This document shows positions 1 through 64,000 of a DNA stretch of 64,000 nt, piece by piece; positions within the stretch are counted from its first letter, which is position 1, and each line of letters starts with the position of its first letter. The position numbers were made by a program, and so were the translations under genes. The notes under the pieces were generated by a model, which did not search any database, was not told the origin of the DNA, and saw only the letters and a program-made list of their open reading frames with translations. Source of the DNA: Chiloscyllium plagiosum (lineage: Eukaryota); the NCBI RefSeq assembly GCF_004010195.1, contig NC_057751.1:3783866-3847865 (forward strand), in the 5' to 3' direction.

Positions 1-121
1 GCAGGATTTGCTTCTTCTCTGTCCACTTGTCTGTGCCTGGTTATCCAGCGATATGAAGTGTGCGGGGACAAGCAGTGGACTTGATGTTGTTGTTCTGTTC
101 GCCGAGCTGGAAGTTTTTGTT

Positions 122-161
122 GGAAACGTTTCGTCCCCTGGCTAGGCGGCATCATCAGTGC
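122..161 (-). ncRNA. minimal type I hammerhead ribozyme motif
   Basis: Reverse complement reads GCA-CTGATGA-TGCCGCCTAGCCAGGGGAC-GAAA-CGTT-TCC; palindromic ACGT stem III; stem I and stem II each carry a substitution. Confidence 0.6.
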
Positions 162-265
162 TTGGGAGCCTCCTGCGAAGCGCTTCTTTGATCGGAAGCG
201 GCAGGGACAGACCACTATAAACACCGGAGGAAACATCAAAGAAGCGCTTCGCAGGAGGCTCCCAA

Positions 266-305
266 GCACTGATGATGTCGCCTAGCCAGGGGACGAAATG
301 TTTGC
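266..305 (+). ncRNA. minimal type I hammerhead ribozyme motif
   Basis: GCA-CTGATGA-T-GTCGCCTAGCCAGGGGAC-GAAA-TGTT-TGC; stem I GCA/TGC, stem II GTC..GAC, CpG-decayed stem III. Confidence 0.65.
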
Positions 306-1334
306 AACAAAAACTTCCAGCTCGGCGAACAGAACCACAGCAACGAGCACCCGAGCTACAAATCTTCGCACAAACTTTGAATAACTGTAAGTTTCAACGT
401 AATTGTGGAAAGGGATAAGGATAGTGCAGAAGTTATAAGTCTGAGTTAGGAGGATGCCAATTTCATTATCATTAGACAGAATCTGGCAAGCAATTTGCAG
501 AAAAGTCTACATTTGGAAAATGGGAGTCTTTTACATGTACTACAATGGGAGTTCAGGATCAGTTTGTTCCTCTCAGAATGCAGGGCAAGGGCATAAAGTT
601 GAGTGAACTGGGGATGTCAAGGGATAACAAGAATTTGAGAAAGAAAATGAAGGAAGCATACATTAAGTACAGAGCATTACAAAACAGGGAAGCCCTTCAT
701 AAGTCAAGAAAGCGGAGGGAGAGCGATTAAAAAAGAAATTGGAGAGGCCATAAAATATCTTTGACGGATGGGATTAAGGAAAAGCCAAAGACATTTTGTA
801 AGAATATTAACAGAAAGAGGATTACCAGAAAGAGTGGAGCCTATTAAAGACCAGAGGGGCAATCTATTTGTGGATCCAGAGGACAGAGGTGAGATCTTAA
901 ATGAATATTTCTCATCTGGATGCACAGAGGAGAAATACACTGCAGTGGCAATTTGACTTAGAATGGTGATATTCTGGAACAGGTTATGATTAATAAGGAG
1001 TAGATATGAGATGCTTTAGTGGGCATGAAGGTGCATAAATCCATTGGGCCAGAACAAATGCATCCCAGGCTGTTTTGGAGACAAAAGAGGAGATTGCTGG
1101 GAACCTGGCAGAGATACTTAAGACTTCAATGGCCGCAGGTGAAGTGCCAGATGATTGAACAACTACTAATTTGGTTTCTTTGTTTCAGAACGGCATCAAG
1201 GAAAGGCCAGGTAATCCCAGACTAGTTAGTCTGATGTCAGTGGTTGGGAAATTATTGATAAAAATTCTGAGGGAGAGGAAGGGAAATCTGAGCTGATTGA
1301 TTTGAGTTTTTGAAATGGCAACTGCATATACAAG

Positions 1335-1668
1335 AATCATAGAATCACCTATAGTGTGGAATCACGGCGTACGGCCCACTGAGTCTATCCTGACTTTCCA
1401 AACAACATTCCACCTTAACTTATCCTCTTACCCCATTGCTGTTACCCTGCATTTCCCATGGCTAATGGACCTCGCATACATATCCCAGGAAAAAATGGGC
1501 AATTCAGCAAGGCCAATCCACCAATCCATCTTTGGACTGTGGGAGGAAACCACACTACCCGGAGGCAGACAAAAGGACAGTGTGCAAATCTGCCGAAGGG
1601 TGGAATCGAATCCAGGTCCCTGGTGCTGTGAGGTAGCAGTGCTAACCACTGAGTCACCATGCCACCCC
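1335..1668 (-). mobile_element. HE1-type tRNA-derived SINE
   Basis: Minus strand starts GGGGTGGCATGGTGACTCAGTGGTTAGCAC (A box), has GGATTCGATTCC (B box), a V-SINE-like core (GTGGTTTCCTCCCACAGTCCAAAGATG) and a TTCTATGATT tail like the CR1/HER1 3' end. Confidence 0.9.
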
Positions 1669-1706
1669 ATTGATGGGGACAGTGTAGTTGATGTGTTTTA
1701 AAAGAT

Positions 1707-2342
1707 TGTGACGATGTTGCTCCTTTGACAAGGTTATTATGTCCTTTTTTTCTGAGAAGGGTCGTAAACACAGAAATTCCGATGTGTTTGGTTTGGATGG
1801 GTTTTAAGGCCAATTTGAGCATGGCTAACAGATACTGCCTCAGGAAAAAGCCTTTCAAGTTTAAAAAAAAACACTTGTACAATGAAAGGGGGGTGACCAG
1901 TTCTCCCAGCTCAGCTTTTCTCTGGTTTGGTTTGGTTTGATTTTAGCAAGCAGTCAGTTTTTTGAGGCTACTGGTCAAAGAAATAGCACTATGCTGATCT
2001 TCTCTCTCTAACATCTCTCCTGTAAGAAGAGTTTGATTTTTACCTTTATTGCCAAGGGGGTGTTTGTGGGCATGTTGCAAGTATTTGGAACAGCATCATT
2101 AATTTGCGCTAGAGTCGAGTGGGTTTTTAAATAGTTAAATTATTCTACATCCTGTTGTCTTTTGTTTGTGTTTCATTCAGTAATCTTGAAAATAAATTCT
2201 GTTTTGTTTTAAATTAAGTGATTGGCCCAGCTGCTTCTTTCCTGGAATATCTACTTTACACCTATTTAAAACAACTAGCAAAGTTCAGATTCAGGCTACT
2301 TTCTTGAAATTCTATGAGGGGGGTCTGGCCTAGTCCATAACA
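1707..2342 (+). mobile_element. solo LTR (Gypsy-like) inserted in CR1 RT
   Basis: TGTGACGA...CCATAACA termini, 4-bp TSD AGAT/AGAC, AATAAA at ~2191; splits the host DV..DFSK..DKVPH motif. Confidence 0.8.
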
Positions 2343-3943
2343 AGACATTCAGCAAGACCTCTGACAAGGTCCCACATGGAAAGCTGGTCCAAAAGGTAAG
2401 AGACCATAGGACCCAATGGAAGTTGGCAAAATGCACCCAAAACTAGCTTACAAATAGAGGCAACGGGAGATGGTGGAAGGATGTTTTCAAATTGGAAGCC
2501 TGTCACCAGACGTGTACCACAGGGATTAGTGCAGGGGCCTTTGCTGTTTGTTATATACATTAACAATTTGGATATGAATGTGGAAGATATAATTAGGAAG
2601 AGTGAAGACTACTCAAAAATTGGTTTTCATTGATAGTGAGGCTGTCAATGATACAGTCTATTATGCAGAGCTAATAAGTTGGATAGAGCAATTGCAGATG
2701 GAATTTAATCCTGGTAAGTGTGATGTATCACATTTTGAGAGGTCCATTAAGGGAAGATTATACACAATGAGGGAGTAGTATGGAAAAAAAGGACCTCTGT
2801 GGTCAAGTCCACTGATCCCTGAAGGTGTCAACCCAGGTAGAAAGTGATGAAGAAGGCATGCAAGATGCTTTCCTTCACTGGCCAGAGCACAGAACATAGC
2901 TGCTTCGAATTTATAAAGCATTGTTTAGGTCATAGATGGAATACTGTGTTCAGGTCTCATCACCACAGTATCAGAAGGATGTATTTGCACTGGAGGGGAT
3001 GCAAAGGAGATTCGCCAGGGTGCTATTTGGGATGGAAAGTCTGCCTGATCAGAAGAGACCAAATAGGCTGGGTTTATCTTTCTCCAGAGGCCGAGAGGGA
3101 TCTGACTGAAGGAGACAAAATTATAAGAGGCACAGGTAGGTTGGATCGTATTAATCATTTCCCCATGGCAGGCATGTTTAAGACCAGAGTGCGTAGGTTT
3201 AAGCTTAGGAATAAATGGTTTGGAAGGAATCGGAAGAATATATTTTTCACCCAAAAGGTGGTAGAAATATGGAACCAACTGCTTGAGAGTGTGGTGGAGG
3301 CAGGTAGTCTCTCAAAATTTAAGGAGCATCTGGCCGAGCACCTAAAATGCCAGGGCACAAAAGACTAGAGCCCTGCTGCAGGTAAATGGGATTGATGTAA
3401 TTTGGTGTTTGTTGGTCAGCATAGACGTGATGGACAGAGGACCTATTTCGATACTGTATGATTCTCCAGTGAACAGACGGACACATATAAGAAGAATTCA
3501 AGTCCAAATAATTGAGCTGGTGAGGAAAGAAGGCTTCTAAACTACCAGCATTGCAAGTATTGTATTTCCAGTATTGGTTCAATGAAACAAAAGCAAAAGG
3601 CTATGAAGGCCCAAGTAAAATTGGTATAATATCCGTCAATTGAAAAAAAATGATAATTTGTCTGTGACAAACTCTGTTATCTGCTGCTGTGAACATGTTA
3701 ACTCCAGTTGTGAAAGCAAACAATGAAACTGTTTCCAGAATACCAAGTGAAATATGATGCATACTTTCAGTAAAAATAAGCCTGAGTTAGAATTTAAAAG
3801 CACCTAATATTCTTCTCCAGATGATACCTCATTAACATGTAAACTTAGTTTTCAGTGATTCACCATACTTCATAGCAAACAAATATTAATTTTCTTAAAT
3901 TACAGCCAACAGTGTTTGTCAAATGCCCTGTATCAAATTCATT

Positions 3944-4028
3944 TAGACAATAGGTGCAGGAGTAGGCCATTCTGCCCTTCGAGCCTGCACCACCATTCAT
4001 TATTATCATGACTGATCATCCTCAATCA
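3944..4028 (-). mobile_element. short 5'-truncated CR1 3' tail, continued at 7796-7812
   Basis: Matches 43348-43450 closely; the sequence resumes exactly after the 4029-7790 block. Confidence 0.85.
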
Positions 4029-4932
4029 ACCTGCTGGGCAGGTGATGTGCTGTAGCTGTATGATGTGGGAGCTGGCTGATCCCATTGTGAATAGCAGTGA
4101 CCACATGTGCAGCAAGTGTTGGTTGCTCGAAGAACTCCAGATCAGAGTTGATGATCTGGAATCTGAGTTTCAAACACTGCGGCACATCCGGGAGGGGGAG
4201 AGTTACCTGGACGCTTTGTTTCAGGAGGCAGTCACACCTGGGAGATTAAGTAATTCACATTCAGTCAGTGATCAGGGACATCCGAGTGTGACTGTAAGTG
4301 AGACAGGCAGAGGGAACTTGAGTTCAGAAGTGCAGGAGCCTCAGCCTTGTCCAACAGGTATGAGAATCTTGCTCCCGATATGGATGAGGAAAAGGGCTCT
4401 GGACAGGATGAGTCAGCTGACCACAGCACCATGGTGCAGAAGGCCATTCAAGAGGGGGGAGCAAAAAGACAAGTAGTTGTTATAGGGGATTCTATAATTA
4501 GGGGGACAGATAGTATCCGATGCAAGCCGGATCGGGAGTCTCGTTTGGTGTGTTGCCTGCCCGGTGCCAGAGTGTGGGACATCTCTGACCGGCTTGAAAG
4601 GATATTGGAGCGGGAGGGGGAGGATCCAGTTGTTGTGGTCCACGTTGGGACTAACAACATAGGCAAAGCTAGGGTGGAGGACCTGTTTGGGAATTATCAA
4701 GCACAAGGAAGGAAATTGAAGTACAGGTCCTCAAGGGTCATAATCTCCGGATTACTGCTCGAGCCACGTGCCAATTGGCATAGGGAGAAGAAAATTAGGG
4801 AAGTAAACACGTGGCTAAGGGACTGGTGTGGGGAAGAGGAATTCCATTTCATGGGGCATTGGCATCAGTTTTGGAACCGGGGGCGGGGGGATCTGTACCG
4901 TTGGGACGGTCTCCACCTGAACCGATCTGGTA
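4029..4932 (+). pseudogene. CR1 ORF1 fragment (zinc finger/coiled coil plus SGNH esterase)
   Basis: CCSCMMWE..CSKCWLLEEL, then VIGDSIIRG, CLPGARV, VHVGTNNIG, WDGLHLN; frameshift near 4347. Confidence 0.9.
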
Positions 4933-5140
4933 CTCCGACCTATCACCCTCCCCTTGACCTCTTTCCACCTATCCCATTTCCCACGCCCCTCCTCCAAGTC
5001 CCTCCTCCCTACCTTTTATCTTCTCCTGCTGAACGCTCTCTGCTCATTCCTGAAGTAGGGCCTGTGCCCGAAACGTCGAATCTCCTGTTTCCTGGATGCT
5101 GCCTGACCTGCTGTGCTGTTCCAGCAATAAAGTTTCAACA
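4933..5140 (+). mobile_element. Penelope-like element 3' terminus (family A) with HHR motif at 5046-5081
   Basis: ATTC-CTGAAGTA-GGGC CTGT GCCC-GAAA-CGTC-GAAT followed by GGATGCTGCCTGACCTGCTG and AATAAA; one core substitution. Confidence 0.8.
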
Positions 5141-5406
5141 ACTGATGGAATACTCTCCACTTGTCTGGATGAGCGGAGCTCCAAAAACACTCAGGATGCT
5201 TGGCATAATCCAGGTCGAAGCAGCACACATGACTGCAAAAACATCTGCAAAAATTCATTCCCTCCACCAATACTACTCAGTAGCAGCACTATGTACTAGG
5301 GGATTTTTTTTCCCAAAAGTTGGAACAATAGAAGCAGCTCAACAATTCCTTTTAGAGGTCATCTCGGAATGGAAATAAATGCTAATGTCCCATGAATGAA
5401 TAAATA
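5141..5406 (+). mobile_element. old CR1/L2-group LINE 3' fragment
   Basis: MEYSPLVWMS motif and a CCCATGAATGAATAAA tail; homologous to 8631-9985. Confidence 0.7.
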
Positions 5407-5607
5407 AGGTTTAATCTATTTATTTCTTTGTACATGATTGACACTGAATTCACCTTGCCAGCTTTACTTGTTCCAGTCATGAAGCTGCAAGATTCACAAT
5501 CCTTCAATGTGATGAGCTTGGAATGCATATAGTTGTTTGTCCTGCCAACTGACATTTATAATGTTTCCCTGGCTGTTACATCCTCACACTTTCAACAACT
5601 TGCCTTT

Positions 5608-7790
5608 ACAGTTAAATAAAGGTAATTATGAGGGCATGAGAGAGGAACTGACGAAAATCGACTGGAAGCAGAGCCTAGCGGGGAAGACAGTAGAGCAAAA
5701 ATGGCAGGGGTTTGTGGGTATAATTGAGGACACAGTACAGAGGTTCATCCCCAAGAAAAGAAAGATTATCCGGGGAGGGATTAGACAGCCATAGCTGACA
5801 AAGGAAGTCAGGAAATGTATCAAAGAAAAAGAGAGATCCTATAAAGTGGCCAAGAGCACTGGGAAATCAGAAGATTGGGAAGGCTACAAAAACAAACAGA
5901 GGATAACCAAGAGAGAAATAAGGAAGGAGAGGATCAAATATGAAGGCAGGCGAGCTAGTAATATTTGAAATGATAGTAAAGGTTTCTTTTAATACATAAG
6001 AAACAAACGACAGGCAAAAGTAGACATTGGGCCACTTCAAACTGATGCTGGAAGGCTAGTGATGGGAGATAAGGAAATAGCTGGAGAACTTCATAAGTAC
6101 TTTGCGTCAGTCTTCACAGTGGAAGACATGAGTAATATCCCAACAATTAAAGGGAGTCAGGGGGCTGAGTTAAGTATGGTTGCCATTACAAAAGAGATAG
6201 TGCTAGAAAAGCTAAAAGGTCTTAAAATTGACAAAGCTCCTGGCCCCAATGGGCTACTTCCTAGAGTTCTGAGGAAATAGCGGAGGCATTGGTGGAGATC
6301 TTTCAAAAGTCACTGGAGTCAGGGAAAGTCCCGGATGATTGGAAGACCGCTGTTGTAACCACATTGTTCAAGAAAGGATCAAGACAAAAGATGGAAAATT
6401 GTACGCAAATGAGCCTAACCTCGGTTGTTGGTAAAATTCTAGAATCCATCGTTAAGGATGAGGTTTCTAAATTCTTGGAAGAGCAGGGTCGGATTAGAAC
6501 AAGTCAATATGGATTTCGTAAGGGGAGGTCGTGCCTGACAAACCTGTTAGAATTCTTTGAAGAGGTGACAAGTAGGTTAGACCAGGGAAACCCAGTGGAT
6601 GTGGTCTACCGAGACTTCCAAAAGGCCTTTGATAAGGTGCCACATGGGAGGCTGCTGAGTAAGGTGAGGGCCCAGGGTGTTCGAGGTGAGCTACTGGCAT
6701 GGATTAAGGATTGGCTGTCTGACAGAAGGCAGAGAGTTGGGATAAGCGGTTCTTTTCGGAATGGCAGCCGGTGACAAGCGGTGTCCCGCAGGGTTCAGTG
6801 TTGGCCCGCAGCTGTTCACGTTATATATTAATGATTTGGATGAAGGGACTGGGGGCATTATAGCGAAGTTTGCCGATGATACGAAGATAGGTGGACAGGC
6901 AGGTAGTACTGAGGATGCGGGGAGGCTGCAGAAGGATCTAGACAGTTTGGGAGAGTGGTCCAGAAAATGGCTGATGAAGTTCAATGTGAGCAAATGTGAG
7001 GTCTTGCACTTTGGAAAAAAGAATACAAGCATGGACCATTTCTAAACGGTGAGAAAATTCATAAAGCCAAAGTACAAAGGGATCTGGGAGTGCTCGTCGA
7101 GGATTCTCTAAAGGTAAAAATGCAGGTTGAATCTGTGATTAAGAAAGCGAATGCAATGTTGTCATTTATCTCAAGAGGGTTGGAATATAAAAGCAGAGAT
7201 GTGCTACTGAGACTTTATAAAGCTCTGGTTAGGCCCCATTTGGAGTACTGTGTCCAGTTTTGGGCCCCACACCTCAGGAGGGACATACTGGCACTGGAGC
7301 GTGTCCAGCGGAGATTCACACGGATGATCCCTGGAATAGTAGGTCTAACATACGAGGAACACCTGAGGATTCTGGGATTGTACTCATTGGAGTTTAGAAG
7401 GTTAAAGGGAAATCTAATAGAAACTTACAAGATAATACATGGCTTGGAAAGGATGGATGCTAAGAAATTGTTTCCGTTAGGCAGGGAGACTAGAACCCGT
7501 GGGCACAGCCTTAAAATTAGAGGGGGTCCATTCAGAACAGAAATGTGGAGACATTTCTTCAGCCAGAGAGTAGTGGGCCTGTGAAATTCATTGCCGCGGA
7601 GTGCAGTGGAGGCCAGGACGCTAAATGTCTTCAAGGCAGAGATTGATAAATTCTTGATGTCACAAGGAATTAAGGGCCATGGGGAGAATGCGGGTAAGTG
7701 GAGTTGAAATGCCCATCAGCCATGATTAAATGGTGGAGTGGACTCGATGGGCCGAATGGCCTTACTTCCACTCCTATGTCTTATGGTCTT
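5608..7790 (+). mobile_element. young CR1 LINE ORF2 3' half (RT) with stops and frameshifts
   Basis: GRSCLTNLLEFFE, DFQKAFDKVPH, KFADDTK, LVRPHLEYCVQFW; tail CCTATGTCTTATGGTCTT. Confidence 0.95.
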
Positions 7791-8630
7791 AATCAGTATC
7801 CTGTTCCTGCTTCATGCATTTTACCTCATGCATACTTGTTAAAGTACCAGATCATAGCAAACCAACAACTTTCACTTTTGAAGTTTGCAAACAGTACAGA
7901 TGTCCAGTTTCATGGTTGTTGGCATTCCTCTTGAAGCTCACCATTTTTATCCAATTCTAAGCAATTTTTTTCCACCTAACATTTGAACCTTTCTTTTCCC
8001 TTAACATTTGCCAATATACTGGATTGGTGTTATCGGCATTTCCTGTTTTCATCTGAGAAGGGAAATGGTTAAAATAATTGATCACCCTTCCCCTCCTAAT
8101 AAAAAGGAAGGCAACATCACAAAGTTGCTGCTACAAAGTCACAGACTACCTCAGACATCAATACTGTTTTGCCACTCAACTGTCAACAGTACATAGTTAT
8201 GCCAGTGCAAGTCTCCCCTTCGGTCTGATTTCACTTGGCTTGCACACTCACCGCAGTTTTCTTTTCTATATTTTACAATATTTCTTTTATAGACAGCTTT
8301 AAGCATTCCTTATTTTGAGGAGAAGGGATATTCTGACAATATGAAGTCTGCTTTCTCTGTCTCCACAATAGATGCCTGACCTGTTGAATATTTCCTCACT
8401 GCATTTTCAGTTTTCATTTCAGAATTTCACAATTCTTGCTCCTTACTATATGTTGGAGCTGAGTTTATTTTCTAAACTGTGAGTTGTGATCAAGAACTCA
8501 CTGGCTGAAAGAGCCTTAGAATCAGAGTCAGCAGTAACTTTGAAAAGCGAAATGGAAATATTCCTTCAAAGTAATATATTTGCAAGATTATATTGTGGGA
8601 CAGTTTTTTAAAAGTATCCATGTCTGCAAT

Positions 8631-9985
8631 TTTTTTTTCTTATTCACTCATGGGATATAAGCTTTGCTGGCTGTACAGCATTTATTGCCCATCTGTAGTT
8701 ACCATTGAGAAGGTGACGTTGAGTTGCCTTCTCAATCCACATGCTTTGTGTTGACCCACAATACCCTTAGGGAGGGAATTCCACTTTGACCTAGTCATAG
8801 CAAAGGAATGGCAATATATTTCCAAGTCAGGATGTGAGCAGCTTAAGGAGAACTTGCAGATGGTAGTGTTCTCATGTATCTGCTGCACTTGACCTTCCAT
8901 TTCAAGTGGTTGTAGGTTTAGAAGTTGCTGATTAAGAGTTTTGGTGAATTTCTGCAGTGCATTTTGTGGATAACACATTACTGAGCATCAGTGGTGGATT
9001 CTTGAATGTAGCTGGCGATGCACCCATCCAGGCAAGTGTGGAGTATTCCATCACACTCCTGACTTGTGCCTTGTCGGCACTGGACGGGCTTTGTGGAGTC
9101 AAGCAGAGAGTTGCTCGCTGCAGCATTCCTAATCTCTGACCTCCTCTTATAATCACTGTGTTTATGTGATGAGTCCAGTTGAGATTTTGGTCAAGGGTAA
9201 CCCTCAGCACGTTGACAGTGGGGGATTTAATTATGGAAACACAATTGAATATCAAGGTTTGGTAATTCAGTTGTCTCTTACTGAAGATTTGAACTTGTAA
9301 GGCGCAAGCGTTCCTTGCTACTTGTCAGTCCAAACCTGAATACGAGATCTTGTTGAATTTGAACATTGAACATACAAATTAAAAGTACTGGGTGTCTTCA
9401 GTCTCGAAGGAATTGCAAATGGTGCCGAACATTGTGCAATCATTGCTGAACATCCCCATTTCTGACTGTATGACAGAGGAAAGGTCATCGATGAAACAGC
9501 TGTAAGTGGTTAGGCCAAGAACACTATCCTAAGTAACTCCTGCAGAGATGTCCTGGAGCTAAGAAGACTGCCCTCCAACAACCACAAACATTTTCTTTTG
9601 TGCCAGGTGTGATTCCAACCAGCAGAGAGTTTGCCTCTGATTTTCATTAAGACCTGTTTTGCTAGGGCTGCTTGCTGCCACCCTTGGGTGAATGCAGCCT
9701 TGATGTCGAGGGTTGTTACTGTCAGCTCACCTCTCGAATTCAGCTCTTTTGTCCATGTTTGAACCAAGGCAAAAATGAGGTCAGATGTTGATTGGCCTTG
9801 ATATAACCCAAAGTAAGTATCACTGAGCAGGTTATTGCTGAACAAATGCTGCTTGATGGCACTGTTGATGACAGTTTCCATCAGTTAATTGAGGATTGAA
9901 AGCAGACAGATAGGGCAGTAATGGGCCAAATTGGATTTGTCCTGCTTTGTGTGTACAGGACATAATTGGGCAATTTTCCACATTT
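8631..9985 (-). mobile_element. CR1/L2-group LINE (lineage distinct from the HER1-like copies), RT to 3' end
   Basis: LVQTWTKELNSRGE..LDIKAAF, LGVT.DQ.LNWT.HI-like, KAQVRSVMEYS.LAW; tail GGGCAATAAATGCT...CCCATGAGTGAATAAG(A)n. Confidence 0.85.
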
Positions 9986-10140
9986 GGAGAAAGTGAGGAC
10001 TGCTGATGCTGGAGGTCAGCGTTGAAAAGCATAGCAGGTCAGGCAGCATCTGAGGAGCAGGAGAATTGACGTTTCAGGCATAAACCCTTCATCAGATAGG
10101 GGAGGGTGGTGTATGGGGATGGGGCTGGGGAGAAAGTAGT
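9986..10140 (-). mobile_element. Penelope-like terminus (family A) with HHR motif at ~10064-10097
   Basis: Reverse complement has CTGATGA-AGGGTTTATGCCT-GAAACGTC; shares the AAAGTGAGGACTGC.GATGCTGGAG end with 29861 and 39455. Confidence 0.8.
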
Positions 10141-10159
10141 CTTCTTGACCAAGTATCAA

Positions 10160-10272
10160 TTCTAACAAAGGATGACTGTACTTCAAACATTCACAGTCTT
10201 TCTCTCTGCAGATGCTGCCAGGCTTTGAGTTTCTCCAGCACTTTTGTTTTCGTTTCAGATTTCTAGCATCTT
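10160..10272 (+). mobile_element. decayed Penelope-like terminus
   Basis: CTCTGCAGATGCTGCC...CTCCAGCAC...TCAGATTTCTAGCATCT resembles the family A tail; HHR eroded. A similar relic lies at ~8345-8430. Confidence 0.5.
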
Positions 10273-10440
10273 AGTTTTTATCATTTGCACCAACAAAGAA
10301 TCTTCTTCGAAGTTCATAAGATATAGGAACATAATTAGACCATTCAGTGCAGCGAGTCTGCTCCGCTATCCAATCATGGCTGATACTTGACGCAATGTGA
10401 CTGCAACTATTTATCTCAGTGCCACCATGGTCATATCTAG

Positions 10441-11154
10441 TGTTATGACACGGGGTAAACCCTCCTCCTTAATTTAAACCAGCAACACATAAAAAGATTT
10501 ATCCCATGCAGTAATCCGTGAAAATTCGAGAGGCAAAGAACTATTTAAAGTAAAAATTAACCACTTTATTTCTTTAAGTATAACAGAGAATAATTCACGA
10601 ACAACTATTTCCTACTCCTTCCTCTAACCTATCTTTTACTTTCCTTTCTATAATACCAGTCTGATTAAACCCCCAATTAAAATTAACTAAATAATTCAAA
10701 TTTTAAAACCAGCCAGTTGTCGAATCTTCTCTTTGCAGATTTGATCTCCAGGTTGGTTTCGATGTTTTTCTCTGTGCAAACTCCTTCCCTAGGCAGGTAC
10801 CTCTCAGACAGTTCTGACTAGCAGTCTCCATCTGTTGATCTTTTGGCAGTTCTCTCCCAAACTGTTCAATTTTTCCCACTCCCCAAAGCATCGGATTGTG
10901 TCATTGGCTTTTAATATTATCAACATACTAAATTCAAACTTGATTGGAGTTTGGTATTTTTTTGGGGTGTAATTTAAATGGATTGGCCTCATTCAAATTT
11001 GTTTTTTTGTCTCCAGGCAACCAGCTACACTCGCTGCTTTGACCAAGTGTTACATTGTTACCTTATTCAGAACACTTTGTGTTGTGACAGGTAGTTCTGC
11101 TATCTTTTAACTCCCTTAAAGGTACAGTATACCCATACCCACATCTTCATAACA
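10441..11154 (-). mobile_element. solo LTR
   Basis: 8-bp terminal inverted repeat TGTTATGA/TCATAACA, TSD CTAG/CTCG, minus-strand AATAAA near 10565; homologous to 16382-17142. Confidence 0.85.
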
Positions 11155-14100
11155 CTCGTCCTTTAAGCAATTCCACCCTTTGGCTTTATATTCTCATTCC
11201 AAATTAAAGTTCCAAGTTTTGTGTACCTTGTCTGTGCTGCCCAACACTTCAAAGATCTGGATCATCTCCACTTTCAGTCCCCATTTCTTCGAGAAAGCCC
11301 TCATGTAACTTGAATCCTCATATTCCAACTATAAGTCAATGTCAAACAATCTGCAATTATGAGATTCACTTCTGGGCCACAATCTTTGTTCATAATGGTA
11401 GCACTCACTGCCCATCTGTCATTGCCCTAAGGTACTGGGCTCAATAAGGAACCCAGTTCAATGTCAAATGCATTGGCTGATGCTAGCCCCCAACATTTCA
11501 CTTTAAAAGGCACCTCTCAATGGTAATACACAGGCACATGACAATAAACAGGTACTCATTTTGTCTTCAAACATGCCAACAACATGTGGTCCAACAACGA
11601 ACAAATATAATTAGCAGTTGGTTCTGCAAGGTATGATGTTAACTTACCATTGAGAAGTCACAACAGTTAAGTGAGTTCCATGTTTCTACAACATTATAAA
11701 TGGCAAATATGATTTTCATGACTCGCTAAAAATTCTAAGTATACTTTGACCTTCACACCACTCTGGTTCTTCCATACCAAAAAACCTTAAAAGACAGGTC
11801 ACCCATTTCCAACTCCTCTAACATAAGTGGCTGATGGAAAGCAAAAGAATTAGCTTTATGAATGTGTGATTCATCTATGAAAATTGACCTCAGAGTTCAT
11901 TCTGTAAAAGCACAGTCTGTAAACATCAGAATAAAATCAATGCTGATTTACATTCTATATTCAGTTCAAGTAAAACAGTGGTAATGCCTGATCACACTAT
12001 CCCCACATGCAGCCAAGTATTTTGTTCTCATGACCCATAATATTCAAAATTACACTGCAGTAGTTTAAAATGTTTTTTTGGAAAACTACGCTTTGGTTCT
12101 CAAAGGGTAAATAGAACAATACCGTTTGCTAACTTTGGAGAGCTGGAGTTGGCTGCTTTAAGGTTTTATTCGTTTTCAAGTATTTGATGACATTTCCAAA
12201 ATAACGATGCCAAAGGGGTGTCAGGCAGTGAACAGAAGGAGAAGGCTATACCATGTAGGTGGAAGGAAATCCAATTAGTTATGCAGCATGAATGTGTCTG
12301 TGTGGGAGTAGGTGTGTGGGGTGGAGGAGGGAGTTCCTGGCTCATCCCAATGACAAATCATTAGAACACGAATTAACTAGCCATCACCTTGGGAACAAGA
12401 TAAAGGGCTTCCCTGAGTAATGACTTACTCCAAAACACAGCTTACTTAAAGGCTGTGAAATCATCATTTGAAAATCAACACAAGGGAACACTGTGACTAA
12501 GCAGCAAGTACAGTGTGTTTGTGAAAGTTCTGATTGCTTAAAATAAATTCTTGTTCTCTCCCACAGTATTATTCATGAGAATATTGGAGCCTGAAGTCTT
12601 AATTCTAAAGTTTGCTGCAGCTTGCTCAATGGTCCAATGCTATTGATCTGACACTTGGCTGTTATCCTTCATGTCTGTGATTCAGCATACACCCCTTTAC
12701 AATGCACCTTAGTTTCAAGGTGAACATCAATGAAGTATCTTTGACAAACTCTTCTGGCTTTATTCAATCAAAATACCCTTCTGCATCCAGTCAATTTATT
12801 TTTTGATCAGTCTTTTCTTAAAGGATGACAATTCCCTTGACTTTGTTCTCCTGCAACTTGTACTCAAAATGAGATCTGAGAAATTTCTCAACTTACGCTG
12901 TTTCAGAGCAGAATCAGAAGATTTAGCAGGTGATCAGACTCCCCAAGCACCAAAAATGATTAAACAGTTGATTTCCGAATCAAATCAACACCCAGATGGA
13001 TATTTGCTTATCTCCTGTAAGGCAGCAAGCTTGCTAACAACTCCTTCACACATGATCAGTGCAATACCCTATTGTGGTCCAGGCTTGTATGCCACAATTT
13101 TCCTCAAAATAATTCATGGGTCCAAATAAAGCACGAATGGCACCCTAACTGTGAGTTAGCATTGAATAGCTATTTCTCAGTAAAGAAGCGAACATGCTGG
13201 CAGATTGCAAAACAAGGTTGGAAAGCTGTGCACAAAGTTTGCAAAACCATTGAAGTTTGGACACTGGTAACCTGACATGGGAAAGCAATAATGTGAGCAA
13301 ATAAAGTCAGATCAACAGGGACTAAGTGAAGAGAACAAGATTGAGCATTACTGACAAATCATGAGACTTGTTAGTTACTGAGAGAGAATACCATCTGAAA
13401 CATGCAGAATGTATGTCCTTGGAGAGGATGTCTCAACCACATCAGCCCAAAGGCCTGTAAATTGAATCCAACTTAATCATATCAGGCATATCTGGTATTG
13501 TAGTCAGCATTACATTCAGGAAGTGATACGTTTGCACAATTTAAGAGCAGAGAAAAAAGCCAATTTGGCATATATTCAATGTGCAACCCTCAGTGAACAC
13601 CACCTTCAGAGTGAAGATATTTGCATTACTGCTCACTGTGGGATGGATTTGCTAGCACCATTCTCTTTTAGGGTAGGTATACACAGGGCCCACACATGAT
13701 CCAGTAAGGTAGAGGGAGATTATTTGATAGTTGGATGAGTTGGGGCTTTTGTTTGACTACTTGTTAACAACCGTGATAGATTTTGTTACAAAGACTGGGA
13801 GAAAGACTCAGATCTTAGTCCATCAAAGTCCTCAGCTATCCCATACCAAGTTTGGAAGTCATTATCATCATGGATGGAGTAGAAGGCAGTCCTCTGTATT
13901 AATTCTTTCACAGCCTGACACCCATAGATATCTCCTACAGGCTCTTTTTTCTCATGATTCATACGTTACTTTTGTATTTGTGATAATATTTGTTCCTACC
14001 CCATCTGTTTACCACACTCCTCCCACCACAACCCAAGTCTCTTTTTTCCCAAATTCAGGCAATGTCGAGATTTCACTTGTCTCCAAAATATGTTCTCCTT

Positions 14101-14600
14101 TGTTTTAGGAGATTAGTAGATTGTTGGGTTGAAGACTGTTAACTTTGATTCTTTTCCTGATAGTTGAGGTCTGCAGATCCCTTTAAACTGGAAGACCTTT
14201 AATCTTTCACATGACCTTAGTGGTGTACACCTTTCCGCTGAAACAGGCAATTTATTCCATTGTACCACCTGGAAAATGTTCCATCTCATGCATTTCCTCC
14301 ACAGATGATAGCTGTCCAATTGAAACAGGCAATTTCTTTGGCAGTATCTTAAACTTTTGACCGTGGCAATTCTTTCTTGACTGTATCCTGAAACTGTGGA
14401 TGTTGATCATCCTGTTTCAGGGATGGTTTCCATGGGATTCTCTACAGTAAGTTTTTAATCTGCGTCAGCAGATTTTTATTCTCAATCTGCTGGTAAAACT
14501 GTTGCAAAGTGTGTCAACCCTTTAATTTATTGATTAGATTGGACACTTACCTTCACCCTCAGTGATTGTCATTTTGGTGAAACCACAATGTTCACTTCCT

Positions 14601-15804
14601 TGAAATAACTTCACAGAAGCTGGCATCCCATTAATGATATAGAAGATGGTATTAATAATTAATGATATAGAAGACGGTATTAGTAATAACATCAGCAAAT
14701 TTGCTGATGATACTAAGCTGGGTGACAGGGTGAAATGTGAGGAGGATGTTAGGAGATTGCAGGGTGACCTGGACAGGTTAGGTGAGTGGTCAGATGCATG
14801 GCAGATGCAGTTTAATGTGGATAAATGTATGGTTATCCACTTTGGTGGCAAGAACAGGAAGGCAGATTACTACCTAAATGGAATCAATTTAGGTAAAGGG
14901 GCAGTATAAAGAGATCTTGCACACCAGTCAATGAAGGTAAGCATGCAGGTACAGCAGGTAGTGAAGAAAGCTAACAGCATGCTGGCCTTCATAACAAGAG
15001 GGATTGAGGATAGAAGCAAAGAGTTTCTTCTGCAGCTGTACAGGCCCCTGGTGAGACCGCACCTGGAATATTGTGTGCAGTTCTGGTCTCCAAATTTGAG
15101 GAAAGACATTCTGGCTATTGAGGGAGTGCAGCGTAGATTCACGAGGTCAATTCCAGGAATGGCAGGACTATCTTATGTTGAAAGATTGGAGCGACTGGGC
15201 TTATACGCCCTTGAGTTTAGAAGACTGAGAGGGGATCTGATTGAGACGTATAAGATTGTTAAAGGATTGGACATTCTAGAGGCAGGAAACATGTTTCCAC
15301 TGATGGGTGAGTGCCGAACCAGAGGACACAGCTAAAAATAAGGAGCAGGCTATTTAGGACAGAGATGAGGAGAAACTTCTTCACCCAGAGTGTGGTGGCT
15401 GTGTGGAATGCTCTGTCCCAGAAGGCAGTGGAGGCCCAGTCTCTGGATTCGTTTAAGAAAGAGTTGGATAGAGCTCTCAAGATTGTGGAATCAAGGGTTA
15501 TGGAGTTAAGGCAGGAACAGGATACTGATTGAGGATGATTAGCCATGATCATAGTGAATGGTGGTGTAGGCTCAAAGGGCAGAATGGCCTACTCCTGCAC
15601 CTATTGTCTATTGTCTACCAAGGCAGCCTTTATTTTCACATGGAAAAGCCTTGACATTGATCCAGCTCCATCAGAGAGATCTCTCAGATAGAACAGGACA
15701 TCTGACACCCTTGATCTTAGCCAGAGCTCCCCGACTGGCCCAGATTATTAGCCCCAATCAGGGAACTCAAATTCTATGATGTCCACCTGGCTGACCTTGT
15801 TACA
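14601..15804 (-). mobile_element. short LTR split by a CR1 insertion (pieces 14601-14630 and 15618-15804)
   Basis: The joined pieces match 45728-45966 in reverse (GGAGCTGGATCA..TCCATGTG.AAATAA..TTGG / GGGAT.CCAGC.TCTGTG.AG.TAT.TCA); G-run (PPT-like) just upstream on the minus strand. Confidence 0.7.
14631..15617 (+). mobile_element. young 5'-truncated CR1 LINE
   Basis: KFADDTKLG, LVRPHLEYCVQFWSP; tail (CTATTGT)n; same subfamily as 43347-45070. Confidence 0.95.
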
Positions 15805-16381
15805 ACCCCCAATTCCCAGTTCTGCTATTTTAGAATTTCTTCTTGCATGGCATGACTTCTGTCCCTGATTCTGAAGAGTTTTTTTTCCCGGCAAGAAAAG
15901 GAAATGAAATTACCCCCTGAAACTTGTGAATCAACTTAGCATCTTACAGTAGGCTTTAACTTACAATAACTATTTGTCTCCCAAACTCTGTTGCACTCAG
16001 TTGAAAATGCATCAAGGTGCTCAAGTGGAATATCATGATTAGTGTCTATATGGTTCCTCCTGTTGCCCACAAACTAAACTGACTCTTGGGTTGGGAACAT
16101 TTCTGCCGATGCAATATAGTTGCAGATTTTGACCTTACATACAATACGAAACAAACTTCTTACCCAAAGTAGATTGTAATTTTCGATTTGGTTCTGTAAT
16201 GGGAGCTCTATGAAATCTTAAATCTGTTATCCCCTCACTAAATGTGCCTTAATTCATCTATTCCAAGACCAGTTGTTGTTTGACGAGTTTTGACTCCTTC
16301 GACCAGAAAAAGTGAAGTCTCAGCATCCATTCACAATCAAGAATGAGAATTCTTGACTGTGAAGTATTTTTGGTGTTCTAC

Positions 16382-17142
16382 TGTTCGGACACAGAGGTTG
16401 AACCCCTCTATTAATTAAACCAAACACCCAGAAAAGCTCACCATGCCTGTAATCTGTTCAAATATCAGTGACAGATAACTCCCAAATTCCACCATTTAAA
16501 GGAAATAACATCAATTTATTTTTAAACTCAAAGTGAACATTAAACAACTACTCACACCTCTGCCTCCAACTCTATAACAATATACTGTTCCAATAAGACA
16601 CTTATTAAAATTACATGAACTTACTTTCAAAACCACAGAGCCACTGTCATCTTCAGTCTTTCTTCTTCTGGCTACAGATCTCCCTGGATCGTCTTCTTTC
16701 TTTTTACTGCGAATGTGTTTCACATGAAAAGGTACCTTTGATAGAAAGAGTTTTCTAATTTGAGAGCAAGATGCTCGCTCTCCAGGAGTTTTTCTCTCTT
16801 CGGCAGTTGCTCTCTGACCAATTTTCAAAATCACCGCATTCTTATACCCCGAACATTGGATCATCTCATTGTTGTTTTGTCAACATTGAACCAAATTCAA
16901 ACACGATTGGGTTTTAGTATCCCTGGGGCATAATTTAAACTGATTGGTTAAATTCAAATTGTTGGAAAAACAGCAACCAAAACTCAGGTAACCATTTCAT
17001 AGCCAAACGTTATATATTTTCAATTTTCCAGTACACGCTGGGACTGCCATCTAGTCATATACACATGGGCTTGTAAGTTCGCAGTTCAGAACAGCATTTG
17101 CTCTCTCTTAAAGGTAAAGTACATGCCTTCAATTTCATAACA
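16382..17142 (-). mobile_element. solo LTR
   Basis: TGTT...AACA termini with perfect 4-bp TSD CTAC (16378-16381 / 17143-17146); minus-strand TATAA and AATAAA. Confidence 0.9.
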
Positions 17143-17749
17143 CTACTAACTGTTAACTCACGTCAGAGAACTGCTTCTCTCTGGACTGTTTGTCTCAAGT
17201 AGTTTCACTCTTAGATTAGTTGCACTGGAGTTGGCTACAGGATGTGTGTTTTTAACTGAAGTTGAAAATGTAATATAGTAACTCTCAGTCTGATATCAAC
17301 ATTGAGATTAGTGAAATGTCCATTGAAATAAATATCCTTGTGTTAAAAACCTAGGTCGAGCTCACTGACCTCTCCAAGAAACATATTAAGATGTTTCTTC
17401 TATTGTTGTAGACAGTTCTATTTCATTAACCTTTCAGTGTTGATAGCTCTTAGACTTCTTGCTTTTCTCTCACTATGTGCTACTTCAGTATATTTTTTAA
17501 AACTGGTTTAATGAGTTTCAAATAGAGCATTCCTTTTTAGTCGCTGGGCATTGTTGTTGCCTGTGAAGTTTCATTTCTCCACATCTCCTGACAGGGAACT
17601 TGAGTGAATGCTGTTTGTCATACTCATTATACTGGTTTCTCACATGTTTCTTTTGTACTTTTGTACCTTAAGCCTGAATGGATTGTGCTAATCTCCAGTG
17701 CTAAGGCTGATCCTCCCCACTGAGGATTGATCGACCTTAACACATCATT

Positions 17750-18100
17750 GGCATGACTTTCTCGAGAATTAAATTTTCTCTTGACAAAAATAATGCTGCT
17801 GAAGATTCATAAGCAACTCTGACAACAATTCTGGTCTCTTATGAATTCTGAGGTTAAATTTCAAGAGTTACATTTATCTGTCAGGATCATCAATTAAATT
17901 AACTATAGAATTCCCTGAATGCTTAACCCTTGAATTAAATTTTGCTCTTCCAAGAATTTTATTTGTTTTGATGTTGAAGCAATTGTCAAAGATTCTCAAC
18001 CCCTTATGTCTTTTACAAGTAAAATTGAGGATTTCGAATTTCACAGGAAAAATACAGAATTCCTGATTCTTTTGCATTTCTTCGGATGACACCTGCTATT
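17750..18100 (-). pseudogene. decayed Gypsy-type gag relic
   Basis: ILGRAKFNSRVKHSGNSIVNLIDD followed by a frameshifted IRD.IVV.VA-like segment; resembles the ERAKFNxR.Q..GES...LIRDRIVVG block of Gypsy gag. Confidence 0.6.
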
Positions 18101-18748
18101 AATAGTCGAAGTAAATGACTCCTACTTCCTTAATGGCTTTCGTGAATTAATCCAACTAATTGCGGCGTTAGCAACATGCTTTTTCTGGCTGATTCCCACT
18201 ATGTGCTGTTGAAATAATAATTCCCATTTCTTTCAGTTTTCCTGATTAATTCCAGCTTTCTGTGGTTTCAATAAATGTCTCCTGGCTTTCATGCCCTTTG
18301 AAAATGGATCTTCCATTTTTGCTACGTCTTCACAAAGTGTAAGAAATTTCCTTTCATAGAGTCATAGAGATGTACAGCATGGAAACTAACCCTTCAGTCC
18401 AACTCGTCCATGCTGACCAGATATAGAACCTAGAACACAGGATGTTACAGCGCAGTACAGGGCCTTGGGCCCTCGATGTTGCACCGACCTGTGAAAATTA
18501 TCTGATGCCCATCTAACCTACACCATTCCATTATTATCCATATGTATGTCCAATGCCCATTTAAAAGCCTTTAACGTTGGCGAGTGTACTACTGTTGCAA
18601 ACAGGCCACTCCATGTTCCAACTACTCTCTGAGTGAAGAAATTACCCCTAATATCTGTCCTAAAGCTGTCACCCCTCAATTTAAAGCTATGTCTCCTCAT
18701 GTTAGCCTTCATCATCCAAGGAAAAAAGCTCCCACTGTCTACCCAATC

Positions 18749-19803
18749 ATGTTCTGGTGGTACTTGGGCAACACCTTCCTTAGATTGGCTTGATTGAAGT
18801 CGCCAGTTACAATAAACAGGGCCTCGGAGTGTTCCAGTTCCAGGGTGTTAATGGTGGAGTACAGCACATCCAGAGCTCCCTCAATCTTTGCTGTGGCAGT
18901 ATGTACACAGCAATTAGTTTTGTAGCGGTAAATTCCTGTGGTAGATAGAAGGGACAACATTTGATGGTGAAGAATTCAGGGTTTGGGGAGCAATGGCTGT
19001 CCAGGGCTGCAATGTCCGTGCACAAGTTAATGATTAAAAAGCAAACACTTCCACCCTTTGTCTTACCCGAGGACGCTGCACGGTTCGTATGATGGATAGA
19101 AGAACTATCAGCCTGAAGTGCGCAGACAGGAATGGACGGGTAGAGCCAGGTTTCTGTGAAGCAGAGTGTGCAGCAATCGCGCAGTTCTCTCTGGAAACTG
19201 AGCTGTGATCTGAGTTTGTCCATATTGTTCCCCAGAGATTGTACATTTGCTTGGAGAAAGCTCAGAAGGGGGGGGGGTCTTGAAACCGTGTAGTCTCAGT
19301 CTTACTCGCAGGCCGGCACGCTTACCCCATTTCTTCGCAGGTTTCTTACATTTGAGTGGTCCGGTGGTCTGATGGATTGGATTGTGACTGCTTCCAGTTA
19401 AGCCATCCTTCCTGGGACCCTGTGGAGCAGGTAGGTTGCAATTTAGTGTATTTTTGCAGAGGGTCTGCTTAGCAGGTAATTTACTTCGTGTTTTTTTTTA
19501 ACCGAAGCGAGTTTGCTGAGGACCCAGTGGAGAAGTTCCTGGTTCCAGTTGCTGCTGATTTGCTGCTCCAGGAAGTGTATGGGCTGCTCTGCAGGTACAT
19601 GCTGATTGATTTCATGTCAAGCAAGCATCTTATGGGGTTGGGAGCGTTTTGTGTCAGTTCTCCTTCCCTGGGCAGGTCTCTCATGTCCCTCCATCTTCCA
19701 ACAGGCCCCAAGCCTGGGGCTCGCGTAGGCTGCCGCCGGCTGGCCTGGCCTTCTTCCAGGGTGGTCGGCTGAGTTGTGGGCACCACATGGTCTGCCGCCT
19801 TCT
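18749..19803 (-). mobile_element. Rex/Babar LINE 5' segment (inverted): putative 5' region plus APE endonuclease N-terminal half
   Basis: CFTETWL, SGKTKGGSVC, PFYLPQEFT, VTGDFNQANLRKVLPKY. Confidence 0.85.
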
Positions 19804-22013
19804 AAGCCAATCTAAGGAAGGTGTTGCCCAAGTACCAGCAGAACATTACCTGCCCCAGCAAGGCCCAAACATTTTAGACCACTGCTACACCACTGTGAAG
19901 GATGTCAACCACTCCTTTCCCCGCCCTCATCTCGGGAACTCCGACCACAATGCCGTGTTTCTTCTCCCAGCTTACAGGCAAAAGCAGGAGACCTCCTTGT
20001 GGATACAGGTCCAGTACTGGTCGGAAGAGGCAGAGGATCAACTCCGGTGCTGTCTGGAATCAGCTGACTGGGCCATGTTCAAACAGTCCTCAGGTAGCTT
20101 GGACGAGTACGCCACCACCATCACAGACTTTATCAGCAAGTGTGCAGAGGACTGCACACTGAGGAAGTCAATCCGGGTGTTCCCCTTCAGGAAACCCTGA
20201 ATGAATCAGGACATACAGAACCTGCTAAAAACCAGGTGTGAGGTCTTCAGATCAGGAGACCCACTCAAATATAATGAATCCAAGTATGACTTTCGCCAAG
20301 GACCAATACCGATCCAAAGTAGAGTTCCAGACAGACACCCAGCGACTATGACAAGGACTGAATGACATCACAGGTTCTCAAAAGAGACAGTGCAAGATAG
20401 CAGATGATGACACATCTCTCCCAGATTGTCTCCACGCCTTCTACGCTCGCTTTGAGCAGAATTTCGGCAGAGCGGTAACACCTATTCCAACAAGTCCTGA
20501 CGAACCTATCCCAACAGTCACTGCATCAGAGGCCAGATCAATCTTCCTTCATGTGATTCCAAGGGAAGCGATGGGACCAGACAGAGTCACAGGCCGTGCA
20601 CTTGGAGCTTGCGCAGATCAACTGGCAGAGATCTTCTTGGACATTTTCAACCTCTTCCTGCAGCAGGCCACTGACCTTGCCTGATTCAAGAGGGCCAACA
20701 TCATCCCTGTGCCGAAGAAGGCTCATGCAGCACGTCTCAAAGACTACCACCCAGTGGCCCTAACTTTGGTGGTCATGATGTGCTTTGAAAGGCTTGTGAT
20801 GGCATTAATCAACTCCAGCCTCCCACAACTCTTGACCCACTCCAATTTGCCTGTCGGACCAACAGATCCATGTCAGATTTCCCCTTCACTCCTCCTGAGA
20901 ACATCTTGACACAAGAACCGCTACATAAGAATCCCACTCATTGACTGCAGTTCAGCCTTCAATACCATTATCCCTCAAGACTGATTAATAAACTAAGTGA
21001 TCTTGAACTAAGCCCCACTCTCTGAAACTAGATCCTCAGTCTCCTGACCCACAGGCCACAATCAGTGAAGAATGGGGACAATATATCATCCTCACTGACA
21101 CTTAACAGTGGAGCCCCCTACTGTATTCACTGTATACCCATGACTGTGTTGCCAAATACCAGACTAATGCCATTTACAGGTTCACTGATGACACCACCAG
21201 AATTGATCGAATCTCAGATGGTGACGAAACAGACTACAGACAGGAGGTGGAACACCTGGAAAAATGGTGCACCGAGAACATCCTAGCTGTCAATGCTGGC
21301 AAAGCCAAGGAACTCATTATTGATTTTCAGCTGGATGTTACTCATGACCCCCTACACATTAACAGCACAGAGGTGGAACGAATGAAGACTATCAAGCTCC
21401 TGGGAGTGGTCATCCACAACAAGTTTTCTTGGACTCATGTGGATGCACTGGTTATAAAGGCTCAACGTTTCTTCTTCCTCAGACAGCTGAGGAAATTCGG
21501 CATGACGATGAATACCCTTGCCAACTTTTGTAGGTGCACCATCAAGAGCATTCTGTCTGAAGGTATCACTATCTGGTATGGCAACTGTACCAATCAAGAT
21601 CGGAGACAGCGACAGAGAGTGGTGAACTCGGCCCGGACAATCACATCGGCCAACCTCCCATCTATTGAAACCATTGACCAGGCCCGCTGTCAAGGAAAGG
21701 CCACCAGCATTCTCAAAGATCCATTCCATCTTGGCAATGTTTTTCTAGAATGTATACCATCGGGGAGAAGGTACAGAAGCCTGAACTCACGCACCAGCTG
21801 GTTTTGTAACAGTTTCTATTGCACTGTTGTTAGAATGGACTCACAAACTCTTAACATGCACCAGTACCTGTGTTTTGTTTTTGCCGCTACTCACCTATTA
21901 TTTACTTATCTATGCACCTAACTATATGATCTGCCTCTATTGCTTGCAAGACAAAGCTTTTCACTGTGCCTTGGTACACGTGACAATAAATTCAATTCAA
22001 TTCAATTCAATTC
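19804..22013 (+). mobile_element. Rex/Babar LINE 3' segment: endonuclease C-terminal half, RT, (TTCAA)n tail
   Basis: LDHCY, GNSDH, DYHPVALTLVVMMCFERLV, FFLRQLRKFG, ITIWYGNC, PSGRRYRS; AATAAA plus (TTCAA)4 at 21985-22013. Confidence 0.9.
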
Positions 22014-25000
22014 CCTCTCTAACTATCTGATTATATGTCTTGATTAAGTCATCTCTCAACCATCTTCTCTCCAACGAAATCAGCCTCGGTTCCCTCAGCC
22101 TTTCCTCGTAAGACCTTCCTTCCATACCAGAAAACATCCTAGTAAATCTCCTCTGAACCCTTGCCAAAGCTTCCACATCTTCCTATAATGTGGTAACCAG
22201 AACTGCATGCAACACTCCAGGTGTGGCCTTACCAGTGTCTTGTACAGCTGAAGCATGACCTCGTGGCTCCAAAACGCAATTCACCTATTAATAAATGCCA
22301 ACACACCACATGCCTTCTTAACAACCTTATCAACCTGGGTGGCATCTTTCAGGGATTTATGCACCAGGAAATTGAGATCTCTCTGTTCATCTGCGCTGCT
22401 AAGAATTTTACCATTAGCCCAGCTCTCCGTATTTTTGTTTCTTATTCTGAAGCGAACTACCTCTCACTTTTCCTCATTAAACTCTATTTGCCCCTTCTCT
22501 GCCCAGCTCTGCAGCTTATCGATGTCCCTCTGTAACCCACAACATCCTTCGGCACTATCCACAACTCTGCCTGCCTTAGTGTCATCTGCAAATTTACTAA
22601 CTCATCCTTCTACGCCCACATCCAGATCATTCATAAAAATGAAAAACAGCAGTGGCCCCAAAACAGATCCTTGCGGCATACCACTGGTAACTGAGCTCCA
22701 GGATGAACATTTCCCATCAACTACCACCTTCTGTCTTCTTTCTGATTCTGATCTTTCAATTTCTGATCCAAAACGCGAAAGCACCTTCGATCCCGAAAGT
22801 GCTTATCTTGTGCAATAGCCTACCGTGTGGAACCTTATCAAATGCTTTACTGAAGTCCATATACATCGCATCAACCGCTTCACCTTCATCCACCTGTTTG
22901 GTCACCTTCTCAAAGAACTCAATAAGGTTAATGAGGCATGACCTACCCTTCACAAAACCGTGTTGACTATCCCTTATCAAATTATTCATTTCCAGATGAT
23001 TCTAAATCCTATCTCTTCAAACCTTTTCCAACCTCACCCACAACCAAAATAAGGCTCACTGGCCTATAATTACCAGGGTTATCCAGACTCCCCTTCTTCA
23101 ACAAGGGAACAACATTTGCTACCCCTGTCAACAATGGTAACATAAAGATCAAAGCCAAAGGCTCAGCAAATCTCCTCCCTGGCTTCCCAGAGAATCTGAG
23201 GATAAATCCCATCCAACCCAGGGGTCTTATCTATTTTCAGATCTTCCAAAATTGCTAAAACCTCCTCTTTGTCAACCTCAATCCCATTCAATCTTGTAGC
23301 CTATATCTCCATATTCTCACTAACATTGCCCTTTTCCAATGCGAATACTGATGAAAAATATTCATCAAGTGCTTCCCCTATGTCCTCAGATTCCACACAC
23401 AACTTCCCACTACATTTTTGATCGGTCCTATTCTTACTCTCGTCATTCTTTTATTCCGGATGGATGTAGAGAAGGCCTTAGGGTTTTCCTTGATTCTATC
23501 CGCCAACAACTTCTCATGTCCCCATCCGACTCTTCTTAGCCCTTTCCTTCGATCTTTTCTGGCTAACTTATAACTCTCAAGCCCCCTAACTGAGCCTTCA
23601 CACCTCACCTTCACATAAGCCTTGTTCTTCCTCTTCAAGAACTCAATTTCTTTCGTAAACCATGGCTCCCTCTCTCAACAAGTAACTTGATATAGTTATC
23701 AAGGACCCGCAGTAGCAGTTCCTTGAGTAAGCTCCACATTTCAAGTGTGTCCATCCCCTGCATTTTTATTTCTTATCCTTTGCATCGTAACTCTTGCTTA
23801 ATCACATCGTAATTGCCTTTCCCCCAGTTGTACCTCTTTCCCAGCGGTATATACGTATTCCTGCCCCTTGCTATTGTAAACATAACCGAATTATGGTCAC
23901 TATCGCCAAAGTGCTCACCTACCTCCAAATCTAACACCTGGCCGGGTTCATTCCCCAGTACCAAATCCAATATGGCATCTCCACTTGCTGGCCTGTCTAC
24001 ATGCTGTGGCAGAAATCCCTCCTGCACACAACTGGACAAAAACTGACCCATCTAAACTACTTAAACTGTGGTATTCCCAGTCAATATTGGGGAAGTTAAA
24101 GTCCTCCACAACAACTACCCTGTTACTCTCGCTCCGATCGAGAATTATTTTTGCTACCCTTTCCTTGACATCCCTGGAACAATTCAGAGGCCTATAGAAA
24201 ACTCCCAACAGGGTGACCTCTCCTTTCCTATTTCTAACCTCAGCCCAAAATTACCTCAGTGGATGAGTCTTCAAACGTTATCTCAACTGCTGTAATACTA
24301 TCCTTGATTAACAATGCCACATCCCCCATCCCTTCCTTTTACTATCTTCTCTATTCTTGCTGAAACATCTAAATGCTGGACTCCACACAATCATTCCTGT
24401 CCCTTCTCTAGCCATGTCTCTGAAATGGCCTAAATTAATCTACACCCATTTGGCTCATATCCCTTCCTATTCACGTAATCATCCAGGTGACTATTAAGGT
24501 ACCAGCCTCTACCACTTCCTCTGACAGCTCATTCCATCCAAGCATCACCTTCTGCATGAAAGAAGTTGCCCTTTTCCTCCCTTTTAAATCTTTCCCCTCT
24601 TACCTTAAACTTATCCCCTCTAGTTTTGGACTCCCCGATTCTGGGGAAAAAGACCTTGGTTATCCATCCTATCCGTGTCCCTCATGAGTTTATAAATTTC
24701 TATAAGATCATCGCTCAGCCTCCGATGCTCCAGGGAAGATAACCCCAGACTATTCAGCCTTTCCCTATACCACAAACCCTCCAACCCTGGCAACAGTCTT
24801 GTAAATCTTTTCTGATGCTTTTCAAGTTTCACAACATCCTTTGTATAGTTGAATGACCAGGATTGAACGCAGTATTCCAGAAGTGGCTGCACCAATGCTC
24901 TGTCCAGCCACAATATGACCTCTCAACTCCTATACTCAATGCAGTGACCAAAAAAAAATAAACATACCAAATGCCTTCTTCACTGTCCTGTCTACCTGTG

Positions 25001-26599
25001 ACTCCATTTTCAAGGATCATTAAGTGTATACATCCTGCCTTATCAAAATGCAGCACCTCACATTTATCTAGATGAAACTCAATCTCCATTCCTCACCGAT
25101 CGGCTCATCTGATTAACGCCCCCTTGCACTTTGAGATCACCTTCTTGGCTGTCTACAACCACCACCCATTTTGGTGTAATCTGCAAACTTGCTAACCGTA
25201 CCTCCTATATTCACATCCAAATCATTTACATAAATGACAAAAAGCAGTGGACCCAGCATCGATCTTTGCAAAACACCATTGAGTACAGGCCTCCAATCCA
25301 AAAAAAAACCCTCCACCACCACCCTCTGTCTCCTACATTCGAGCCAGTTCTGTATCTAAATGGCTAGCTCTCCCTGTACTCCATGTAATCTAACTTTGCT
25401 AACCAGTCTACCATGAGAAACCTTGTCAAATGCCTTAATGAAGTCCACATAGACAATATCCCCTACTCTGCCTTCATCAATTTTCTTCATTACTTCCTCA
25501 AAAAACTCAAGCAAGTTAGTGAGACACAATTTCCCATGGAGAAAGTCATGTTGACTCTCTGTAGTCAGTTCTTGTCTTACAAAATACATGTAAATCCTGA
25601 GCCTCAGAATCCCCTCCAATAACTTGCCCATGACTGCTGTCAGGCTCACCAGTCTATAGTTCCCTGGATTTTCTTTTCCACTTTTCTTAAATAGCACCAC
25701 ATCAGCCAACCTCCAGTCTTCCAGCATCAAACTTGTGGCTATCTTTGGTACAAATATCTCAGCAGTGGCCCAGCAATCACTTCCCTAGTTTCCCACAAAG
25801 TTCTAGGGTACATCTGAATTGGTCAGGTGAATTTATCCACCTTTAGGCATTTTATGATGGACAGCATCCCCTCCTGTGTGAAATGGACACTTTTCAAAAT
25901 ATTGCTGTTTATTCCTCCAAGTTCTCTGGCTTCCACATCCTCCTCTGCAGTAAACACTGATTAAAGATATTGGTTTGTGTCTTACCCATCTCCTGCAGTT
26001 TCACACACAGGTCGCCTTGCTGATGTTTCAGGGGTTCTATTCCCTCCCTAGTTATTCTTTTGTCCTGAATGTATTTGTAGAATCCTTTTCATCCAACCTT
26101 GTCTTCTTAAGCTTTGAACATGTGACTTTATTGTGTTTAATAATCATTTTGTGACATTCCTGGGTCTGTAATCTTGGTTTGAAATGCCTCTCTTTGAAGG
26201 ACCTTGGATTTCCCTCAGTGTAGCCATGCCACATAGTTCCCATTTGTAATGCTTGTGAAGCACATTCTGAGCAGCAGGTACTCTGCTTCTTGTTTTCTCA
26301 GCCAGTGGCTCTGTGACTGCCCAGCAAGTTCTTTCACTTATCTCTTACAGCCTCTCATGTTCATTTGCAATGTAGCTGAACTCCAACTTGGGACTGGCCC
26401 GAAAGATTACTAGCACACAAAGCAATCTGTAACTATCTTAAGTGACAAACATTCCAACTCCAGGAGTCTCCTGCTGTCGCACAGTTCTTGTCAAGATGAA
26501 ATTTAGATTCTGTTGTGTGCCATAAAATTAAGCTAGAAAAGGACTACTTGCATGACAAACAGCATGCAATATCCAGGGCTAAGCAACTCCACAGGTAAC

Positions 26600-27040
26600 A
26601 GTTCTGAGCTCTGCAGTTCTGAGCTCTGCCATATCAAGTCATGAATGAGGGTGGACAAGTAAACAACTCACTGGAGGAGGGGCTCCACAATGATCTCCCA
26701 TTCCTAATCATGGGTGGGTCCAGCATATCAATGCAAAAGATAAGGCTGAAGCATTGCAACTATTCAGCCAGAAGTGTTGTGTTAATGACCCAGTTTGGCC
26801 TTCTTCAGGGGTTCCCAGCATCACAGATACCACTCCATATAATATAAAGAAATAGCTGAAAGCACTGGACACTGCAAATGTTATGGGCCTTGACAGCAAT
26901 CTGACAAAAAGACTGAAGACTAGGTCCCCAACCAATGCTCAAGCTAAGCTCCAATCCAGCATTTACCTAACAATGTGGAAAACTGTCTAAGTATATCTTG
27001 TGCACAAGAAGCAGAAAACTCCAACCCGATCAATTACTCA
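26600..27040 (+). mobile_element. decayed CR1/L2-group LINE fragment
   Basis: Similar to the 8631-9985 lineage (CAATGTGGAAAA.TG...GT..ATCTTGTGCACAAGAAGCAG). Confidence 0.55.
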
Positions 27041-27470
27041 AATCAATACAACACAAAATTCCTACTTCAGGAATAACTGACATGACCTGTCGATGATCAC
27101 CTCCCAACATAACGGATTTCTCTCTAAAACTAACATTTTCGTTCATTATATCACTTAAGTAAATGATCCATTGTTGGGAGGCTACATGTTGCGTACCATT
27201 GCACATAATAACCTTTGACTTTCAAATAATTTCTGCTTCTCTTGAATTTACTTTCAATTAGCATCTTGAAAACTTATAAAATTGCCTTGCAATTTTAAAA
27301 AGTGAATGTGCTGTTCGATTTCTGTTCACTGGGGGATGTCATTTAATTTCACGCAATACATGAATCAGATTCCAGTCATCATGTGTGAACATATGCATCA
27401 CAGGAGAGATCAGTAAAATACATTCAGCCAAAGTAGTCTCCTTATTGTCAAAGCACTTCTTTCATCCCAG

Positions 27471-27808
27471 TTAAAAATCACACAACACCAGGTTATAATT
27501 CACAGGTTTATTTGGAAGCACTAGCTTTCAGAGCACTACTCCTTCATCAGGTGGTTGTGGAGTATGAGATCGTAAGACACAGAATTTATAACGAACATTT
27601 ACAGTGTGATGTAACTGAAATTATGTATTGAAACAGACTTGGGATTGTTTGTTAAATCTCTCATCTTTTAGAATGAACATGTTGGTTTCAGTTCTTTCAT
27701 ATGTAAATTGTCGAACTTTTTTAAAGTTACATTCTCAAGTGAACTTTAACAATTTGTGTCATGTACACATACACACACTCTCCCATAGACACTCATGAAC
27801 ACCTCCCG

Positions 27809-27849
<41 letters not shown>

Positions 27850-27995
27850 AGTTTGTGGGGTGAATTTGTACTTGCAGAATTACATTTTATTTTTCTCAAA
27901 ATTGCATGAATCCATGTAAGATTCTGTAAATCCCTTTTTTAGTTAGAATCAGTCTGAACATTGTGGCACAGACAGTCTCACACATGGCATCTCAT
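27471..27995 (-). mobile_element. Penelope-like terminus (family C) with HHR at 27519-27553 and a (CA)n tract
   Basis: Reverse complement reads CAC-CTGATGA-AGGAGTAGTGCTCT-GAAA-GCTA-GTG, then AATAAA; palindromic AGCT stem III. The right boundary is uncertain. Confidence 0.7.
27810..27849 (+). repeat. (AC)n(AT)n microsatellite
   Basis: Direct reading of the sequence. Confidence 0.95.
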
Positions 27996-28209
27996 ATAAT
28001 ACCAACAACCTATCCACAAAAATTTACAGAACTGTGCAAGATGACAATCAGCATAACCATTATTTCTGTGTCCATTTCCTTCCATATCCTGGAAAATATA
28101 TTATCAGGTCTTCAGGATTGATTAGCTCTTTGTTTCATCAGTTTTTCCAACATTTCTTTCTTTCACTCACACAATCTTTTTCAATTCTCTTGCCCATTGA
28201 ACCTTGCTT

Positions 28210-28565
28210 CCCTAGCAATTCTGGATAGTTGCATCATCTTCTAAGAAGGCAGAAATAAAGTAGTTGTTAAATTAATCTGCCATTTCCTTGTTCTCCATTT
28301 CAATTCTCCCATTTTAGACTGAAAGGGGTCTCCATTTGTTGCACTAATCTTTTTCTTTTTCCGTACTGACAGAAGCTCTTCCTGTCTACATTCTGTTCCT
28401 TGAGACTTACTCTTATATTCTATTTTCTTCCTTCTATTCAAATTCTCGGTTTTCCTTTGCTGAATTCTAAACTGCTCCCAGTCCCTAGGCTTGCCACTTT
28501 TTCGAGTGACTTTATCTGATTCCTTTTTTATCTCATATGACCTTAATTTTTTTCTTTAGCCATGG
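28210..28565 (-). mobile_element. decayed CR1 ORF2 fragment
   Basis: Similar to the KTNVGPL...MADEL..YF region of CR1 ORF2. Confidence 0.6.
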
Positions 28566-29860
28566 TAAGGCTCCAGATGGTACCAAGTTGGTTGGAAGGG
28601 TGAACTGTGACCAAGAGATTCTTCAGCATGATCTGGGCAGGTTGGGTGAGTGGGCAAATCACTCCCTGAATGGCTGCAACTTGGGAGAGGAGAGTGTGTA
28701 ATGGGACCTGGGTGTCCTTGTGCACCAGTAGCTGAAAGCAAGCATGCAGGTGCAGCAGGCGGTAAAGAAGGCAAATGGTACATTGGCCTTCATTGTGAGA
28801 GGTTTCAAGTACAGGAGCAGGGAGATGTTGTTGCAGTTATACAGGGCCCTGGTGAGGCCACACCCAGAATATTGTGGGCAGTTTTGGTGTCCATTTCTGA
28901 GGAATTCATTTTGTAACCAAAAATGAGGAAGGCAGATTCGAAGTCAGCAAATGTGACACCAATGCTTAAAAAGGACAGTCGACAGAAGATGGGGAATTAT
29001 CGACCAGTTAGCTTAATTTCTGTAGTGGGGAAGTGGCTTCTATCAACGCAGCCAGATAGAAATTGTCCTGTTGAGCAGATACAGCATGGGTTCATGAAGG
29101 GCAGGTCACGCTTAACTAATCTACTGGAATTTTATGATAACGTTAGAAGCACATGGACAATGGGGACCCAGTAGATGCGGTGTATTTAAATTTCCAAAAT
29201 GCATTCAACAAGGTGCTGCACAAAAGACTGCTGCATAAGCTAAAGTCGCAAAGGTATTACGGGTAATGTATTCACATGGATAGAGGATTGGTTAACTAAT
29301 AAGAAGCAAAGAGTGAGGATAAATGAATGCTTTTCTGGTTGGCAATCAGTGACTAGTGGTGTGCCTCAGGGATCAGTGTTGGGACCACAATTACTTGGAG
29401 CTAGGGACCATGTGTGTCAAAGTTTTGGATGACACTAAGATGAGTGGTACAGCAAAGTGTGCAGAGGACTGTGAAACTTTGCAGAGGAACATGAATAGTT
29501 TAAGTGAGTGGGCAAAGGTCTGGCAGATGGAGTACAATTTTAATCAATGTGAAGTCATCCATTTTGGTAGGAATAACAGTAAAAAGGACTATTACTTGAA
29601 ATTGCAGCATGCTGTTCTGCAGAGGGACCTGAGTGTCTCTGTACATGAATCACAGAAGTTTGGTCTGCAGGTGCAACAGGTAATGAAGAAGATAAATGGA
29701 AATTTGTCTTTCATTATTAAAGGGATTGAGTTTAAAAGCAGGGAGGTTACGTTGCAGCTATATAGAGAGCTGGTGAGGCCACACCTGGAGTACTGCGTGC
29801 AGGTTTGGTCTCTTTTCTTGAGAAAGGATGTACTGGCACTAGTGGGGTACAGAAGAGGTA

Positions 29861-29989
29861 GGAGAAAGTGAGGACTGCAGATGCTGGAGATCAGAGCTGG
29901 AAATGTGTTGCTGGAAAAGCGCAGCAGGTCAGGCAGCAATCAAGGAGCAGGAGAATCGACGTTTTGGGCATGAGCCCTTCTTCAGGAAT
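29861..29989 (-). mobile_element. 129-bp Penelope-like terminus (family A) with HHR at 29954-29989
   Basis: Reverse complement ATTC-CTGAAGA-A-GGGC TCAT GCCC-AAAA-CGTC-GATT (G12 lost by CpG decay); 4-bp duplication GGTA; splits the CR1 RT. Confidence 0.85.
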
Positions 29990-30896
29990 GGTACACTAGA
30001 TTGATTCTGGAGTTGAGGGGGTTGGCTTATGAGGAGAGACTGAGCAGACTGAGGAGACTGGGAATATATTCATTGGAATTTCAAAGAATGAAGGGGGATC
30101 TCACAGAAACATATAAAATAATGAAGGGAATAGATAAGATAGATGTAGAGAAGATGTTTCCACAGGCACGTGAAATTAGGACAAGAGGGCATAGCCTCAA
30201 AATTAGGGGGAGCAAATTTAGGAACAAATTGAGGAGGAACTTCTTCACCCAAAGGGTTGTGAATCTATGGAATTCCCTGCCAAGTGAAGTGGTTGGGGCT
30301 TTCTCGGTACATGTTTTGAAAGTTAAGATAGATAATTCTTTTAACAGTGAAGAAATTAAGGGTTTTCGTGAGAGGGTAGGTAAGTGGAGCTGAGGCCACA
30401 AAAAGATCAGTCATAAACTTATTGAATGCTGGAGTAGGCTCAAAGGGCCAGATGACGTACTCCTGCTCTGAGTTCTTATGTTCTTGCTTTGGAGGGAGTG
30501 CAATGAAAGCTTACCAGGCTGTTTCCAGGGATGGCAGGACAGCCGTATGAGGAGAGATTGACAAGGTTGGGATTGTTATCACTGGAGTTTAGATGAATGA
30601 GAGGGATTTCATTAAGACCTGTAAGATTCTAACAGGACTAAGACATAATATACACGGGGGGATGTTCCCTCCAGAACCAGGGGTCACAATCTGAGGATTT
30701 GGGGTAGACCAATTCGAACAGAGATGAGGAGACACTTCTTCACTCAAAGAGTGGTAAGCTTGTGGAATACATTACCACAGGAAGCAGTTGATGCCAAAAC
30801 ACTGAATGCATTCAAGAGGTGGCTAGGTACAGCACTTGGGGTGAATGGGATCAAACGTTATGGGAAGAAAGCAAGATTAGGCTATTGAGTTGGGTA

Positions 30897-31280
30897 GGTA
30901 AAAACAATGACTGCAGATGCTGGAAACCAGATTCTGGATCAGTGGTGCTGGAAGAGCACAGCAATTCAGGCAGCATCCGAGGACAGGCAAAATCGACGTT
31001 TCGGGCAAAAGCCCTTCATCAGGAATAAAGGCAGAGAGCCTGAAGCGTGGAGACAAGTCCGGACAGGTCAGGGGATCGAGTTTCTGGAGGTTAGAGGCTA
31101 GGATGGGGTGGGGGAAGGGGAAATGAGGAAGCTGTTGAAGTCCACATTGATGCCCTGGGGTTGAAGTGTTCCGAGGCGGAAGATGAGGCGTTCTTCCTCC
31201 AGGCGTCTGGTGGTGAGGGAGCGGCGGTGGAGGAGGCCCAGCACCTCCATATCCTCGGCAGAGTGGGAGGGGGAGTTGAA
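30897..31280 (-). mobile_element. Penelope-like element 3' end: GIY-YIG C-terminus, HHR and tail, with 13-bp TSD
   Basis: Minus strand from 31280 translates FNSPSHSAEDMEVLGLLHRRSLTTRRLEEERLIFRLGTLQPQGINVDFNSF; TSD ATTGAGTTGGGTA at 30884-30896 / 31281-31293. Confidence 0.9.
30991..31026 (-). ncRNA. minimal type I hammerhead ribozyme, intact catalytic core
   Basis: ATTC-CTGATGA-A-GGGC TTTT GCCC-GAAA-CGTC-GATT; predicted GUC cleavage triplet. Confidence 0.8.
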
Positions 31281-31569
31281 ATTGAGTTGGGTAATCAGCC
31301 TTGATCGTGATGAATGGTGGAGCAGGCTCGAAGGACCAAATGGCGCCTCCTGCTCCTATCTTCTATGTTTCAATGTTTTTCCTGTTGTGTACTTTCATGC
31401 AAAAAGAATGGAAAATGTGAACGCTTATGTTCATTTCTTCAATGTTAACCATTGCCTATTCATTGTCATTCCTTTTACCAACGCTACCCAGAACATTGCA
31501 GCTAACTCAACCCACACGTTTCGTTGTTTCCTTTACTTCGATTTAAGATCCCGAGTTTTGGATTGGACT

Positions 31570-31660
31570 ACTGAATGGTCCTGCCAGAAACATCGATTCC
31601 ATTGCTCCTCAGATGCTGGTTGACCTGTTGTGCTTTTTCCAGAACCACTTTATCAACTCT
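31570..31660 (+). mobile_element. decayed family A PLE terminus
   Basis: GAAACATCGATT...CAGATGCTGGTTGACCTGTTGTGCTTTTTCCAG. Confidence 0.6.
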
Positions 31661-31849
31661 ACTTCACTACTATCCAAGTGAAGAATTCTATCATGTAATG
31701 ATTACTTTTTCCTCAAGTATTTCTCATAACAAGATTATTAATTATGTTATTCCATTGCATAAAAGCAGTCTGGGTTCACCTAATCCCTGGCTGGTTGCTT
31801 CCAGAGTCTCGAAATTCATCCATCACCATATTTTTGCTCATATTGTTTG

Positions 31850-34300
31850 CCAGCCTCTATGTCAATTAAAGACAAATCTTCTTCTGATCAAGACGAACAT
31901 TCCTTTAGTCATCCTGATGGCCTTGTTACACCTGCATATTGGCCTTCAGTGAGTTAGCAACAGGACACCTAGTCCCTTTGAACATCAAACTTCCAAATTT
32001 CTTACCATTTAAGGAATAATCTGCACATCTGTTTTGTCTTCCCAAGTGGATGGTTTCACGTTTCCCCATGAAATTCCAATTCCATTTTCCTGCCAATTCA
32101 CAATTCGTCCTGAAGCTGCTTTACATCTTCAACACAACACACACTACCACTTCGATTTGTATTATTTGCAAATTCAGAAGTATTACACTTGGTCCCCACC
32201 TCCAAATCATTCCAAATATTATGAACAGTTGAAGCCTGAGCACTGATCTTGCAATACTCCATTTGTCATAGCCTGCCTACTCAGAAAGGACTCATTTATT
32301 CCTACTATCTGTTAACCAACCATTAATTGATGCAAAGTACATTATCTCCATTTCCATGTGCTTTAATCTTGCGCAAATGTCTCCTGTGGTGGACTTTATT
32401 GCAAAGCCTTCTGGTAATCTAAGTATAGTCCATCCACTGGCTCTCCTTCACAAATCTTGTTCATAACATCCTCAAAAAACTCCATCAAGTTCATTAAACG
32501 CAATTTCCAATCCATAAATCTATGCTGACTGTGCCCGATCAGATCACTTCCATCCAAGTGTCTATGCATCACATCCTTTCGAATAATTGTCCAGCACTTT
32601 TCCTACAACTGATCTATAACAAACAGGTATTCAGTTCCCTGTTTGTTCCCTTTGCTCCTTTCTTAGATAGTGGAGTTACATTTATAACCATTCAATCTTT
32701 AGGTATCATTCAGAAATCTATAGAATTTTGGAAAATAATCATGAATGCATCAACAATCTCAGCAGCCACTATTTTCAAAGCTCTGAGATGCAGACCATCA
32801 GGTCCTCAGGATTTATCAACTTTCAAGCCAGTACAGTCAGTACAATCGTCTTACTAATTTCATGTAAGATCTGTCTGCCCAGCAACTTCAATCTATAGTT
32901 CTGAGAGATTCCTTGTGCCTTTCTCAGTGGAAACACATAAAGTAATGAGTTAACTTCTCTATTCTGCATTATAAATACTCCTGATTTTGCTTGCAATGAA
33001 CTGACATTCATTTTAACCAAACTTTTAAAAACTACAGAAACTTCGTCAGTTCATTTTTAAGTTTTTTTTAACTAATTGTATTCATATTCCATTCATCTTT
33101 CTTTTCCAGTTTCTTGGCCCTTCTGGGTATTTTAAAACCTGAAACCTTCAGAAGTCAGCTCTTTCTGGCATCTTCAAAGGCTTTGACATTTCATCATACA
33201 CAATCCGAAACTTCCTTTTTTTGGTCACGGGTGACTGATTTCTTTTGAGTTTCGGACCTTGAAGGAAATCATAATTGCTGTAAAGCACATAACAGTTATT
33301 TCAAAACTATCCATTGCCTTTTCAATGTATTTTCACAATCTACCTCACCCAAAATTGTACCTCGGGCCTTTATAATTCCTTGTTCAAATTTAACACACTT
33401 CCTTCACAATGAACCACCTCACTTTCAAAGGGTAAGTAAAATGCTGTCATAATGTGGGCACTCATCGCTCAACGCTGTCAGATTTCAGAGCAGAATTAAA
33501 TCATTCAGTCCATTGAGTCTGCTGCACCATTTGATCATGACTGCCATGTTTTTCAACTCCATTCTGCTGCCTTTCCTTGTAACCCTTGATCGCCTTACTA
33601 ATCAAGAACCTATCTCTCTCGATCATAAATACACTCAATGACTTGGCCTCCACAGCCCTCTGCAGCAATGAGTTCCACAGACCGACCACCCTCTGGCTGA
33701 AGAATTTTCCCCAAATCTCAGTTCTAAAGAGTCATCCCTTCACTCTGAGGGTATGCCCTCAAGTCCTCGTCTCTCTGTGAGTGGAAACATTTTGTCTACA
33801 TCCACTATCTCGGCCTCTCAGTATTCTGTAAATTTTAGTGAAATTCCCTCTCATCCTTCTGAACTCCAATGAGTACACACCCAGAGTCCTCAACCGCTCC
33901 TTATATGACAAGCCTTTCATCCCTGGCATCATTCTTATAATATTCCTCTGGACTTTGTCCATTGCCAGCGTATCCTACTTTAAATAAGAGGCCCCAAAAC
34001 TGCTCACAATATTCCAAACACAGTCTGAACATGACCATATACAGCTTCAGCCATACATGTGGACTCCTATAGGTTGGACCTGAGGAGTGTTGCCAAACAA
34101 AGGGACCTATGGTGCAGATGTAGTTCCTCAACTCTAACACATAGACCATGCGCCTTGCAACTCTACATTACCTCGAACTGTTGATTTAATTTCATGTCTG
34201 ATTAACAAGACAACCCTGCCAACACGACCCCTGCCCATTTGCCTATCATTTAGATTGAATGCATGTTCTTTGATATTTAGCTCCTTTGTGAAACACTTCT
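31850..34300 (-). mobile_element. two or three decayed CR1 fragments (~31850-33450, ~33490-34050, ~34050-34300)
   Basis: Antisense CR1 signatures; ORFs 33501-34149 contain GLWNSL, YSLEFRRMRG and CLEYCEQFW. Confidence 0.75.
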
Positions 34301-35058
34301 TGCACAGTGACACCATGTTCCAATTGCCCATCCAACTTGCATTAGATAAAAAGTAAAGTTTCCTCTGCTCTGTCTCCTATCTTCCAACTGTGGAGATCTT
34401 GCTTGTGTGAGATGAGGTGAGGAGCCAATGTACATGAGTTAACATCGCATTATTATCTAATCATGCCTTTTTTGTGTGCAGTTTGCTGTTTTCCGAGGCA
34501 CTGGAGAGAAACTGGATGGTGACAACGCCGAACATGAAAAGCTGAGCAGGTACCTGGTGACTGCAGCCTGCTGGTGTCTTTTCCAGGCATCCACCTTGGT
34601 GAACATTCCCCAACATCTCAGGAGATACTCATGCACAGCAAACGCCTGTACTCTCCACTATGGATGTTGGCAATAGCATAGCATCAGACTCGCCACATCA
34701 TCATGGAACATTTGGGACTCACCACTTGGAGACTCACAGTTCCTGTGCCTTTCCTTTCCTTGTCTTTTAGCACAGAAAGATAGCCATGCACTTTGTCATG
34801 TTCCGCAGCGATGCACAATCAAAGCAAACTACAATCAGTGACTGAGCTGGGCTAACATCAGTCAGGAAAGGAGGTGTGTGAGTAAATAGGAAGCAGAGAG
34901 AGCAGGAAGGGCAATGGTGCATGTGTGCCATTGAAGGAAGATGTCACAGGAAATATTGAAAATGATAGATCATGTGCTTGGATGGGAAGTGTGTGCACTG
35001 GCAGAGCTAGGGTGACTAAAGTGGCAAAGTTGAGATGCTGGCACGTACACTTGCGACA

Positions 35059-35187
35059 GTGATGAAGGGCTTTTGCCTGAAATGTCGATTTTCCTCTCCT
35101 CGGATGTTGCCTGACTTGCTGTGCTTTTCTAGCACCATTCTGATCTTGACTCTGATCTCCAGCATCTGCAGTACTCACTTTCGCCTA
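35059..35187 (+). mobile_element. ~130-bp family A PLE terminus starting at the HHR core
   Basis: TGATGAAGGGCTTTTGCCTGAAATGTCGATT...CTCCAGCATCTGCAGTACTCACTTTC. Confidence 0.8.
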
Positions 35188-35481
35188 CTTGCAACACTGT
35201 TGCCTGTTCCTCCAAATCATTGACATCTCATTTATCTGGGTGGCTACTTGAGATCAGGTTTGCATTTTTTTGACATTGTGCACAGCTGAATTTTACTTAT
35301 GATATCTGGACTGTGAATGCCAGAAGGTCCCAATAGTATTTTGCTGGTGGTGAGTCCCACTGCCACACTGCAAAGGCATGGTGCATACTTCATGAGATGA
35401 GCATTGTAAAATTGTCTGATGCAAGTTTCTTGGGCTCACAAAGTGAAACCTCTGTGAATCTCCCTGAAATTGACATTTAGT

Positions 35482-35592
35482 GTCATAGAGTCATCGAAAC
35501 GAACAGCACGGAAACAGACTCTTCAGTCCAACTCGTCCATGCCGACCAGATATCCTAACCTAATTTCATCCCATTTGCCGGCACTTGGCCTT
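35482..35592 (-). mobile_element. short HER1-like CR1 3' tail
   Basis: GTCATAGAGTCAT...CTTCAGTCCAACTCGTCCATGCCGACCAGATATCC. Confidence 0.8.
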
Positions 35593-38454
35593 TTTCAATG
35601 GGTGCTGAATAGTATGCCCCGTACAACTGCAGTGAATAAGCTCATTTGGCACTGTGTAAGTAGTAATTTGAAAACACATTTTTTACTTTTGTTCATCCCT
35701 GCCCTAATTTGATACATTGAGGTGATTGTAAAAACAGCATCATACAGAAATAACATCTCGCAGATTTTTGGGAAGGTTCACCCTGTTGTTTATTTGAATA
35801 TTCTTCCATGGTCTGCTTCACAGAAAATAAATCAGAAACCAGATGTGCAATCTACAATATTTCCAGCTGCTTCAGAAAAAAAATGTTTTTCATGCCAGGG
35901 AACAGTGTAAATTGCAAAATCTGCCTTGGCTGAATTTCTGCTTTGTTCCATTGCCATGCTTAAGACTACAAGCCATGCAAAACAAATGTCTGCTGCAGGT
36001 ATAAACTTGAATCTTACTGACATGACGACATAGTAACATGTCTGAAAATAATAGGTAATTAGTCAATGTTGTCTGTGTTTGCTGTCAACAACTCAGTGCA
36101 TTTTTGAATTGGTCCTTGTCGTTAGGTCTTCCTTAATTTCTTTGTACGCATCCAAATCCCCTGAATTTGGCTCCAGAAACAGCGGTTTAAGATTCCTAAT
36201 TTTTTTTCTGCACACGAATCAAAGTAAACAATATCCACACTCAGGAACTGAATTATCATTCCTTGCCCGTTGACAGTGTAAAATCATCTGGCATAGACAC
36301 AACAGGTTTTATTCTTAAAACACTCAAAACTAACCGCAGAATTTTTTTGATTTTCCAATGATATATTTTGATTTTTAAAATCTTTTATCCCACAAACCTG
36401 CCAAATAAACATTGCCTAATTACTTCCAATTAGTACTCAGTCAGATAGCTATCAATACTGTCCCCATCGGCACAAATGGATCAGAACGCAAGAAAGCCAG
36501 AATTTAGAGGAACCAATTGTTAGAACATTAGGATTTCAAAATATAGTTAAGTCCCATCATTTCACACTTCTCTTTTTATGCCCTGTAAAATGATGATGAC
36601 TTGTCAGTCCATTTTCCCACTACAATAAAGCACTTTAAACTAATTTGCACAGACAATGATCTGATTGTTTTTAATTATAATTCAGCCAATGAAAAATTGA
36701 CCATAAAGAAATACTGTGCAACATTAGGTCAAGCTAAAATGTTTATAAAACTGAAACAACATCATTCATTTCATAGGTTTAAACTAGCTTGATCTGAATT
36801 CTTCAACAGGCACTCTTCATTCATTTGAAGATACCAAGAACAGGCATGTGCAAGAAGAACAAAAATCAAAAACCTAAAATGGGGTGCTCAATCAGGCTCC
36901 TGATATGGGGCTTGACCAATCACAAAATCTGGGAGAAGGAAAATTTAAGGCAGGGTCCAATTTAGGTTTGGGGAATAAAACGACATCACCGATACACAGG
37001 AGTACACTTGCTGATGACTACCACAACATTCACAGAAGCTTCAGACTCTGCAATTGTACACATTTTATTGGCTGAATCTAATGATGAAACTAGGATGGAA
37101 GGTAATGTTTCACGGAAGATCATGGCAGCAGTTTCAACAGTCAAACAAAATAATTTGCTCACCAGGGGTGACCTGGTGAGCATAAATATATCTTTTAGGG
37201 AACAGCAAAACTCAGCCCAAAAATCTAAGATAGTCACCAAGGAATCTGAAAGGTAATTCACAACAAACCCCTCCACCAGTGGTAATGAGAATGAGTCATA
37301 TGAACAGCACAGTTGCATTTTGGAATGGTAATGAAAACAAGGGAGGAGAAGATGTATGGTACTGATGCCAGAGTCAGAGAAGAAAAGATGGAAGGATCAA
37401 GTGCAGCATCAACTGATGCATGGACTGATTGGACTGATGACCTGCTTCTGTGCCAGATATCCGATGTCTTATTCATAATGCATATATTTCACAATTCTCA
37501 TTTGTACACCAAGGGAGAAAGATTGACTTGCATCATGTCACTTCCAGAAGCATTAAGCATACTATATTAATTTCTTCACATAGTGCTGCAGATATTACCT
37601 AAAAGGCCCAATTGAGTTTCATCAGTTATTCCAATGAGGATGACCTGTGGCATTGCCAACCCACCAAGCCGATGGACAATCAAGACAGTCCTCTATTACT
37701 CAAAAATGACATATGGAATAATTTCTTAAGATTTTGGATAGAAACTGGTCTTGTGTGAAAACCCAACAGGCAATATTACATTTCTGCTTCATGTCTTCCA
37801 CAGTTCGAATGTTTTTTACAGTTGGTGACAATGGGTTGTACAGTGGCTAACTGATGTGCTTGCATCCATTGAGTACTCATCCACCACCTGATTTTCTATC
37901 TATTAATATCTTCCAAAGACAAATTTCTCCAACACCTTCTTCAAGGGTTTAGTGGAGCAGGAATGTGTTGGAAGAAACTGTGAAAAATCAATTTGAAGGG
38001 CAAACGTACTCTCATCTATTGCAATAGTACATAGCATATCCTGAACATACAAATTAGAAGTAAGACCAGGCTATTTAGTCGTGGAGTCAGTCATACACCG
38101 TGAAAACAGGCCTTTTAGCCCAGATTGCCCAGGCTGATCAGATTTCCAAAACTGAACTAGTCCCATTTTCCAGCATTCAGCCCATATCCCTCTTAAACTT
38201 TCCTATCCATGAACCTGTCCAAACGTCTGTTAAATGTTGTAACAGTATCCGTCTCCACCACTTCCTCTGGAAGCTCATTTCATACACACCCTCAGTGTGA
38301 AAAAGGTGCCCTTCAGGTCTCTTTTAAATCTTTCCCCTTTCACATTTACACCATGCCTCTAGTTTGGGACTCCCATACCCTGCGGAAAGACCTTGGCTAT
38401 TCACCTTATTTTTGACCCTCATGATTTTATACCTCTCTAAGGTCACTCCCTCAG

Positions 38455-38660
38455 TCATTGAGTGTGGTGCTGGAAAAGCACAGCTGGTCAGGCAGCATCC
38501 AAGGAGTAGAAGAGTCAATGTTTTGGGCATACACTCTTCATCAGGAATGAGCGTGAAACATCAACTCTCCTGCTCCTCGGATGCTGTCTGACCAGCTGTG
38601 CTTTTCCAGCACCACACTCTTCAAATCTGATCTCCAGCATCTGCAGTCCTCACTCTCTCC
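38455..38660. mobile_element. fold-back PLE terminus (arms ~38460-38524 / 38556-38619)
   Basis: Inverted repeat of the family A tail, decayed HHR on the minus arm, ~15-bp imperfect TSD AAGGTCACTCCCTCAG / AAGGTCAGTCCTCAG. Confidence 0.85.
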
Positions 38661-39454
38661 AAGGTCAGTCCTCAGACTTTGCTCCAGGATAAAAATTCCC
38701 AGCATATCCATCCTCTCCTTAGAACTCAAACCTTCCAGTCTCAGTAATATCCTTGTTAATCTTTTTCACACCCTTACCAGTTTAATAACATCCTCCCAAC
38801 AGCAGGGTGACCATAATTGTATGCAGGTCTCCAAATGTGGCCTTACCGATGTCTTGTACAGCCATAACATGATGTACCAACTCCTGTCCTCACTGCTTTG
38901 AACGATGAAGGCAATTGTGCCAAAAGCCTTTTTCACCACGCTGTCTACCAGTGATACCACTTTCAAAGCACTGTGTACCTGCACATCTCTGTTCAACAAT
39001 GGTCCCCAGGGTTCTACCATTAACTCTGTCAGTCTGGCTCTAGTTTGTCTGACCAAAACGGGACACTTCACATTAATGGAGTCACTTGAGCCTACTATGT
39101 CACTCAGTAAGTTCATATCTGATCTAACATGTTCTTAACTCCACATTCCCACCAACTTCCGATGAGTTTTGACTCCTTGGTCAATCAAGAACCTAAGCAA
39201 TTTTGCCTTAGAGATATTGAATGAACAGAGCTTTATCAACTCATAACCCTCTCGGAGAAAATATATTTCTCCCCATTGCAGTCGCAAATAAAAGATCACT
39301 TATTTCTGAACTATATGTCCTAATTTTAGACTCTCCCAAAAGGGAAAATGCTGTTTCAACATCCACTTTGTTCAAACCTTCCAGGATCTTGTAAATCTCA
39401 AACAGATACTTCTGTCTTTATCCCTCATTTTACTAAACACACACAGATACTGAT

Positions 39455-39584
39455 GAGAGAAAGTGAGGACTGCAGATGCTGGAGATGAGAGTTGAAAAGT
39501 GCGGCACTGGAAAAGCACAGCAGGTCAGGCAGCATCCAAGGTGCAGGAGAATCAATGCTCCGGGCATAAGCCATTCATCAGGAC
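39455..39584 (-). mobile_element. ~130-bp family A PLE terminus with decayed HHR
   Basis: Same start and end as 29861-29989; reverse complement CCTGATGAATGGCTTATGCCCGGAGCATTG. Confidence 0.8.
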
Positions 39585-40094
39585 TAGGTACAGGTGAACA
39601 TATCCAACCTTTTGTTGATAATGTGCACCCTCATCCCACAAACATGGCAACTGAACCTTCTATACCAGGATTCCCAAATCTGTCTTTTCAAGATCTGTAA
39701 TATATCTTCATTTAAATATGCTTTGATAAACATCTGACTGAAAGAACAAGTTCACATGATACTTCATCTGCAATTTTTTTGACCACTGACCTAACCTATA
39801 CATATCTCTATGCAAACTCCTTTTGTCATGTTCACAGGTTATCCGATGATAAAGGTTGATAAAATTTCATGCCATTTTTCTTACTTTGTGACATATAGTC
39901 CTCTCGCCAGCAAATGAGCAACTGCCTCAGAGTTTGATCATTCCCCCATGCTGTTTTGAAGGCTCCTGACCAAGACAACTGCTCCCAAAGAACAATGCTT
40001 TGTAAGTTATTATCATGCAAGAGAAAGAGAAGCGCCAGAGGATAAAGGGAAAAGAAGTTGAAGAAGCACTTAAGGATGATGCAACCCACAAATA

Positions 40095-42565
40095 TTAGAA
40101 CAAAGAACATAGCACAGGAACAGGCCCTTTTGCACATCATGTCTGTGCCATCGAAACTAATCCCATCTACCTGCACATGGTCTGCAGACTTTTATTCTCT
40201 ACCTGTTCACTTCTCTGTCTAAATGCCTCTTAAATTTTGCTAATGGATATGCTTCAACCACCTCCTCTGGCAGTGTGTTCCAGACACATATTACCCTCCA
40301 TGTCAAAAATCTGCTTTAAACATTCCCCCTCTCACCCTAAAACAACGCTTTCTCATAACTGACATTCTCATTTTGGGCAAAAAGTTCCATCTATTTACCC
40401 TATATGTGTCTCCCATAATTTTATATAGTTCGATCAGGTCACTCCTCAGTCTCCAGCACTCATGTGCAAACTACCCTAGATTGTCCAACCTTTCCTTATT
40501 GTGCAACAACTCCAATCCAAGCAACATCCTGGTAGATGTCTTGTGCACCATCTCCAAAGCTTCACATCCTTCCTGGAATACAGCGTCCAGAACTGAGCAT
40601 CATAGTCAAAATGTGGGCTGACCAAAATCTTACACAATTGCAACAGGAACTTGCTAACTTTTATATGCCCCAAGCAATGAAGGGAACCATGCCATCTGCA
40701 ATCTTTACCACCTCATCCACTTGTATTACCACTGTCAGGGAACTACAGACTTAAACCCTGAGATCCCTTTGACTATTAATGCTCCTAAGGAGTTCAGTCA
40801 ATTACAGTCTACTTTCCTCTTGCATTTGACCTCCCAAAGTGCATCACCTCACACTTGTCTGGATTAAGCTCATTGCCATTTCTCTGCCCAACTTTCTGGA
40901 TGATCAAAATCCTGCTTCATCGTTTGATATCCTCCCTCAATATCCACAAGTCCACCAATTTTCATGTCCTCTAATCACACCACCACATTTTCATCTAAAT
41001 CATTTATATATATATATTACAAACAACAGAGGTCTCAGCACTGAACCTTACAGAACACCACTTGTTGCACATCTCCTGTCAGAATCACATCTTCGGCAAC
41101 TACCCTCTGTCTCCCATAGCAATCCAATTTGCCAACTCATCATGGATTCATTGCAAATTGATCTTCCAGACCAGCTTACTATGAAGAGCCTTGTCAAATG
41201 CGTCAGTAAGGTATATGTAGACAACATACACTGCCTTACCCTCATCTCTTCCTCAACACATATTTTGAGTCATAGAGATGTATAGCACAGAAACAGACCC
41301 TTAGGTCCAACTTGTCCATTCCGATCAGCTCTTCTAAATTAATGTGGTCCCATTTGCCAGCACTTGGCACAATTCTCTCGAAATCCTTCCTATTCATATA
41401 CCTATCCAGATGCCTTTTAAATGTTGTAATTGTTCCAGCCTCACCACTTCCTCTGGCAACTCATTCCTTACACGCACCACCATTTGTGTGAAGAGGTTTC
41501 CCCTTAGGTCCCTTTTAAATCTTTCCCATCTCGCCTTAAACCTATGCCCTCTCGTTTTGGACTCCCCCACCCAAGGAAAAGACCTTGTCCATTTACCCTA
41601 TCCATTCCCATCATGGTTTCATAAACTTCTATAAGGTCACCTCTCAGCCTCTGACATTCCAAGGAAAATAGCCCCAGTCTATTCAACTTCTCCTTTTAAC
41701 TCAAACCCTCCAACCCTGGCAACATCCTTGTAAATCTTTTCTGAACCCTTTCAAGTTACACAACAGCCTTCCTATAGCAGGGAGACCTGAATTGCACGCA
41801 GTATTCCAGTCATGGCTTAACCAATGTCCCGTCTAGTCATAAAATGATCTCCAGAATCCTGTACTCAATGCTCTGACCAATAAAGGAAAGCATACAAAAC
41901 GCCTTCTTCATTATTCTAACGAGCTGCAACTCCACTTTCAAGGAGCTATGAACCTGCACTCCAAAGTCTCTTGGTTCAGCAATACTCCTCACGACCTTAC
42001 CATTAAGTGTGCAAGTCCTACTCTGATCTGCCTTTCCAAAACGCAGCACCTCACATTTATCTGAACTAAACTCCATCTGGCACTCCTCGGGCCAGTGGCC
42101 CATCTCATCAAGATCCTGCTGTATTCTGAGGTAATCTTCTGCATTGTCCACTACATTTCCAATTTTGGTGTCATCTGCCATGCTAACCCATGCCTCCTAT
42201 GTCTACATCCAAATCATTTATGTAAATGACGAAAAGCAGTGAACCCAGCACCAATCCCTGTGGCACACTGCTCGTCACAGATCTCCAGCCTGAAAAGCAA
42301 CCTTCTACCGCCACCGTCCGTCTTCTACCTTCGAGCCAATTCTGTATTCAAACAGCTAGTTCTCCCTCTATTCCATGTGATCTAACCTTGATAACCAATC
42401 TAACATGAGGAACCTTGTCAAACGCCTTACTTAAGTCCATCCAGATCGCGTTCACTGCTCGGCCCTCATCAATTGTCTTTATCACTTCCTCGAAAAATTC
42501 ATGAGAAACGTTTTCCCACACACAGAGCCATGTTGACTGTGCTTGCCTTTGCAAATACATATAAA
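40095..42565 (-). mobile_element. two CR1 copies (~40095-41250 old; ~41268-42565 HER1-like)
   Basis: DLSKAFDKVPH, ADDTKIG, LGLFSLE..RLRGDLIEVY; tails at 40095 and 41268. Confidence 0.85.
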
Positions 42566-43346
42566 TCCAATCCTTTTTCTTACCACCTTTGTTAACGAAT
42601 TCTGCATTGCTTTTGTCAGAGCTATCCTGGCGAGTGGGTGCATGTGTGTGACTGTCTATTGGTGTAGATATTGATAATTGTTCCTTTTGGGCTTCTGGCT
42701 CTTGTGGTCCTTCTCCATTGAACAAGTTAATGAGCAATCCAGGAGGCATCAGACCCCAACATAACTCAAGTGATCAAATCATCACTTAGAGCTTTGACTT
42801 GAGAACCAAGAGGAATACAGAAGGTTCAGAGGGGAGGTAAATACCCATAATCAGAAAACGAGAAATAACTATTACAAAGACTGGCAGCCAACGTGAATGG
42901 GAATCCAAAAGACTTCTACAGATAAATACAAAGTTAAATAATTGATCAAAAATTACAATTACCCATTAAGACTCAGGGCATGGCTGAGGCGTTAACGGAA
43001 TACCAAGGAGGGTGATGCAGCGCAAGACACAGTCATAGGAGAGGGAAACTGTCATCAAAAGGGGTCTGAATTGATCAGGAAGAAGTTTTGGATAATGTGG
43101 TGTGGATTGCGTGATTGAAGCAAAAATCTGCAGCATCGTTTATGTTTCAGTGCGAGAGCAAATCCAAAACGGAACAAAATATCATCTACCAAACCAAATT
43201 TTCATCTGGGATCAGACTTGTCAGCTGGGATCATAATAATAAACTGCTTGTGCTTAATTTTGGCAAATCATCAGGACCAGATGAGATATATCAAAGAATA
43301 TTGAAGGAAGTGCCCATTATCTGATACAAAATGTGGAAGCACTGTA

Positions 43347-45070
43347 AATAGACAATAGGTGCAGGAGTAGGCCATTCTGCCCTTCGAGCCTGCACCACTA
43401 TTCAATATGATCATGGCTGATCATCCTGAATCAGTATCCTGTTCGTGCCTTATCTCCATAACCCTTGATTCCACTATCCTTGAGAGCTCTATCCAACTCT
43501 TTCTTAAATGAATCCAGAGACTGGGCCTCCACTGTCCTCTGGGGCAGAGCATTCCACACAGCCACCACTCTCTGGGTGAAGACGTTTCTCCTCATCTCTG
43601 TCCTAAATGGTCTACCCCATATTTTTAAGCTGTGGCCTCTGGTTTGGCACTCACCCATCAGCGGAAACATGTTTCCTGCCTCCAGAGTGTCCAATCCTTT
43701 AATAATCTTATACGTCTCAATCAGATCCACTCTCAGTCTTCTAAACTCAAGAGTATACAAGCCCAGTCGCTCCAGTCTTTCAGCTTAAGTTAGTCCCGCC
43801 ATTCCAGGAATTGACCTCGTGAACCTACGTGGCACTCCCACAATCACCAGAATTTGGAGACCAGAACTGCACACAGTACTCCAGGTGCGGTCTCACCAGG
43901 GGCCTGTACAGCTGCAGAAGAACCTCTTTGCTTCTATCCTCAATCCCTCTTGTTATGAAGGCCAGCATGCTGTTAGCCTTCTTCACCACCTGCTGTACCT
44001 GCATGCTTACCTTCATTGACTGGTGTGCAAGAACACCCAGATCTCTTTGTACTGCCCCTTTACCTAAATTGATTCCATTTAGCTAGTAATCTGCCTTCCT
44101 GTTCATGCCACCAAAGTGGATGACCATACATTTATCCACATTAAACTGCATCTGCCATGCATCTGACCACTCACCTGATCCCTGCGGTACCCCACTGGTC
44201 ACTGCCTGCCATTCCGAAATGGAGCCGTTTATCACGACTTTTTGTTTCCTATTAGCCAACCAACTTTCAATCCAAGTTAGTACCTTGCCCCCAATACCAT
44301 GCGCCCTAAAGTTGCTCACTAACCTCCTATGTAGGACTTCATCAATAGCTTTCTGAAAGTCCAGGTACACTACATCTACTGGATCTCCCTCATCCATCTT
44401 CAGAGTAACATAGAGTAACATCCTCAAAAAATTCCAGAAGATTAGTCAAGCATGATTTCCCCTTCATAAATCCATGTGAACTCTGACCTATCCTGTTACT
44501 ACTATCCAGATGTGTCGTAATTTCATCCTTTATAATAGACTCCAGCATCTTTCCCACCACTGAGGTCAGACTAACTGGTCTATAATTTCCTGCTTTCTCT
44601 CTCCCACCTTTCTTAAAAAGTGGTACAACATTAGCCATCCTCCAATCCGCAGGAACTGATCCCAAATCTATCGAACTCTGGAAAATAATCACCAAAGCAT
44701 CTGCGATTTCTCGAGCCACCTCCTTCAGTACCCTGGGATGTAGACCATCAGGCCCCGGGGACTTATCAACCTACAGACCTAACAGTCTCTCCAACCCCAA
44801 TTCCTGGCAAATATAAATTCCCTAAAGTTCAGGTCCTTCAGCCAATGTTACCTCAGGGAGATTGCTTGTGTCTTCCCCAGTGAACACAGGTATTTCCTTC
44901 TTAGTATTCCTCTGTTGTTCTTTAAAAGCTTCCCAGTCCTCCGTTTTCCCACTTATCTTTGCTATGTTATACTTTTTCTCTTTTAACTTTATATGTTCCT
45001 TAACTTCCCTCATCAGCCACGGCCACCCATGCCTCCTCCTAGGATCTTTTTCCTTTTTGGAATGAAATGA
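43347..45070 (-). mobile_element. young CR1 LINE with internal deletions
   Basis: WRMANVVPLFKKG, GKSCLTNLLEFFE, SGVPQGS joined directly to EWSDAW; (CTATTGT) tail. Confidence 0.95.
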
Positions 45071-45727
45071 TCCTGCAGAGCACGACACAAAAGGATGAAT
45101 GCAAACACATTGAAGGGAATGCAGAAGAGATTTGCAAAAATGGTTCCAGGGATGACGATATGAGGATAGATTGGAAAGTATGATACTGTGTGTACAAAGC
45201 CTTACAAGACAGTGGGCAGTCCTGGACTTTGTTTTAATTAAGGAAACCAGACAAGTGGTGGATGTTTCAGTGGGGTCCATTTGCAGACACCAATCGTAAC
45301 ACTGTTAGATTCAAAATTGCTTTGGCTTGAGCACCCTCTTTGGCAGTGAGTTTCAGAATTCCACCACCCTTCAGGTGGAAAACAAAAGTTCCTCACATGC
45401 CCTCTGAAAAGTGCAGGAAAATGGTATTAGAATAGTTAGGTGGTCATTATTAACCAACTAAACTCAATCGGATGAATGGTCTTTTCCTCTGTTATAGATC
45501 TCTGTGACTCTAAATTCTCCTTGGACATAAGTAGGCTAAGTGGAAATCTGACCTAAGTGTTCCAAATCATAATGGACTGGATAGATAGGAGAATTTGTTC
45601 CCGCTTGAAAAAGAATCAAGACTGAGGAGGAACAGATTCAAAACAGCCAAGTGAAATGAGAGACACAAACGTTTTTCACAGAATGATTGGCTCTGGAGTG
45701 AAATATACTGCCAGGAAATGTTGTGAA

Positions 45728-45966
45728 TGTAGTGATTATTACAAGAGCAGCTAAATGGACCTCACAGAATCTGAGTTCCCTGTTTGGGGGTGTTAATCTA
45801 ATCCAATCAGGGAGTCTTGGCTGACTAATATAGACAGGAGTGTCAGAGGTTCTGTTCACTCTGAGAGCTGGCTCTGAGGGAGCTGGATCAGTATCAGGGA
45901 CTCTCCATGTGTAAATAATGGAGGACGACTTGGTCATGGGATACCAGCCTCTGTGGAGCTATGTCA
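45728..45966 (+). mobile_element. short (~240 bp) LTR inserted in a decayed CR1 3' end
   Basis: TG...CA termini, CCAAT, TATA-like and AATAA motifs; homologous to the split LTR at 14601-15804. TSD unclear. Confidence 0.65.
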
Positions 45967-46082
45967 GTGGTGGTAGGTTCAATTAAGGCATTCAAGGCAA
46001 TGGATGATTTTATTGAATTCTAAAAATTTGCAAGAGGTTGGGGAAATGCCAGAGAATGGCACTGAGTCATGAAGCTCACTGT

Positions 46083-46548
46083 GAGTCATAGAGATGGACA
46101 GCACGGAAACAGACCCTTCGGTCCAACTCACCCACGCCAACCAGATATCCCAACCCAATCGAGTCCCACCTGCCAGCATCCGGTCCATATCTCTCTGAAC
46201 CCTCCCTATTCATATTACCATCCAGATGCCTTTTAAATGTTGCAATTGTACTTGCCTCCACTACTTCTTCTGGCAGCCCATTCCACATACACACCACCCT
46301 CTGCGTGGAAAAATTGCCCCTAAGGTCTCTTTTATATCTCTCTCCTCTCACCCGAAACCTATGCTTTCTAGTTCTGGACTCCTCCACCCCAGGGAAAAGA
46401 CCTTGTCTATTTATCCTATCCATGTCCCTCATGATTTTATAAACCTCAATAAGGCCATCCTTCAGCCTCCGATGCTCCAGGGAAAACAGCCCCAGCCTAT
46501 TCAACCTCTTTCTATAGTTCAAATCCTCCAACTCTCGTAACATCCTTG
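46083..46548 (-). mobile_element. HER1-like CR1 3' end
   Basis: LGLFSLEHRRL, YKRDLRGNF; reverse match to ~50945-51400. Confidence 0.9.
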
Positions 46549-46976
46549 GAGAATCATTGCAGACATGATGGGCAAAATGGCTTCTTTCAACGCTGTTACA
46601 CGTTTGTAATTTCATGAAAATTTACATTATCCAGGCATTGCCAGGGCTTTGATCTAGGATGCATGTGTGGAGTTTTATATTTTGCCTTCTGCCAGAATGC
46701 AAAATCGTAGTTTTGAGAACTTTTCGGTCTCATAGCAAGACTTTGAAATTCTTGATGGATTACTCAGCAGACAAGTTTACTACGAAAGCTCAGCAACTAT
46801 TGTTTTAAGAAAACACAGATACATTTTCGCATATTACAATGTTATGACCCTTGATGATAGTAACACGAGACAAGTCAGATCTCAGAGTGAAACCTGGTTT
46901 AATAGATCATAAGTATTATTTTTGCAATGTGACCATGGTGACCAATCACTGAAAATAATCACACAAAATAACAGTG

Positions 46977-47264
46977 AAGATTACGGTCAAGTGTATACAC
47001 ATAAAAATTATTTTGGAATTTTTGCATGGACAGTTGCCAGTATAAATGAATGCCTTATCCTCAGGAAACTCTTACTCTCTCCCTCTGTGGCCATTCCACT
47101 CACTCCCAATCTTTACTCCTTTAAATATAAAAACAGTCCCTCCAGTGTGGAAGGAGGCCATTCAGCCTCTCGAGTCCACACCTATCTCCGAAGAGCATCC
47201 GACCCAAACCCACTGTTTTACCTGGTCTGGCATTATGAAGCAAACTCCCAACTGTCAAGGTCCA
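46977..47264 (+). repeat. local duplicate, copy 1 (copy 2 at 52976-53264)
   Basis: Collinear ~290-bp match including long identical runs such as GCCTTATCCTCAGGAAACTCTTA and TCTCTCCCTCTGTGGCCATTCCACTCACTCCC. Confidence 0.9.
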
Positions 47265-47269
47265 TGTTC

Positions 47270-47691
47270 AGAACATTTTCTTTAGAGCAAAGGAGACTTA
47301 GGGAGGAACTTACAGAGGTGTATAAGATCCTGAGAGGCATGGACAGGGTGAATGTACTCAAGTCTTTTTCCAGAGTTGGGGTATTGAGGACAAGAGGGCA
47401 TCAGTTTAAGGTTAGAGGGGAAAGAATAAAAAAAGGAACCTGAGGGGCAATGCTTTTACACAGAGAGTGGTATGCATACGGAATAAGCTGCCAGTGGAAG
47501 TGGTTGAGGCAGGTATATTAACAACATTTATAAGGCATTTGGACAAATACATGGATAGGAAAGCATAAGAAGGATATGGGCCAAGTGCAGGGAAATAGGG
47601 TTAGTGTGGCTGAAAAATTTGGTCGGCATGGACAGGTTTGGGCCAAACGGCCTGTCTCCATGCTGTAGGACTCCATAATTTTATGACTCTA
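47270..47691 (+). mobile_element. CR1 3' end
   Basis: FSLEQRRLR, TRGHQFKVRG; tail TTTATGACTCTA. Confidence 0.85.
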
Positions 47692-48796
47692 AAACAAAAT
47701 GAGGGTGACAATTTGGAAAGATCTTAACATAAACATATAGCAGAAGCAATGCGTTGATTGGCTTCCTTCTGTAAATTCCAAAGGTTCTTTGATATCGGTG
47801 AGCTTTGGCAAATTTCCAAAATAGAATTTCTAAATGGCAGGAAGTATTCACTGTACAGTATCTGGGAAAACTGCCAATATATGTAAGGAGGAAGCCACAA
47901 AGATAATGACTGATATTGTTAAGTCACCAGTATAAAACCAATCTCAAAGGGATTCTCAAAAATTTACCATCAGCCTGTCAGGCCTAATTCCCACAGCATG
48001 TAATCAGTACAAATAGGACATGAAATGGAAATACTGGGATGTTACTAAAATGCAAAAGGTGATTTCCTCTTCAATTTCATATGGATTCAAGTCTTATGCT
48101 AACAGTAGGGGGAGTTGAGTTCCATTTCATCCAACACTGCTTCATGTACATGTGAAAGATGTCCACCAATACCATACTGATTTACAAATAAGCATGAACA
48201 ACATCTTTCAAAGCAAAACAATTCATTACATTAATTTAGTGTTTCATCAGAATTTTAAAATAAATATAGTATTTGGAACTACAAACCACTGGCTTATAGT
48301 CCCAAAGTATTGAAAATGTAATAAAAACGAAATTTAACTGATTCAGTAAGAAAAACTAGGGCCAGTAATTGCCGATGAATGGAATCACACAATATAATAA
48401 CTGAAATATCAATAATATCTTTGTAGGACAAGTAGTGTAATGGAATTTGACTTATTCGCTCAGCATAAAGCAATGCTCTTGTCAACATGCAACGATTTGG
48501 CAGATTTTGCATATAGTACACGTCAAATCAGCTCTGTTGCTATGAAACTGGGCAATAATGTATGAGTTAGGGCCTGTAGGTTAAAACTACAATCATCTGT
48601 GAATAAACAAATCCATAATTCCTATTTGTTTATTAGTTTTGCTTAATCATTTGTTAATCAGTAAAGGTACAGATAATAATTCATTTTCAATCTGAGTTTA
48701 TATTTACTTATTCAAAAAAAGCAAATGTATTGAAAGACATTTGTAGAAACAGAAGAGAAAATAGGGTTTGCTTTGATGAGACAATGATTTCCCAAA

Positions 48797-51410
48797 TCGA
48801 AGGAAGGATAGAAAGGGAGGCAAGAGAGGAGGGGAAGTGGCATTTTTGATAAGGGATAGCATTACAGTTGTGCTGAGGGAGGGTATTCCCGGAATTACAT
48901 CCAGGGAAGTTATTTGGGTGGAACTGAGGAATAAGAAAGGGATGATCACCTTATTGGGATTGTATTATAGACCCCCTAATAGTCAGAGGGAAGTTAAGAA
49001 ACAAACTTGTAAGGAGATCTCAGCTATCTGTAAGAATAATATGGTGATTATGGCAGGGGATTTTAACTTTCCAAACATCGACTGGGACTGCCATAGTGTT
49101 AAAGGTTTAGATGGAGAGGAATTTCCTAAGTGCATACAAGACAATTTTCTGATTCAGTATGTGGATGTACCTACTAGGGAAGGTGCAAAACTTGACCTAC
49201 TCTTGGGAAATAAGGCAGGGCAGGTGACTGAGGTGTCAGTGGGGGAGCACTTTGGGGCCAGTGACCATAATTCTATTCGTTTTAAAATAGTGATGGAAAA
49301 GGATAGACCAGATCTAAAAGTTGAAGTCCTAAATTGGAGAAAGGCCAATTTTGAGGGTATTAGGCAAGAACTTTCAAAAGCTGATTGGAGGCAGATGTTC
49401 ACAAGTAAAGGGACGGCTGGAAAATGGGAAGCCTTCAGAAATGAGATAACAAGAATCCAGAGAAAGTATATTACTGTCAGGGTGAAAGGGAAAGCTGGTA
49501 GGTGTAGGGAATGCTGGATGACTAAAGAAATTGACGGTTTGGTCAAGAAAAGGAAGGAAGCATATATCAGGTATAGACAGGATAGATCGAGTGAATCCTT
49601 AGAAGAAAATAAAGGAAGTAGGAGTATACTTAAGAGGGAAATCAGGAGGGCAAAAAGGAGACATGAAATAGCTTTGGCAAATAGAATTAAGGAGAATCCA
49701 AAGAGCTTTTACAAATACATTAAGGACAAAAGGGTAACTAGGGAGAGAATAGGGCCTCTCAAAGATAAGCAAGGCGGCCTTTGTGTGGAGCCACAGAAAA
49801 TTATTATAGAGGAGGAAGTGCTGGATGTCTTGAAATGCATAAAAGTGGATAAATCCCCAGGACCTGATTAGGTGTACCCTAGAACTCTGTGGGAAGCGAG
49901 AAAAGTGATTGCAAGGCCTCTTGCTGAGATATTTGCATCATCGATAGTCACAGGTGAGGTGCTAGAAGACTGGAGGTTGGCTAAATTGGTGCCACTGTTT
50001 AAGAAGGGTGGTAAGGACAAGCCAGGGAACTATAGACCAGTGAGCCTGACCTCGGTGGTGGGCAAGTTGTTGGAGGGAATCCTGAGGGACAGGATGTACA
50101 TGTATTTGGAAAGGCAAGGACTGATTCGGGATAGTCAACATGGCTTGTGCGTGGGAAATCATGTCTCACAAACTTGATTGAGTTTTTTGAAGAGGTAACA
50201 CAGAGGATTGATGAGGGCAGAGCGGTAGATGTGATCTATATGGATTTCAGTAAGGTGTTTGACAAGGTTCCCCATGGGAGACTGATTAGCAAGGTTAGAT
50301 CTCATGGAATACAGGGAGAACTAGCCATTTGGATACAGACTGGCAAGAAGACAGAGGGTGGTAATGGAGGGTTGTTTTTCAGACTGGAGGCCTGTGACCA
50401 GTGAAGTGCCACAAGGATCGGTGCCCGGTCCTCTACTTCTTGTCATTTACATAAACGATTTGGATGCGAGCGTAAGAGGTACAGTTACTAAGTCTGCAGA
50501 TGACACCAAAATTGCAGGTGTAGTGGACAGCAAAGAGGGATACCTCAGATTACAACAGGATCTGGACCAGATGGGCCAATGGGCTGAGAAGTGGTAGATG
50601 GAGTTCAATTCAGATAAATGTGAGGCGCTGCATTTTGGGAAAGCAAATCTTAGCAGGACTTATACACATGATGGTAAGGTCCTAGGGTGTGTTGCTGAAC
50701 AAAGAGACCTTGTAGTGCAGGTTCATAACTCCTTGAAAGTGGAGTCGCAGGTAGATAGGATAGTAAAGAAGGCGTTTGGTATGCTTTCCTTTCTTGGTCA
50801 GAGTATTGAGTACAGGAGTTGGGAGGTCATGTTGCGGCTGTACAGGACACTGGTGAGGCCACTGTTAGAATATTGCGTACAATTCAGGTCTTCTTCCTAT
50901 TGGAAAGATGTTGTGAAACTTGAAAGGGTTCAGAAAAGATTTACAAGGATGTTGCCAGGGTTGGAGGATTTGAGGTATAGGGAGAGACTGAACAAGCTGG
51001 GGCTGTTTTCCCTGGAGCGTCGGAGCATGAGGGGTGACCTTATAGAGGTTTACAAAATTATGAAGGGCATGGATAGGGTAAATAGGCAAAGTCTTTTCCC
51101 TGGGGTCAGGGAGTCCGGAACTAGAGGGCATAGGGTGAGAGGGGAAAGATATAAAAGAGACCTAAGGGGAAACTTTCTCACGCAGAGAGTGGTACAGGTA
51201 TGGAATGAGCTGCCAGAAGAAGTGGTGGAGGCTGGTACAATTGCAACATTTAAGAGGCACCTGGATGGGTATATGAATAGGAAGGGTTTGGAGGGATATG
51301 GGCCGGGTGCTGGCAGGTGGGACTAGATTGGGTTGGGACATCTGGTTGGCATGGATGGGTTGACCGAAGAGTCTGTTTCCATGCTGTACATCTCTATGAC
51401 TACGACTCTA
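48797..51410 (+). mobile_element. HER1-like CR1 ORF2 (APE endonuclease plus RT), with stops, frameshifts and an internal deletion near 49800
   Basis: GLYYRPPN, GDFNFPNIDW, SDHN, DFSKVFDKVPH, SADDTK; tail TCTCTATGACTACGACTCTA. Confidence 0.95.
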
Positions 51411-53144
51411 TCTCAAATTTCTTTCTTAGGACTATGCTCAGACCTCTTTCCTGTTGACCGGGATTGTAATCAGCTTTTCTCTTCAGGGTTAGAAACAGAT
51501 TTGTAAAATGTCAAGTAAATTTAGCTAAAGTTTGGTAAATGTAAGACTGTTACACATTAAGTAACAAGACAAAAATTGATCGGCATCAAATATCATGCAT
51601 CGACTCTGTTCCAAATGATGTTTAAATTAAAACCAGTACTACTGGTAACAGGGTGAGCAAAATTAAAAAATATCTTCCTCAGACAGCTCACTCTGATTTG
51701 CAGTGAGTCCAATTTAGATGGGGATTAATTAGCTCACCCTGAAGGAATGTTTAATTGGGCTACTAATCTATTTCAAGGTCAGTCAGTAAGGCTAAGAACC
51801 CAAAACAGCTCATTCGAATCCTGTCTATTCTGCTCAGTCATGTGTCAACACTTGGAAGTGTGTTAATTCAGCTCGATATTGAATGTGTAACTTTTAACAC
51901 ATTTGATGAAGTCCCTGAATAAACAAAGAAGTGTTGGAATGTAACACATATTGTGTTGAATTCAACACACTGATGTACAAAGGTATAAATATCATCATGA
52001 TAACAGCATTCACTGTTTGAAGGAATGTTAAATCTTTCAGTTACTGACATGTGGCAATAAGGAAAAAGGACAGTGAAGAAAAGCACATGTGCAACCATTC
52101 TGCTTTCCCAGATATAGATTTTTAAGTGCCCAGCTTTTACGAAGAAAACTATTGTTGAATCCAGTCAGCAGTCAGTCTAATTTCGGGAAATAAAATGAAA
52201 GCCTGTTGAGTGTGTCACTGACTTAAGAGTTCAGGTAGTGGAGCTGCCATTTTTCTCAGTGCACAAGAATGAAAAGTGAAGACCATGAATCAATCCAGTT
52301 ATCATAATGCTGAATTCAAAAATGGATGCAGTAAAAGAGTCATGATCATTCCAAGATAACTTCAGAGTAACAGTGAACAGATCAATTAAGTTAAACATAT
52401 GTTTACCAGAATAACCGACAGATTTCAGCCCCTAAAATTATTTTTGGTGTGTCAAGTATGCCTTCAATCATAGAAATTTTGGGGCAGTTGAGAAAACAAA
52501 TCTCTTTCACATATTTGCATGACAAAATATTTTAAAATGGAAAATAAACTGTTCGGTGTAGACCGGGGTCTAAGTGTTCAATGTCAAGAGCTTTCAGAAG
52601 GTGGTGTTCATGGTACAGGCAGCAAGGTGAGAAGAAACGGTTACCCGCTCAAATAGCCGATGACATCCCCCGATGTTGCATGATCAGACTCTGAGCCAAA
52701 TTCATGAAATACACAGCACAAACAATACATTCAAACTAAGTGATAATGTTAACCTGAGTACTGCTTTTTGCAGCATGATGGTCAGTCAGACTGTCTTTGA
52801 CCTTCAGTTTTATCTTTTATTGTGCCTGCATTGAGGTGAACTTGAAAAAATAATCAATGGATCACTGTGTGTGCGAAGTCACTTGGCTTCAGGAACAACA
52901 TCTCAGTTAGTTCTGCATTAGAAATGCGTAGTTCTCAATCAATCAGCTTGTCACTAACTTGGTTGCCATGATGACAAGATTACAGTTAAGTGTGTGCACA
53001 TAAAAATTATTTTGGAATTATTGCATGGGCAGTTGTCAGTATAAATGAAAGCCTTATCCTCAGGAAACTCTTAGTCTCTCCCTCTGTGGCCATTCCACTC
53101 ACTCCCCAATCTTTACTCCTTTAAATATAAAAAGCATCCCTCCA

Positions 53145-54275
53145 GTGTGGAAGTGAACAATTCAGCCTCTCGAGTCCACACCTACCTCCGAAGAGCATCC
53201 CACCCACACCCACTGCTCTACCTGGCCTGGAATTATGGAGCGAACTCCCAATTATCAAGGTCCACTGGGAGGCGTTGGAGAACATTGACCACTTCCAATA
53301 CTTCGGCAGAATCCTGTCGGCCAAAGTAGCTAATGATGAAGAGATCCAGCAGTACACTAGTGCAGCCTACAGATGTCTGAGGAAAAGGGTGTTCGAAGAC
53401 AACAACATGAGATCTGACACCACGATCACGATTTGCAGAACAATGGTGGTTCTCACCCTCCTATATGATCTCAAGATGCTGGAGCAGTACCACCAATACT
53501 ACATGCAAAAGATCCTGTGAATATGCTGGGATGAAAGACACACCAACACCAGCATCCTCAACCAATCCAACATCCCCAGCATCGAGGCACTGACTACCCT
53601 TGATCGGCTAAGATAGGCTAGGCATGTTGTTGGCATGGCCAACACAAGCAGGTGCTGTACTCCCAGATTCAAGACAGTCGGCAAGTCCCAGGTGGACAGA
53701 GGAAGTGCTTCAGTGACAGCCTCAAGGCCACCCTGGCAAAGTACATGCTGCAGATACCTGGGAATCACTGGCTCAAGACCGTGCAGAGTGGAGGAGGAGC
53801 ATCCAAGGAAGGCATTGAGCACCTCGAGACTTGCTGTCGGGAGAAAGCAGACGCCAGGCGAAAACAGTGAAAGGAGAATGCTGCCATCCCATGATCCACC
53901 CACCGCTTCCTTTGACTACTTCTGCACCAAGTACAACAAAGCCTGCGGAAGCCACATTGGTCTGTACAGCCACCTATGGACTCATCCTGAGAGTGGTAGG
54001 GGAGTCATCATCATTGGAGTCCCTTGCAGACAATGATGACTCCCCTCCCCTCTCTGCATATCTCATGATTAACCCACTTAACCTACACATCCATGGACAC
54101 TATAGGCAATCTAGAATGACCAACCCCCGTAATCTGCACATCTTTAGACTGTGGGAGGAATGCGGAGCACCTGGAGCAAACACATGCAGTCAGGAAGAAT
54201 GTGCAAACTCCACACAGACCATCGCCTGAGGGTAGTATCGAACCTGTGGCAGAAATGCTAACCCCTACGCCAACG
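53145..54275 (-). mobile_element. HE1-type SINE split by an RTE insertion (pieces ~53145-53215 and ~54040-54275)
   Basis: CTGCACATCTTTAGACTGTGGGAGGAA..GGAGCACC..TGTGCAAACTCCACACAGAC matches 1335-1668; minus-strand B box GGTTCGATAC. Confidence 0.8.
53216..54039 (+). mobile_element. RTE-clade LINE 3' fragment
   Basis: LENIDHFQYFGRILS..DEEI, LRKRVFE, GGQRKCFSDSLKA and a C-terminal C..C.SHIGLYSHL..H motif. Confidence 0.85.
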
Positions 54276-54293
54276 CAGAAAAAAAACAGATGT

Positions 54294-54644
54294 GGAGGTG
54301 ATGATATCAGGCAGCTTTAGTGGACGAACAGTCAAGACTTCAGGCTAATGTTCCGAGGGCATAGGTTCAAGTGCCACCATGACAGATGGTGAATTTTGAA
54401 ATCAATGAAAGATCTGAAATAAGAAACTCACCGAATTGTGACTGTGTACACACAGTCAATTCTAAAAACTTATTTCACATATGTCTTGGAGGAAAAGAAA
54501 TGCGCAGACCTTACCTGATCTGGCTGGCATGTGACTCCAGATCCACACCAATGTCATCGTGTCTTAACTGTGTCTCGGGCAATTTGGGATGATCAATACA
54601 GGCTGGCCTCGTCAGTGATGTCCACATCCCATGAACAAATAAAC
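54294..54644 (+). mobile_element. second tRNA-derived SINE family (decayed)
   Basis: B-box-like GGTTCAAGTGCC at 54364; the 3' tail GGCAATTTGGGATG...CCACATCCCATGAACAAATAAA resembles the tail of LINE 8631-9985. Confidence 0.7.
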
Positions 54645-54871
54645 ATGTGTGGGACTGTCCTTGACAAGTTCCATTTTTGTTAATCTTGTTCAAGAGAAAT
54701 CTCTTGTAATGATCTTTCTTCTCACCTCATGCAAGTACCTTCAGAATTCCTCTTTTCTGTCTCATCTATTTCTGCTCCTGGCAATATTAATGCCAACATA
54801 CAATTTCAAGTTCTATATAAATGAGCTCAACCTCACTATAATCTCCATTGACTTCTTCACTCTCTCCATTT

Positions 54872-57061
54872 TGTTGTGAAGTTGAAGGTGTGTACTGTAC
54901 CTTTAAGAGAGAGAGAGAATGCTGTTCTGAATGAGAGTTTACAAGCCTCAGTGTATATGATTAGATGGCAGTTCCAGTGAATCCTGGAAAATTGAAAAAT
55001 GTAACATTTGGCTGTGAAATGGATACCTGAATTTTGGTTGCTGTTTTGACAACAACTCGAATTTAACCAATCAGTTTAAATTAGGCCTCAGGGACAGTAA
55101 AACCCAATCTGCTTCGAATTTATTGTTTTGCCAACATTAAAACAATACGACGATCCAACGTTGAGAGAATATAAGAATGCAGACATTTTGAAGATTGGAG
55201 AGAGAACAACTGACATCAAGACAGAAACACAGGGAGAGCTAACATCTTGTTGTCTCAGAAATTTAGAAACACACTCTGTCAAAGGTACCTTTTCACATGA
55301 AACATACCCGCAATAAAAAGCAAGACGACAACCCAGGGAGATCCTCAGCCGGAAGAGGGAAGACAGAAGACGACAGCAGTTGTGTGGCTTTGAAATTGAG
55401 TTGATGTAATTTTAGTAAGTGTCTTATTGGAACAGCATATTGTTATACAATTGGAGGAAGATTGCAAACAGTGAAGAGAAAGGGGCTTGGAGTTGTGAAT
55501 AGCAAATGTGGTTCCCTTGTTCAAAAAAGGAAGTAGAGACAACCCTAGTAATTACAGACCAGTGAGTCTCACTTCAGTTGTTGGTAAAGTGTTGGAAAAG
55601 GTTATAAGAGATAGGATTTATAACCATCTAGAAAAGAATAATCTGATCAGGGTCAATCAGCACGGTTTTGTGAAGGGTAGGTCATGCCTAACGAATCTTC
55701 TTGACTTTTTTGACAAAGTGACCAAACAGGTGGATGAGAGTAAACCGGTTGATGTGGTGTATATGGATTTCAGCAAGGTGTTCAATAAGGTTCCCCAAAG
55801 TAGGTTATTATACAAAATGCGGAGGAATGTGATTGTGGGAGACATAGCAGTTTGGATCAGTAATTGGCTTGCTGAAAGAAAACAGAGGGTTGTAGTTGAT
55901 GGAACATGTTCATCTTGGTGTCCAGTTACTAGCGGCGTACCGCAAGGGTCGGTGTTGGGTCCACTGCTATTCGTCATTTTTATAAATGACCTGAATGAGG
56001 GCTTAGAAGGGTGGGTTAGCAAATTTGCGGACAACACTAAGGTCGGTGGAGTTGTGGATACTGACGAAGGATGTAGTAGGTTGCAGAGAGACATAGATAG
56101 GATGCAGAGCTGGGCTAAGAGGTGGCAAATGGAGTTTAATGTGGACAAGTGTGACGTGATACACTTTGGATGGAGTAATCGGAATGCAAAGTACTGGGCT
56201 AATGGTAAGATTCTTGGTAGTGTCGATGAGCAGAGAGATCTCGGTGTCCATGTGCACAGATCCCTGAAAGTTGCCACCCAGATTGACAGGGTTGTTAAGA
56301 AGGCATACAGTGTTTTGGCCTTTATTAATAGAGGGATTGAGTTCCAGAACCAGGAAGTAATGCTGCAGCTGTACAAAGCTCTGGTACGGCCACACTTGGA
56401 GTGTTGTGTACAGTTCTGGTCACCATATTGTAAGAAGGATGTGGAAGCTTTGGAAAGGGTGCAGAGAAGATTTACTAGGATGTTGCCTGGTATGCAAGGA
56501 ATGTCTTATGAGGAAAGGCTGAGGGCCTTGAGGCTGTTCTCGTTAGAGAGAATAAGGTTGAGAGGTGACTTAATAGAGACATACAAGATAACCAAAGGGT
56601 TAGATAGGGTGGACAGGGAGAGGCCTTTTCCAAGTATGGGAATGGCAAACACGAGGGGACACAACTTTAAAGTGAGGGGAGACAGGTATAAGACAGATGT
56701 CAGAGGTAGTTTCTTTATTCAGAGAGTAGTAAGGGTATGGAATGCTTTGCCTGCAATGGGAGCAGATTCGCCAAGTAAGTGCAATTAAGTAGTCATTGGA
56801 CAGGCATAGGGACATACATGGAATAGGATAGGTGGGATGGGCTTCAGATTAGTATGACAGGGGGCGCAACATCGAGGGCCGAAGGGCCTGTACTGCGCTG
56901 TTATGTTCTATGAATGTTCACTTTGAGAGTTTAAAAAGATAAATCGATGTTAGTGGAATCTGGGAGTTCTGTCACTCATATTTTAACAGATTATGAGACG
57001 AGGTGAGCTTTTCTGGGTGTTTGGCTTAATTAACAGTGCGGTTCACCCCTGCGTCGTAACA
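54872..57061 (+). mobile_element. solo LTR interrupted by a CR1 insertion
   Basis: TGTT...AACA termini, perfect TSD ATTT (54868-54871 / 57062-57065), CCAAT and TATAA motifs; reverse homolog of 16382-17142. Confidence 0.9.
55501..56911 (+). mobile_element. young 5'-truncated CR1 with an uninterrupted 426-aa RT frame (55508-56788)
   Basis: Full RT motif set in one frame (the catalytic motif reads FADN); tail TTATGTTCTATG; flanking TGAAT repeat. Confidence 0.95.
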
Positions 57062-57524
57062 ATTTCATCACCTACTTTTTATTGTTTTTAGATAAACCAG
57101 ACACCCATCCAATTCAACATGAGGAAGGGCATAACTATCGCACTCAGTCCACACTACAATTCTCTTGTCCAGCAAACCAGCACCATCTGTGCTTCTCTCA
57201 CAGGCAAAATAGATTGTTCACACGCTCAAGAGATTGAGACGATTGAACAGAGCTTCTGATCTCTTATGCAAGCCTTTGAGTTGCACCTCTGTAGTATTAC
57301 TCATTTCCATTGCTGCATCAGCCCACATGCTAAGATACATCATCCATTTTTTTTGTCTGGATTCAGTCATTCCAACACACCTATGAGTGGCATATCATCG
57401 TTTACCTTCCATAAACTTTTAAGTTCATTCAAAGCTATGCAACCCTTATCACGTTTTTTACCAAGTTCCGTTCACTCACTTTGTTCATGAGTCTACACTG
57501 GCACCTCATTCAATTCTGTCTTGA

Positions 57525-57818
57525 TCGAGTCATACACCAGGATAATAGACCCTTCGGTCCAAACAGTCCAAGCCAAACATAAACCCAAACTAAATTAGTC
57601 CCACCTGTCTGGTCCTGGCCCACATCCCTCCAAATTTTTCCTTTTCATGTATCTATCCAGATGTCTTTTAAATGTATCCACATCCACCACTTTCTCAGTC
57701 AGTTCATTCCACATGCGAATCACTGACTGTGTAAAAAATTTACCGCTCATGTCTTTTTTAAATTTCTATCCTCTCACCTCAAATGTGTGGCCCTTACTCT
57801 TGAAATCCCCCATCCTTG
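57525..57818 (-). mobile_element. CR1 3' end fragment
   Basis: AGACCCTTCGGTCCAA 3'UTR signature; KGHTFEVRG. Confidence 0.8.
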
Positions 57819-57819
57819 A

Positions 57820-60800
57820 GCAGTCCCAAGTCGTGGTCCACACAGGCAGAAATTCAGGGAGCTCAAATGGAAGCTTGGAGCTATACAGAGTTGTTATCTC
57901 TGGTTTGTTACTCATGTCATGTGCTGGCAAGGCGAGGAATAAGGAGAGCGAGGAGTTGAACACGTGCCCCACGGATGGTGCGGCGGCGGGTGTGGGGGGG
58001 GAGGAGGGGTTCAGATAGCTGGATAATTGGGGCTCATTCGGGGGTAAGCAGGTCCTCTACAAACAGGATGGTCTTCACCTGAACCAGAGGTGTCCCCATA
58101 TCCTGGGGGTGGGGAAATTTGCTATTGCTTTTCGGAGGGTTTAAACTAATTCAGCAGGGGATTGGGAACCTAAATTGTAGTTCTAGTGTCCAGGAGGTTG
58201 AGGCTACTGAGGTCAGAAATATGGTTTCAAGGTCACAAGTTGGTTTAAAGTGTGTCTACTTCAACGTCAGCAGCATCTGGAATAAGGTGGGTGAACTTGC
58301 AGCGTGGGTTAGTACCTGGACCTTGATGTTTGAGCCATTTCGGAGATGTGGATAGGGCAGGAACAGGAATGGTTGTAGCACGTTCCGGGATTTAGATGTT
58401 TCAGTAAGAACAGAGAAGATGGTAAGAGGGGAAGGTGTGGCATTGTTAGTCAAGGACAGTATTACAGTGGCAGAAAGGACGTTTGAAGATTTGTCTACTG
58501 AGGTAGGAGAGGCTGAGATTAGAAAAGCAAAGGAGAGGTCACCCTTTGGGAGTTTTTTTTATAGACCTCCAAATAGCTCCAGAGATGTAGAGGAAAGGAT
58601 TGCAATGATGATTCTGGATAGGAGTGAGAGTAACAGGGTAGTTGTTATGGAGAGCTTTAACTTTCCAAATATTGCCTGGAAATACTATAGTTTGAGTACT
58701 TTAGATGGGTCAGTTTTTGTCCAATGTGTGCAGGAGGTTTTTTTTGACACAGTATGTAGACAGGCCAACAAGAGGGCTAGGCCACATTGGATTTGGTACA
58801 GGTAGACAACCCTTTATCCAAAATCCCGAAATCCAAAAACCAAAGATTTTTTTTGTCAAGTTTTTATCTCATTAACAAGGTTGTATGGTGTGCAGACAGT
58901 TAACCCAACTCCACACCCACTCGATGCGTGTCACTCAGAAGCGACGTGGGGGGGGGGGGGGGCATTGCCCAACAATGGCAGGCCTCAATTCTGTCTTTCG
59001 GCCCGTTACTCAAGTGAGTCTGCTGTCTGGTAAGATTTTTTTTAATTTCACCGTTGAACTGTCATTTATTTGGAAATTTGAAAAATTCCAAAAACCAGCT
59101 GGTCCCGAGTGTTTCAGATAAAGGATTGTGCACCTATACTGGATAATATGCCTGGCAGATTTTAGATTTGGAGGTAGCTGAGCACTTTGGTGATAGTGAC
59201 CACAATTTGGTTATTGTTTACTTTAGTGATGGAAAGGGATAGATATACACCACAGGGCAAGAGTTATGACTGGGGGAAAAGGGAATTATGATGCGATTAG
59301 GCAAGAATTAGGATGCATCGGATGGGGAAAGAAACTGCAGTGGATGGGCACAATTGAAACGTGGAGCTTATTCAAGGAACAGCTACAGCGGGTCCTTAAT
59401 AAGTACGGATCTGTCAAGCAGGGAGGAAGTGGTTGAACGAGGGAGCCGTGGCTTATTAAGGAAGTTGAATCTCTTTTCAAGAGGAAAAAGAGGCATTTGT
59501 TGGGATGAGACGTGAAGGCTCAGTTAGGGCTCTTGAAGGTTATAAGCTCGCCAGGAAAGACCTAAACAGAGAACTAAGAAGAACCAAGAGAGGATGTGAG
59601 AAGTCATTGGCAGGTAAGATCAAGGAAAATCCAAAAGCTTTCCATTGGTACATCAAGAATAAAAGTAAGAGTAGACTACAGTAACATTAGGGCCAGTCAA
59701 CAACAGTAATGGGAAGTTGTGCATGGAGTCCAAGGAGATCGGAGAAGCACGAAATGAATATTTTCGTCAGTATTCACATTGGAAAAAGACAATGTTGTTG
59801 AGGACAATACTGAGATACAGGCTAGTAGACTAGACAGGATTGAGGTTCACAAGGAGGAGGTGTTAGCAATTCTGAAAAGTGTGAAAATAGATTAGACCCC
59901 TGGGCCGGATGGGATTTATCCAAGCATTCTCTGGGAATCCAGGGAGGAGATTGCACAGCCTTTGGCTTTGATCTTTATGTAATCATTGTCGGCAGGAATA
60001 GCGCCAGAAGACTGGAGGAGAGCAAATATTGTCCCCTTGTACAAAAAGGGGAGTAGGGACAACCCTGGTAATTCTAGACTAGTGAGCCTTACTTCAGTTG
60101 TGGGTAAAGGGTTGGAAAAGGTTATAAGAGATAGGATTTATAATCAGCTAGAAAGGAATAATTTGATGAGGGATAGTCAACACGGATTTGTGAAGGGTCG
60201 GTCGTTCCTCACAAACCTTATTGAGTTCTTTGAGAAGATGACCAAACAGATGGATGAGGGTAAAGCGGTTGATGTGGTGTATATAGATTTCAGTAAGGTG
60301 TTTGATAAGGTTCCCCATGGTAGGCTATCGCACAAAATACGGAAGTTTGGGATTGAGGGCGATTTAGCAGTTTGGATCAGAAATTGGCTGAAAGAAGACA
60401 GAGGGTGGTGGTTGATGAGAAATGTTCATTCTGGAGTTCAGTTACTAGTAGTGTACTGCAAGGATCTATTTTCGGGCTACTGTTGTTTGTCATTTTTATA
60501 ATGACCTGGACGAGGGTGCAGAAGATGGGTTAGTAAATTGTGCGGATGACATGAAGGTCGGTGGACTTGTGGACAGTGCGGAGGGATGTTGCAGTTTACA
60601 GAGGGACATAGATAAGCTGCAGAGCTGGGCTAAAAGGTGGTAAATGGAATTTAATGTGGAGAAGTGTGAGGTGATTCACTTTGAAGGAGCAAACAGGAGT
60701 AAAGAATACTGAGCTAAAGATAAGAGTCTTGGCAAATGGTAAAATTCTTGGCAGTGTAGATGAGCAGAGAGATTTTGGTGTCCATGTACATAGACCCCTG

Positions 60801-61442
60801 AAAGTTGCCACCCAGGTTGATCGGGTTAAGAAGGCATACAGTGTGTTAGCTTTTATTGGTAGAGGGATTGAGTTTCTCAGCCATGAGGTCATGTTGCAGC
60901 TGTACAAAACTCTGGTGCGGTTACACTTGGAGTATTGCGCACAGTTCTGGTCACTTATAGGAAGGATGTGGAAGCTTTGGAAAGGGTTCAAAGGCAATTT
61001 ATGAGGATGTTGCCTGGTATGGAAGGAAGGTCTTACAAGGAAAGGCTGAGAAACTTGAGGCTGTTTTCATTAGAGAGAAGGTTGAGAGGTGACTTAATTG
61101 AGACATATAAGATAATCAGAGGGTTAGGTAGGGTGGACTCCTTGGATTTCCTCAGATGGTGATGACTAGCACAAGGGGGCATAGCTTTAAATTGAGGAGT
61201 AATAGATATTCGATAAATGTCAGAGGTGGTTTCTTTACACAGAGAGTAGTAGGGGCAGGGAACGCCCTGCCTGCAATGGTAGTAGACTTGCCAACTTTAA
61301 TGGGCATTTAAAAGGTCATAGGATCAATATATGGATGAAAATAGAATAGTGTAGGATAGATAGGCTTCAGATTGGTTCCACAGGCTGGCGCAACATCGAG
61401 GGTTGAAGGACCTGTACTGTGCTGTAATGCTCAATGTTCTAT
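57820..61442 (+). mobile_element. long decayed CR1 (ORF1 esterase C-terminus, endonuclease, RT, 3' tail)
   Basis: RVVISGLL, DGLHLN at ~58068, CVYFN, FYRPPN, GRSFLTNLIEFF, LVRLHLEYCAQFW. Confidence 0.9.
58799..59136. mobile_element. Tc1/mariner (pogo/Tigger-like) MITE
   Basis: About 25-bp imperfect TIRs (CAGGTAGACAACCCTTTATCCAAAA vs reverse-complement TAGGTGCACAATCCTTTATCTGAAA), TA duplication at 58797-58798 / 59137-59138; splits the CR1 DLV|L motif. Confidence 0.85.
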
Positions 61443-62418
61443 ATTCAAATCCCTGCATTGTCTCTCTCCTCTCTATCTCTGTAACCCCCTCCAGTTCTAC
61501 AATCATCGATGATCGCTGTTTTCCTCAAATTCGTCCAACTCTTTCATTCTAGCATTTGTGTTCATGCTTTTATCAGGCAACTGAAATTTTCTTCCTGTCC
61601 CTATCACCTCTCCAAGATCTTCAAAATCAACTCTTTGACCAAGCCTTCAGATACTAACGTTATATTGGTTTCTAGTGCAGTTTAACATGCTGACTAACAT
61701 ACTGCTGAATATGTAAACCTTTGATATACATCTTCACAACAACTGATGCAAGTTAACATAAAGCAATGTTGATTGTGAGTAGATAACATGTGTATGAAGA
61801 GCTTTCATGGAATTCTGTTTTGTTCCATGAAGAACCCTTTGTTCAGATTCCCAGTTGTTGTCATGGTGCTTGGCATGCTTGTGTTAAGAGCCAACAAGGC
61901 AACACAGACCTGTCCTAATGCTTCCTTTCTTAGCTTATTATCAGTTTTGTTCTAATTATGTTTCTGTAGCTTTTGAATGTCTTGGACACTATTGTTACAA
62001 ATGTGAATATTCTAATTTAGAATGGGAAATCACACAGATGGAAAATTCTTCATCTGTAATACACAACTGCCTTTTTAATTTTTCACCTCGCCTATAAATA
62101 ACACTGTGAATATACAAGCTCTCTGCATGAATGATTGCAACATTAACCTCTGAAAACACTGAGAGCTTCACAATCTGGTTAACTCAATTCTTTCTGTTCG
62201 TTACACAGTCAGATTTAATGTACAACTAGCAGCTATGCATGCAAATTGTCTAAAGATGGACATTAATTTCAAAGTGGCTGTAAAATTAGGCACTTTTATT
62301 TTTATTGAGCATCTGAACAAGCTAAAGTAAAGCTGGGCAAAGCTTGTACAAGTAGACAACTTAGAATGCAAATCTGGCATGAATGGTGTATAACTTCAGT
62401 CTGCAATTAATACTTTGT

Positions 62419-62562
62419 TTCTGGATTAGTGGTGCTGGAAGAGCACAGCAGTTTCAGGCAGCATCCGAGGAGCTGCCTGAACTGCTGATGCTCTTCCAGC
62501 ACCACTAATCCAGAATCTGGTTTCCAGCATCTGCAGTCATTGTTTTTACCTTGTTTTTACCT
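62419..62562. mobile_element. fold-back PLE tail insertion with 14-bp TSD
   Basis: 44-nt arms 62419-62462 / 62472-62515; TSD AATTAATACTTTGT at 62405-62418 / 62563-62576; same subfamily as 30897-30990. Confidence 0.9.
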
Positions 62563-63669
62563 AATTAATACTTTGTGTCTTGACTCATGATATTATGCTC
62601 GGTAAGCAGAAACTACCTGCAACTTCCTCAGGGGACCAAACAGCACTGTGCATATTTTCAAGCATGAATACTCAGAAATCTTCTCAAATAGATATAGAAT
62701 GAACCACAACTCAAATTCTAAATTATGTCTTGACAGCGGTCTTTTATGCTTTTCATATGTCTGAATTTCAGTCACACCATCTAAAAGTTCCGCAGTTTTA
62801 GTCCTGATATGTACAGAATTATATCTTAACAAAGATACAAACATTTGAATCAGGAGATAACAGCGAGGATACTGTTGCAGCAGCCTGGGCGATAAAGAAT
62901 TTGCATTCTCAATCAAGATTTGGTGACACCTGCTGGAAGATGCATATAATGGAACTTCAGCATCAACTGAGCTTGGCTGTAATGGCCCAAATAGCCCATC
63001 AATAATCAATGGCTAATTTACAGTTGAATATTGGTCTCTTTGGTGTGATACAGGACAGCTAGATACATGGTTGAAACTACATCTCAAAATAACTCAGGTG
63101 AAGAAGAACAAAAATCAGAGACAGCAGAAAAGCATCTTACGACTTTATCAGGTAAAAGACCGTGTTTGATACGACAGACAATCAGAGTGCTTTCTTCAAC
63201 ATAATGCTATCTCAGGTGCTGTTTTACATTACACTTCAGACACTCATTTCTAATGTTACATTTTAAATTTGAGATAATTTTAAATTTGGAAATGAAACTT
63301 TGTTTCCTTCCAAGCGATTTTCTGTCCGAGAATTTTGCTACCAGAACATATATGCAAGAATCAATGGCTATGAATCTAGTCATATTACTAAGAATGTTCT
63401 CAGCACTGAGCACACCACAGTTCTGGACAGCAAACATCTTCAGAAAGTCATACTGGAAAAAAATGTAACAGTTAGTGGATGACATAACATGTCTGAAGCC
63501 TTACTCACAAAGTTTGTTAGTTATATAGTACATATACCCAAACATTTATCACTATGTCCTCTGTCACCTCCTTTGTGACTTGTCAAAATATCTTGTGGAA
63601 TAATGCAACTGAATTTGCAAGAAGTGTGGTCAATGTACTATTTTGACTGAACCACTGAATTCAAATAAG

Positions 63670-64000
63670 TTAGAGAGGATATTCCTGGAAATGCTTGCAG
63701 GGAGTTTATTGGGGTGGAACAGAAAAATAAGAAAGGGATGATCACCTTATTGAAATTGTCCTTTCGACCCCTCCACAGTCAGCAGTAAATTGAGAAACAA
63801 ATTTCTAAGGAGATCTCAGTCACCTCCAAGAATAACAGTTTGGTATTGGCAGGGGACTTTAATTTTCCAAACAGAGACTGGAAATGCCAGTGTTAGGGAT
63901 TTAGATGAAGAGGAATTTATTAAATGTGGACAAGAAATTTTTCTGATTCAGCATTTGGATGTACCTACCAGAGAAGGTTCAAACCTTGACCTACTCTTGG
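63670..64000 (+). mobile_element. CR1 endonuclease fragment running off the window edge
   Basis: Closely similar to 48880-49206 (KKGMITLL, GDFNFPN, PTREG..LDLLL). Confidence 0.9.

What the first reader, a model, noticed from the sequence alone, without database searches (positions are those of the whole stretch)
29861..39584. Recurrent ~130-bp insertions that begin at the ribozyme: possible non-autonomous retrozyme/SINE-like unit
Seen: 29861-29989, 35059-35187 and 39455-39584 are all about 130 bp. Each runs from within a few nt of CUGANGA to the same 3' end (...CCAGCATCTGCAGT.CTCACTTTC). The inverted arm at 38549 also ends there. Random 5' truncation should not give such a fixed start. Inference: either a discrete HHR-bounded non-coding RNA mobilised by PLE reverse transcriptase, or a strong RT stop at the HHR fold. 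Note that the start lies ~30 nt upstream of the predicted cleavage site, so simple self-cleavage alone does not explain it.
Basis: partly seen in the sequence, partly recalled or inferred. Interest (0 to 1): 0.75.

Follow-up and report, generated by a model that had tools for sequence, protein, structure and literature searches.

The report
Penelope start-site run-off stubs, shark
These 130-base repeats are end-pieces of Penelope-like jumping genes in a shark-type genome, and many copies begin at the same spot just before a small self-cutting-RNA motif, likely because the element's enzyme copies the first 130 bases of its own uncut RNA and runs off the start, rather than because a separate mini-element exists.

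Summary
[quoted passage not shown] Five of 11 pLTR arms in the window start within -3..+7 of one base (+1, four bases before CUGANGA). In public DNA contigs 461-578 junctions into mostly unrelated DNA sit at that edge. Three arms extend upstream, so it is a peak, not a fixed end. The window has no tandem units and no tRNA head or Pol III box pair, and the three stubs do not group as one lineage. Best reading (0.6): +1 is the PLE transcription start (Inr-like match, box conserved at -31, TATAAA before two other families' motifs). PLE RT is published to initiate internally on uncut RNA, so priming at the 5' tail would give a 130-nt run-off copy. The start site is inferred and my cap-G check was inconclusive. 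This scan reported the same pattern before, in this and other genomes, and that lead shaped my reading.

The parts
29861..29989 (-). Short pLTR stub, +1 to tail end, inserted in a CR1 LINE; hammerhead core broken (GAAA -> AAAA); predicted cut would lie between 29958 and 29957
35060..35186 (+). Short pLTR stub starting at about +5..+7; imperfect 13-bp flanking repeat 35049-35061 / 35187-35199; core broken
39455..39585 (-). Short pLTR stub starting at +1 (one mismatch) or +3; no flanking repeat found; core broken
38462..38551 (-). Tail-less arm of an inverted insertion, starts at about -2 (+1 = 38548)
38551..38660 (+). Tailed arm of the same inverted insertion, starts at about +22; the whole insertion is flanked by a ~13-17-bp duplication in a CR1 (about 38439-38456 / 38661-38677)
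30897..31281 (-). Longer copy (subfamily C): GIY-YIG ORF end, 3' UTR, box at -31 (31057-31051), +1 at 31026, intact minimal hammerhead core 31022-30995, tail; 12-bp TSD 30885-30896 / 31282-31293
4940..5132 (+). Subfamily B copy with ~100 bp of C-rich upstream UTR, TTTATCT box at -31 (5015-5021), Inr-like TCATTCC with +1 at 5046; tail-less
9986..10140 (-). A-type copy with ~45 bp of C-rich upstream sequence and an apparent internal deletion just before the core
62419..62562 (.). Inverted C-type pair lacking the hammerhead on both arms (starts +41, +50), duplicated tail end, ~14-bp TSD
31571..31660 (+). Decayed tail-less pLTR stub starting at about +5

Best explanation
The ~130-bp units are end-pieces (pLTR stubs) of several related Penelope-like retroelement subfamilies, and their shared start likely marks the 5' end of the element's own uncut RNA: the reverse transcriptase would begin inside that RNA at the tail, copy about 130 bases through the hammerhead, run off the start and be joined in as a likely dead-end insertion. 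Steps: (1) shown: the unit is the terminal repeat of an RT + GIY-YIG element and inserts with PLE-type hallmarks; (2) shown: 5' ends pile up at about -6..+7 and the copies contain the whole motif; (3) inferred: +1 is a Pol II start set by a box at -31 and an initiator; (4) published for another PLE, inferred here: RT initiates internally at the tail ends on uncleaved RNA; (5) inferred: in a pLTR-ORF-pLTR transcript the 5' tail lies only ~100-130 nt from the start, so short run-off copies, with or without the 33-35-nt tail, are a major product.
For: Link to ORF: 31101-31310 is 72% identical over 58 aa to P0001, an RT + GIY-YIG protein with a Cx4Cx2C linker. PLE hallmarks: 12-17-bp TSDs at 3 of 9 loci, plus one weaker; inverted arms; tail duplications of 33 and 35 nt in 10 contigs each and a second 3' end near 29904. 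Peak at the front edge. No long unrelated loose-end row at the predicted cut among rows shown (24 of 1176; 6 of 246). Promoter anatomy: +1 matches YYANWYY (consensus recalled) in both upstream-bearing copies that keep the junction. A TTATCT-like box lies exactly at -31 in both despite a diverged 24-nt spacer. Canonical TATAAA lies 40 and 53 bp before the core in two other PLE families in the window. Literature: internal initiation, uncut RNA as dominant template, shorter product from 5'-shortened template (PMC11167929); TSS inside the pLTR (PMC2377424; PMC8557442); TATA + Inr-like in a rotifer pLTR (PMC3846280). The stubs are not one lineage: 35060 pairs with the ORF-linked copy (92/92) and 29861 with the B copy (81/84); one clade is rejected at AU p = 0.046.
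Against: No direct TSS evidence: no pile-up of RNA starts (a poly(A) single-cell library that could hardly show one). Cap-G not shown: among listed joints resuming at +1 or +2 the preceding base is G in 3 of 7 (3 of 3, 0 of 4), and no window copy shows a clear extra G. The loose-end consensus begins with templated upstream letters and the row for exactly +1 was not among the 6 shown, so many ends may lie a few bases upstream of +1. The -31 box of subfamilies B and C is not a canonical TATA, and n = 2. Copies of other subfamilies also clip at this spot because the reference diverges upstream (roughly 10-25% of contigs and 35-45% of RNA reads continue into templated sequence; rough mixture estimate). 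Contig counts under-count young collapsed copies: summed DNA depth over the motif is only 3.1 times that over the ORF end, and the C tail 1.2 times (RNA reads 12 and 4.1 times). I could not show the tail running into an ORF start in a master element. The one short arm of family E starts ~20 bp after its TATAAA, earlier than a start site would predict.
Confidence: 0.6

Rival explanations
1. Non-autonomous Pol II mini-element: stubs keep the initiator and an internal downstream promoter element, are transcribed on their own from +1 and are re-copied by PLE RT in trans (SINE-like). Compatible with the same start point.
For: Stubs are abundant (at least 3,537 contigs with unique 3' junctions in X1). 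D. virilis Penelope has an internal promoter with DPE RGACGTGY, and the unit has ACGT at +28..+31. Putatively non-autonomous PLE derivatives exist (MRC1; PMC8557442 passage). RNA reads over the motif are 12 times those over the ORF end.
Against: The three stubs do not form one clade (AU p = 0.046, 8 short rows, borderline). No tRNA head, and no A box with a weak B-box match in 1 of 4 units. Stubs lose the -31 box. In PAc the RT needs RNA downstream of its initiation site, which a stub would lack. RNA reads lie on both strands, as read-through would.
Confidence: 0.12
2. DNA-level boundary: the 5' end is set by the element's GIY-YIG endonuclease cutting the intermediate at the ATT at +1, or by junction annealing that favours this AT-containing edge over the C-rich sequence upstream.
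For: PAc endonuclease prefers 5'-ATT-3' and cuts its own ORF-pLTR junction; +1 begins ATT. The 35060 junction shows microhomology with its target. Ends seem spread over several bases.
Against: PAc is a different clade. Does not explain the box conserved at -31. Other ATT motifs in the unit are not listed as end peaks (tables truncated).
Confidence: 0.11
3. Ordinary variable 5' truncation; the peak is mostly an artefact of homology ending where subfamilies diverge upstream of the conserved motif.
For: 3 of 11 arms extend upstream and 3 start inside. ORF-end depth in DNA contigs is about a third of motif depth. Clipping lumps subfamilies.
Against: Loose ends at the edge are long and as unlike each other as pure flanks (0.32 vs 0.33-0.35). 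29861 and the 38.5-kb insertion sit in CR1 copies that rejoin across them. No comparable long unrelated row was listed in 255 bp upstream (24 of 1176 rows shown).
Confidence: 0.08
4. RT stops at the hammerhead fold or at a protein bound to it.
For: +1 coincides with the 5' strand of stem I. The PAc hammerhead is protein-assisted.
Against: Polarity: a structural stop leaves ends at the 3' foot (+33 or later), but the stubs include the whole motif. The fold is weak: z = -2.1 for the intact copy, -0.9 to +0.2 for the three stubs.
Confidence: 0.06
5. Non-LTR retrozyme: tandem hammerhead units cut to monomers, circularised and reinserted.
For: Retrozymes are proposed to derive from pLTRs and have monomeric genomic copies (bioRxiv 2026.07.22.740005). 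A few head-to-tail joints exist (133-134 bp, 2 + 1 contigs; one with 7 extra letters at depth 51), and one tail-to-+33 joint at depth 135.
Against: No tandem unit in 64 kb. Listed head-to-tail joints are at or near single-locus depth against thousands of unique junctions. Units start at +1, not at the cut. The motif is the minimal PLE type, not the canonical type of the described retrozymes.
Confidence: 0.03

Closest known systems
Minimal hammerheads in pLTRs of metazoan PLEs (Cervera & De la Pena 2014, PMC4209133; parts 1-2 of 4 read)
   Same: Minimal type I motif with an extra base before stem II and a palindromic, loop-less stem III; most motifs are dispersed single copies ascribed to truncated PLEs.
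   Different: The parts read do not describe a pile-up of 5' ends at the motif's front edge and propose cleavage and circularisation, which these ends do not record.
PAc Poseidon element of Anolis (Frangieh et al. 2024, PMC11167929; parts 1-2 of 4 read, 3 supplementary text files searched)
   Same: Internal RT initiation at two sites bounding the tail; uncut RNA as template; product length set by the template's 5' end.
   Different: In vitro and a different clade. Genomic 5' ends and the TSS are not mapped in the parts read. The shark stubs would be the in vivo run-off product. Figure-only supplements were not visible.
D. virilis Penelope and Chlamys-3 promoters (PMC2377424 sections 14 and 18; PMC8557442 passages)
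   Same: TSS lies inside the pLTR; partial tandems, inverted 5' copies and a 30-40-bp tail.
   Different: Penelope has a TATA-less internal promoter and an intron between start and hammerhead; here the motif would be the first ~37 nt of the RNA, behind an upstream box.
Non-LTR retrozymes (PMC7229834 passages; bioRxiv 10.64898/2026.07.22.740005 parts 1-3 of 5; its supplements are closed)
   Same: Short, non-coding, type I hammerhead, pLTR-related, with monomeric genomic copies.
   Different: Defined by tandem units and circular RNAs; here dispersed singles that start 32 nt before the cut and end at the PLE tail.
Full-length L1 insertions with an extra 5' G (PMC11702581 passages)
   Same: Precedent that RT run-off at a capped 5' end leaves a sharp end with an extra G.
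   Different: L1 must copy ~6 kb from the 3' end to get there; a PLE priming internally would need ~130 nt. The G was not shown here.

Membership tests
EN+ Penelope-like element pLTR (Neptune/Nematis type) | Terminal repeat attached to an RT + C-terminal GIY-YIG ORF | tested here: met
   Direct for subfamily C (Pfam GIY-YIG E 2.5e-4, just under cut-off, and RVT_1 E 0.008 on P0001). The three stubs are linked by 71-80% identity to that copy.
EN+ Penelope-like element pLTR (Neptune/Nematis type) | Minimal hammerhead in the pLTR | tested here: met
   Both core boxes intact in 2 of 7 copies checked (30897 and 9986 copies), broken in the three named stubs. No Rfam match at gathering score.
EN+ Penelope-like element pLTR (Neptune/Nematis type) | Optional 30-40-bp tail; inverted 5' copy; variable TSD | tested here: met
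   33/35-nt tail duplications and a second 3' end; two inverted loci; TSDs of 12-17 bp at 3 of 9 loci.
EN+ Penelope-like element pLTR (Neptune/Nematis type) | Cys zinc-finger-like linker between RT and EN (clade marker) | tested here: inconclusive
   Cx4Cx2C present in the relative P0001, but the window copy does not reach the linker; no tree against named clades was built.
Non-LTR retrozyme | Tandem units, at least two consecutive hammerheads | tested here: not met
   None in the window; rare joints genome-wide among 15 of 30 and 15 of 46 joints shown.
Non-LTR retrozyme | Monomer bounded at the self-cleavage site | tested here: not met
   0 of 11 arms start at +33; 5 start at -3..+7.
Non-LTR retrozyme | Unit-length linear and circular RNAs | not testable with these tools
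   Only poly(A) single-cell reads and RNA contigs were on offer.
SINE (Pol III type) | tRNA/5S/7SL-derived head with A and B boxes | tested here: not met
   No tRNA, no Rfam match, no A box and one weak B-box match in 4 units (box patterns recalled).
Non-autonomous PLE derivative | Stub-only lineage that propagates from stubs | tested here: inconclusive
   One clade rejected at AU p = 0.046 on 8 short rows; several stub-only lineages are not excluded.

The most novel reading that the evidence does not exclude
The 130-nt leader (start site, hammerhead, tail) is both the main product of PLE internal priming and a self-sufficient Pol II mini-element: stubs re-transcribe from their own initiator and a DPE-like signal that overlaps the ribozyme's palindromic stem III, and pair in trans with full-length PLE RNA to form the dimeric hammerhead, so that stub number would regulate cleavage of the master RNA.
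Probability: 0.08. Interest if true: 0.8.

Novelty: new member of a known kind. Interest (0 to 1): 0.4.

Why it matters
The PLE transposition cycle and the role of its hammerhead are open questions. If the run-off reading holds, thousands of genomic stubs are an in vivo record that RT primes internally on uncut RNA, they map each family's start site from DNA alone, and they place the ribozyme at the very front of the mRNA, where cutting would remove the cap. It also warns that dispersed hammerhead monomers counted as retrozyme offspring may be PLE run-off copies. The elements themselves are of a known kind. I did not find the start-site pile-up in searches (open-licence library only).

Tried and rejected
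No whole genome is held for this window, so no direct histogram. Rfam: 0 matches. Pattern scans for shark-type copies: 0 in metagenome and viral contigs. 17 metagenome and 9 genome loci from a 20-mer showed only short matches of up to 34 bp and no PLE ORF; all 26 were dropped. The search for related loci in viral contigs: 25 pattern matches, none a relative. Test that the unit encodes an ORF N-terminus: none of 269 proteins began with the translated unit; one (P0007) ends with the motif read through; the direct search gave 6 candidates, none significant: uninformative. No RNA holder listed. Run X22 laid 0 reads, no test. X21 gave no start/end pile-up. Pfam on the window's ORF fragment alone: 0. 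The first empty-site script printed no alignments and was rerun. Dimer folding of the intact motif gave a non-catalytic pairing and is uninformative. Cap-G check inconclusive (3 of 7). Rejected: strict HHR-bounded fixed unit, RT stop at the fold, retrozyme, Pol III SINE.
Full report
Observation. The three intervals are copies of one unit, two on the minus strand and one on the plus strand, 79-83% identical. I number from +1 = A of ATTC, so the core CUGANGA is +5..+11, GAAACGUC is +25..+32 and the predicted cut follows +32. They start at +1, about +5..+7 and +1 (or +3), and share the tail end. BLAST and a profile search found 11 arms of this pLTR group at 9 loci, plus one decayed arm of a further family that I left out of the count. 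Five of 11 start in -3..+7, three extend 45-255 bp upstream and three start inside. All three named stubs have a broken catalytic core; 2 of 7 copies checked keep both boxes.

What it is. The window is CR1-rich, shark-type DNA. The copy at 30897-31281 runs from a GIY-YIG ORF end through a 3' UTR into the unit and has a perfect 12-bp TSD. Its peptide is 72% identical to P0001, an RT + GIY-YIG protein named from Chiloscyllium punctatum. Inverted arms, 12-17-bp TSDs at 3 of 9 loci and an optional 33-35-nt tail match published PLE anatomy (PMC8557442 passages; PMC3846280 passages). The units are therefore pLTR stubs.

Is the start a genome-wide peak? No assembly was held, so I laid public contigs and reads on two copies. 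On 30860-31320, loose ends behind +1 numbered 561 (X1), 461 (X3) and 98 (X16) contigs, median 214-255 letters, agreement 0.32-0.35. That is the same agreement as the unique flanks at the 3' end (1209, 1259 and 1069 contigs at 29859-29861). On 29835-30015, 578 contigs clipped at -1 with agreement 0.38, a mix of flank and templated upstream sequence. No such row was listed at the predicted cut or in the 255 bp upstream. Limits: only 24 of 1176 and 6 of 246 rows were shown, by an unstated ranking; one search warned that some ends were not counted; subfamilies that continue upstream clip at the same place; contigs under-count young copies. Summed DNA depth over the motif is 3.1 times the ORF end and the C tail only 1.2 times, so many copies do carry upstream sequence. 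The peak is real but not the only end, and may be spread over about -6..+1.

Mechanism. A structural RT stop would leave ends at the 3' foot of the fold, and a retrozyme monomer would begin at +33; neither fits copies that contain the whole motif (inference from polarity). Tandem units are absent from the window. Listed head-to-tail joints are few: 2 contigs, 1 contig and one with 7 extra letters at depth 51. There is no tRNA head or A+B box pair. The stubs interleave with upstream-bearing copies of different subfamilies, and one clade is rejected, narrowly (AU p = 0.046). After a lead from earlier AI notes I tested the start-site idea. +1 matches the recalled initiator consensus YYANWYY in both copies that keep the junction, and both have a TTATCT-like box at exactly -31 across a diverged spacer. 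Two other PLE families in the window have TATAAA 40 and 53 bp before the core. Published work places the TSS in the pLTR (PMC2377424) and shows internal RT initiation at the tail on uncut RNA, with product length set by the template's 5' end (PMC11167929). Together these predict a ~130-nt (tailed) or ~95-nt (tail-less) run-off copy, which is what the window holds. Opposite-strand joints linking the tail boundary (29891-29897) to 29980-29990 show the same front edge in inverted insertions.

Against this reading. No RNA start was seen (unsuitable library). An extra G, expected from a cap (PMC11702581 passage) and claimed in earlier notes, was not shown: 3 of 7 listed joints, none clear in the window. 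The -31 box is non-canonical in these subfamilies. The tail was not shown to run into an ORF start. The PAc endonuclease prefers ATT, which is also +1..+3, so a DNA-level boundary remains possible. One joint at depth 135 links a tail end to exactly +33, so a minority of templates may be cut.

Comparison and verdict. It works like the in vitro run-off product of PAc, and it is a member of the PLE pLTR/min-HHR kind (PMC4209133). It fails two tested defining features of non-LTR retrozymes and the Pol III SINE test. The start-site pile-up was not found in searches; subscription papers, figure-only supplements and bioRxiv supplements were not visible and could describe it. The scan has reported it before in this and other genomes. 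Known kind with a useful, testable mechanistic footprint: interest 0.4; best explanation 0.6.

Noticed in passing
window 86-372: Inverted pair of a different PLE family (cores at 269+ and 158-) with canonical TATAAA at 216, 53 bp before the core; the short arm starts about 34 bp before the core.
   Followed up: partly
window about 27495-27730 (-): Another PLE family: core at 27550, TATAAA at 27590, long upstream sequence, so not bounded at the motif.
   Followed up: partly
window 10158-10290 (+): Decayed pLTR-like arm of a further family next to the 9986 copy; seems to begin just before a degenerate core.
   Followed up: no
table 5c, 29957 -> 29859: Tail end joined through 4 letters to exactly +33, the predicted cut product start, at summed depth 135 (single-locus contigs are about 5-10): a possible trace of in vivo cleavage.
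   Followed up: no
table 5c, 29988 -> 29955: Tandem duplication of the hammerhead segment (+2..+35) at depth 79: a possible natural cis dimer in a few loci.
   Followed up: no
window 31100-31280, run X21: RNA reads over the ORF end show about 2.7:1 strand bias, while reads over the motif lie on both strands; strand meaning depends on the library and was not resolved.
   Followed up: no
window 62419-62562: Fold-back insertion lacking the hammerhead on both arms, with a duplicated tail end and a ~14-bp TSD.
   Followed up: partly
window 9986-10140 (-): Apparent deletion that removes the stretch between the -31 box and the core, including the putative start site.
   Followed up: no

Follow-up and report, generated by a model that had tools for sequence, protein, structure and literature searches.

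The insertion and its host LINE

The window, by which we mean the whole 64,000-nt stretch of Chiloscyllium plagiosum DNA analysed here, carries on its minus strand a 384-bp copy of a Penelope-like element (PLE) consisting of the end of an endonuclease ORF, a shortened 3' UTR, a hammerhead motif and a short tail (Table 1). Its flanks are the two halves of one LINE 3' end, which we take to be CR1-type. The long frames of the window look mostly LINE-derived, with LINE endonuclease and reverse transcriptase (RT) frames recognised by Pfam at 48780-49868 and 55499-56785, and a cursory look gave no host exon.

Table 1. Features of the PLE copy and its immediate surroundings, in window positions
Feature	Position	Strand	Remarks
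Host LINE 3' part, left of the PLE insertion	30493..30896	+	
Target-site duplication (TSD), copy at the element 3' end	30884..30896	.	Exact 13-bp repeat; single in empty sites
PLE insertion, 5'-truncated and internally deleted, 384 bp	30897..31280	-	98-100% identity to young copies in aligned parts
Optional PLE tail, ~35 nt	30897..30932	-	Holds GACTGCAGATGCTGGA (30909-30924 on +)
Segment after the cut site, up to the first preferred 3' end	30933..30994	-	Leads into the next ORF in tandem copies
Minimal type I hammerhead motif	30991..31026	-	Descriptor match
Hammerhead stem I	31026-31023 / 30994-30991	-	
Hammerhead CUGAUGA; bulged A	31022-31016; 31015	-	
Hammerhead stem II	31014-31003	-	
Hammerhead GAAA; ACGU palindrome; C17	31002-30999; 30999-30996; 30995	-	
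Initiator-like YYANWYY match, TTATTCC	31022..31028	-	5' ends of copies concentrate here; overlap with the stem I 5' strand
Junction of the 135-nt deletion	31052..31053	-	In pyrimidine-rich 3' UTR; 2-nt microhomology
PLE ORF end, GIY-YIG endonuclease C-terminus	31098..31280	-	60 codons + stop; 57/60 identical to copy L003
TSD, copy at the element 5' end	31281..31293	.	Final 2 nt shared with the element sequence further upstream (microhomology)
Host LINE 3' end, right of the PLE insertion	31281..31379	+	

The perfect 13-bp TSD claimed by the first-pass annotation is borne out by related host-LINE copies, 10 of 14 of which hold the 13-mer-like site once, followed by an ATCAGC-like continuation as in the right flank of the window; the remaining four diverge at this site, two of them with PLE insertions. 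Empty 13-mer sites number 750 in the genome by pattern match. Our unbiased sample of the PLE family comprised 96 copies among the first 100 matches listed of 24,271 in the 3.56 Gb searched, all from the start of contig C1, and flanking repeats of at least 10 bp, mostly 13-16 bp long, were found at 42 of the 95 scorable copies vs five of 93 controls. Strict target specificity was considered and rejected, as 33 TSD sites share only a weak purine bias at position -2 (26/33). The exact PLE/host junction of the window copy occurs twice in the genome. Two other loci, L138 (G000:C20 near 57323900) and L126, have PLE insertions at the same host-LINE nucleotide, the former a 94-nt piece of the window family without a clear TSD and the latter a member of another PLE family. 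A second same-family insertion at one nucleotide is unlikely by chance (roughly 1 in 100 or less), and the nucleotide shared by all three insertions may be a favoured nick site.

Relative to young copies, the window copy is missing 135 nt of 3' UTR located 25 nt upstream of the ribozyme, a deletion that was overlooked in the first-pass annotation and could postdate the insertion. Internal deletions with differing breakpoints are found in the pyrimidine-rich 3' UTR of many copies (L002-L009, L147), which suggests that RT jumps are frequent in this stretch. The 384-bp unit is short, cleanly flanked by a TSD and equipped with a hammerhead, and might thus be read as a non-autonomous retrozyme- or SINE-like subfamily replicating in its deleted form; animal retrozymes have been proposed to derive from pseudo-LTRs (pLTRs), and the same report places retrozymes in one chondrichthyan genome (bioRxiv 10.64898/2026.07.22.740005). 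Animal non-LTR retrozymes are described there as short, non-coding and pLTR-related with a type I hammerhead, all of which resembles the window copy, but as tandem units with a hammerhead each, whereas ours is a solo monomer with ends that do not lie at cut sites. Moreover, no near-identical full-length unit was present among the other 39 best-scoring candidates, leaving the deletion unique among the 40 scored, and those of 16 aligned candidates that are deleted in this stretch have other breakpoints. We therefore regard a replicating subfamily as very improbable.

Coding remnant and family assignment

The minus-strand peptide reported by the first-pass annotation, FNSPSHS...LEEERLIFRLGTLQPQGIN..., was found at 31280-31101, and the reading that begins at 31280 (FNSPSHS...EEERLIFRLGTLQPQGIN...) runs to a stop codon at 31100-31098. 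Its attribution to the C-terminus of a PLE GIY-YIG endonuclease held up through the closely matching longer copy L003, the endonuclease part of which passes the Pfam GIY-YIG cut-off (24.3 bits against 22.6), while the whole 399-aa frame of L003 stays 0.1 bit below it and the 60-aa window peptide alone gave no Pfam match. The L003 frame joins RT and C-terminal GIY-YIG endonuclease in one ORF, and Pfam RVT_1 was recognised in another copy, L093 (33.3 bits, cut-off 29.6). Longer family copies encode an RT with YIDD, a CX4CxxC linker and a GIY-YIG domain with the CCHH residues, i.e. two cysteines between GIY and YIG and two histidines (IIYCIRCSRCGLLYIG...REH...HFN); the window copy starts one codon past the last of these histidines.

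The linker between RT and endonuclease reads CHRRNCKTC in L003, L004, L010, L025 and L028. By the account in PMC8557442, a CX2-5CxxC linker is a mark of Neptune/Nematis that Penelope/Poseidon elements lack, so the motif assigns the window family to a Neptune/Nematis type. The label 'Penelope' of the first-pass annotation is thus apt in the sense of a Penelope-like element, but not for membership in Penelope/Poseidon proper. Further features that PMC8557442 describes for Neptune/Nematis recur here, namely the single RT-linker-GIY-YIG ORF, CCHH, partial tandems, inverted 5' copies and a tail of 30-40 bp, although the window copy, unlike full elements, keeps only 60 codons. When 25 loci were chosen through the N-terminal part of the ORF, two of them (L113 and L118) showed the ribozyme, a further 60 nt and the tail leading without a gap into the N-terminal region of the next ORF, which is the pLTR or partial tandem layout. 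A PDB sequence search with the family RT returned 0 matches; its Atlas neighbours are eukaryotic and some carry GIY-YIG on 12-13% of their members, which serves as a lead only. One copy of the window family is adjoined by an open frame of 631 aa (L094:1036-2928), with RT and a GIY-YIG-like end, that belongs to a distinct second PLE family.

The hammerhead motif

Read on the minus strand, positions 31026-30991 spell ATTC-CUGAUGA-A-GGGC(UUUU)GCCC-GAAA-CGUC-GAUU, 30995 and 30994 being the letters on either side of the predicted cut, and all core letters (C3-A9, G12-A14, A15.1, U16.1, H17) are present. The first-pass annotation had given the same letters but placed them about 90 nt after the peptide, the distance being 71 nt from the stop and 119 nt from 'GIN'. 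A hammerhead descriptor search, as it had proposed, returned two motifs in the window against zero from 50 Markov resamples, while an Rfam search yielded nothing at gathering score and no hammerhead family at E<=10. The third pair of stem I is U-U, which is the family norm, as the first 35 nt of the hammerhead have 12,657 exact copies in the genome.

Among 57 sampled copies spanning the hammerhead, core and stem II are kept in 44 and C3-C17 is identical in 23 and altered in 34. The stem II covariation that the first-pass annotation expected across genomic copies was not seen in these 57, where the helices only decay, mostly at CpG. Stems do change in step at a larger scale: among 17 representatives of about five PLE families, the core is constant except at position 7, whereas stem I pairs 1-2 (16/17 each) and the palindrome (ACGU or AGCU, 13/17) vary in concert between families. 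In this comparison, which involves few independent lineages, pairing of stem II was required by the picking pattern but that of stem I and the palindrome was not, shuffle counts are for these reasons not to be read as probabilities, and pairs were counted from the core because MAFFT shifted stem II of a 13-nt family by one column.

These data bear on whether the motif is a chance look-alike, or only a promoter or protein-binding element. Such a reading could draw on the missing Rfam match, the lack of within-family covariation, the lack of a cleavage footprint (see below) and the overlap with the initiator-like motif, but the concerted changes between families and the empty Markov controls leave it hardly credible. 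The hammerhead of this Neptune/Nematis-type family belongs to the established class of PLE hammerheads described in 2014, of which the window copy is an ordinary example, and in this the claim of a PLE terminus bearing a minimal type I hammerhead was right, core, stem II and palindrome being letter-perfect downstream of the GIY-YIG ORF end. As portrayed by Cervera and de la Pena (2014, PMC4209133), the minimal hammerheads in metazoan PLE pLTRs share with ours the type I topology, the CUGANGA and GAAA core without a real helix III, a single nucleotide separating position 9 from 10.1, the G10.1-C11.1 pair and a palindromic ACGU (15.2-16.2), and they are likewise mostly solo, left by truncated PLEs and present in thousands per genome. 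Our motif differs in its stem II of 4 bp, a canonical length, compared with 7-8 bp in the Schistosoma motifs of that source, and in the fixed U-U of stem I. The 12,657 exact copies of a single variant exceed the totals it gives for coelacanth (about 4,000) and Xenopus (9,000), numbers obtained with different search methods. Our literature search found no paper devoted to shark PLE hammerheads, though the supplements of PMC4209133 may list such motifs.

Other PLE families have left similar motifs on the minus strand of the window, one with a GGAG/CUC stem II and an AGCU palindrome at 27516-27558 and a decayed GGGU/GCCU variant at 10062-10103. The end of a second PLE family lies at 29873-30062 (-), 1 kb from the 384-bp copy, and contains a motif at 29958-29985 (-) that is broken at G12 but retains ACGUC-GAUU.

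Predicted fold, cleavage and expression

In energy models, which lack tertiary contacts and proteins, the favoured prediction for the monomer has the core paired with the cleavage triplet at -11.4 kcal/mol, compared with -5.7 kcal/mol for stems I and II, and predicted stem I pair probabilities are 0.07 or less. The ACGU self-duplex reaches only about -3 kcal/mol and is not the best dimer fold predicted. The window hammerhead is thus predicted to be inactive on its own. In the account of PLE minimal hammerheads in PMC4209133, monomers did not cleave and dimers cleaved little. For a PLE hammerhead with protein assistance, cleavage has been reported, and was dispensable for insertion (PMC11167929). 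The suggestion of the first-pass annotation that this copy may still be catalytically competent finds no support here for the motif in place, a solo copy with a monomer predicted to misfold and a family that shows no cleavage footprint in genomic copies.

The copy might nevertheless be active or used by the host, either by self-cleavage in a read-through transcript or by pairing with the motif 1 kb downstream and cleaving there. Its core, stem II and palindrome are letter-perfect, in contrast to the 34 altered copies of the sample, the same-strand neighbour at 29958-29985 could in principle act as a partner, and a polyA single-cell RNA run contains the family, with 1,315 family reads on both strands from about 2% of the run; a second run contributed no reads. 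However, a young copy, 98-100% identical to its relatives, would be expected to be intact, and 23 of the 57 are equally intact; dimers cleave poorly in vitro according to PMC4209133; and read depth on the unique flanks of the window copy is ~1, only 94 of the 1,315 reads being at least 99% alike. Read starts or ends did not pile up anywhere in the 1,315 reads, a weak test of cleavage in a fragmented library. The reads show family sequence in RNA rather than expression of the window locus, and we consider activity of this copy improbable.

3' and 5' ends of family copies

The 3' ends of the 96 sampled copies have a bimodal distribution, with 34 lying 0-6 nt past a fixed point, 62 at 29-37 nt and none between. 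The two preferred ends are 35 nt apart, ~62 and 97 nt after the cut site. An optional tail of 30-40 bp is listed as a PLE feature in PMC8557442, and in the Poseidon element PAc of Anolis carolinensis (Frangieh et al. 2024, PMC11167929) the optional tail is due to a pair of internal sites downstream of the hammerhead where the RT starts, with uncut RNA as the main substrate, a likeness to the window family. PAc, whose ORF begins within stem II, is a member of the Penelope/Poseidon clade. The window copy has the optional tail, at 30897..30932. The 16-mer within it, GACTGCAGATGCTGGA, has 115,791 exact genomic copies and is common to several PLE families; one of its five copies in the window accompanies an intact hammerhead, two accompany decayed ones and two are fold-backs truncated past it. 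The abundant repeat was correctly placed in PLE ends by the first-pass annotation, and more precisely belongs to the optional tail of several families. Fold-back (head-to-head) fragments of PLE ends, the usual inverted 5' structure, are located at window 38464-38648 and 62419-62550.

Because the window copy runs on unbroken through the cut site, the RNA from which it was made was likely uncut, or re-ligated; a cleaved and then re-ligated (circular) template would leave the site equally continuous. By pattern, 461 copies start exactly at the cut site vs 13 and 10 at neighbouring positions, an apparent 40-fold excess that we considered as a cleavage footprint and rejected, since 19 of 20 fetched loci turned out to be a 17-nt tandem duplication and one a fold-back at stem I. 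The flanks of the 100 matches listed of the 461 were of the duplication type in 90 cases, of the fold-back type in nine and other in one, and once duplications and fold-backs are removed, host-junction 5' ends are not over-represented at the cut site. The 17-nt unit is bounded by a pair of imperfect direct repeats whose start coincides by accident with the cut site; a template jump from a cut RNA end could conceivably have produced it. About 400 genomic copies contain this apparent duplication (L231-L250; window equivalent 30994-30978), in mixed sequence variants, and it may have arisen more than once. L214 (G000:C1 near 5672397) is a single case of a copy beginning right at the cut site, with next-ORF start sequence in the same orientation in front of it, which could reflect a template jump or a circular intermediate.

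Instead, the density of 5' ends peaks at 22-37 nt upstream of the cut, with 29 ends among 65 copies at risk or 3.5 per 100 nt vs 0.3-0.8 in the flanking bins, in a map in which 24 of 95 copies were censored, an N or the alignment limit being reached first. A second rise of 17 ends in bin +11 to +20 is in part artefactual, produced by variants whose letters at +5 to +10 depart from the reference. Loose ends also fall at the spot of the upstream cluster, at 31025-31027, in public DNA contigs and RNA reads. The initiator consensus is YYANWYY, and the match at this place might be the transcription start site. An internal TATA-less promoter has been described for Penelope of D. virilis (PMC2377424). 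Stalling of the RT or fold-back are alternative causes of the cluster, and inverted family sequence adjoins 12 of its 30 5' ends.

Origin of the copy and implications

Taken together, the locus is very probably a non-coding, 5'-truncated end of a Neptune/Nematis-type PLE that was inserted into an older LINE with a 13-bp TSD, likely by target-primed reverse transcription (TPRT) of uncut RNA, and whose hammerhead is predicted to be inactive alone. The endonuclease of the element would have nicked the host LINE, and the RT would have started inside the element RNA at the tail-end site, as seen in vitro for the anole element. It may then have read through the ribozyme, skipped 135 nt at the 2-nt microhomology and stopped within the endonuclease coding region. 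By analogy, the motif of a tandem element in working order would cleave only as a dimer via its ACGU palindrome or with help of the element protein, modes of cleavage that are established for other PLEs, the former in the account of PMC4209133 and the latter in PMC11167929.

More tentatively, and with considerable doubt, the family transcript could start at the initiator ~32 nt before the cut, the RT could copy the leader whole from the tail sites, and the ribozyme could act as an off-switch rather than a maturation step, because integrated copies derive from uncut RNA. If this were true, tens of thousands of solo hammerhead insertions of 95-130 bp would be complete leader cDNAs and not random truncations, the off-switch would take the cap from the front of the RNA and the RT start sites from its back, and the C. 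plagiosum genome would document such a model in vivo on a very large scale.

The window copy alone matters little, being one among more than 12,000 with identical ribozyme letters. For annotation, the 115,791-copy motif can be used as a PLE tail. The genomic record of integration from uncut RNA, with 5' ends at the upstream edge of the ribozyme, agrees with the anole element in vitro, and the family is large enough to test whether, and why, PLE hammerheads cut in vivo.
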